Shown piece after piece: positions 1 to 64,000 of a DNA stretch of 64,000 nucleotides. How positions within the stretch are numbered: the first letter of the stretch is position 1; every line of letters starts with the position of its first letter. Source of the stretch: Dimorphilus gyrociliatus (Eukaryota; Animalia; Annelida); NCBI GenBank assembly GCA_904063045.1, contig CAJFCJ010000024.1:558001-622000 (forward strand), written 5' to 3'. The notes under the pieces are model-generated. The model was given only the letters and a program-made list of their open reading frames with translations, searched no databases and was not told the DNA's origin. Made by a program: the position numbers and the translations under genes.

Positions 1-500
1 ACCTTGATTTTGTAAGTATAAATATGAATTAAAATTGAAATTTAAAATTTTTTAGCTATTCCTTTGATCATAAAGCAATTACTTTTCTAGTGCTAATTAG
101 ACGAAATGTAATAAATATCTACTGTTTTTAAAAAGAGGAAACTGGTATTGTTAATCGTTTATATTAAAAAAAAGAGAGAAAGAAGTAACAAATATTCCAG
201 ATGAAGAGAAGAATTCGGAATAAATTAACTATATAGGTGAGTATATATAATATCTTTGCGTTTAACTTACACCCTGGACAATTTTCTTCGATAATGGGTA
301 AATGGACATGTTAACTCGATAAACTAATGAAAAATGTAAATGTTACTTTTGTACGAAACGTTATTTAAACGATTTTCAATTAATAACGTACACTCTAGTA
401 ATATCTTAGAATTTAGTATAAATATATCATTGAGGGAATGGCTTTCTTTACTATGGCAGAGAATATACGATAACAGTGATGAGTAGAGCAGATAACAGAA

Positions 501-509
501 ACCGGAAGT
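501..509 (+). promoter_or_regulatory. ETS-family consensus site
   Basis: ACCGGAAGT; identical copies at 30408, 46192 and 52103. Confidence 0.4.
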
Positions 510-2173
510 TAGGGTAATGGTTCATTTTCTTAAAAAAAAGGAGAAATATTCTACTCGGCTAAAAATAGATGATCATTAGTTGTAAAGTGAAATCTTTTAA
601 ATCTAATTGGTTAATAAACAATACTTAAATATCAAAATACTTAAAGAGTGTAATTATATTTATTAAACATATCTGACCTATAATTTACTGACTGTTTTAT
701 ATTAATTACTATTATTTATAATTATTATATACAAGTCATATCGTAATGTTTAATTAAATTTATACAATGTTTTGTATATAATATTAATAGAATAAGTAAA
801 TTAATAAAGCAGTTCAACTAAACATTATAGCCTACTTGAAATTTTCTTTAATCACTAAATGACAACTATTAAAGAGAAATCTGTTTCCTGCCTGGGAAAT
901 AGAAATCAATATTCAAATTCATTAGGCCAATAGTCATCATTCGTTCATATAAACTATTAACAATCATTCCAAGTTTTATATTTTAACATTGACAATAAGC
1001 TTAATGTGTCAGTATATTTCAGTAAACGTTACCATTAAAAAACAATACACCCATTCAACTTTACTGTAAAATATTTAGCCTAAAATTTACATCACGCTTG
1101 TTCATACATTCTTTTGTTTCTTATTTGTTTCGACTTCTATCTGTATCTTTTATTCTTTTTCCCCTCACTTTGCTCTATTTTTTTTCTCTTGCAATGCCTT
1201 TTATCATTTATCTCAACGAATCTATCTGTAAATGATCTTCCTCTTATTTCATTGAAATAAGTCATTTAGACTCTTTTTATTCCAACAAACGTATATCTTC
1301 TTTGACAAATTATCCAATTTGTTATTAAGTGGAACAATTTAAAAGTATTATTATTTATTTATTCGTTGTCACTTTAATGAAACGAGATAGAAATATGTGT
1401 AGAATAGAACATCTAGGATATTTAGGTCAATATAAAAAGCAAAACTATGACAGCTTGGATCAATTAAATGAAAGGCTAGTGTACTAATGTAATTAGATTT
1501 TATATAATGAGCTAAACAAAAATATCGTAATGTTTGTTTAGTATTAAATATCGTTTATTAATTTTTTACTATTTAATTAATATTAAATAAATATTATTTA
1601 AATGGTAATTAATTAAATCATATTCTATCTTTTATTTATATCAAATTTATTAAATTTTTATGTAATATTATAAATTCACTATCGTTTAACGAAATTCTTT
1701 CGTAAACTCAACTGACCCATTTATTATTTCCCGTTCAAATTTTACGGATAACTCTCTACCCTCTAGTTTTCTAGGAAAGAATGAAATTAATTAACTAGTT
1801 TAGAAGAGTTTACTTTAAAAAGATAAAAATTATCTTCACTTTCCCTTCTTCTTCTATTTTCCCTAACTTAATTAAAATTAATTACTTAAACAGTATTATC
1901 TATCTCCTTTTCTCTTTATGTACGACGTGATAAGAAAATACAAACTATACACTATATACGCCTACAGTATATTCGTTGTACGAATATTAAATATTCAATT
2001 AGTAAAGTCTAATTTGGCAGTAATTTTAATTTCATGAAATTTCACTTCCAGTTATTGTAGTTTTCAAATTTAACAAAAACACACTAATTATTTATCGAAA
2101 GGTAAAATGGCATAAAGTTCATATACTGTAATCCTGAAACAAGAGGGAGCATCTAGAAAGATTAGCTTATATG

Positions 2174-2187
2174 GCGTCATCTAGCGG
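2174..2187 (-). promoter_or_regulatory. CTCF-like motif
   Basis: Minus strand CCGCTAGATGACGC versus consensus CCASYAGRKGGCRS. Confidence 0.45.
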
Positions 2188-2251
2188 CAATGAGAATATA
2201 ATAATTGAATATTTGTTTATTAAGTCTTTTAATCTATTATCTATAGTTATA

Positions 2252-2839
2252 CAGTCCTTACAAAAAATTAGCATAGTATTTAAGTTGTTATTCTCAGTAT
2301 AATTTCCCTTTTATTTTTAACGAAACTGTCAATTTTGTCAGCTTTTAAATAAACTGTTACACCCTTGTTGTGGCCTAACAAATTGTATTACCTAAACATA
2401 ATTGGCCTATCCAAAATTGTCTTTTTGTTTTCGTATCTTTGAGGAAGAATTTGAAAATTCAAGATTTTTTTGTTTTTTTTGATATTATGGGTCGTTTACC
2501 GGAAAGTGTTAGATAAAAATAGTAAACCATTTTTCAAGGTCTGATGCAAGTGTCAGAAAAGTCGCAAAAATTTTTAAATGTAGTCCAGCTACTGTTCAGA
2601 ACTTAAAGAACAAATTTGCGAAGTTTAGAACAGTAAAGGATTTGCCGAGGATTGGTAGACCAAAGCAAATTACAAGGAAAATGGAGTTACAGATTATTGA
2701 AACATATAGATTAAATCAAAATTGGACTGCTAGACAAATTTTACAAAATGCTGAATTGCCTATAAGCATATCAGTCTCAAGTATTAAGAAGATAATCTCC
2801 AAATACAAGCTTAATGACAGGAAAACTGTTAGAAATTAA
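2252..2839 (+). mobile_element. Truncated Tc1/mariner DNA transposon: putative left end plus frameshifted N-terminal (paired-like HTH) part of the transposase
   Basis: TA|CAGTCCTTACAAAAAATTAGC at 2250-2272 resembles a Tc1-type TIR start. ATG at 2487 gives MGRLPESV, then a 1-nt frameshift, then IVNHFSRSDASVRKVAKIFKCSPATVQNLKNKFAKFRTVKDLPRIGRPKQIT...TARQI...ISVSSIKKII (two HTH modules and the GRPR-like linker typical of Tc1 transposases). No DDE domain or right TIR seen. Confidence 0.85.
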
Positions 2840-3051
2840 AAGTTTATTATATATATATATATGTATATTTATAAATGGCACATATTAATTTCTCACATAT
2901 TTGCAGACAAAAAACGTTGATATAAGATTAAACGGTCTATATAAAAAAAGAGAAGAAAAATGCTAAAAATGAAAATGTACAGGAAAAACACGTGTACTTT
3001 AGAAGACAACAATAAAAAGAGTTTATTTCTGTTGTAAATAACATTTAAAAA

Positions 3052-3080
3052 GTTGTTGTTTTGTTGTTGTTGTTGTTGTT
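3052..3080. repeat. (TTG)n microsatellite
   Basis: Interrupted TTG run downstream of the RASEF stop. Confidence 0.9.
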
Positions 3081-3330
3081 TTTGCTTTCTTTACTTTTCT
3101 TAACAAAAAATGAAATAAGAGAATTATAGACAAATAAAAACAATATAGAAAGAGAATATTAAAGTTATCAATTTTTAAAATAAATAAACAAAAGATAATA
3201 TTTTTTCGGTACGGACTTGTGATATCATTTTTTGTCAAGTTATCTTTATCTTCTTCTTCGCATTCAAGTTTTCAATTTTTAAAAATAGTTTTTTTTAATG
3301 CCTCTTTCTTTTCTACTGTTGTTCTTATTG

Positions 3331-6300
3331 TTAGAATGAGCAACAATTTTTCTTTTGGTCTTTAACTTCACCAAGTTGCATACCTGCATTTTTTACTTGT
3401 AAATCTTCGTTTGCACATAATATCCTAAAAACAAATCAATACATTTAAGATATTTAAAATCATTTGATTTTGAAGTTTACCTTGATAATTCAGTGACAGC
3501 TTCTAAAACATTTGCGCCTGTTTTTGCACTAGTTTCCATAAATGATGCTTCTATCTCCTAATATTTATGAGAAAGTTTTGTTATCTTTTATCTTTTAATA
3601 GAAAGTATCAAGTTACCTTTGCTAATTTCCTACCATCTTCCGGAGTTACTGATAATTTGTTCATTTGTTTGACATCAGATTTGTTTGAACACAGCATTGT
3701 AGGCATTTTGTGAACTTCTTCAATTATATTTGCCCATTCTCTTACGCTTAGGAAAGAGTTTTCGAATGTACAATCATAGAGAAGTAAAACGCCATCTGCT
3801 CTTCTGAAATATGATTTTGCTACACTTCGGAATCTTTCCTGACCCGCTGTGTCCCATAGTTGTAAAACAACTAACTTATCATCTACTTCAATGACTTTTG
3901 TTTGAAAATCGACCCCTAAAGTCGAACTAAGATTGTTGACAAATTTATTTTTACATAGTCTCATAATGAAGCTGCTTTTTCCCACAGCGGCGTCACCGGC
4001 TAAGATTATTCGATACATTCTTTCCGGTTGAGCAGATGATGAAGATTTTACTAGACGCTTTAGGGAGTTTACTGCCCTTGACGAGGTAGTAACATTTGCG
4101 GGAGGTGTAACACTTTCTACTGCTGTTTCTTTTAGTTCTTCTACTTCCTCAGCTGTCCTTTCTAAAGGCATTTCAACTGGTGCCACTTCCGATTGTATGC
4201 TAACAGCTTCACTTTCTGATTCTATATCAACAACGTCTCGGAGAGTCGAATGACCGCTATCCAGATCATCTGGACCTTCCGCATCGATACTCTCATTACA
4301 TGGACTATTACCACAGTTTTGTTGCATCTGTTGTAGTTGTAGTTGTGCTTGTTGTTGAGGAATAGCAGCATTATTTTCAATTTGTTTAACTACTTTGTCA
4401 GTTACAGCTAAAGGAATGAGAGGCGGAGGAAAATAATCGCTGACGTGGGAACCTTTTCTGGCCGATACGCGGCGCTATAGAAATTCATATAAACTTTTAA
4501 GTTAAAGATAGGAAGTAAAATAACTATACTTACTGCACTTGGGCGGTGTGTCCTATTTCTCTCCAAAGTGCTCCTTAAATCATCATTGACGTCATGTAGC
4601 TTTTTATTGGCGTCACTTTTTATAAATAAATACATAAAGATTAATCGAGATATCTTGTATTTTATGAATTGCTTACTGCAGGAGGTGAATTTGTCTTGTG
4701 AGATTTTCCTGCTCCTTGATGTACTCCATTACTGAGTCCCTTTCACTAAGTTAAAGACTATTTTTAGATTCTTATTTTGACGATTAAAAACTTAATTTAT
4801 ACCTCTCTAATTCATAGCACTTTTCTTCGTATTTTTGCTTTATTTGGGTCATTTCTGACCTCAATAGAGCCAATTTTGTTTGGCAATCAGTGAGATTATT
4901 TTTCAAAAATCTGTTTTCACTTTTTAAATCTTCCATTTGTGATTTGAAATCGCCATTATCCTTCTCCTTTTTCCATTGCTCTTCAATTCTCTGTAAGCGT
5001 TTGACATTTGCTTGTAACTCAGTGATTTCGCTCTCCAGTGTAGTTTTTAATAACTCCTTCTCTTGTTCATGCTTTAAATGCTCATTCGAAATTATCCTAC
5101 TCTCTGCCTTAGAAACTTGATTTTCAATATCATCCTCTAATTGCCGCAGATGTTGTGAATGGGCATCTTTCTCCTGCTTAAAAGATCTTTCCAACCTCTC
5201 ATTTTCGCCACGACTCTGACTGATATCTTTTATAAAAGAAAGAACAATTTCCTCAAACTCTCTCAAAAGTTCTGGAAGTTGCGCTTCATGCAACTTTTGA
5301 TACATATCGCAAACTTGATCTTGACTATATGCCAATAATAAAAAACAATAAACAGTCATTAAACTCTCCACAAAATATTATATATTAAAAAAAATATGTT
5401 AATATAAGAATAAATCTAAAGAATAATCGATATTTGTGTTAAATCATTTATGAAAAGTTACTATTTTCATAATATATTTCAGTTAAACTATTGACTAATA
5501 TGTATATTTTATAAAAATAGAAATGACGTAGAAGAAACCTAGTTTTTGAAAAAATAACATTAGCTCTTTTTTTATTCATATAATATATATATATATACTG
5601 TATATATGTATTTCTGTATATATTCTGATATAGATTTTGGCAAAGAAAACAAATTGTAACGTTTTTTTTTTAATAATCAATAATTACATCCAAGTTGAAA
5701 ACTTTTGCAGATGTTGTTTGAAAATTTTCAGCTGTCGCATTTTTATCGAAAGTATATAAATGATTTACCTCTAAAACGATTTATTGTGACATAATATTGA
5801 TTAAATTCTACCCACTGTTTCGTTAAATTGTACAATATTTATTTAAACTTGGTTACTTTTGCTGATGATCTTTTTTTTTCATCTAGTTTAACAGTTTTCA
5901 TAAATTTGCATAATTTCTTAAATATTTAATAGACGTTTATTTGAGTTAGTATAATATTAAAATTTATATTAATTATTATAGTTCTTTTTTATCAATTAAA
6001 TAAATTCTTAAATGTTTATATTTTGTAAATACGAATGTTAGTGTTGCAATAATAATACGAAAAACTTACCATGTTAGCGTGGAAAAACTTTCATCCAAGT
6101 TCTCCATGAAATCGTCAGTATCCAGATCATTTTTTGAACACTGTGCTGCTGTATTTAATCCCTTTCTTTTTTCAAGGGCTTCATTCAAGTCGAAAAAGCT
6201 CTGCTGAAACTCGGATATGGATATTTTCCCATCTCCATCCTTATCCAATTCTTTGAAAACATCGCTTACTTCATCTCTTGTTAGGTTCTGACAAATACTA

Positions 6301-6383
6301 CTTAATTCCTTTTCGTCAATATAGCCAGAACCATCCAAATCGCAAGCATCGAATATCTGACCAATTCTCGTTGTGGCATCCAT
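3331..6383 (-). CDS. RASEF: RASEF / Rab45: EF-hand + coiled-coil + Rab GTPase, 7 exons, about 671 aa
   Basis: Exons (minus) 6383-6070, 5324-4803, 4745-4677, 4615-4534, 4474-3617, 3557-3481, 3424-3331; all GT-AG and phase-consistent (2016 nt). Two EF hands ([24 protein letters not shown]), long coiled coil, Rab motifs [28 protein letters not shown], and C-terminal prenylation motif CCSF. Confidence 0.95.
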
Positions 6384-7706
6384 GATTTTTCCAAATAGTT
6401 TGAATAGAGAAATATTTAACAAAATATGTAAATTAGGTTCGATCAAACTGCAGATGTTGCCAACGTTTGTACGTCATAACTTGGTCGTAGGCTTAGACTT
6501 TTTCCCAGAGTATATTGTTTACATATTGATTACGACCCGATGTATGGGGGTGCTAAAAGAGAAGGGACGGAAAGGGAAATTGATACAGCAAATGGATGGG
6601 CGGTTGATGTGTTAATGATAGCTTGATACAAATGTATTTATACAAATCATATAAAGTCGTATATTTGGTATAGCCTACTATGTAAAAACATGTGATTATT
6701 TCAAATACTATTTATAAACTAATACCAATATAATAAATGTTTTAAAATTTTACCCACTCCTCCCACCCCTTTTCCTGACAGTTTCCCATAAGTTTTAAAA
6801 TAACTGTTACACTGCTATATACATTTGCATAAATTTTTGTTTGTGCATTCGCAAATATATACTTTTTTACATTAGACCATAAAAAGCTGAAAGCTTCTTT
6901 AACTCTATTAAATTTGTGTTGTTCAGTTAGCCTATAAAATTTGTCATTAAGAATTTATCTTATTATCATTTGAATATTCTTATTTAATCGATATGCATAC
7001 AAAACATTTCAATCGAATATTCCTTATAAATATAAATTTAAGTTTATTATATCTTTTCAAAAGCAATATTTCTACTGCAAATACTTTTTTTTTACTATTT
7101 TTGCAGTGTTAGCAAAACAGTTTTATTTTCTTATTTGAAAAGTTATATACTCGATTTTCTTTGTTCTATTTACTTTTTCCTACTTAGGTTTTTAATTAAT
7201 TAGGTTAATTGGATTAAAGAGAAATTCTTCAGAAATAAAACAAAAGACAAGGCATAAAATAAAAAAAATAGAAATATTCCAGAAATTCCCATAGCTAATA
7301 AGGCGAATATGTATCTGGAGAGAAATTCAATCGTCTAAATTTAGCCCCAATTCGTTTCCATTCACATAACGACCCCTTTCATATTTTATTACTGTTCGAG
7401 GTGATAAATCGAGTAATATCGGTAAACTACAGCGCAGTCCTATAATTATCTATTATATTTTTATGTTCCAAATATTGGAAGTGTAAACAAAAGTATTACG
7501 CTTATATTTTTATAGGTCAGTCTTCGGTTCATGTTTATGAATGAAAAATTTAAACTTTAATAACAAAATTTTATATATTAAATTCATATTTAGGTTACAA
7601 AAAATATAAAAAAACTGTAATTTTAATATGGGGTTTAATGTGTTTATTACTATATTTATATTATGGAGGCGTTTTACTCTTCTTCTTCTTCTTCTCTAAT
7701 GTTTAA

Positions 7707-9761
7707 TTAGTTTACGTCAATTGAAAAAATTATGCATACATGGAACAAAATAAGGCAATGTGATTCAAGACACAGTTTTGAAACTGAATTCTTAAAATAT
7801 TGTGTTACAGTCAGGGAGATTACTTGTGATGAACTGCCAACTAAATTTGATGCTGTACACGTATAAAAACCAGCGTCTTCCAATTGAACATTTCTAATGT
7901 TTAACTTTGAAATTGTTTTATGAACATTTGATCTCATTGTTGACGACATTATTTGGGCATTTGGTAGAGTCCATTCTATATAGGGTGGTGGATCCGATAT
8001 TCCTTGGCATTCTAGCGTAACATTTCCGTTTATAACAGATTGAACGTTGGATTTATATGCCTTCACACTTGGTGACGTGCATTTAAAATGACTAATGTTA
8101 ACGAGTTCAATATAATTTGTTATTGGAGTAGAACATTGAATTGAATTGGCCATTTCTATAAATAAAACATATATTTTTTTATTATTAACCAGCTAATTTG
8201 TTTCTATATTGTGTTTGTTCTTTAATTACTTTTTAATTAAAATAAAATATTTAAAGAATTACTTACTTGTTGTTGTTTGTAGCCATTTCTTAAAATTGAT
8301 TAATTGGCAATTACAATGTAATTTATTAAACTCCATAGAAAAATATTCTAAATTCTTTAATAATTCAATTTCGTATCTATCCAAAAATCTAATATTGTTT
8401 CTGTTAATTATCAGACTTTTAAGATTAGTTAAAGGTAAAAATTGGCTTAAAGTTGATAATGACGTATTCGATATAGATAAATAGTATACAACTTTCTGTA
8501 ATTCTTTTAGATGATCGTATCTAGCATTTCCCAAATCCGGATTATCGTCCAATATCAATTTTTCAACAACTGTATCCTTTAAAAAGTAGATTGATGTTAA
8601 TCCGGACGATGTTATGTTTAAGTATTTAAAGTAGAAATTAGCAAAGATAGTCTCATAGAAAATAAGTTTTCTATTAGATAAAGACCAGTCTAACCAATTA
8701 AGAGAATTTCTTAATTGTTCAAAAACACCATATGTTCTTAAAGAAGTATTAGATATAGATAGTCTTTCAATGTAGGTCGAATAGAATGTTTGATTGGATA
8801 TTAATGAAAAATTCTTGTTATTCGACAGATTTAGGAGGATTATATGGCACGAGTCGAAGGCATTGGGATGACTAGTCGATAAGATATTATTAGTTATATT
8901 AATCGATTGTAAACTAGTTATTTTCCAAGTAAAAAGAAAGGAACAGGAAAGACAGAGAGAAAAAGGGAATCTCCCGTTTAAAAAGAGCTATATATAGATA
9001 AATTCTTACAAGATAAACTTTATCCCTAAACTTTATACCTTATTAAGGTATAGAGATAAACTTGATTAATACGTTCTATAGAAAACTATAGATCAAATAG
9101 GAGTTAATTGATTTATTAGTAGAAGGTTCTTTACGATCCGGTAAGCTGATAGGTCTGGATCAACTTGTCCAAATAATAGAAAGTGGTGTAATGATTATAT
9201 CAAATTTTTTTGCGTTTAAATATAGTTATTTGCTTAAACAGAACGTATATTATTATTCCTATTGGCCCTGATTGAATTTTTACTTTAAAATAAATAGAGA
9301 TAAAAAAAAAGAGTTTGCTAAAGATCTATTTCTTATTTCCTTTTTAAATGAATCTCTTATTAATTTAACTTTATTTGATGTTCTTTTTCTTTTTACTTGG
9401 AAAGTCCAACGAAGGTCTCTGGTAATATTTCTCTTATAAAATTAAAACTCAGATCCAAGGTAACTAAATTTTGAAGATTTTCAAAGGCGTATCTTTCCAG
9501 ATAAGAAATTCGATTATATCGTAAGTCGATAGTAGTCAATTGACGGTATCTACCGAAAAGCTTGCCACGAATTATGTAGACGTCATTTCGTTGAAAATAG
9601 AAGGCGATAATTCGATAATGCAAATCCGTCGGTATCCGAGTTAGATTCGTTCGAACACAAGCTACTGTCAGATGAAAGCAACTGCAACCAGGAGGACAGA
9701 TATATCTGGTAGTTGATACTAGGATTGAGACCATGAGAACCAAAAACCTAACGATGAGCAT
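7707..9761 (-). CDS. LRR + Ig (LIG-family) extracellular protein, 3 exons, about 486 aa
   Basis: Exons 9761-9397, 8913-8267, 8155-7707 (1461 nt, in frame). Signal peptide MLIVRFLVLMVSILVST, LRRNT CPPGCSC, LRRs (LTTIDLRYNRI, LVTLDLSFNFI), LRRCT LHCNCQL..W..QCSTP, I-set Ig (VTLECQ..W..DAGFYTCTASN), hydrophobic C-terminus. Confidence 0.9.
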
Positions 9762-11781
9762 TTTCTAAATTAACTTCTATACCATTTACTCAATGACATT
9801 CCTGCGCTCAATCTTTCTCACACTGACACACACACTCTCTATCGCTTTCAGCGCGTCCTCTTCTTTTAACAAAAATAAACCCAAGGGCGAGTGGAACCCT
9901 GTCCAAACTGGAAGGATTGAGATTAGCTTGAGAATGACCGGTGGCGCTGCGTGCGGGGGGATTTTTTTGTATTTTCTAAATCCTGCTAATACTGCTCTGT
10001 ATGAGCAAAAGGAAAAAGGAGGAGCGAAAGAGGAACGTGCTCTAGCAGGAAATACAAAGCTAAACAACGAATAACATTTACATTCCTGTATATTTCGGTT
10101 AGCTCTTCCTGATTGTTGAGAGGAAATGATACCTAATATAGCATTGATTGATATATTTCATTATTAATTAACTATATATAAACCTTATCTGCTTTTTTTG
10201 GCCTTAAAATAAATTAAGTTTATTTTCGTAGATGCACAATAAAGATACTTTTATTCATAACCCTAGCAAATCTAAGCCCCTTTAACGAGTGCCTTTTTAT
10301 TAACTTTTACGATGACATAATTCCCAGAGAGTTTTGGGAATAGCCTATAAAATCTTTCTCTCCCCCACCCCAATTCATAAAATACCCTATTTTAATCCTC
10401 TTTTTTTAAAAATAAATCCTTCTTACTTTCTGTCAATCCAGTCGAATCAGTTACATGAAAGGGAAAATTCTCTATTGAAAATTTTGGACATATTTTCTGC
10501 ATAGTGACTTTTTTTCTCTCTCGCTCTTTCTCTTTTTCTCTTTTTCTCTTGTCGTTTATGTAAATCTATATTCATTATATATATGTATATGTTTATGCCT
10601 ATTAGTGCCTCTTTATATATACAGTTCACTATGATATCTATATTTTAACACATTCATTTAATTTAAACAATAAATTTAGTTTCCGTTCTCAAGAAAAAGA
10701 AAAAATGTGTACTGTAGAAGGCCATAAACTCATCGAAACTCCTTAACATTTCTCCCATGGAGGGTTGTTCGTATAGAGGGCTTTACTGCCAAAAGAGGCC
10801 CTTTGAGAATTCGATGTAGATGCGATCATCAGATAGCTAACCAGTTCTATTTTTTATACTATAACATGAACAATAAATAAACCTCTTTAAAACTGGAGAA
10901 AAGATTCTCTAGTAAATGTCTAAGTTTCGAGCTCCTTACCCATACAAATATAATTTTAAATATCTTATTTAAATGAAAAATTAACTAATTATACTTATCA
11001 AAAGAACTTTTCAGTAGAAATATACTTACTGTAGTATATCCTCTACTTATCTATTAATCAATATAAATGGACTTTCTAAATGAAAAGAATTATCTGTTTC
11101 CTCATCAAAATCAGAATAAAGCAAATAATAGAAAGAGGAAGGTTATTCAACTTTTGTTGGCAAATAGTTTTACTATCCTGTGGTAGAGTTACATATTTTT
11201 TTTTTGTAAACAGTTCACGATCAGCCATAAAATATATTACAATGATATTAATATGCCTTTTGCAGATATGTATAAGATGCTTTCTGTGTCTATTTTATGT
11301 TCTACATATTTGAACTATAGATATACTGTATATATATACAATGTATTGTGTGTGTGACTTGAATTTCGCTTCTTTTCTTAAATAATTAATCTTGGTCTAC
11401 ATTTTTAATTAAAGTAACGAAATTCATGTTGTCTGTTGTCTCTAAGCATTTATTATTAATTACCAAGTTATTATTCTTTTTCGTTATTCATAGCTTTCTT
11501 TCTTTTGTTAGTTTAAATTATATTTTTAATATTATCCTGTAAATATATAAATTAAATCGAAAAGAGGAGACGATTGATAAAGATTATAGCAACAATTGCA
11601 TACATATATTATTAAAAAGTAAAGGAGAAACAATAATTTTTAATACAGAAACGCCATCTGTATGTCATTTATAGTGTCCCATCAATTCTAGAGAACTTGT
11701 TAAAGACAAGCAACAAAGAATGCTACGCTTTAATTTATTATTATATATATTTATAGATATTTAAGAAAGTGAAAGAAGTCA

Positions 11782-14152
11782 TTATTTCCTCCTTTGCCAA
11801 CATGCTACAATATTCACCAAACACGGATATGGATCTCTTTTCCTGATAAGTTGAGGAGATTTTAGATCATTCCTTTCTGCAATACTTTCTTCGTAGGATC
11901 TTAAAATGTTCTCCAAAATATCTCGTGTCTTCATTTGCTTTAAAAACAGACATAAAACCAATAAGATATATAATTTTATTCTAAAAATATTTTTTGTAAT
12001 AGGAAAGACGAATTTACTTTACATGGAATTTAAAATATAAAAATAACAGTGTAACAAAAGTTCAAAAAACTCTTGAATACAACTTGTGTTTTGAACAAGA
12101 AGAAAATAATAGGAATATCTAATAACATATTTTCATTAATACATATAAAGTATATGTATATATGGAATGAGAGAGAGAGAGAGAGGGAAAAAGAAAAACA
12201 ACTGCTTAATATGGATTGTATAATACATGTAATACATTAGATCCTTTTACAGAGTATTTTTTTCTATAGAAAATAAGCATAGTGTTAAAAAATCTGATTA
12301 AAAAAGGAAAGAGAGTAGGAGGGAAGAAGTCGGAGGCGTAGGGGATATTGTCGATGAAAAAGACACTGACAGTTGCGATGGGAATATAAGCGGGATAACG
12401 TCAATATTATATACGGAACAAGAAATATAGCTTTTTAAAATTGATATCTCCTTACATCTTCAAATCAGTCATTGATTCAGACTATAAAATAATTACTTGA
12501 TAGCATAAGCTTCTTCATCATATAAAATATTATCTTTATCAGAAAAATCAAAAAAAGTCGGTTTTCTAAAGTAAACTTTAGCTTCTTAGAATAGAGTGTC
12601 TTTACAACTAAATATTGAGATGACTTAAGTTTATTACTAAACAAGGAAGGAAAAGAAAGAAAGAACAAGAGGGAGGAAAGAAAGTAAGAACAGTGAGAAT
12701 AGTTTTCTTTGCAAATCATTTCTTCAAGTTGATGAAACCCTATCATTAGCTAATATACAATTCTACACAGTTAGTTTAAAGAAAGGGTAAATTTTCATTC
12801 TATATTTGCCTTTCACACGTGAAATGCTCTTTTCATAAATAATTTTCACTTAACAACAACTATAAGTAAAATAGAAGGATAAGGATAATACTTATATATG
12901 ATAAATAAAGAAAAGGTAGTACACTCTTATGTTACTTAAGAATCAAGTTTACTAAAATAAAGTATAATGTTCCTAAAGTCCGTTTTTTTCATTCAACATA
13001 GAATTTGACCTTTTTCAATTAAAATGAATCATGACAATAAAGATACTTTGCTTCTACTTAAACATTTCAAAACATTTCATGTGAATCATTTTCTATATTA
13101 AATTTAATATATTAATAATGAGTTTTATACTTTTTCTATATATATAAATTTATATATTAGTAATATATGGTATCATTTACTGTTTTTAAAGTAATTATAT
13201 AATATGTAATCTATTAATTATCTTGATTTATAAACAGATTTTTATCTTCATCCCTTTTATCAAACGAATCTGTTTTATATATATGTGCTTGAGACAAACA
13301 CGCCCTCACAAAACCTTTGTTATAACAATAATGAAATTTGCAATGTTATTTGCCCAGGAAAACAATCTATTAAACGTCTAAATCAACATGTATTCCTTTA
13401 TTCATAAAAAATATATAACTTTTTTACTATTAGTTTTAATGTGCGACAAAAAAAATTAACTGGTAACAAAAAAAGGAGAAATAATGTGATATATTCTTGA
13501 AAATTTTTTACACATTTCAGAATTTTTATTGGGTTTTGTATGGTAATGTAATCCGTTTCTGGTTTTCAAGTAAAGTCTATATTCTGTATAAGTCATATAT
13601 GTATAAAGGTGCTTTTTTTTTTACAATATGCAGTATATTATACATTTTATTTAAATGTTTTTTAAGATTTGTATGTATGTAAGTAACTAACTACTCTAGT
13701 AAATTTCTTTAAAACCATTTCAAATCACCCCTTACATTGATAAAGGTTAATTTTCTCTTAGCTATTAATAGCTAAGAGAGAAAACTCTGAAATATTCCAG
13801 AGCTCCAATTTCTAAGTAAAATCTGGACAAAACTGTGAATTGCTTTTATTTGGAAATATTTAAATTTTCAAGATATGGGGAGAAAAGAAAGAGTTAAGAG
13901 AAAATTCAAATGAAAATAGAATGTAAAGAACATCAGACATTAACAACGTAAAGTAAAAATTTAATATTTTATTGAAAGATTTTATTTATCCTGTATTCAA
14001 GTAATAAAATATCTATAACCTAGTTAGAATTTTGTTAAAAATTACTAAAAACTAACCTTTGTTCCACCTATGGGAACTGTAAAAGCAACATTGTAAAGGA
14101 GGCAGAAAGCGATTAGAAACGCTCCAAATCGCATCTTCTCACCGAATGCCAT
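11782..14152 (-). CDS. AstC: Allatostatin-C (somatostatin-related) neuropeptide precursor, 2 coding exons, 83 aa
   Basis: Exon 14152-14057 encodes MAFGEKMRFGAFLIAFCLLYNVAFTVPIGGTK (signal peptide, donor AAG|GTTAGT). Exon 11937-11782 (acceptor TTTAAAG|) encodes QMKTRDILENILRSYEESIAERNDLKSPQLIRKR-DPYPCLVNIVACWQ-RRK*. The C-x6-C-aromatic peptide between basic cleavage sites is the AstC signature. A further small middle exon cannot be excluded. Confidence 0.85.
13754..13779. repeat. Perfect 26-bp palindrome
   Basis: TCTCTTAGCTATT|AATAGCTAAGAGA inside the AstC intron. Confidence 0.9.
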
Positions 14153-14973
14153 GCAGATTATGGTTAATTTCAGAGCATAAAATTAGCTCAAGCTATTTTT
14201 ATTTATAACTTGCTGATGCTGTTTTTAGACTAAAATATTTATATAATATAGTACACATCTTAAATATTACATATAATTTTCTATGAAAAAAGAAAAATAT
14301 AATAATTTTAACAACCATACAAATAATTTTTTTACATATACAACCATTAATTCATTAGGAATAAGAGAGCTAGACTTTTGTATATCTTCTGATGAGAAAA
14401 ACTATTTGTTTACGTTTTTTTCTCACTGTTATTAAAATTATAAATATTTATCTTGTTAATAATATAATAGTATATTCAATATAGATTTCATAAAAATGAA
14501 TATTATTAAAATGGAAATTATGTATAAAATATTAATCGACATTTAAATTTGTTGTATTTCCTGAATGCTTTTACGTGCTATATCTATAATTTTGTGTTCA
14601 TCGTCTGTAAGGTTTACCTATTTATCGCTTGATTAAAGTTATCATTTTCTTTGTTTCCATAGATTCGTGAGTAAAGCTTTTAAGTATATTCTAAATCTTG
14701 ATAAATAATTAAGTTTACTGATGAAAATGTGTTTTGAGACTAGTCTATATATTACAGAACCTATTAAAGCTTCAGCTCTATCGGAAGATATTTTCCCTTT
14801 GACCCCTTTTACATATTATTTACTAGGTTGATCTATCTTTCTACCTCGAAGTATAGTCGTTGAAGAAATCTTAAAATAATCATACTAATTATAGTCATGA
14901 TTGTAGAAGGTAAAGTTAATCTGTATATCTATCTCTCCTTTCATAAAAAGTGTCGTATTTGTGTTGAAAGTAG

Positions 14974-15160
14974 GAATTTGAAGATCAATTGAATATTGGA
15001 AGTCCATTTAGAGTTGTCTATGGTCTATATGGTGTGGGCAGGGCGAATACTCTTTAACAATACATTAAAAGAAATAACAGCAAAGTTGATTATGACTTTG
15101 AGGAAAAAAGTTACTCTCTAAGGTCATAACTATCGGAAATTGCAGAATTTAGCAACGTTT
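14974..15160 (+). pseudogene. Possible decayed NB-ARC/STAND P-loop NTPase fragment
   Basis: Reading through stops gives EFEDQLNIGSPFRVVYGLYGVGRANTL*QYIKRNNSKVDYDFEEKSYSLRS*LSEIAEF. This resembles a Walker A region (VVxGLxGVGKT.L..Y) and the downstream SL..S..EIA segment of NB-ARC proteins. Short and AT-rich. Confidence 0.35.
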
Positions 15161-15392
15161 GAGACGCTCTAGCAATTAATATTGACGTATTACTTAAAAC
15201 AGTTCTAAAAGATAGGAGTCAAATTATAAAAAATTTACTCTAAAATCAGAAAGAGATAAGAGATAAAATGGAAATTGTTAGCAAAATAATTAGCCAAGCA
15301 AAAGTATTTTATTTAAAATCATTATCCTTCATCTTACTATATATAGTACATCGTGTTACTGTATAAATTTATACAGTTTATATATAAATAAA

Positions 15393-15395
<3 letters not shown>

Positions 15396-15428
<33 letters not shown>

Positions 15429-15475
15429 TGTATATATATATAAATTTATATATATATACTTTATATATATATATA
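15396..15475. repeat. (TA)n microsatellite, interrupted
   Basis: Long TA run interrupted by CTG at about 15428. Confidence 0.95.
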
Positions 15476-16115
15476 CATCAATTTTAACACTTAATGCAAC
15501 TGGCTTAAATCAAAATTCAAAAAAAAGTTAACATCTACAAACTATACTATTTCTAGAACTTTATAGCTAATCTTTCAATGTTATAAGTTTTTAAATACTA
15601 AGTGATTCAGCATGGTTATATACAGTGTTTAGCCTTCTTCCACCTTTCTAAGTAGCATACCCATTCTTTTCGTCAAATTTCATGTTTCTTGCAAAGAAAC
15701 TGAAACAGAAAATAAATAAAATGTATTAAAATCTTCATCTAGGTCTTTTAGACACTTTCTATCATAAACCTCTTTATTTCATCTTATACAGTATATACTT
15801 CAGTTTCAGACTTTTACTATATATTGGTTAAAATTTTCCAAAGTTTATATTTATTTAAGTTTCTTTCTTTCTCTGTTACTAAATGACAAATTGAAAGTGA
15901 AAAAAAGACAAGAAAATCTATATAAATGTAATGAAGTTTTTCTTTAATTACAAATACAGGCGACTTTCTATTTGGTGAATATACTGTATCTCTTCTTCAT
16001 TTGTAGCTTACTTCTATTTTCAATAATACTAAAATTCTTTTGTACTCCAAGGAGTCGGTTTTTATGTTAACTCTATTAGTCTAATACGCCCAATAGAAAA
16101 TGATTCTGTGAATAG

Positions 16116-16129
16116 AACCCAGGGGGCGT
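16116..16129 (+). promoter_or_regulatory. CTCF-like motif
   Basis: AACCCAGGGGGCGT. Confidence 0.4.
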
Positions 16130-16284
16130 TGTTTCGTTAGCGACATCTGTCGTGTAAAAAGGTAAATTAACCTAGGGCATGCAAGATGGCTCTGTTGTAT
16201 CGCGGCTGGTGTCCACATGAAATAGACATGGCGTTTGAGAAACAACCTCTGTACCATTTACCCTTAATAATTCATATTTTGATA

Positions 16285-16324
16285 GGATTTCTCATTATAC
16301 CTCCTGTTATGCCAATTAAAACTG
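16285..16324 (+). CDS. Candidate upstream exon of the CUB-LDLa gene (5' end unresolved)
   Basis: TTTGATAG| acceptor and perfect CTG|GTAAGT donor. The phase-1 reading (G)FLIIPPVMPIKT joins in frame to the exon at 19265. The initiator ATG exon was not identified. Confidence 0.35.
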
Positions 16325-17240
16325 GTAAGTAAAATCTTCTACAAAAAGTCCAAGTCTACTTATTAATAAGTTTTAATATCTTTGCACCTACTGTAATTAA
16401 TCACACCGATTTTTTTTTCATACGGTTTTAAACGTTGTCGTTTCATCTGATTTTTAATGATTAACGATACAATTTTCGAATGATTTTACAGTTGTTCATA
16501 TCAATCAAAATTTACAGGGCCCTTATTTGTTTCTTTTTCTTCTTATTCTCTAATTTTTTACGTAAAGTATAGAGAAACTTTTCTCGACTACGTCTTCTTT
16601 ACATTCCTATTTTCTGTTTTGATGTCATTGGTATTGAAGTTTTCCATTTTCTTTCTTTCTATGTATACCTTTCTCTCTTTATTGCTAACAAACAAGCAGA
16701 CAGTCAAAAAAGAGATAACATAGATTGAGTCTGAAAATAAATATTTAAGAGGAAAAGAGTGATAAACATAAAGTAAGGAAAATGGGATTAGTCAATTTTA
16801 TAATAGCTCAGTGTTAATTGTGATACTGGTTTAATGAAAAAAAAAGTATATAAGGGATACGTTTGATACGATTGGGTATGTGTCGTTTTTATACTATCTT
16901 CCATCTCTCTCTCTGTCTGATTGTACTTTTCTCTTTTGTCATTTAATAGTACTAATTAAAAGTCTTTATCTATAAAAATAACTAACCAAAATTCATGGTT
17001 TTAATAAACACCTATGCAGTAGAAATGATAAACATATAAATAGGTTAAATTCACTAAACATATGGTGGTGTTAAGTCTCTTAAATTTCTAATGAAGTTCA
17101 AAGGGCCTAACAGTCTTTATAAAGTGTACACTTGTCCAAAATATATAAGCCTACAATTTCTCACAAGAGCAGATGTGTTATTCAATGGAAAAATTTTCGC
17201 CGGGGAAAGTGCTTTCCTGTTTTCGTGTTGAGAGGCAACC

Positions 17241-17263
17241 GAGAGAGAGAGAGAGAGAGAGAG
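17241..17263. repeat. (GA)n microsatellite
   Basis: Direct reading; similar GA/CT tracts near 12170, 52420, 54315, 56565, 60790 and 61320. Confidence 0.95.
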
Positions 17264-17708
17264 AAAGATTCTTTAACACTTCTAATTCTTTCTTTTAACA
17301 CATGCTATACATATATAAATATAGATAGGCTTAAAGCTAATTTAACACCTTTACCAAGAATTAAAAGATTTTGGGGGTAGTTAGAAGCATAAAACGCTTA
17401 ATTTACGAAATTTTCCGGCTAAAAGAGCATCTTATATATATATATATTTATATAAAATGTCATCGTAAGAAACCAAGAAAAATAAATTTTTAACGTTTTT
17501 ATTATGTTGTTACGTAATATCATTCCCTTCTTTGTTCAATATTTTAAGGAATCTTTTTACCATTTCTCAGAAGCTTAGTCTCTGATAGACGAAAAATACA
17601 GTTGACATTTAATTAATTAATAGAGAATACGTACCTGTCGACTAAATCTGGGAAAACATTCATTTTAATCAGACACACCGTTTTTATTAACATAAAACCT
17701 TATATATT

Positions 17709-17710
<2 letters not shown>

Positions 17711-17740
<30 letters not shown>
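17711..17740. repeat. (TA)n microsatellite
   Basis: Direct reading. Confidence 0.95.
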
Positions 17741-17744
<4 letters not shown>

Positions 17745-19264
17745 ATATTGAAAGAAAGAGAGCACTATAACTCAATAAAATATCTAGTGTAAAGATGATA
17801 GAAGAAGAGAAAGTAAGAAAGAAAAAAGAGAAAAATTTTATATGCCAAGTTATATATTTTTATTTGGATAGAAAGTTTTTGGCATGTTTTCTTTTCACAC
17901 TGTTCAACTTGCAACTTTACGTAAGGAAAAAGTAAACCCATCTGTCACTATGTATGTAAGAGTTAGTGTATATAAATCAACGCACTTCTTTTTATACAAA
18001 CCATTTTATTTTAACCTTAACAAAAATGTTTGATAATATTTTCCTTTACCATTTAGCTTCTTCTGCTTCTTTTTCTTTTTAAATCTCTCTTGTTTGAAGT
18101 TAATCCAAGTTATACTTAGTAGTTCTTTATTGACTATATTCAATGGTTTCTGAGAAAATTGTCTCGATTGGAAATTATTCTTATTGTTATTAGAATAAAG
18201 AAATATATGAAACTTGAAAAAAGAGAATGTAGAATGTTTGAGAGCTTTTAGCAATATGTTTATAAACTAGAAAATTTTTTCTGTATATATTATACAATAT
18301 GGGTAAAAACATGGTAAATCCATCCGAGGTCAAGTCTTGTTTACAAAATAAACTTTGCATAGGTTTAAACTTTTACCTCTTTGTCTTTTTAGCACAAGTT
18401 TCCTCTTACCACGGAATATTTCGTATACACTTGATACTTCTCTTTTTTAAATTTGTTATCTTATGCAATTGAAGCAAAAACTATCAAATTGTCTTATTGA
18501 TTAAGATTTGAATATTCAAACACAAAATATTAATTTTTATTGAGTAGATTACAAATGTTATAAACAATGTGCAAAGCTCTTTAATTAGGTTCTATATTAT
18601 ATAATTCCCGGATCGAGCTCAAAGTACAAATGTATTGTTATAGAAAATTGTACAAAAGAGAAAAAATGTTAGAGAAAAGCTTTAATGATTACAAAATGCT
18701 ACAATATGGAAATCCTGTCATTCTTTGATATTAATTTCCAATGGTCTCTAATTATAACAGACATATTGAACTTATGCTTAAAAGTCAATACATTGAGAGG
18801 TTACCCGGCTTCTAAATCCCCTTTTCCCCTTTTCTAACTCCCTTTTCATTTTCTGCCTCTTTTCTCCCCTCCCCTTCTTGGTAGATGAATCAATATTTGA
18901 GTTCGTGAGCAGTTCATGATTATGTACTCTCTTAAGCTCATACTTGTGCGCGCAATGACTGTACACCGTATCCCTTATTCCTGTTAATCCTACCTTATAA
19001 AAGGGTGAACTCCTCTAAGAGTTTTCTTTTGCAAAATACAGTAATTACCTTCTTAATATAAGATAAGGAAAACGTTTCTAAAAAAAAGTTCCCGTTTACT
19101 GAAAATCACATATTGTATAGTGTATTCCACATTCTATCTGAAAATCCATACAATTCTATATAATTGTATACACAAACCGTCTCTATTTGTAGTCTAATAA
19201 TAATGGTTATAATGATAACGGTCAATTTATTCATTAATAATCATTTAATTTATACTTTTAACAG

Positions 19265-22200
19265 TTCTGGTAGAAGAGCATGGTAAATGTGTAGAGGATA
19301 AAGCAACATACAAGATAAATGGTGCGGTGATTCTATCTCAAGCAGGACGCTTCTACTCAAAAGGAGTAGATTGTCAAGTGACACTAGAAGCCGAAAGCCA
19401 TGAAAGGATCATGCTTCGTTTCGAAAAATTTGATCTTCCAAATACACATTTGACAACTTGTTTCGACGCCATTTATATGTTTGATGGTAAAACTGTTTTC
19501 AAGAATCCTATAGTAAGTGCAAACAGAAGTTTAATTATATAATAGATAAGGCGTTTGAGAGGATGAATACTTAACGATGTTTATCTTAGACCCAACGATT
19601 AAACTAATACTGTATTCGCTAACATTAATTTTATAATATATTGGTAAACTTAGACAAAATCTATAAGGATTCTTAAACGAATCAGGAACGATTAGAGAAA
19701 TAATACCGCGTCTGGATAGATACAAATAGAGAAAATGGACGCTGTAAAATTTTTATAGATATAAAGTTTTGGGTGGAATCCTTTTGGGAGTACCTCCCTT
19801 AATAAGCGCTACTTGTAATAAGCTATTCGAATTACTCGTTTCCTGGGAATTGGTTAGTTCATGTTTCAATTTTGTCGCGAATATTGTATAATTTGCGGGT
19901 AAGAGGGATATGCATTGTCAAACTAAATCAAAGGGGTTGAAAGTAATAGGGCATTGTGGGACGAAGAAGTTGGAATAGGCGTCTGGACATGGCCCTCTTA
20001 CGAAAAAACGCAGATATCCCAAGAATCAATAAGGGAAACGGTTGTGGAATGCAATCCGAGTTCCAACATTCCAAAAATGGATTACAATATACGGACTTTG
20101 TCTGGCGTCGAGCTCGAGTGCTCTTGGAGATGTCTTTGATGTAGGGACAGCAGCCATTTTATCCAGTCGTCTTTGTAATTAGAGTAATTTTTCCTAACGA
20201 TTTATCAAGGCTATTGTCTTTATATAGTTAGCTGTTTTTATCGACTGCTGGCTAGTCCGAATCTGTATTATTATTACTACAACGTTCGTTTGATGGAATA
20301 TTTAGATGAGGAGACATTTTTGTTAATATTTATGAATGCGGCGCCGTATAGGCTAAAAGTGGATTTCGTGTCTATGCATTAAAAATAGCCTTTAATAAAG
20401 AAAACTAGAAATATTTTACTTAAATTCTCTTTAGAACTTTTTAAAGTATTTAGTTGAACACTCTTGAACGCTTTCAACCATTTTTTATTTCCCCAAATAC
20501 GTCACGTCAATCTTTCATTTGTACAAGCCTTCTTAACGCTTAATACTTGTCAATCTTTTCAACAGCTTATTAAAAAATCCCATAATTTCTTTATTAAACT
20601 TTTTTTCTCTCAAAAGACTAAATGATAAAAAAGAACAAATAATTTTGGTTGATTTAACACCTAAGAGGAAAAAAAAGTCTATTCATTCAATTAGTATTCA
20701 TTTATAAAAGAGGATCAATTTTCAAGTAGCTATTTACCTAAATCGTTGAACTTTTGAACGCTACTCTTGAACATTCAAACACAAATTGTTTCTGTCATAA
20801 TTTTATCAATAGTTTATATATATACAATATATAGAATTTTTTTTATAACGTTGTCATTCAAAGGAATAACGATTGTTAAATTTGGCGCCGAATTGACTAA
20901 ACCCGCTTTTTATAGATGATCGGTTTAAATATAACAAATATAGAATTCTAGCTAGGTGTAACATAAATAAAATGTATCTTCAAGTTTCTAAGATAAAATA
21001 GGAATAACCTTTAAAAAAATGTTGCTTTATCTTAGAAATTTGTTAATTCTATTTCATTTAATGAATTTAATTTATTGTCAAGTTGATTTTATTTATTCTT
21101 TTATTTGCTTCTCTTTTTTATAAATTGAGTGTCAAAAAGGAATAGTGTAGACGGGATATAACTCAATTTATCCCCTTTTTGTCAAACTGAACATGATTGA
21201 TGAATGAAAACCTAACGGACCGTCGCTTTTATTCAACGTAGCCGCTTTTACAGGAAGAAATTTTTTTAACTAATTAATATTCATAGCGTTGGCGCCGATT
21301 AGACGTAATTGCCTCAATAGATTTTTTTAAAAATTGATTTAAAAATAAATCAGAATGAAATATTACCAAATATCTTTTATTTATTATGTGTTTATACAGT
21401 TTTTGCCTATAATTTTTCATAATTTTCCTTTTTCAGAAAAAAATGGGTGGTATGTCTGGAAAATGCGGAACGCAGCTGCCAGAATCTGTGCATAGCACGG
21501 GTCGATTCGTGACCTTGTACTTCAGGTAAGGTCAGAGTGCAAACATTTGCATACGCACTTCATTTGCTGTTCTACGTTGCGCAACTGGACCGTATATGTC
21601 AGCAGTTGTTGCTGATCGATAACATACGGAATAAGGAAATACTATAGGCCTACTGCAAACACTTTTCGTAAACAAACAACCGCACAAACTTGGTGGTAGA
21701 CGCCCCAGCGTTTTATACACTGTAAACAGGAACATCTGCCGACAGCTATGCAATATACTGCATTATTCAGAGTTATTTGGCGCCAGTTAGACCAATGGAG
21801 AACAAAATGCTTCAGTTATTTAATATATGAATAGATATATTATTATGTACATTTAAAGTGTTTGTTATACTGTATATTAGATATATACACAACATCAAAA
21901 TATTGTCTATGCTTTTACTAAATAGTAGTATTTCTATTGCTGTGAGCTAGCACGTATGTAAGGGTTGGCAAGCTAATTTACGAGTCAAGTTTAGAAATAT
22001 CTATAAAAATTTTCTATAAACCGCAATGTGTACGCGAAAGCGTAAAGGCACCCATTGATTAAAAGCAGGTACATAAGGAAATGAGTAAGAGTAAAGAAAA
22101 AAAATGAAAGAAAGAGAATGAAGTAGAAAAGAAATGATAGAAATAAAAGGGAGGAAAAAAGTAGGCAAATGGGGAAAATATCTGGTGATAGCCATATTTA

Positions 22201-25200
22201 TTTTTATTTTGTTACTTACTTTCCCTTTTTAATGCATTCCCCTTTCGCTCCCCATTCGCCCTCTATTTCTACGTCTGTCCCTCTCAGTTCGTCCCCTACC
22301 TCCCTTAACCCTTGTCGTCCTTTTGCGCAACTATAGTTGGAATTTTAAGTATGGCCTTCTCTAATTCCTTCACGATGTTGTACAATTCTACAAGAAAAAG
22401 GAAAAGGAAAAAATTTTAAGCTAAACAAATATATACTTATCAATAAAAGGCTTATAGCCTCACGTAGTTCAAAGTATTTATTATAATAAACACCCAGTTA
22501 AAAGTTGGCCCTTGGCTTTTTTCGGGTCTGCAATTACATCCTTAAAATACCCCTGAAAATCCCCATTTTTCCCTCTACTTAACAAAACGGCTCCTTTATT
22601 TGCTACCGCTGATAGGTTTTAGATCCGGGTCGAAAACTGCTGTATAATTAACAAGTTTCTCATTTAGTTTATCGTATCCTTAATTGCTTTTTAGAACGAA
22701 TAGCCTTAGTAGAAATAGGGGCGCTAAATTCCTGCAAAGTTACGCCCATCAACGATAGAAAGTTTGCTACCCTGGCAAAAAAAAAATGATTACGCGCGTT
22801 CCTTTTACAACAGTATAAAAATTATTCAAAGGGAGAAATCTATAAATCTTATATCCAAAAGTATACCTCCTTTTCCCGCTCTATACCTTATTCTCATTGG
22901 AATATAGTTAAGCGTTACACTGTCAGACTAAGAATTATATATATTAAGGCATCTCCCAAACGACATTTTCTCATAAGCGTTTTTTTTTGTTTATTGAGAG
23001 AGCCTTACGTAATCGATCGTTGAAAAACAAACATATTCCATTCCATACCCTCTTACTCTCTACTCTGTTTAATGATTTATTTATTTATCTTTTTTCTTTT
23101 ATCCATTTCTGTTTTTCTAGTTAAAGTAGTGTGGTTTTGTCTGCATATTTCGTTACTTTAAACTGTAACGATGCGCTAAACTATTCCTGCAATTCCCCTT
23201 TATTTTTTATCCCTTCCATACTCAACTCTTTCTCTTTCTCTCCCATTCTTTCTGGTATGGAAGCTAGCCTTACGTATAATAAGTAAGAGCTGCCACTGGC
23301 AGTTTTCCGCTCTCTTTATTTCCTTCAGTCTGCATCGACCTAGTGTTAAAAAAACTATCTTTCCTTTAATCCTCCTTTAACCCACTCCGGTTGCCAAATT
23401 TTCAAGGAATAGGTAAATTTAACCGTTCCATTAATTGTTTTCTTTTAGGTCTTTAAGTTGTTATAAAGCTAAGGTGTAAATAGATTTTACTTGTTAAAAA
23501 AATAATTATATTCTGAAAAAGTTTCCTTTCTCCACTATCTGAAAACAAATATTCCCCCAATAGTCACGTGATTCTGAACGAGCAGTATGTGGTTAAAAAT
23601 TTTGATAAATAAAACCTCTCCTTCTGTCCACTTCTCAAATTTATTTATTTTTTAAAATTTTGTAGTTTGAGCTGAGTGGGAGGGACACGTTAGCTGCTCT
23701 TTTTTTTTTTATTCAACTGTGATAATACCGGTTAAGTAGTTTTACTAACATCCTGTCACTTTGCAGTCGCGCCGAAAGCACGCGTGACTCAATTATTGCC
23801 GCCGGCTGCAATTAGATGCCGCTCACACTCGCTGAACACGGGCTACATGCTATGAATTTTAGTGAATTTTCCATGCTTTCATCTTGCCGTCTGCGCTACA
23901 TTCCACATAATGCGACCCGATACAATTTTTTGACCTACTTTCTATTTCTTGACAGAATAACCTTGTCCCCATTTTCACGCTCAACCTGGCCATTTTTGAT
24001 GTAATTTTCTATCAAACGTGTCGCCAAATTGCATGTCTCTTTCCTTTAAGCCAAGCCCTTTTTTTTACATCCTATCTTTTTTTTCTAAATGACATATCGC
24101 AAAATTGTCTAAACCTTGCATGATGATTGTTCTATAAAGCCTAAATCTAAATTTAGACATTTCTAGTACAATTTCTGACTTTTGAAATTATATCAAAGTA
24201 AAATAATAAATATAATTGAAAGTATAAAGAAACTTAATACTTCTAAAATAATTAAGTCGCTCTCACTCTTGAATTCTCTGTCAGATTCGTCTTAAACCTT
24301 ATGAATAATGAATTTTCGATTTAAGTGAAATAACTTTAGTAAAGACGTTTTAGTAGATAAAATTGTAAAAAGAAAAGGAAATGGAAGCGCATTTGAGTAT
24401 CTCAATTATGTACCGAACGGTCTATAGTATTAATTAGTCTGTTCCCTTCTTTCTCGCCCTTTTCCCATTGCACTTCATAGACGGGGATGTACCTGGATAA
24501 TAACTTCACATTTTATAATCATTCTTCTTCTTAGCTTACCGTCATATGTATTTCTTACATGATTGGCCATCAGCACGAACATGAACTTTACATGAACTCT
24601 CACTCATTCTATTACAAGTGTGCACTTTACTAAAATGTAATGAACCATTGATATTTGATTAAATTGAGTAATATTCATTATTAAATTAGCAATTTCGCGG
24701 ATAAAATACATTTTCGTAGCCCATGAATTAAAACCTTTTACTTTCTCCTGGAATTAATAGAATATTGAACTATTTCCGTTTCCTTTCTTTTGCCCGACGT
24801 ATTTCGTGACCACTCACTGTATAATCTTGCCGATGATCTACGTGTCTATTCGACACTCTAAATAGCGGCAGTAACGAGATCTCCCCTGTCCAAAAAAAAA
24901 TTGTATTCCTTTTCAATCTCGTTCCTGTCGTTTCTGTCATCATTAAAAGAGATAAAGAGAAGAGGAGGAAGGAAAAAAATGACTGCTTAAGCGTTTCGAC
25001 GAGCGTCATATATAAAGAAATTAATTAAAAATCTAGTAAATTGACTAGACGTCCCGCACGTTTTTTTCAATAAATTTTCTTATCGGTTTATCTATCTCCA
25101 TTGTAAACGTAAATTGTAAAAGTACTTTCGTTCCAATACATTTGCGTGACATAATTGGACCAACCGGATGAAAATTTCACCAATTATCATTTGGATACTA

Positions 25201-28200
25201 GATGTAGTCTTTTCCCTCCCTTTCACTTCTCTTTACTTTATTACTTTACTCTATATATAGTTTTACAATGCAGACTCAATTTTTTTTATTTAAATTTAAC
25301 TAGAGTATTATTAATTATCACCCTTCCAACCCCTCCAGACGTATCTCGTTAGCAGCAGCAGTCGGTTTTTGACATTTCCGTTTGTTTACAAACTTATACA
25401 GTAGTCTGCGGTAAACCCAAGTTTGAAAAAAGGTCTCCTCTAAATGAATAATAACATTTAATTTAACTTTTAAATTGCACTTTCTAGCTATCCATCTCTA
25501 TTTTTTTGTTATCCTTCTCTTTTTTCTTTATATAAACAGGACCGAAGTTGATGGTAGTCGTGGCAACGGATTCAAAATTATAGCAACGGCTTATTCGGAA
25601 GGTATCAATTATTTTTTATGATTTAACCTTTTTTAGTAACCTTTTAAAAAAATGGCTGACATTTTTTTGAGTGATCGAAGAGAAAATAAGAAGCGTTTTT
25701 TTAATTGAAAAACGGCTCCTAGAGCGGCTATTAATCGAACCAATTCGGCTTCCTTTATCGATTACGTGTGTTGTTTCTTTGTTCTTCATTCCGTCTAAAC
25801 TATTTCCTTAAATCTGGCATATTCTAGGGCGTTTGGTACGATGCCCTATTGACCCATATCCCCTACTCCTGCCGACCCTCCTCCACTACTCTATGCTGCC
25901 CTCTCCTCTTGAAATTAGATTAGGAAGGACCCTGGGAAAATAGCTTAGCTCTTGACGTCGTCTAATTCTGTCGACAAACAAACGTCGAATCGAAACTTTC
26001 TTTCTCTTTTTATATATCTGACGTTTGTAAGGGAGTTCTTTATTTACTTGATAAAAACGAAAGAAAGAAAGAACTGCAACCACTATCTTGTTCGCTCGAG
26101 GTCAAAAAGACGATCATAATAAATTTCATCTTTACTGTAATAAGAGGAAAATTATACGCCTAATATAACAAGGTAATCTATCACTCGTATACCTGTCTTT
26201 GGAAACAAAATTAGACGGTTATACGTTAAAAATAGCCAGAAATTTCTTTTCGATCCGTGACCGAACGTCTTTCCTAATGCAAATAAATAGCACAAACAAA
26301 TGGGACTGTTTTTTCTTTCAATCTTGCATGCGACTGGAAAGACACAGGAGAGTTATATCACGACCTATTGACCCATTTGTTTCTTTATATTGTTTAATTG
26401 AATATTTTTATTGGCTGATGTATGATTTTTATATTTTTTAAATGCCATTTCAACGATTGTATCTCTTCTTCTTTGTTTTTATAAGTAAAAAAGCTAAATT
26501 AATGTTTTTATTCGCCTTTGGCTTAACAAAAAGTAAAAGCTAGTAAAAAAAAGGAGAAAAAGAGTAATTCTATATGTTATCAATCATCTATTTCACGATG
26601 GAAAGTGTTGATTCACAATAGAAAATTTTTACTCTCTTGTTTCCCTATTTTTATCTTCCCTCATCCTCTTATTGGATTATTAACTTTTTCTATATTTAAA
26701 GTATGTAATGTATATAAATATAAGCTTTTGGGATAGTAACAATACGAGATATTGAGAAAGAAAGGAAGAGGGGAAGGAAGGTGGGTTTATTGTTTCCCTA
26801 TAGAACATACATTTTTTATAGACAGCTTTTAAGATTCTTCATCAAACTATTATATCTTTTTTATGATACAATTAAACGTTGAATTGAACAGAAAGAGCTC
26901 TACTTTTTCTCTTTAAAAAAAATTCTTCTCTTCTTTCACTCATTTATAAAAAGCTTCGTGTATACATCAGCAAATGTGACGCCATTTTACTTTGTTATTT
27001 CAAACAATAATTCCCTTTTTAATGTATTGTTTACTCTATATTTTTGTATTTGTGCTCCTCTTAGCTAAAGCAAAACTCAGGGAATACCAAGAAAATGCTT
27101 GTCCATCATACGATGGTGGTAGGCGATTCCAATGTGAGAACGGACGGTGCATTGATAATATGCTGGTATGTGATAATACTGATCACTGCGGAGACCTAAG
27201 CGATGAAGATATTCGCTATTGTCGATCACAAACAAGTTGGTAGCATTATTCATTTTTTTCGTTATTTCCCCGCCTTTTCGCAGAGTAACCTCTTTTATCA
27301 TGGTAAAAAGTAGAGTTATATGAACAACATGTGCGTACGTGTGCGCGTGTGCAACGAAGTAAAAGCAAAAAAATAGGGAAGAAAGATAGAGTGCGTGTGT
27401 GTTAGAGAAGTAAGAGAAGAGAGACAGAGTGAGAGAGGGCGAGAGAGCAAGGGAATAAGAGAGAGAGAAAAGAGGGATCGGTGGAAGTGGTATTAATTTT
27501 AGGCCTACTTCAATAGAACTTGAAACTATTTCAGTGGCAGTTACCTATTTCAAGCCTTTACGTAACTCTTTTTTTAAGTCGTTTACTTTAAAAAGACTAT
27601 TCTATCCACGTCTTTATTATTAAGTTTAAACATATAGAACGATAGTATGTCTGTCACTTTTTCTATAGGCCAATGGACTTATTTTTTGTGTTATTATTTA
27701 TATTAAAGTCTACCTTCGAGAGGGGTAAATTACTCCTTTTTTCTAATATTATTGCCCCTTTCCCCTTTGCTAAGAATACTTGGAGGAGTTTTTGATAGCA
27801 TTACGCAATTCATTGTATTTGTTCACGGTTCAATAAAAATTTCTTCATTGTATGGAGTTTTAATTAAATTTAAGAACTTACTTGTTTCACGTAATCAATC
27901 GACTTTGCTTTTATAATTTCTAATTAACAAAGACTGCCATCTGGGTTACTTAAGACTACTAATAACGATCATGAAAATATCTATGGAAAGAGCTAATTGA
28001 CAAAGCTCTTCAATGTAGTTGAAAGAGTTCTTTAAAAAGAATGAAAGAAAGGAAGAAAGAATATAATTCTAAAATAAAATGTAGGTTATAATATAATCCT
28101 ATACAAACTTTACAGTTGTTGTGATACCATACATATTAAATATCTTATAAAAATAAATAATTAAGTTATAGATGACTTTTCATATTCTATGACCATTATA

Positions 28201-31200
28201 TATTTTATAGTATGAAAAGAACTAATATTTTCTTCCCCTATTTTCATGAAAATTATTCTTTTGAAAGAAAAATAAGACTAATTTATTTCTCCATTTACTC
28301 TGAAACAATTTCTAATATTTCAAGGAAACTATAAGCAGCGAAAAATGAAGCTTTTTCAATGTAAACACATATTTATAAGGATATATAAGAGGTTAAATAA
28401 TAATTTTATTTAAAATTAAATTCAAAACACTAGAAAAAGTATTATATAAGAAATCAATAGAAATTTTAAATAGTAAGGTAAAAATTCTTAGTGCAGAAAT
28501 CTCATGTTACAAATGCTATATGTCTAATATTCACATTGGTATCGTTAAAATAAAATAAAAGAACAAGTGACTATGACGTGTAAAAAAAAAAGGAAAAGAA
28601 AATTGTAAGATAAAGTACTAGCAGCTTTTATATATTTGAGTATTGTAAGGATAAATTGGTGTACTGAAGATGCTTAAAAGGGCTCGCAATCCATTTGATT
28701 GTTTGATGAAGGTTTCAGACATTTGTATATAACAATAAATCTCTTAATTTTATAGTTTTTCTATATTAATTCGTCTATTTTCTCTCCGTTAAATTATACT
28801 CATATTGTAAATAGTAACGAAGATATTGTCTGCTAATGATAATATTGAATAATTATTTAAATAATTCAATTCAGTTAACTTTACCATTTTCCCCTTTAGT
28901 TTTAACCTTTACTTTTATATATATATATAAAAAAAGAGTAGTGCAACTAATCGCAATCAAAATATTTTTTCATGGCTTCTGATCAAAAATAAGAAAAAGT
29001 TCGCAGGAAAGGAAAAAATGAAGATAGAAAGAGTTTATAATTCTTTCCCTTCATCCTTTACTATCCTCTAAGGTTTTTCATCCATCTTACTTCTCAATTG
29101 TTCTATTTTTTCTATATTTTCCCATTCCTAAGGCTTATAGACTATAAAATCAAACATAAGATAATGAATCAAAGCATTAAGTTACTTACTGTTTGAATAA
29201 GGAATCTTATATGCAAATTTTATTCTTTATATGATAGTTTATATAAGATCAAGGAAAATAAAAAGTAAGACAGTACTGAATTTCTCTACTATTTAAACTT
29301 ATATTGTATTTTATTATTTTCAATAGTTCATAAGTTTAAATATATCAAACTTTACAAAGAATTACTAAACTAGTAGAGTTTGACAGATCCTTCTGCAGAA
29401 TTTTTTTAGAAATACTTCTCAACCAATCTTTTCCATCAATTTTATTTGGTACGAACATACACAGATGCAACCTACATCTATAATCTATTTTATAGAGTCG
29501 TGTATAAATATATCTGAAAAATATTTACTGCAGTGGAAAATTGTAAAAATTTTACGCCAATTGGTATATACGTAAAGGTGCAGTATTCTTAACCTTCTCT
29601 CTTTTCACCTTATTTAACAGCTAACAGTTTGTAGTACACTTTTAAAAAGTGAGCGTATAACCTTTAAGCTTTCATCAATGTAGCGTGGCCACTCGTCACT
29701 TCCTGTGTTGTCCACGACGCGATAAAAAAAAACGGTTCGTTTCTATGGTGATATTAGTCAAACTTAGAATGTTCGTTTTAGCAATAGACAAAAAAAATCA
29801 CACTCAGGTGATACGGGTAAAAGATGAGATAGTTGGCAAATAGCCTTTGATCCATATCCTTTTAGACTAGGCACGTTGCCTTGGAGACTAGGCTTTTACT
29901 TTCTCATGCATATTGGTGCATTCGATTAAATGATGCTATGATAAAAAAAATTAGGCTTGATCGAACGGTTGCGTAATCTTATTCGTTAGATATTTTGTAG
30001 CATTATTGAAAAAAAAAATATTTTTCTGAGGCGATGCTGCAGCTTCCCTTTATGTTTGTGTGATGTATATGTTACGCAACGAAGAAACGAAAGAAACCTC
30101 TTGGGAACCTTGCCAAAACTGTAATGAATTATGTAATTACAGCTACTTAGCATGTCATCATGATGTCATACATAAGTTAGCAAATATTCATTTTGTATCA
30201 AGTCTTGTCGAACTGCATTTACAAGAGTATGGTAGGTAATTGGCGATCCCACAGGTAAAGAAGTTAAAGTGAGATTCTACAAATGCAGTAGACAACTTGA
30301 GCAGAAGCATAAAGAATTGACAGAAACTCTTAGAATATTAAAAAAAAAGAGTTATTAATGGGAAAAATGAAGGAGACGTCAAGATTATAGGAACTTTTAT
30401 AATATTTACCGGAAGTTAAATTTTATATTAAAAGCATCACATTTTTTTAATGACATATTTTTCTTTAGACTCTCTTACTTTCCTTACAAAATTAAATTGA
30501 AAATAAGACTAAAATTAGAGCAAAATATAGTTAATTTGTATATTTAAGAAACTTATAGTGGGCTTAATTTAAAGAAAAATAAAGTTAGGCAATTGAAATG
30601 ATCGAAATTGGTAGGACGAGGGAAATCTTATTTGTTTTAATACGATTAATCAATTTCGTGCAACCTTGGTAATTGCAATTCCGTTTATCCAATTTGTTCG
30701 AGCTTTTAATGTCTTCATACAGGAATGGAAAGATTGTTTATTTCATTTCCATAATTTCTAGTCTTGTTTATGTGATAAGTTGATTCTATTCTAAAAGAAT
30801 AACAAGATAATGACTATAAATTTATTAATGTAAATTACTGAAGCAATCACAAATAATAAGTCCGATCGCGTCTCTATTAAGCTGAAGCTCTTCTAATATG
30901 CGGTGGGGTAGGCTAACATATGGTTTCTTTTAATTAAAATTACTCAAATTTACCCTGAACAAAAAACAGATTATAAACTACTGTATACTTTTATAAAATA
31001 AAAGAACGGTGCATAAAAAATGTATATACATTCAATTTATATATTGTATATATGCAATAACTAGTTCAAATACTATATATGTATTAGTACATGTATTTTA
31101 TTTATGTGCTGTATATACTAATATTTTGTATATTGTATATAGTATATACAGTATAGTATATATTATATACCATTTATATACCTATTTACACCTAGACTTC

Positions 31201-32443
31201 CATTTAGGACAAATAACTCACACAAGGAATATGGATAAGAGTATCTTACGGCTGACAGCTTATTGCTGTACTTAGACACGTTCGATAACAACATAATTCC
31301 TTGGGCAACCATTTTCACTGCATTTTTCTTATGTATGTTTCCAGTGTGGAAATTACGAAAATTTTATTCTACTTATGCTCGACGTTCTACTACGAATAAT
31401 TACTTAAGTAAATATAATTAGTGTAGGTGGCCTTTAAAATGAACCTTTCGCCCTTTAAACAATATATTAGGCATTAAATAGTGATCGAACTTCTTATTTT
31501 CAATTCAATTACTAATAATACCACTACAAGCATAGAAGTAGAATGTAAAGTACTATAATGCAATTGGTATCGAGAATGAGTGCCTGTGATTTCTCAAATC
31601 TTAATCCATACATCAGATAGACTGTATTTGACTGTATTTGTGTGATGCTTGAGGTATTGATATGCAAATAGTTATCGCATATACTGTAGTAGGGAAAATT
31701 CATTGATACAACTTTTACTCTGGTTCTTATATCAAAGTCTACAAATCAGTAGGAATGACATTTCCCACAAACTATATTTATGCATGGGCTAATAGATAAA
31801 TACCTACGTTTTTTTTCTACAGCGTCTCTCTGGGATTCGCTGCTGTCATTGGGAGTGACGGCCGCAGTTTCGATTGCAGTCGGGGCGGTGCTGTTAATCG
31901 TCCTTCTTCTAGCCTGCATTGTTTGTTGCTGCTGCAAATGTTATCGCAAGAAAGGACAGAAGCGTCCCAAGATGCAGCACTATAATTCAACGCTTCCACC
32001 CTGCCCTACTGCAAATCTTCCTGCTAGCAATGCGACTCCTTTGATGCAGCATTGTTACACTCCCGCATCGTCACACCACCATTATTTGCCCGGTAATAAT
32101 TTTTTTCATTCAAAATAATCGCTAATTAAATCACTACCTAATTATGCAAAATTGATTAGAATTACGTAACACGGCAGCAGCGCCTTCCGGCTATTCTCAT
32201 TCTAGTCAGGCGTCCAACTCCTATAGTGGTTATCACGCTCTACCTCCCGTAGCGCCTCCCAGCACCGGTAGTTCGTACTGCCCATATATTCCACCAGGTG
32301 TCACCACTCAACAGAACTCGTCTGTTCACGGGTCTGCGTATATTCAGCACCAGAGGTCTTATACACCAACAAGTTCAAGATCAAGGGCTGATAGTATAAC
32401 AAGTAGTACATGCAGGAATAACATTCAGCCAGTAAACTTATAA
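19265..32443 (+). CDS. CUB + LDLa single-pass receptor with Cys-rich juxtamembrane and Pro/Ser/Tyr-rich tail (MIG-13/LRP12-like architecture); 5' end incomplete
   Basis: Exons 19265-19512, 21437-21525, 25540-25601, 27065-27235, 31823-32092, 32160-32443, all phase-consistent. CUB (DCQVTLEA..RIMLRFEKFDL..C..FDG..CG..STGRFVTLYF..GFKI), LDLa (FQCENGRCI..VCDNTDHCGDLSDE), TM (GVTAAVSIAVGAVLLIVLLLACIV), CCCCKC, tail ending IQPVNL*. Confidence 0.88.
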
Positions 32444-33580
32444 CGTCATTCAAACGTTACAGACGATTTTCGTTCCTCTATTCAAACTATGTGCTCAAAG
32501 TGTAAAAAAGATTTTTTTTAATGTAAATATTTATCTTTTTATTGTTTCAGGGACTAGTGACAGATTTGTCGTGATTTGTAGCCGCATTATTGTGAGTACG
32601 TTTGTTCCGTGCAAACATTTGATGCATTTTTTATTTCGTTTATTATTTTTCTTTGTATCAGTTATCATGTTTTTCTATATAAAAAAAGCAATCTACTTGT
32701 ATGTGTTGAACCAAATATACATTTTAATATACTGTGTTCTGTATATATACATATATAAATATAAAGGTTTCATATTATCACACCTTCACATACGTTTATA
32801 CAGATATATTTATATACAATATGTACAGTATATACTACTAACATATATATAATATATATATATATATATATTAGCAGTATGCCTTTTTTTAATCTTCGAA
32901 CATTTTCAATGTAAATAATTAATATATTCGTTTATTTAAATAAACATCATGAATAAATTAAGGACGGGTAATATTTCCTTCTATAAAATCTTTTATCTCT
33001 TCTTTCTGCCTCAATTTTAAAATACAATATATCTGATAGATGACGCTTTTATAGATATTTTGTACGAGTATTTGTTTTAAACAGTTGTTAAGTATAATGG
33101 GTTATCTATGAAATTATCATAGAATTCATAGATTTAAGGATATTAAATTACCAAGAAATGATATATAATAAAACGCTTTTAAAGTTGTAAAAGTTGCATC
33201 ATTTTCCAATAATTAATGTCTTTTGTGCAGTTCTATTTTTATTTGGATGATAAAGCTAATTTTACGCAGTTGTGGGGTCGAATAATTATGTTTAACAAAA
33301 AAGGGTTATGAATATTTTACTAAAGCTTTTCAATGTATTTTATAATTGGCTTATTTATAAAGATTTCTAATGTATTTACGTCCAGTTACATCCGTATAAT
33401 CTATTACGATATAACGGTAGTGCAATTAACCACAAACGGAAATCACTCAATTAATTTTGCAAATCATGGAAAGAAGAATAGGCTATAAATTCACTTAACA
33501 AACAATCGAAGCATAATAAATGTACGGAAGCTTCGATTTTCAACATAAACGCTTAATTATTCAAAAAACCATCTATGAAC

Positions 33581-33588
33581 TATATAAA
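33581..33588 (+). promoter_or_regulatory. Candidate TATA box of the cysteine-repeat gene
   Basis: TATATAAA about 110 nt upstream of ATG 33695; weak evidence given the AT-rich background. Confidence 0.3.
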
Positions 33589-33694
33589 TTAGCTGCCATT
33601 TTTTTTGCATAGTTAAAGGAGGCGTCGCTAGCGTCGACTTTAATAAAAAGAATTTCTTTCCCCAGTTTTGCCAAAACTTCTCTGTTGGAAGATT

Positions 33695-35337
33695 ATGAGA
33701 CGAAGGTTGACTTTATCATGTTATTTTTATTTGGTCATATTTGGTAAGTAATTGAAAATGATGAATTTGAATGATATTATTTAAATTAGATATAAAATCT
33801 TTAAATAAATGTTTTATTCGTAAAATTTTATATTTTCCAAGTGTCAGTTACTAAACTAAGAACAATAGAATTCATTTTTATTAATAACGGAGAAGATGGT
33901 AAAGATATAATTTCCAGACCAAACTTAAAGTTTGTTTCATCTTCCTGGAAATATAGCTCAACTTAAAAGAACTACTCCTGTAATAAAAACAATACTCTTT
34001 ATGTTTCTTTCTTGAAAACAGAATTAATAGATTATATATAAAAACTTTTGATATTTTTAATTAATTTCCAAGAAGACATTAACAAACATATAGGGTCTCT
34101 CTTTTAGATAAATAGTATCATTTCTTAAATAAAGCGATAGTTAGATAATTCATAAATATATAGATGTACAGTAGTAATAGAAAAATATTAACTATCATTT
34201 AATTATTTCTTCCCTAAACAGTCGGCTGTAATCTTGGTTACTCTTTCCAAGTTGATAAATAGTAAGTTTTAAATTTTTTATTATATAGTTTTATTTTTTC
34301 CTTTATATTCTTACTTACTAACTTTTTTTATCTTATATGGAATCTGTTGAAAATTCTTTCCAACTGTCTTTCAATAAAACAGTTAAAGATGATCTTTACA
34401 ATTGTATATATATATATAGAACATTTTTACACATGCCATTTATATGTATAATGTACCAGTTATTTCCAAGTGATTAATAATAAGAAACTTAATTGAAAGT
34501 TTATTAGGAAACTGAATTAATAGGAATTTCATAAAATACTAGTTTTTCTTCCTTTTTTTATTATTACTCATTAACGTCGGATTATGGCAAATCGTTCGAC
34601 TTGCTAGGTTAAATTAAAGTAATTTTCCTAGTTTATCGATTTCAATTAGGATGATTATTCCAAACCAGATTATACGACATAAAAATTAATTCTAAGCGAA
34701 AGAACAGCATTATATATATATTAAAAAAATATGTATAGGTATGTATTATTTAAAGAAAATGAATAGAATCCATTTTTAATCGGAACAAAAAAATTTCTAC
34801 TTCTATGAACGTCTATTTATATATGTTTACTATTTATTTATGTATTACATGAATAGAACGTAAACAAAATAAATAAATAAATTTTCATAATACAGCTCGG
34901 AAGACTGTCAAAAGAGCCTCTGCACCCGACTTAAAGGAGGAGAACTTCAACGTTGTGTTGATCTCTATTGTAATGGCGTTAACGCGAATAATTGGCCAAT
35001 GAACCCATACCCAAGTTTCGCGTCGATCTGCGTACACCAACTCTGCCCAAATTTGACTGGGTTTTCTTTGTTAAAATGCTCCAAAGAAAAATGCTTAATA
35101 TCATCCATATTTGACCTACCCAACAAATGGGAAATTGAAGTTCCCGAATGCGCGGCTAATTGTCCAAAAGAAGATTCCTATTACGACTGTTTAGTTAACT
35201 CATGCGGAAATGTCGAAAACACAAACGCACAGAAAATTTCTAAAAGATGGAGTCATCGTGTCTGTATGGACTCGTACTGCAAAAATTTGGCAAAAGTCAA
35301 ATATTTTATTTGCGGTCAAACACATTGTAACAAGTAA
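33695..35337 (+). CDS. Secreted cysteine-rich precursor with four 4-Cys repeats, 3 exons, 176 aa (function unknown, prohormone- or toxin-like)
   Basis: Exons 33695-33743 (TTTG|GTAAGT), 34222-34261 (AATA|GTAAGT), 34896-35337; 531 nt, in frame. Signal peptide MRRRLTLSCYFYLVIFVGCNLG. Repeats CQKSLC-x10-CVDLYC, CVHQLC-x10-CSKEKC, CAANC-x8-CLVNSC, and KR-WSHRV-CMDSYC-x10-CGQTHC. A donor at 35334 could add a short extra exon (for example ...NKIF* via the acceptor near 35532). Confidence 0.85.
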
Positions 35338-38300
35338 GTTTTCAGAATAGGATGAAAGGAAAAAATACAGAATTATTACATTAAAGAAAGAAATTTTAAC
35401 CCATTTTTTCCCTTTCAATTACAAACTTAGTTATATTTTTTTTTTGCCTTTTATTTCTTTTCTTTTTGAAAAAAGATTGAGAAAATAAAAAATATGAAAA
35501 TTCAATTTTTATTTTGTTACTTTTTTCCATATAGAATATTTTGAACAGACAAGAAAACTACAATTTTGTATTAAGTATTTTTTATCTTTTTTTTTTGAAC
35601 GATATCATTGGAAATCGTATATAAAACTATCTTTAACAGTATATATGTCTATACCAATTTTGGTATAGAACTTTGGTGCAAAAGATAATTTTCTATATTC
35701 AAAATTAACAAACTTATTTATGAAAGAGCGTTTATATTTAGACGGTTTTTTTTAAAGTTTCAGATAATGGATGTGAGCATCTAATAAAAATTTGGACCCT
35801 AAAAATTATCCCAACTTTTTTTATTTAAGTATTAAACAATAATGACAAAAGAGCAACAAGTTAAATTAGCTAAAACGATATTATATATTTTGAAAGTTAA
35901 AAGGATAAATAAATAATGGGAAAAGGCGTTTTTTCCTCTCTTTTCATAACATAATCTCTTTATGTTCTCTGCTCCTATACTCTTAACTATTCCTTTATCA
36001 TTCTTTGTCTCTCGCTCTATCTTTGTGTATCTTTTCAAAGTCAGTCTAATACTTTTTCCCTTTTATTTATAACTTTATCAAGCCAACGACATAATAGCTA
36101 TAGCTGAATATACAATAATAGAATATAATAAAATGACCAAGTATGTTAAATCCTGTTTTGTTAAATGTCAACAAGAAAAGAAAGAAAATGAAAATCCTTT
36201 TCTCTCTCGCAAAATACTTCTTTTTTATTATCGAAAGAATAAATTTTAATATTTGAAGTAATAAAAGCTAATCAATTAGTAATAGTAAACAATCGAACGG
36301 AAGTATTCTGTTATATTCTTATAATACGGATAAACTGTTTCCTTTTCAATACAATTTCGATGTATTAGCAATTTTTCGGTTTTAAAATAAATTAAGCGTA
36401 AATATTCTATTGGAAAATAACTATACTAAATAAGCAATAATGTTATGAAAAGGAAAAAATGGCCGTAAAAGCGATATTAAGAACAAACAAGGCGAAATAG
36501 AAATCGAATTCTAAACATTTGTATATGTTACATTTTATAGCTTATTAATATTAAAGGAGGAGTGTTTTTGCGTACGATTTAATTAGATACAATTAAGTTG
36601 AATAATTATATCTAGAAAATAATATATCATATATTAAATATGTAGGTTCATTGTGTAATTTTTTCTCATTAGCATAGAGCATGATTTTTATATCGGTTAG
36701 CATAGAAATTTCTAATATTACTAATTGTCAGTAAAAAAAGGCGGGCTATAACACATTTGTGTATTGGAGACACTTATCGTGTTGTAATATGACATATGAC
36801 GTAGAATACCACCTAAATTTTGTAATTTTATAATAGATCTCATAACTGATTAATGAAAACTTGTTCAATAATTTGAGACCAGAAAAATTCTAATTCTTTT
36901 TGAGATTACCTCAGAATAGTGATACGAACTTTATTCTATTGATAAATACCCAACTCAAATTCTTTCTTTGTCAAATAGAAAAAGAAAAACTCATTAAGAA
37001 TCTTCAGAGAGAGGCAATTTTATTTCTTATAGGTTTAAGACTGCCTTAACGCAAGAACACATAATGAAAATACCATTTTATGGTATGCAATAAATTAACA
37101 TCGAACATTTTTTGCTAAGAGAAAGCTCTTTAATTGCAGTTTTATTACAATCTGTACTTCCGTTAACTAGTAGTAATTTTCTAATGTTTGCATTTTAACC
37201 CTGGAAAGCAAACTAGATAGTGATCAATTTACATTTGTACTGCATATTTCTTATCTACACAAACTTTAATGTATGAATGTATTCGTATCACCTACGCGAA
37301 AGGCTAATTTGTCAAACGCTCTGTAAAATAAGCAAAGGGTTAATTTTCAAGATCAATGAGAGGAATAAAAGTAAAAGTTAGAAACTTTTATCAAGTCAGA
37401 ACACAACACTTGAGTCAATCATTTATCATAGATATATTTCATTTTCTTATCTATGAAGCCGAAGTTTTAATAATTTCTAAAAGATAATGAAGAATAAAGG
37501 GAATATGAAAATATTTCAAAGAATGAAAACTGTAAAATTAATTGCTGAAAAGGGAAAATAGAAAAGAAATGTTAAAAATAAGATTGATATGAGAATTGAA
37601 AAAAAGACATCTCTAGAAGAATTATTCATGATATTTACGATTAATAATAATAGACATTGATATGCAAGCAAGCATTCTCTTTTTTACTATTAGGCAAAAG
37701 AGTAGAAAGTATGAATGTAGAAATAATTTTAATAGGCACGCTATATTTTGCTTATTCGTTTAAATTGAAGATGATATTTCCAGTTAAATTTAACATTCTT
37801 TAAAGAATGAATAAGGAAAAAATTCAATTTTTCATTTTCTTTGTAAGGTAATTATATAATCAATGTGTACTGCTTTTAAAAAATAATACGACAAGGTAAT
37901 TTACTTGGTATTTAACACAAAGTTAATTTAATTTTTCATATATGTCTTTTTATCTATTTTTATTTGAATAGCAAACATACGTATTATCAAATCATCTTCT
38001 TCAATACGAAGTAACTTTAAGTCTTGTTAGTCAACAAAGTGGAAGTAGAAATGGAAATTATGAACATAATTAGCTGCAGTCGCCATCTATCAATTTCTTC
38101 CCTTAATGACGTATTTTTATTGTTCAGTTCTTTTAGTCAATAACTAAGGATAATGTAATTAATTAACAACATTTAATGAATAGAATATGAGTATATAATT
38201 ATATATTCTGATAGTCTTAATTATGATAAACTTTTGTGTAATGTCTACTAGTAGTAGTATCTACTGAGTTAAGAAAATATATATAATTTATTATATATAC

Positions 38301-38647
38301 ATCATTTTTGAGACATTTCTAACTATATTTAGAAAAGAAGAATTTCATCTTTTGGGTTAAAAAAAAAAGAAACTTTACCTGAGCTATAGCTATAAAATCA
38401 TTGTCTGCTACGTTAAATTTAGCATAAACTATATATTTCTTCTTTCTTTTCATATCTATATCTATAAATATACATTCAATAGTTATTTATATTTCGAAAG
38501 TTCATGAAAACATAAACATGCGATAACAATATAAACATGTATATGTACATCAATTTACGAGAACGTGATAATCTTGTTCAAAGCTTTTTTATCACTTTCT
38601 CTCAATCAAGAAATATGTTTCAATAATTTTATTCTAAAGCTTGAAAA

Positions 38648-39784
38648 TTACACACAAACACTTATCAATCTATTAGTCGAAGTTAAAGAAACTTCACAAA
38701 TCTTTACATCCTTCATAATTGGTTCCAATCTTATTTTGTTATAATTACTACCAACGCATGAGAACGAGCAGTAATATTCATTTCCCTCAATAGAGTAACA
38801 TGGTTCAAATTCATCATAAAAATTAGCAGTTACTTTAACAACGTTATCACACGTTTTGTTTAGAAGAGATAAATATATATTAACATTGATTATTGTTATA
38901 GCTTCAAATAAGATTTCTGATGTAAAGATAACATTACTATTATAAATCATATCTGTTTGACATTTAGTTTCGCCGTCTCCTAAACTTTTTAAAAGTGATT
39001 TATAGCTGTTTGTGGATATAAAATCATGCCATTCCAATTCAATATTGAAAGTTGCTGTTCAAAAGAATTAAAAGTTTGTTATAAATCGCATTTAATCACT
39101 ATGTCTTTTACTGTTACAACCTAAGCATTGTGGCCTAGAATAATGAACAGCTGGTATAATTTCAAAGTAACTAGCTGAAGGCCCATCTGCTGACAATGTA
39201 TGGCAGCTTCGTTCTTCCAAATTCACGTTAACACCAAGACAGTAATCTGTTCTATTACAAATATTTACACATTCTTCTTCAGACTGTATGTCTTTAATAT
39301 TATCAATCAAACAAATGCAGCCAATGACAACTTTTTGGAATCGCTTCCAATTAGAGCATTCTGTAATAATACTTTTAATATATATTTAAAATTCATATAG
39401 AGATTCTTAATACCAGAATGGATAATTTTTGAATAGTAATAAATATCAGCAGCAAAGGACATTCCATTGTCATAAAAAGCATATTTTAAAAGTCCACATT
39501 TTTTGCTTGTACTATTCCAAGTAAAAGAGGCGCATCTCACATGATCTTCACATAATTTCAGACATTCTTCCATAGTTTTACCAAGGTAGAGTTCAAAGTG
39601 TGATAATCCAGGCAATTCGTGTTTATAGCCTTGGTAAAGCTTACAAACTATTTATGATGAAATCGTTAACGTAATCCGATGAATGAGGATTTAAGATTTA
39701 CTTACTATTTTTATCCATAAACAGTTTAAACGGGATACTAATTTGTAAGGCAGTAAATATAAAAAGTGTTAAAACGTTGTTCAT
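38648..39784 (-). CDS. Secreted PAN/apple-PAN/apple-beta-sandwich protein, paralogue A, 4 exons, 319 aa
   Basis: Exons 39784-39706, 39647-39414, 39360-39121, 39054-38648 (960 nt; all phase-1 introns of 53-66 nt). Signal peptide, two PAN cores (EECLKLCEDHVRCASFTWN..KC; EECVNICNRTDYCLGVNVN..SC), and a C-terminal domain with DGETKC...CSFSC...ICEVS. Confidence 0.87.
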
Positions 39785-40093
39785 AGTTCAATTCCGTTAC
39801 TTCTTTTTGATGCATTTAAACAAGGATTATTCTAAATTCGATATTTGAATAATAAAACATAGAGACGACAACTTGATTAATATTTTCTTAAAAGAATTCA
39901 TAAATACTCTATAAATGTTCATATTCAATAATTAAGTGTTTTTTTAATGTTATGACTGAAAAACTGCTAAAATAAAGTAATAGAACATGACATTTACTAC
40001 TACCTCTGTTTATACATTTTTATTTATTAGCCAGTCAATGATTAAAGGTTTGCAGATATTTTAATTTTTTATGTATATAACAACAAACTCTCT

Positions 40094-41245
40094 CTAGTAA
40101 CAAACATTAAAAGAGTGCGTTGAACTGTCTACAGATATCTCACAAAACGTTATACTTTTAACTAAGGGTTTAACTAAAAATTTAGAGAGGTTAGAAACAG
40201 AACAAGAAAATTTGCAAATATTAGAAACTTGCTCTAACAATTGACAACTTTTATAGATTTCATTATTATATGTTCCAACGTCAACAATACTTGTACACGG
40301 TCCTGTTAATGCATTTAAAAACACTTGCACATCAAACTTTACTGGTTTTCTAAAGTATTGAGTAGTGGTGAAAATAACAGTTGGTTGATCAATCGATCCC
40401 AACGAACAAGTTTTCATGCCGTCTCCATAATTTTGTATAAGAGGAAATGGTTTTTCATTTACTGACATTGAATTCCATTGAAGCTCCACTTGAAATGTAG
40501 CTGTTATTAATAAAAAAGACTTCAGTAATGAATTGTTTAGTAAAAGGTTACCATATATTAAATACCTAAGCATAAAGGTTTAATATGAGTTTCAAAGTTT
40601 TTATATGATACGATGGAGGCACCATTACCTATTCCACAAAGAAGATGACAACTCTTTTGCTTGGAATAGTTTACACTAAAGCAGTTCTCCTTTTCTTCGC
40701 ATTTCAATAAACAATTTTCCCTTGTTTCGTTAAAAGATTTCTCTAAAAGACATCTATTATCGAAGACATGATTCTTAAATGTCCTAAAATGGTTACAACC
40801 TATAGCAAAGTGTGTATTTTAATATTACAACTATTTAATTATCAACCAAAACAAACCTTCTTCATAGACTTTAACATAATAGATTGTTCCTGCTTTATTT
40901 CTTAGTTCTGGACCAAGGATAGCTAAATTTTTTGTTACACATTTATTTTGATTAGCTGTAAATTGAAATGAGAAACAACTGTCAGATGCTGTGCATCTAT
41001 TCAAGCATGACTGTAATTTAGATTCGTCAAACGTCTCGTCTGTTTTTTCAAAATTATAAATAGTGTCAGAGTATGCTAAGTAGCTTCTACAATCTAAAGA
41101 CATGTTTAGAAAAAATAGTTAATTATTCTTAATACATTAATTTGAATAACTTACATTCTCTTTTAACAAACATACGAGTTTGTTGAAAATAATAAGGAAT
41201 TATTAAGCTAATAAAGATAATATTAAAACAAATTGTTCTCTTCAT
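40094..41245 (-). CDS. Secreted PAN/apple-PAN/apple-beta-sandwich protein, paralogue B, 4 exons, 322 aa
   Basis: Exons 41245-41155, 41093-40857, 40799-40566, 40500-40094 (969 nt; phase-1 introns). PAN cores QSCLNRCTASDSCFSFQF..KC and ENCLLKCEEKENCFSVNY..SC. The last exon is 407 nt, as in paralogue A, with DGMKTC...CKFSC...FCEIS. Confidence 0.87.
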
Positions 41246-42605
41246 TTTCTGACAAACACGTCTCTAATAGAAAAAACAAGTATTCTTACAACTGATCCGA
41301 TACAGGCAATAGGAATATGAAAATTTAAACACAACCTTATAATTTATATCATATAGTATAATAAATTAATTCTTTTAGTTAAAAAACCTTGTCATGTTTA
41401 CCTTTTTATATTTATATAACTCGAATATTTATAAATTTTGCATGAAAGCAAAAGTTACTTTATAAGATTTTCACCTTTTGTTGCTAAAAGAGAAATATAT
41501 CTAATCAGATAAATGTATATAAAAACTATATCCATTTTTATAATGGTTTTCATGAGCTATCAAAAAATGCTTATACCTTTAAGCATTATTAAGATATTAT
41601 ATATTTTTAAATGTTAACTATAATGAAAAATGTGCTTTTCTTTCTAAATTATAAATATGTAGACAATGAATGAGAAATCTGGATAAAAATCTAATTTAAC
41701 TCACATGATCAATAGTATTAATCATCCAAAGTATATATGTACTTGAAAAACTGCTCTGATTTTATTTTTTTCGTATTTTTATTAAAAAATTTCATGTATA
41801 TTCTAATATAAACTATTATACAGTACATATATACAGTTATAGACATAGTCTTCCGAAAACTTTCTATTTATATTCGCCTTTATTCCCTTCCTATCAATCT
41901 AACTATCTATCTTCCAATCACAATCTATGTTTAAGACGGACTAATGACAGTATTAATTTCTATATATGGACATATTCCAATCTTTTTTTTCAGAGTTAAA
42001 ATAACAAAATTGGAAATAGCTATTTTTTGGATATTTACAAAACCAATTGGTGAGATTTGGATTACTATTTTCCTTTTGTTTTGCATTACAATTTAAAATA
42101 AACCTAAAAAAATTATATATTGACTATTTCCGCCTTATTTAAATAAAATCATTCGATTCTTGTCCTATATATAGTTCGTTTTTCTTTTATATTTCATTTT
42201 AATAAAATATGATAATTTATTCATTTTTAACTGGTTCCTTTTATGTTTAGTTGTTTTGAAAATTGTTTATTAGGCAATTTGAATGCAGAATATACGGAAA
42301 ATTAAAAAGAAATATGAAAAATTAATAAAATGTATTTTAATATAATTTAGTATATTTTATGTATATATAACATTGTATAACATTTGTTATACTTAATATA
42401 TATATATATATATACAGTATACTTATATATCCATATATACTGTAACATGTACAGTGTGTAATGTTAAGTAGAATTGGCGTTGTCTGTTTTCGTTGTTTTT
42501 ATTTATTTATTAATTTTTTGGCTATTTATCTTCTTGCGACACGTCTCTGAGAACTATTGAGCTATATTCCTTTTCTTTTAAATATTCTTCTAAATTACAT
42601 CTCGT

Positions 42606-45600
42606 TTAAAACCTTGAGATGTTTTGCACTTGAGTATGTATCCCGCTGCAAGGCCTTACAGAACCCATAGGATCAACCACCAACTTCGGATCTAATGTAA
42701 AATATGAATGACCGTTTTCATTACCACCGTGTTCACTAGATGGCCCTGTATTATAACCTGCATCTGAGAATTCAAAATGATATTCTCTCTTCTCTCCGGA
42801 AGGTGTCGCCACGTGTCTCAACGACCCAGCGGATCCCCTTGAGCAACGCTTTTTACTACACTCGTTCGGATGTGGCGGAAAGTCCTCAACGCAAGCGTAA
42901 TCGTTCTCCGACTGTGGAATGGGCTTCGGTGTTGCTGGCAGAGCTCTGGTATTCCTCTTTAGACTGGTCGGTCTAGCCCACATCTCTTTTTCCTGTTGAG
43001 CTAGAAGATACCCTGCAATCTGTGCTTTTTTTGCAGTCGCCTTATGTTTTTGCCTGAAATATAAGAAACTAGTTAAAACCATATAGTGTTATCAAAAGAC
43101 ATCGAAATAGGCCAAAATACGTTTTATATTGGTTTAATTCTCCAACAAAGGCCTTAACGGCTGTACTTAAAAAATTAGTAGATTTATCCTACTTATTCGT
43201 CTCCATTTCAGTCTTCTAATCTAATTAATATCGTCATCTGTGGCCCTGTTTTAGAGCTATTTACTATTGTTGGGCCTCTATAAGCAACTATATAAAACAT
43301 ATTGTCTTTTAGAAGGCTAATGGAAATAATTTCAATTCCTATCACTGTTAGAACGATAAAATGCAAAGAAGAGATAAGAAACGCCCATACAATAAAAATT
43401 AAGGAAAGTCGATGGACGTTCTGCTAGATCAATTAAGCGTTCCAGAGAGAGACATTGTGCTTTTTTCGTTTGACATCCTTTTACAATATTATTAAAAGGA
43501 ACTTTTGCCTAATGGTAATTTCCCTTTTCTTTTAATTTTTGTTTTTTTTAATTTATTATTTATGACTTTAGATAGATTCTTTTACACCCAGATAAAGTCT
43601 ACTTACTTCTTCAAGCAAACCATTCCAGTTACTAAAATGGAAACCGAAACAACAATAGCTACTCCAATTATAATTGCAATCCAGAATCCTGTAATATGAA
43701 TTATACAATTTAAAGACATTCAACCCGACTAATAAAGGGAAAAATGAACGCAAATACAATAGAGTAATTATATATAGTATCGCCAGATGGCGTTTAACTA
43801 CCCACCCGTAGGCAAAGACAAATTGCCGATAGCAATTCGCCATATAGAAGACTTTTTGACGGGGACTGCTGGCGGCGAACAATTTCTATCCATTCCAACC
43901 CATTCTGTACCATTGCAAGTCAAATTCCAGACTTCTTGGTGATGAACGTTACATCCTACTTCCATTAAATTCTCACTAACTCTGTGACGCCAACCAAATG
44001 GTTTGTGTGGGAGTTCTGGACATCCTTGAACTATAATTAAAAGTAAAAGAACAAAATTAACTTAATTGCTAAACTTTTATTCTTTTTATCATATCCAGAT
44101 GACCTTATATATTACAGTTTCTCTATGATTTATATCTTTAATGGATGTATTGTATGTAAAATTACTATTATACAATAAGAAAAGAACTGAGCTGTGTAAA
44201 CGTCAAAATCTCGTATAACCTTTTCATTCCTTGATAATTAAATGAATATCAGAAAGAAATCTCGTCTATCTTGATTTCGCTATCTCATAGCAAAAATAGA
44301 CAGATATAACTGAAAGAAAAACTTGTCTATATCCCCGATAATAAAAAAATAAACATCCCTATTTATTTTTGTTTTCTCTATTTAATTTATAATTAACAGT
44401 TGTAACAGTTCTGTGCATTTTCTAATCCTTTAATATTAAATATTGCAATATAGATAAGTATATATAAAAATTCCTTTACGACTAATTATATCGATAAAAA
44501 GCACGGATTAATATATATATTAAATAGAAAGTAATACTTTCTTTTCAAATTTTAATCATCATGAGGGTAAAATATATTTTTTTTTTCAATAGTCCTATAA
44601 TATTTCAATCAGAAGTTTTTTATGTTTGTTAAATAAGCAAAAACACATTAGCTGTAAATATAGATATTGTAGATATTGCACTGGAAGAGGGAAAAATCAC
44701 TGTTGCTGTTACCAATACCTTATATGGTATATACTGTATTTTCTACATGCTATTTTAATATATTAGTGTATAATTCAGGATTTCAATATTTATAAGTATT
44801 CTTTTAACAGAATCTCTTCACCTCTTAACATTTTTGCATGCCTATCTGCCTTTCCTTCTCTCTTTCTCTCTCTTTCTTTCTATCTATCCATCCATCTCTC
44901 ATTTCTCTATACATCTTCGTTTTGCCTTCCCTAGAAAATCCTAACAAGATTTTCCATTTACAACAAAGGAAACGAAGTGAATAAATTGTAAGTAGCTATA
45001 AAATTATTCATCTTTATGCTAATTCATTTCTGTAATTCAATTTTTTCATTAATAAGAGAGTTCACGTTTGTGATAAAACAAGAATTTCTTCTATTAAACC
45101 CGAAAAGCTTCTTCTTTCACTTTCAAAGATAACAAAAATGTTTAGAAAATCTTTAGAGACTGCAAAAACCCTTTCTCCTCTCTATTGTTTTCTAAATAAA
45201 AAGAGTTTATAGGTAAGGATAGAAAAAGAAAGGTAAAAACTTGCAATTGTTTCGAAAAGAAAAGCTCATCCTATCATTTGAATAAAAGGACTTAGTAAAA
45301 GGAATTCTTACAAATATATCCTAATTTCTTTCTTTTGTTCTGGGGGCGGAAAAGGATAGTTTTATCTATTCCCAGTATAAACAAATTGATGAAATAGAAG
45401 AGTAGGAATACAAACCCTCATTGAGATAAACGTTACGCATTATGTAAACTAAAGTGGTGAGGTAAAATAAACGAATAGAAAAGAAATACTAACTTTCGTA
45501 ATGTAGAAGAAATTCACCAGGCCTCTTTCCGTCCGATCCCCTGAGCATCTGCACCTCGACGGAGTAGGAGGAACTCGAATAAATCATCGTGTGCCTAATA

Positions 45601-48569
45601 CTTTGAGCGCAAACTGTCTTATGACGATGTCTGGACGACGCTCTTTCTATTAGGACAGCATAGATTAGGCAAGCGTCCTTCTTCTCTACAGATGCCGGAC
45701 GGTCTATACTGCTTGTATTCGATGCGTCATTGCTAGCGAAATCCGATAGCTTTATTGTTATTGTTTGTCCGGGTTGAGCCTGCGGGTTTGTTTGTTATTT
45801 TTTAGCTGAAGGGGAAGATTTCGATAGGGGGCTTCTGCTATTTCACTAATATTTTTAACCTAGCTTTACATAAATAAATGATAGGAAAGATGGTATGCGT
45901 GATTTCTTACAAACTCTATCTAATATTTATATAAATATATTAGTCATATCTATATATATGTATATATATACAAGACTATAAGCAAAATGCTATAATAATA
46001 TATAATTACTATATGTATATATGTATTTATATATAAATATGTTCTATATGCATATTTTATTAGCCTCAAGTGTTTCCCAACGTCTAGCTCTTTTTAATAA
46101 AACACTTAGACTTGTACAAATAAAGCTATAATTCCATTTTTTTCCCATGCTACACGCACTGACTTTAAGGAGATAACCGTTTTGGATTTTTACCGGAAGT
46201 TTATTCTAAGTGCTAAACAAATCATTTTGTTTTATATAACTATGTTATCTGTACATTTTGGTTAAATCATTCGTTACACATGCAGATTTTATTCACTGAA
46301 TACCCCTTTTTATAATTAATATACCTCCTGGGTCTTAAAACTCTGAAAATGGAATTTGATCCCTTAATGAAATTTTTTTGATTAATTAGAAGGCAAAAGG
46401 TTTTGATTTAAAATATCCTTGAATAAAATTCATTTCCTTTCTATTTAAGAGTTAAATACAAGAGTTTGTATAAAACAACGATTGTGAACTTTCTGTGACT
46501 CTTTTTAGGGCTTCTATGAGCCTTTTATTTAGACCGGCGTCAAAGTTAATTAATGAATTGGCCAGCCATAATTGCCTTCACTTCTCATAGGAATAGAGAA
46601 TCCCTTTTCCTGGGAAAAAGGTACTTCAAAGTCTATATTTTAGCCAAGTCTCTGTGAGATAACTGACTTGTTTCTTTTCGGTCTTTTATCAAAGAAATTT
46701 ATCACGTGATAGAGTTTCTTCGTCTACTTTACAAACGCAATAAATCAATTTTTAAGGAAAGAAAGCAGGTGCCTATTTTCTTTCTTCCCTTCTGATACTG
46801 GAAGTCAATATCTTTAAATTTCTACAATGTCTATAATAATTGTATTTCTTTGTGATAAAATTTAAATAGGAACCCTATTCTTTCATTTTATCCTAAAGTT
46901 ATGAGCAGTTTTTAACGCTACGAGAAATTTATTGATCTAATCGATTGTATAAAATGACTTTTAGTAGGTCTGTACCTATAGAGGTAATATTTAAAAATAT
47001 TCGTTTGCAGCTATCTTCTAAAGAGCTTTACTACGTATTAGACAAAATCAAATATTGTTATTTTATTACAAGTTTTAAACAAAGGAACCTCTCATCTATA
47101 TGGTATCCATTTTCAAAAGTTTCCCTCTCGATGCTTAATCTATATTCTCTTCTTGAAAGAGAACAACGATTTATAACTATAGCTTATAAAAAGAAAATAA
47201 TAATACTTAACTATATATCGTATACAGTATTATAAATAGCTTATACTGCTGGCGGACAATTACAGATAATAAGCATTTATTCGGTACGAATACCTCTGGG
47301 AGAAAAGTACAGAGCCCCTTATGATATGATTACAAAAAATTTTCATAAAGTATAAATATAATCTACTGATATACTTCATTTATAGGTTAAAGTATATATT
47401 AGTATTTTTATAGCCATAAATTACCTATTTTCTGTATTTGAGACCAAACAAAAAATAGGCAATTTATCACCTTGTATTTAAATTAACCTTTATAGTCCAA
47501 GGGCAGTCAGCGGAACCACAATGATGCTGGTCAGCAATATTACTTGACAGTGTACCAGTAGCCTGAGTTAGAGTAAGTTCACGTAGATTGCTACATGGTT
47601 TGCAAGAATTCTGGTTCGTTACAACTGTAAAATGAATTGAAGAAGAAAATTAGAAAAAGAAAAACCAAAAGAGAAGAAGAAAAGAGTTTATAGTCTTGGT
47701 TACTTTCGCTCCATATAATATTTCTATTGTCTAAGCTATCATAAGGTCAATAATTATGTAATATAAACAATCGTTTTGGGTAGTTTATCATCGATATTGG
47801 AAAAAGTCGATTAAACGTATAATATTTTGAGAAAATGATCTATAAGTCAATCAAATAGCGTGTCGATTTATTCGCCTTTTTTTCTCATTTTCTTCAAAGG
47901 ATTGTTCAAGTGTACTTAATGTCTATCTTTTTATATATTTCTTCCTTGAATAAAGAGTTTAACGGTTAAGCCTCAATTTCTTTTTATGGGGATGTCAATC
48001 ATTCGCTTTTTAGTATCTTAATAAAGCCATAATGCTATAATACACAATAAGTTTTCTGCTTTCTTGATAAGCGAACTACCTGATAATTTAATAGGTAGAA
48101 AAAGCTCTCAATTACCCCGTTGAAATTGTAGGAGATCTCTATTTTGCTCTGTCTACCTCTCGTCTCTACTCTTTCCTTTTATACCTTGCTGTATCAAGAG
48201 ATGAGTTAAGTAGACTAACCTGGTAAGCATTCATAATCGGCTTTTAAATAGGTCACAAGATCCATATCCAAACAATTTCCTGTAAAATTTGTTAATTCGT
48301 AACTAAGCAACGAAATTTTACACATTCTTTTTCCAGAACACTGTTGATCCATGTAATTTAGCATGTCTCCATGGCAATTTAGCTGCCTAAAAAAATAATT
48401 ATTTTAAGAAATTAACCTACTTGCAAGGTGACAAAACGTGATACATACCCATATTTCCATTTGATGCAACCTTCCAATCTTCCGTATTTAGCCGATGTCA
48501 TAACAATTACAGCATTCTTGCCACAATCAGCTTCAAATTTGTCTTTATAACAATTTGCATCTCTGGAAT
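42606..48569 (-). CDS. SUEL/Gal-lectin-like + CUB-like + sushi-like single-pass receptor; signal-peptide exon not resolved
   Basis: Exons 48569-48449, 48386-48220, 47624-47488, 45779-45494, 44030-43806, 43688-43607, 43053-42606, all phase-consistent. SUEL (FEADCG..VIVMTSAKYGR..CSGKRMC..YLKADYEC), CUB-like (CPWTIKAQPGQTITIKLSDF..FLLHYE), sushi-like (GCP..GC..WNLTCNGTEWVG..C), TM FWIAIIIGVAIVVSVSILVTGMVCL, tail with Tyr motifs (DYACV, SYFTL). Confidence 0.87.
43780..43793 (+). promoter_or_regulatory. CTCF-like motif (intronic)
   Basis: TCGCCAGATGGCGT inside the 117-nt intron of the SUEL-CUB receptor. Confidence 0.45.
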
Positions 48570-51500
48570 CTATTGAAAAAAAGAGCTATTATTTTCATAA
48601 AAACTTATCCAATTATTACTAAATAGTCATCTTTTTACATCAATTGTTGTTACTCTATTTATTCTAATACAAAATAAAAAAGACAAAGAAATATGCTTTA
48701 GCATTCATTGAATAAGTGAGAAAACTTGGTCGATTTTAGAAAGACGATTGATTGATTTCTTATTTAAATAAATCTATAGGAAACTTAAACCAGAAACTGA
48801 TGTATTATTTCTATTTTGGGAAAATTTTCAACCAAAGTACAATACACCACGCGACTTTAAAAGAAAGACTTATGAATTTTGTATGGAGATCGTGAAAAAG
48901 CTTTTGAAAATCCAACATCTGTTCGAGTATATACCCGTGAAATGAATTGATTGTTTGTCTTTCCCTAACATATACGCTAAAAGCCTAATGGACTATACGA
49001 ACAAAGTAGGAAGACAAACCCTAGATTGATTGTGGACGACGTTCTCCAAAAGGCTCGTGCTAAATAGCATTAAGGCGTTTGTTTACTGCTTAACAAACAA
49101 AGGTTTTTATAGATAGTGGAAGGTTATAATATTTCCTCTTTACAGTTCTTTGTTTTTCTAAAAAGAACAAAAAACAAGCTTGATTCTCTACCTTTTTCAC
49201 GCTCTAATTTACTTTTAACTTTATAAACTAGAAAATACCCTTTCTTCATCTATCTGTCTATGTAGTTCTCATTTATCCTTCTCTTTAGTGAACTATCCAA
49301 CTTATAAAGTAAATATCAACCATATATCACTTTTTTAATGTTAAAGGCAGCTTACCTTAACAATCCCCTTTGGATACAATTTTACAGTTTTAGTTTGGAT
49401 GTTTATTCAATATACAATATATATTTATATATTTAACTTAGGCTATTAGTTAGTATTAATATATCTTTTAGTTCAAGCTGTAAGAAAAACAAACAAAAAA
49501 CCTTATTTTTACTTTTTGGGAAAATTGAAGTATTTCATTGTTTAAAAAGCAAAGGCTTGTAAATATCAGCAGTGGGCCTATAATATGCTAAATGTTTTTC
49601 CAGCTTATAATTCTAAAGGAATCTGGTAAACATTCGCAAAGGGAATATAATTAACTTCAACAACTCGTCTTTTAAAAGAGAAAGAAAGAGAGAGAGAGAG
49701 AAAAAGAAATTTTTACACAAGACGATTCTTACGCTTTATCCTTAACTAAGCCTCTGAGATGCTTTGGCTCTCTTTTCCATCGACCACCAGTTTACTTCCT
49801 TTCCTATTTTTAACTATTGTTCGAAAAAGGGAGAGAAAACTAGGTAATTACCTTAACTTATAACTTATAATTTTGCTTTTATGAAGAGAAAAATAAAGAA
49901 TACGATACATCTCAATCTAGCAGCAAAATATAATATATATCTATCTATATATATCTAGTATATATATATATATTTTCGAATGCTCAATTGAAGAAATTCG
50001 ATTATTCCGCCCGCAACGATCCTCATAATAAGACACCCCATTATCAATTGCAATGATTTTCCCCCTACTTTATAACTTCCTCTTTATATGTATATATTTC
50101 TTTTTATAAACTGGAGTCTGATGATATATATATACATTCCAATTTTATCGTTGTACAATCTCTTATGATTCATCACGAAAACGCTTCAAAACTTTTATTG
50201 ATCATTAAAAAGCGTCATTTTTCGGGTTAACTAAAAGCTTTAAAATGTAAAGTGGAAAAAATTATTAAATTTTTAAATTCCCACCTTTCAAGTACTTTAT
50301 TTATAACCTTAAATACCTATATCTCCTTTATGACTTAGCTTAGATCTTACGTCATTAGAATAGAATATATGTAGTGATGTTTTTCCTAAATAGACATTAT
50401 AAAGAAGCGAAAATATTCTCGAGATTAATAGTTTTTTTGCCTTTATACCTACTCGAAAGAGTCACTTGCTTTAGCGTTATTTTTAGAATCAGAGTACAGA
50501 CTTTTCAGAGAAATTTTTTAGATGGTGTAGATAAATCAATCTTTTACTTTATTTGCATAAATGGGTACGAGAAAGTACTTTTATCTGCTAAAGTGAATAT
50601 ATTAAAGGAGATTGTTAGACAAAATTACTTCTATTTAGATTAACGTTTTCTTAGTTAGACGATGATTTATTAACTCCGAGAAATTTAAAATTAAGAGTGA
50701 AAGTTGCTAATCCTTCCGGGAAAAAAGGCACGTTTTAGTTCTAAATAAGTCAGATTATTGTAAAATCTTATTGCAGTTTTTAGCAGTAGACGACATGCAG
50801 CGTTAAGACGGTTTAATCCTCTTAAAACGACAGTAACACGCCCAGCAATTTCGGTGCTTCGGACACGCCTATGTAGTCTCTTTCCATCGATTTTTTTACA
50901 ACGAACATAAAAGAACCGAACGACAAAGTGCAAATAATGCGCTAATTAATTACGCTCTGCATAATTTGATAATGTCCTACGCCTTTTAATGGATCTTGGT
51001 AATTTCTCCTCTCTTCCTTGTTCCTTAAATCTGTTTTCTTTTCGTTTCCCCTAGTACAAAACCAATACCGGAACAATGCTCTTGGTTTTACACCTTCCTA
51101 TAAATAGCTCCTAATCCCTTTCCTCTCCTATGGATTCTCCAATTAGACCAAACTCTAATAAACCAAAAAATATATTCTATTCCAGTAAGATTAGTTAGTA
51201 AGGAATCAAAGTGAATTGCACTTTAATATGGCATTTCAACGTTCCCTCAAATTCCAACTAGTATAATTTTTGTGCCCATTTTTCTATTCCTCTTTGATAT
51301 ATTATACAAACAAAACCTTATGATTCAGTTATTTAATCACACCTAGTAAAGTGGAAGGCTTTTGACGAAATAATATAACTTATGTTTTTTTCTTATAAAA
51401 ATGATAGTATTATACTGTTGAAAAGGAAACATTACATTATTAATAACTGAAAATCATCTTCAAAGAAGAAACCCTTATTGATTTGGAGGGTAAAGACGAA

Positions 51501-54500
51501 GAATTCATGGAGTCTTGAGCCCCACAGCCAGGATCAGATAAAGTAACGAGGCGTTACGTGATCTAGTAGCATCGATGAATTATAGGCTTTCTTCAGTCTT
51601 TGATGCACAAAAGAAGCCGTTCGAAGATTACATCTTACTTATTTTTATCTTTATAAAAATAAAACATAAACATATCGAGTAATAACTTTGCAAATTACCA
51701 GATTAGTTTCAAAGTAGAAATATGGTATCAAAAAAGAAAAAAGGGGAAAATGGTATTAGATATTAAAATAACACAAATAAGTATTTTATAATGATTTTAA
51801 TGTCCTTTATAACAGTCTATATGCTGTAAAGCTACGAATTGTTTCCTCATATTTTTGATGATGAACTCTCTTCATTTGCTCTTTTTTTGACACTGTATCA
51901 ATAACAAAATATCATTTCGAAACCTTTTACCCAAATTAATATAAAGAGTTGTCGTTTAGAATGGATTATGTTACAAGTTTGATATTCTTATTATTTTTTC
52001 CTAAAATCTTTCGTATACGGTCACTTACACACCAAACTACATTGAAAAAGAGTACAAAGGAAAGTTAAGCCTCCTTTAAAAACTCTTTACCCATTTTACT
52101 AGACCGGAAGTACGGAAGGATCTAGTTAGCTCTTAGTAACAATTTATATAAAATTCATATAAAACAAATTATATATTGGATAATTACAGCAAAAAAATTC
52201 ACATGTGGTAAAATTAGATACGGTTGACGAGCGAAAATGGGAAAAAGTACTTATGCTTTATTTTTTTTTATCAAAAAGTCTCTTTTAAAACAGTTCAGAT
52301 CCTTTTTTATACTTTCACATTTCATTAGATAAATACAATATATCTTTTATAAAGTGGTGAAAGAAAGAGCAGTTAATTAGAAATACGTGAAAGACAGAGA
52401 GGCAGATAGAGAGAAAGAGAGAGAGAGAGAGAAAAAAAGACAGACGGGTGAAAGGGCAGAGAGGATTGGATAGAAAGAAGAAGTAAAAGGAGAAAAAACG
52501 ATCAATTACTTATATGATATATATAATTAAGCAACATTATTCTTGTCTAATCGACAGTTTCGTATGTTAACCATTCAGTAAATTAATGTTTTTAGTCTTG
52601 TTACTCTTGGTCATTCGATATCTAGAAGTAAAATTAGTAAGTAAATAACTAATACGATAATTAACTGGTACTAATAATTTTTTGATGAGTAATAAACGAG
52701 AGAGAGGTAAACTTTTATGGTTAAATAGAATTAGACGTTGTAAAAATAGATTATCTTTTTATGATAGTTGAGATAGAAAAATGTATTTTTAGGTTGGAAA
52801 GAGAAAAATATGAGTTTCTTTCTTCTTTTTTTATTATTATATAGTATAGAATATATGTAATTGATGTAACATTAATTGACGGTAAAGAAATTGTTTAATG
52901 GAAAGAAGAGTTAATATATTTTGGAGGGAAACCCTTCAGAAGCTATCAAAAATTATGCAACTATTGGCGACACCCTGCAGCGTATCTAACGCTTAACGAG
53001 CAATTTTTCCGGCCATTGAATGTCTTATGAAATGAAGGAACTACTCGGTTCTGATTGCCCTCTCTTCGAGGTGTCTAAAGGCGTCTATTCCTTACGACGC
53101 CTTCCTTTATCTCGCTTCTGCACTTGTCTCTCGCGATTTCTTACGCAATGCGACTTGCAGACGGATAGAGGCGTCGAATTTGTTCGTCGGAGCGTCTAAA
53201 TAGAAGTAGGATATAATATATATAGGAAAACGAGGCGTCTCAACGATCGATGCGAAACTTCTATTTCCTAGTCGTTGGCCATCGATCAAGTTTTTAGTCT
53301 TTTGTTTCTACAGACGAAAATCATTAGACAAGCAACCTTTTTCCAGTTTCTGTAGTTACGTAACGAAATAAGGAAGTCGAAGGATGAAAGACAATAGTTG
53401 ATTCAATTAGTCAAGTATCACATTCAAACGAATTCGATCTTACGCACTGCCATTTTGCCATCATCTCTTTATTTAAACATTTTTCCTACATTTGTTCACA
53501 TTTACTTAGCTAATAAAACCACTAGAAATCTACTGCAAAGTTGCTACTATGAATTAAATTATTCATTTACTCTATACATAAGCTTAAAAGCTGCCTCGTC
53601 GCTTAAACGTAACAAGGCTTCTTTCCCCTCCTGACAAAAAAAGGAATTAAGAGAACAAAGATTCGCTATTATTTCATAACGGATATTACATTTTTTACAA
53701 TTGCAATAAAAAGAATGGAGAACATTCTTGTAATATGAATTAATTTTAGGGATAAAAATTGATTTTCTGTCCTGGTTTTTCCTGTTTTTAAAAAGAGAAA
53801 TTTCTTTACGGAAAATTATATTTGCTACCTTTCTAGGTATTTTCTAATTTAGTTCTTATTAGTCATACTACTCATTCCCAAATCCTAATTACTGATATCA
53901 GCGGTAGATAAAAGTTTTATTAATTAAATTAAAGATTTTTTTATCAATTCTATACCTTTAAACAAAACTTTATAGCTAAACACCTGTTCAAATAATACCA
54001 CATACAGTTGATAATGAACATTGATTTTTATCTCCTAAGCAAGTAAACCTTTCCCTCCTTTCCTTACAATCTACAGAAATGGAATATAAATAAATTATTA
54101 TTTAGCACTTATATAAAATGAAAATAAGGGGGAATAGCCCAATATGTATTTATGTAGATATATATGAAACGGCTTAGATTACGGTAAAAGAGAATTACTA
54201 AAAATCCAGCCAACATATTGCAAATTTAATACTTGGTTTCGTTATTGGTTTATTCTGGAAAATTATCGGGGAAAAATCTAAAAAATACATTCTCCCTCTC
54301 CCCCCTCCCTTCTCTCTCTCTCTCTCTCTTTCCATTCTCACTTTCTCCACTTTCTCTATATGGTTGCCTCATCTATCTAAAATTTATCATCTAGCCTGAA
54401 AACACGCCGCTATCCCAACGAAAAAGAAATTATTGGCTTTATGTTATAATAAATTCCAGTAGTAATTGATGGAATTAAACGATGAGAAAGGTCAGTTTGT

Positions 54501-57500
54501 ATTATTGAAAAAAATAAAAGAGAAGAGGGAAAAATTATTTATTAATTTTTTTTTTCTCATCGAAGTTAGATCTTACCAATTAGAAAATTCTCTATGATTT
54601 TTTATACACTTTTCATATAGTTATTATGTATTAGAAAATTTTACTTTAATCGGATTTAACAAAGAGAAAAATGGACATTAATCGATTTCTAATTTAAATC
54701 CTCCTTATTTTCTATTGGAAATATTCTAGCAAAGCCTTGTCAATAACATTCGGGATTTCAATCAATCAATTCTAAAAGTATTCTAAATAAATAAGAAATA
54801 ATAAGAAATAGGACTGAATTTTCACATTGCGAAGCGTAATGGAAATAAGGAAGAAATAAGAGAGAATAAGAATCTTGTAGAACTACGGTAGGGAAAATTT
54901 TCCTCAAAGAAAAAAAAATAACATAGCAAAGGTCTACTGCAATTTTCTCTTATAAAATTGGATGACGACGAACGAAACATAACGAACCATGCCAAACAAA
55001 AAACGAATAGCGTTAAATAATAACTTGTACGAAAAAAATTGCAAGAGAAGAGAAGAGACATTTTGGGTAGTCAACTGCAAAAGAGGTTCGCCTACAAGAC
55101 TTTATTACTTATTTATATAGATAGAATGTATACGAAAAGCTAGGTATATAATAGTATAATGCCTATAATACGGGAATTGGTTAGAAAAATGCTCTTTCTT
55201 TTTTGTATAGAAAAAGAAAATTGATTTTCCTGCAAAGTTTTGACAGACTGACCTGTTGCAGTCCGTGTTTCATGCAAAGGTCGATTTGATAATAGGCCTA
55301 TCGAGCCTATATTCTTTATAAATTATCAACGAAAGAATCTTATTTGTAAGTATTGAATTTAACATAATCAGTCAAAAAATCTACCATTAAAAGTTATCTA
55401 ATATCCTTATAAATCATCATTATTAAATAAAGTTAAAACTTGTGTATAAAAAAGTAGTTTATTTGTATTTATATCCATTTGTTTGTAACTATTTATATAA
55501 ATATAACAATGAAAAGAAGTTTTTCTTGTTTTATAGATATTATCAGCGAAAACTAGGGAAGAAAAATAGTATAAAGATGAGATAAAGATAGAGGAGAGAA
55601 TAGTGAAAAAGTATATTTTCTTTTTCGTACTATATAATTAAGCGTTTCTTATCTGGTTAACAACGTCAGTAGATCGGTTTGCCGAAATATAAAATAAACA
55701 TGCTGCTAGGGAAGAAAGCGAAAAAATAGCTTTTGTATCCAGATAAATAATCAGAAGGAAAAAAGCTAGAATGCTCATTCTTTTATAAACTAGATACATT
55801 CTCATTCTTTCACTTATCCTTTTAATTCTTTCCATTCTTTTTTAAAGTCTCTCACGCATTCTTAATTATTATACTGTGTCTATGTGTTTTTGTTTCTTTT
55901 TTGATTTCGATAAATTCCACGCTAGAGTCATTATTTATCATTTTACAGTATTCTTATTCTATTGATTGTTGTTCTCCTCCTTTCTTGTATAAAATACATA
56001 ATCGAGAACGACTCCTATGGAGTACAGTCAATAAATATAAATAAGTTATACAAAATGATTAATATTTATTTAATCTTTATATCCTTAACCTTATAACTCT
56101 ATGATTTATGGGATATTTACGATATTACATAAAATATATGAATTCTTAAATGAATGAAACTAATTTAATAATAAAAAAAATTAACTAATTACAGATAATA
56201 GCAAGTTAAATACCATTCTTTTATCCTATCACCCATCTATCCATTAAAATCTTTTTAGCGTTTTTTATACTTTTAGCAGCATACAATTTGTTACGAAGCT
56301 GATTTATATTATGTGTAGATGTGTGTTTTTTCCCTTATTCCCATTATAAATCAACATAAAAAATAGACCGTTAAACTTTTTCTAAAAATTAATCAGCGTA
56401 AAGTTGCTCGTTTTCTTTCATTCTGTAAGATTAAAGTTCTTTAATACTTTTGGCGCCAATACACTTAAAAAGTTTGCCCAATAATTTGCTAGTACTTCCG
56501 TCTCTTTCGTTTTATTTCTCCAACTCCCACTCCTCCCAGCTTTACTTTCTCTTTCCCCCCCCCCTCTCTCTCTCTCTTTCTCTCTCTCTCTCACTTACCA
56601 ACTCGCTCGCTAACTCATTGTCTCTTTTCTATTTTTTTTTACTAATCTCTGCTTATAAAAGTATATGCATATAGAATGTTTTAATTAGACAATATAAACT
56701 CGGTGTTTGTTTACTATTTAAAATACTATATACAAGTCATTAATAATCAAGAGGCTGTGAAGGATTTCTTTCACTTTGGTAGAAATTCAATCTACAAGAG
56801 TCTCGTACTGATTTACTATTTATTATATTTTTCTTTTATAAATACAAAATAACCCCTAGACAAAAGTTTCCTCATTTAATATTCATCTTTTAGGAAGTAG
56901 TTTGGCTAATGCAAGTACAAGTAAAAACTCAACAATTTGGATTAACCAATAGGAAATATATCAGAAAAAAAATTGAATATAACGGTATTATCGAGTTTAC
57001 TGATTTGTTAATATCACGTCATTATCCTTTAACAGTTTCGTGTTAAAGGTAATTAAAATAACCAATTTTCCATTTATTAGAAAAGCTCTAAGAAATATTT
57101 GTATGCACGCCAACGTACGCTCATACAACTGATTACGTAACAACTGCAATAAAATGTATACAGTGGAAACGTTATATTTGTCGTTCTTGTAACACGGATG
57201 ATTCATAAATAGACTGTTTTTTCTAACAAAAAATTTCCAAAAGTCATTGGAATCTTTAATGAATAATTACATTTCATCAATAAAAACTATAACTGGTAAA
57301 TGATAAGAGAGGAGAATTTATGTATTTATGTATTTATCTTACAAATAATTTCGGGACTTGTATTCCAGTAAGAAGAAAGGAAGACGAATAGTTGGATATA
57401 TTGGAAATATATGACAGCAGCAGGAACTAGAATCTACAGGTTTCCCCCTTTTAAATAATTTACGTTCGCATGTATAAATATAAGATATAACTTTTCTTTT

Positions 57501-57811
57501 ATACAGTAGATATATAAATGCACTAGTATATTATATTTATATCTATACCTATGCCGTTTACAACGGTATATAAAGTTTGCAATATAACGAGAAACGTTCT
57601 TTTTTCTTATCAATTAAAGATTAACTTACCGGCAAATTGAAAAAGAAGTAAAAAATTTGCAATTCCCAATAAAAACTTGATCATATTGAGGGATGCTCGA
57701 GAACGTTCGGCCAGAATATAACTACACTCAGGCCAAGAGACGCCGACGGTCATTTCTACATGATTGAGGAGTGGGAATCTCTCTAGTAAACTATCGGTGG
57801 ATTTTTTCCCT

Positions 57812-57826
57812 ATACTAGGGGGCGCT
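57812..57826 (+). promoter_or_regulatory. CTCF-like motif
   Basis: ATACTAGGGGGCGCT. Confidence 0.45.
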
Positions 57827-58147
57827 GAAAAATCAGTTTTTTATAAAGTCGCAGATGTCTGATAAAATATTCACCAAATTCTGCCCGAAACTATCCTTTC
57901 TTCCTTTTACTTTCCTCTCACCTAACCTCCGTTACTTTTCTTTTATAGTTTGTACTTTGTATCTTTACCAGGAATCCTTAATTTTTGCAGTATGACATGC
58001 TTAGGGGCATAAAAATTTTGTACAGCAAAAAAATTAGTTTCGATCAAATAGAGCGTGACAAGACGCCGTAGTGAGAAAGGGGGCAAGAAAAGGGCGGGAG
58101 CGCAAAGGGAGATTTGGATAAGAAACAGGCCTATTTAATACCTGTAA

Positions 58148-58163
58148 AACGCCATCTAGCGTT
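58148..58163 (-). promoter_or_regulatory. CTCF-like motif
   Basis: Minus strand AACGCTAGATGGCGTT. Confidence 0.45.
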
Positions 58164-60433
58164 TCGTCAAGTAGTTACACAAGAGTGAAGTTGAGGGGAT
58201 TGGGAGAGAGGGAGAGAGAGTGAAATTGCATTTCGGCCGTCGGAATTCAATCAACCGGTTCGCTTGTTTGTAAGCATATAGAATTTCTTGCTCGATAGGC
58301 CTATAAAAATAATTCGTGATGGGAATATACATGAAATTTGAAATACTCATATTCCATATTTACAAAGTATACAAACGGAACTTTTATATTTTCAGATAGA
58401 TACTTTTCCCGTGTCTTTAGCAACAGCCTTTTCTTTCAATAATTTCTCTTACTCTGAAAACTTGAGCTCTTTTTCAAAGAATTAATCTTTATACAAAAGG
58501 AGAGATAAATCGCATAAAAAGGCTATAGCACAGTTAAGCAAAAGAGAAAGATAGAAAGAAAAAAAGAGAGCAAAAAAAGAATAAGGGATGGAGAATAAGT
58601 GAAGAAGATAAACTAAAGAAAGAGAGGGCTTTAATTTATCTAACATTAAAGATAAACACTTTTCCCATACAACTTTTTGCTAAAATGTCAAAATTTCCGC
58701 TCCAATAAAATCGTAGGATTGATTCTTGTGAATCTAATTTTCAGTATACTCATTCTGGTGTACAACCAACATAATAAGTACCTCTTTAAATTTAACCTTG
58801 GCTATTTATCTAATTAGAAAACTCAGATAAAAGTCCATTTATCTTACGTGGAATATTTTTAACTATAATAGAAAGGCAGTTTCTAAGATAATATGGTCAA
58901 TTTTGAATATTATGAATTATTTTTATAATTATTGTAATTTTGAATGCTAAATATAGATATCTCATTCTTATTGTTTTATTGATAGATGAGAAAATCTCTA
59001 ATAAGATAGAGTAATTTCGTTATGACTATAGCAAGAACCTACCTCTTCGTGAATGCGACTCTTTTTTTAGGTAAGACATATTTATTCAACCTAATACAAT
59101 TTCAGTCTTTTATGATTTTCTCCATTAGACCGATGAAAAATTTTCCTTCAATTCGATCTTTTCCTTTTGTTTGTTAATATAATGTAATACATTCTAAAAG
59201 TAAATCGTTAAATGTTTATTAAAAAAATTGTTTATATTGATTTAATACCATGCAAACATCAAGTATATATAGTATAAAAACAATTATAATTATTATTCCT
59301 GGCAAGTTCTTTCCTCTATATTGCTTCAACTTTCATTTATTGTATATACAGTATATACAAATTTATATATTCTACTTGGAAAACTATAAGGAATAGGGGC
59401 TAAAATAATTCAAAACAGAGTATAGCTGAAAGAGTAACTGTCAAAATAATCCTATTTACTGTTAACATAGATATTAGCATATTACTAAAAAGAAATATTA
59501 ATTGCATGCTAAATTATTATGTTAATACCAAATTAGAGGGTTAAACAAGATTGTTATATATATATATAGTTTATACTGCATTTTATATTAGTATAACGTG
59601 CTTACGAATATTTAACTTGACTTGAGTTATCTCTCCTATTATATCTATCTAATACAATATTTTCTATTTGCCATAATTTCCAAATGATTTGAAAGACTAG
59701 ATGACAGGCCATACGTACCCTTGCACATCGCTTTTAACGAAAGGTGGAAAGGGGAAGGGTTACGTAATCGAACAACAAAATCTCTCTCCTCGTCATTTTA
59801 TTTATTTCTTTAGAAAGTAACTGCGTGAAATATATGCAATCGACAAATTCCCTTCGTCATTTTTCTTCAATTTATCACATAAAAAGTCCCAAGGAATGAC
59901 GAGAACCTCGTAGCGTTTAAAATTCAAGGTTAACTAGCGTCTCCTTTAACAGCCATGGTGCAGATCCGTTCCGAGAATAAGTGGGCCTATTACAAAATAG
60001 TTTCGGTCAAATGAAACAGAATTGGACAGAGCGTAGCAAAATTTGACAGAAATTATATTCGTTTGATATGCTTCGTAAGGGAAAAGGTACTGCTATACAA
60101 TATATTTTAGTGTATTAAAGTCAATAAGTGTTGCATATTTCTTTAATTATCAAACTTAACTCGATCAATTTACATCATTTTTACATATTTCTCTTTATTT
60201 TGCAAAAAATAAACCATTAGTCGGCGGAACTTTAAGTTTTGTTTTAATTATTTACTTTACCGGAAATCCTGTTATTCATAGGCTTAAACTATATATTTAT
60301 ATATATTGTGATACTTTCACAGTCAAAAATTTCCCATTAAATGTCTTAATCATGTATAAAATTTTTGTTCACTATATTATAGCAGCGTTATAGATAGCCT
60401 GTAAATAAATAAAATCTCTGCTTTATCTTTTAG

Positions 60434-60519
60434 ATTTTATTTGAAACAGATCGTCTGCTATACTTATTTACGGTGATGGAGGCTTAGCCGATGACCCGTT
60501 TGATCAAAATCAGGATAAG
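60434..60519 (+). pseudogene. Degenerate orphan copy of HHIPL exon 3
   Basis: TAG|ILFETDRLLYLF(frameshift)GDGGLADDPFDQNQDK aligns end to end with true exon 3 [29 protein letters not shown] (62778-62863). It has a 1-nt deletion, and the donor position reads GG instead of GT. Confidence 0.8.
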
Positions 60520-62180
60520 GAGGAAAATAACCTTTTTCTTTAACTTTCTTTAGTAGCATAGTAACAGAATTTTACTTAACTCCTATACGCTAAATACACA
60601 TTGTTAATTATACAAGTATTAAATAAGACTCAACTAGTGCCATCTGTCTTAATTGAGAAGAGACGATCATTTATTAATCATTTTTAAGCTAAAATACCTC
60701 TATCAATCTTATCCCGAGAAAGCAATAAAGTTATAGGAAAGATGGGGTAAAAGATTAATAACATCATAGGAAATGTATAACAAGAGAAACAGAGAGAGAG
60801 AGAGAGAAGTAGAAAGCAGAGAAAACAAATACATTTGTCTTTTTATATACACTATCTTATATTGTAACAGTGTTAATCCATATCTTTTCAAAGCATTTTC
60901 TATTTATTTCTATCTATGTCAACAGGATATAGTTTCCTTAAAAAGTCTCCTAATCGATTGTAATGCTAAAAGATTCCATAAACATTGGAAAATACTGTAA
61001 AGGATTTAAGGAAAATAGCTGTTCTAAAAATGTTCTAAATTAATTTATTTAATTTCAAAAGTTAATCTTCCTCTCTTCAATTGATAAAGAATATACAAAA
61101 ATTCACGAATTGACAATAAAATTTTCTTTTCGTTTGGTAAATATTCGATTAAATTCGAGTAAAATATCTAACTATAGGAGTTAAGAATAAATAATATATG
61201 TGTTTTTCTTCGAAAGATCAAATTACAGTGAATTAAAGCATAAAAGAGTAGAAACTGTTAATTTTTCAACTATTTAAACTTGAAAGAGATGGTGTAAAAA
61301 TATACGCGGGAATGTAGGAGAGAGAGAGAGAGAGATAAATTGAGAAAGAGATAAATTGAGAGAAAGAACGAGAATGGGGAAAAGAGAAGGACGTAGAGAA
61401 TAGAGACTATGTATTCATTTTCAATCGATAAGAGTTTGGAAAGATAAGCAGGTTGGAACTTGTAAAAACTTTCTCCATATCGGGGGAACACAGATTCTAT
61501 TGATATGTTTATTTTTTGAATAAAGAAGAATTTAGTGAATAGAAATAGTTTATTTCTAATAAAAAATATGCATATATATATATATCTATATATGTTTATT
61601 TATAAATATATATTCCAGGTTCTATTTATAGACCTTTGGTTTAAAACATTGACAATTAATTGAGTATTGATAATAAATCATCTTATTAAAGTACGCTGAA
61701 CTGATGTGAGTTTTTTCTACAGAGGGGAAGGGAGAGGGAAGACTTTCTGACTATAGATTGCAAAATATTCTTCTTTTTTATATTCAATGCATCTGTTAAA
61801 TAGAAAATCTTAATGTTTTGCAATACATATTTATTAAACTCAAAATAGAATATTTGAATGAATAAGGTCACTACTGAATTTTATCACATACAAAATAAAA
61901 ATTGATGGTCTGAGAGTGGCGCACGTGTGCGGTTGTATATTTTCTATATTTTTGTTGGAGTGTGAAGATATAGTGCATGCAATTTATTTTATCGAAAAAT
62001 CATTGATTCGTTGCATTTATTTGACTACGAACCTTAAAAGTTTGGTTATCAATCTTTTCACCGAGACAATTATCGCTTGATTGCCAGGCGCTTTTTTCCC
62101 ACAAAGTTTTCAAATAAAAATTCAATTATCATTTATATACTTATCTGTTTAGATCGAATTGAACTGAGCAGTATAGCAAA

Positions 62181-64000
<1,820 letters not shown>

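Follow-up and report, generated by a model that had tools for sequence, protein, structure and literature searches.

A spliced gene of Dimorphilus gyrociliatus encodes a candidate secreted precursor with four four-cysteine modules and a conserved C-terminal peptide

The window considered here is the whole stretch of 64,000 nucleotides from Dimorphilus gyrociliatus that was analysed, and all coordinates are counted from its first letter. On its forward strand lies a gene that encodes a small cysteine-rich protein in three exons, which an earlier note had joined by splicing at 33743/34222 and 34261/34896 and for which it had proposed a check against RNA-seq data. We aligned the contigs of four public runs to positions 33600-35450 and found both junctions, each bounded by GT..AG, in spliced contigs of three runs from three studies, so that the splicing proposed earlier is borne out. 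Among the runs, X7 is a 2017 run of one organism whose contig matches the window exactly; X1, a 2025 marine metatranscriptome, has a contig approximately 97% identical to it, and X2 is an invertebrate-metagenome RNA-seq run. The gene is real, transcribed and spliced, and its transcript is larger than the earlier three-exon model, with a 5′ non-coding exon and an optional 3′ exon. The elements of the transcript are as follows.

32493 to 32522, forward strand: 3′ end of an upstream exon, joined to exon 1 in the X7 contig; 30 nt verified, donor GT at 32523.
33666 to 33743, forward strand: exon 1; acceptor AG at 33664-65, 5′ UTR at 33666-33694, ATG at 33695, donor GTAAGT.
33744 to 34221, forward strand: intron 1; GT..AG, 478 nt, missing from the spliced contigs of three runs.
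34222 to 34261, forward strand: exon 2; 40 nt, acceptor AG at 34220-21, donor GT at 34262-63.
34262 to 34895, forward strand: intron 2; GT..AG, 634 nt, missing from the spliced contigs of three runs.
34896 to 35337, forward strand: coding part of exon 3; 146 codons and the stop TAA at 35335-37, with all four 4-Cys modules.
35334 to 35757, forward strand: optional intron 3; donor GTAAGT, overlapping the final codon and the stop, acceptor AG at 35756-57; spliced in X7, retained in X1.
35758 to 35822, forward strand: optional exon 4; 65 nt seen, bearing AATAAA.

Exon 1 encodes MRRRLTLSCYFYLVIF (16 residues) and ends in phase 1, one base into a split codon, and the product of exon 2 is GCNLGYSFQVDK (12 residues). 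Exon 1 holds no ATG ahead of 33695, and an in-frame TAA lies just 5′ of the 32522/33666 junction, so 33695 stays the first ATG when the upstream exon seen in X7 is included. The X7 contig carries 633 nt on the 5′ side and reaches the last coding exon of an upstream membrane-protein gene (stop near 32441); this link may be a genuine 5′ leader, or it may come from read-through transcription or from a merge during assembly. At the other end, the use of exon 4 in X7 gives a protein ending in ...HCNNFR, and read-through in X1 gives ...HCNK; in the unspliced form of the transcript the 3′ UTR extends to at least 35405. The locus is AT-rich, with a G+C content of approximately 26-30%.

The divergence of the X1 contig also allows a view of how the protein evolves. 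Across exon 3, the X1 variant differs from the window by seven synonymous and six amino-acid changes, and none of the latter falls on a cysteine or on the Lys-Arg pair described below; all are in linkers or loops. This corresponds to approximately 0.09 changes per synonymous site versus 0.02 per non-synonymous site, a difference that points to purifying selection acting on the protein.

The encoded protein looks secreted and cysteine-rich, as had been claimed from the sequence: its N-terminus, judged by eye, would serve as an export signal, and exon 3 contributes 16 cysteines. Exons 1 and 2, together with the two split codons, begin with MRRR, continue with a 15-residue hydrophobic run and reach NLG, a succession that by eye fits the n/h/c rule; by this rule of thumb they read as a putative classical signal peptide with a basic n-region, a hydrophobic core and a c-region of small residues. 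Exon 1 would supply the n- and h-regions, and exon 2 the end of the signal peptide and the probable cleavage region (..VGCNLG/YSFQVDK). The cysteines of exon 3 are spaced 4,10,4,19,4,10,4,18,3,8,4,19,4,10,4, which resolves into four modules with spacings of 4-10-4, 4-10-4, 3-8-4 and 4-10-4; the count of four 4-Cys modules made earlier agrees with this. Three or more such modules arose in none of 200,000 residue shuffles of the exon 3 product, compared with the four observed. A single Lys-Arg occurs in this product, at residues 116-117, and is followed by a 29-residue stretch, WSHRV...HCNK. The parts of exon 3 are these.

34906 to 34971, forward strand: module 1, CQKSLC-x10-CVDLYC; Cys framework in all homologues, predicted helix-loop-helix.
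35029 to 35094, forward strand: module 2, CVHQLC-x10-CSKEKC, with an NLT sequon inside; Cys framework in all homologues.
35149 to 35205, forward strand: module 3, CAANC-x8-CLVNSC, the first half being CX3C; in most homologues, lost in the L006/L025 type.
35242 to 35247, forward strand: Lys-Arg dibasic site, invariant in all eight aligned members; putative prohormone-convertase site.
35248 to 35334, forward strand: terminal 29-residue peptide WSHRVCMDSYCKNLAKVKYFICGQTHCNK, with module 4 at 35263-35328; net charge +4.

HMMER, run exhaustively against 1.84 billion representative proteins, returned six matches, five of them genuine (P0001, P0002, P0004, P0005 and P0006); the sixth, P0003, is a 2503-residue bacterial protein and was discarded as spurious. 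Alignment-based searches added P0012 and L013. These homologues are open reading frames without a family name on eukaryote-like metagenome contigs of 38-46% G+C; each is equivalent to exon 3, and an in-frame extension upstream adds modules 1 and 2. In a reciprocal test, a profile made from only the external homologues recovered the window's exon 3 at 62 bits. We computed mean pairwise identity per segment across eight members, with the following values.

Lys-Arg and terminal peptide: 0.80.
Module 1: 0.34.
Module 3: 0.25.
Module 2: 0.23.
Linkers: 0.07-0.16.

Conservation is thus concentrated at the C-terminus. The invariant residues are K116, R117, W118, S119, R121, C123, M124, S126, C128, K129, K133, V134, Y136, F137, C139, G140 and C144, which give the pattern KRWS.R.CM.S.CK..KV.YF.CG...C in the aligned family, and the consensus of the terminal peptide is WSTRxCMESHCKxAxNKVQYFxCGKxHCH[KR]. 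The Cys spacing of this peptide is CX4C in all homologues, and the Lys-Arg pair is unchanged in every one of the eight members, with adjoining residues that differ. In the L006 and L025 types, by comparison, the cysteines of module 3 are all gone and an acidic spacer stands in their place. The earlier suggestion of a C-terminal peptide released at Lys-Arg gains from these alignments, in which the dibasic site is invariant and what follows it is by far the best conserved part of the protein; a conserved peptide within a fast-evolving precursor is the profile that would be expected of a bioactive peptide constrained by its receptor. The same data do not favour the earlier notion of a multi-copy precursor, given that modules 1-3 are without flanking dibasic sites, have 23-34% identity, and that module 3 is missing in two homologues.

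The family matches no named one in the collections that we searched, as the earlier note had surmised; Pfam, PDB and literature searches were all without a match. Pfam returned nothing meaningful for exon 3 or for any family member, exon 3 as query found no match in a word-index search across 5.8 billion proteins, and a word-index search with alignments recovered family members already in hand together with P0012 and P0013, and nothing else. The family profile had no matches among PDB sequences, and the terminal peptide aligned there to cardiotoxin rows at E≥1, as would occur by chance. Fragments of the conserved motif were not found in PMC and bioRxiv full text, nor in the supplements of three spiralian neuropeptide surveys (PMC6425005, PMC8557429 and PMC3890597); both are exact-string searches with incomplete coverage, and count as weak evidence. 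By the same exact-string matching, none of nine protein fragments occurs in four supplementary files of PMC7854359, which include a D. gyrociliatus neuropeptide fasta file. The gene is absent from that published pro-neuropeptide set (PMC7854359), and it may have been overlooked there or may be something other than a neuropeptide; the family may also have been described already under another name.

The D. gyrociliatus genome contains further genes of the same style. A protein search of the assembly (77.9 Mb, 349 contigs) with exon 3 gave no match besides the gene itself; we also searched it with a degenerate DNA pattern for the module, six-frame reading and profiles, and found three dispersed genes on other contigs, at approximately 1.2755 Mb on C5, 285 kb on C1 and 289.6 kb on C20. 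Each has a multibasic site followed by a terminal CX4C-X10-12-CX4C module, and they end as follows.

C5 gene: ...FRQKRR, then LNDATAQCMQSYC-x11-CIHRWCHRQK.
C1 gene: ...WKGRKR, then SWNDVTQSCVVEAC-x12-CSMMKCGK.
C20 gene: ...NMRRKR, then YRLGLYDCIVSYC-x10-CIIQKCNRETLL.

Against the profile built from external homologues only, the C20 and C5 genes score 23.7 and 11.4 bits, respectively, and the C1 gene gives no score; on account of these weak scores we call all three distant relatives of the same style and not orthologues. In the C1 gene a signal-peptide exon, MKRIITFFSLLILFLVVRKGFTLA, closes in phase 1, as does that of the window gene, and the C1 gene also contains a Lys-Arg followed by Gln, a G-RKR motif and a C-terminal GK. 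In neuropeptide processing, features of this kind ordinarily signal that a pyroglutamate is formed and that the C-terminus is amidated. P0013, from other public assemblies, is a near-identical orthologue of the C1 gene. The signal-peptide exons of the C1 and C20 genes were read by eye, and automatic two-exon modelling of the paralogues gave none.

Structure prediction points to a repeated hairpin. A model computed without an alignment was useless (pLDDT 38.9); with an alignment of 10 sequences, AlphaFold2 (AF2) gave a mean pLDDT of 70.8, rising to approximately 85 in the terminal module, and placed predicted helices at H2-8/H15-25, H39-49/H55-66, H84-88/H95-103 and H120-127/H133-144, that is, a helix-loop-helix in every module. 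In this model the second cysteine of each first pair lies at or just beyond the end of the short first helix, a placement that would let a hairpin accommodate the i/i+5 spacing. Comparison of the whole model with the PDB by Foldseek and a wide VIA-align search yielded no significant match (best Z 3.0), and the ESM Atlas gave no structure match and no usable match by features. Since the predicted protein consists of four small hairpins on flexible linkers, the absence of a whole-model match is expected and says little. The helical-hairpin fold that had been proposed earlier is retained in part: a helix-loop-helix is predicted for each module, from a shallow alignment, and the searches matched no solved hairpin structure. 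With moderate support, the terminal peptide may be taken to work like a cystine-stapled helical hairpin.

The earlier assignment to the CSalpha/alpha class of kappa-hefutoxin and the conotoxin vil14a is not supported. The CX3C spacing occurs in one of eight half-motifs and no sequence or structure match was obtained, and for these reasons the peptide is not to be filed in that class.

One explanation for this gene, to which we give somewhat better than an even chance, is that its product is a secreted precursor of the prohormone kind, from whose C-terminus one conserved helical-hairpin signalling peptide is released. The protein combines a putative signal peptide with a fast-evolving pro-region, an invariant dibasic site and a slowly evolving, presumably disulfide-bonded peptide, and it has paralogues with furin- and amidation-type sites; together these features suggest a precursor organised like those of peptide hormones or neuropeptides. 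From the N-terminus, its parts would be a signal peptide, then two helix-loop-helix modules of the twin-CX4C type, a spacer that varies, a third module that is dispensable, Lys-Arg and a peptide of 29-30 residues. A subtilisin-like proprotein convertase would cut after Lys-Arg in the secretory pathway, perhaps followed by removal of the terminal Lys by a carboxypeptidase; the freed peptide, presumably a hairpin with two disulfides, would then act as an extracellular ligand (a neuropeptide or hormone) on a putative receptor, and the N-terminal modules would be a pro-region or a co-released associated peptide. Some observations run against the hormone reading. The +4 charge also suits an antimicrobial peptide; a dibasic site is present in one of three linkers, leaving a precursor that would be mostly pro-region, which is unusual; and the structure model is based on 10 sequences.

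One may postulate instead that the peptide serves in host defence, as a cationic two-disulfide peptide that would be released at Lys-Arg and act on membranes, with an anionic or neutral pro-region masking it until secretion. The net charge of +4, with values of +2 to +6 among the peptides of the paralogues, the amphipathic look of the AF2 hairpin and the high contig depth in the whole-animal run (depth being a weak measure) would agree with this, and plants are known to have 4-Cys hairpin precursors of several modules from which antimicrobial peptides are derived. Mature antimicrobial peptides usually outpace their pro-regions, however, and here the peptide stands at 80% identity versus 7-34% for the pro-region; one paralogue, moreover, carries pyroglutamate- and amidation-type signals that are typical of neuropeptides. 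We regard a defensive role as unlikely. Alternatively, four like modules in tandem on 18-19-residue linkers could belong to an uncleaved multi-domain secreted protein (of matrix, mucus, cocoon, adhesive or binding function) in which four disulfide-stapled hairpins form the working unit and the Lys-Arg pair is incidental. Modules 1 and 2 keep their Cys frameworks in all homologues, and the counterparts of KR-W in the other linkers are NN-W and NK-W, so the pair could be a repeat-derived position. Yet Lys-Arg is invariant in eight members despite differing neighbours, in the paralogues this place is taken by extended furin-type sites (RKR, RRKR and KRR), module 3 is dispensable, and equivalent structural repeats would not be expected to differ in conservation as the last module does from the others; these considerations make an uncleaved protein unlikely in our judgement.

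A toxin-like modulator of ion channels, directed at prey or predators in the manner of kappa-hefutoxin or vil14a, had also been raised earlier, and nothing in the present data indicates such a role. The helical-hairpin prediction and the 4-Cys layout speak for it, and nothing else does; the defining CX3C spacing is not what the modules have, searches by sequence and by fold matched no toxin (the cardiotoxin alignments at E=1 being chance), and toxins typically diversify, which is the reverse of the strong purifying selection seen on the peptide. To our knowledge D. gyrociliatus is a ciliary grazer, and we know of no venom apparatus in it. We therefore consider a toxin highly improbable.

The reading as a prohormone-like precursor can be taken one step further, if more tentatively. 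The terminal twin-CX4C peptide would then be a disulfide-rich hormone or neuropeptide that has so far gone unrecognised in marine invertebrates and that acts on an orphan receptor, kept across lineages too distant for the rest of the precursor to be aligned, and represented in Dimorphilus by one orthologue and three divergent paralogues; we would put this at somewhat short of an even chance. Catalogues of neuropeptides from annelids, molluscs and other spiralians are used to study the evolution of peptidergic signalling and to pair orphan receptors with ligands, and a peptide that is conserved, processed-looking and disulfide-rich would add a ligand family to them. As the nervous system of D. 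gyrociliatus is miniature and well mapped, cellular localisation and receptor pairing would be directly testable.

Several known systems resemble this precursor in part. In precursor logic the nearest analogue is provided by prohormones that carry one conserved disulfide peptide at the C-terminus, such as somatostatin/allatostatin-C, urotensin II, MCH and CART, which likewise combine a signal peptide, a variable pro-region, KR or RR and a conserved terminal peptide; they differ in having no sequence similarity to the present protein, which has two CX4C pairs and a pro-region made of the same Cys module. In architecture the nearest analogue is instead found in the precursors of plant alpha-hairpinins (vicilin-derived MiAMP2-type and wheat Tk-AMP-X-type), where tandem 4-Cys helix-loop-helix modules also occupy one secreted precursor. 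The plant modules are CX3C-Xn-CX3C, however, and all are released as similar peptides with a role in defence, whereas here a conserved cleavage site sets off the last module only. CSalpha/alpha peptides (scorpion kappa-hefutoxin/kappa-KTx and the Conus framework XIV peptide vil14a) share with the terminal peptide two Cys pairs and a loop of approximately 10 residues, as well as two antiparallel helices (here predicted), a length of approximately 25-35 residues and release from a precursor (here putative); unlike them, the present protein has CX4C in seven of eight half-motifs, a peptide that is conserved and not hypervariable, three similar modules ahead of that peptide, and no venom context.

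Finally, twin CX3C/CX9C (CHCH) proteins are also hairpins with two equally spaced Cys pairs and two parallel disulfide staples (here putative). They differ in being single hairpins of the mitochondrial intermembrane space that lack a signal peptide and have other spacings, whereas the protein described here has a signal-peptide-like N-terminus on its own exons. A twin CX9C/CX3C CHCH protein was considered as a candidate identity and rejected on the CX4C spacing, this N-terminus and the lack of a CHCH match in Pfam. For peptide structural biology, the predicted CX4C helical hairpin would represent a new disulfide framework.

In the region 35334-35822 of the window (+ strand), the stop codon of the peptide gene, which encodes the predicted secreted precursor of four cysteine-rich modules, overlaps a consensus GTAAGT donor, and an optional intron of 424 nt at this stop leads to a short terminal exon beyond it. 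The optional intron and terminal exon therefore give the peptide gene two C-termini, ..CNK and ..CNNFR, together with two 3′ UTRs, all of which were found in public RNA contigs.

At the other end of the gene (window 31780-32522 and 33666, + strand), a contig from the public RNA run X7 has peptide-gene exon 1 joined to the final exon of the gene upstream, from a GT donor at 32523 to an acceptor at 33665/33666. The upstream gene, whose stop lies near 32441, codes for a single-pass membrane protein bearing the juxtamembrane motif CCCCKC. This join could reflect transcriptional read-through, a 5′ leader that is shared or overlapping, or a merge made during assembly. The D. gyrociliatus genome paper reportedly found neither operons nor trans-splicing in this species.

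Scattered elsewhere in the source assembly (G000) are three genes built along the same lines, at loci L003, L002 and L018 respectively, each with a multibasic site and a CX4C-X10-12-CX4C peptide at the end:

G000:C5:1275346-1275735, + strand, same-style gene (L003)
G000:C1:284969-285298, - strand, same-style gene (L002)
G000:C20:289574-290062, - strand, same-style gene (L018)

The C1 gene also carries signals of the pyroGlu and amidation types, and other public assemblies contain an orthologue nearly identical to it (P0013).

Among the matches to a degenerate DNA pattern for the CX4C module was a tandem array at G000:C3:2180440-2183043 (- strand), with a period of 141 bp and at least 19 near-identical copies, each of which encodes one cysteine-rich unit, CETGDCCQSGKCECTSCPANKC. 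The array looks like a very repetitive secreted cysteine-rich protein.

Other genes were noted within the window itself. Downstream of the peptide gene and on the opposite strand, several ORFs at 38648-41103 (-) have PAN/Apple-like cysteine patterns, for example CLKLCEDHVRCASFTWNSTSKKCGLL, and probably belong as exons to a single secreted multi-PAN protein. EF-hand, coiled-coil and Rab-type GTPase domains are encoded in series by ORFs at 3608-6446 (-), which resemble exons of a large CRACR2A/Rab44-type EF-hand-Rab protein, a name assigned by eye only. A full-length U1 snRNA gene is located at 63586-63750 (+; Rfam RF00003, 133.7 bits).
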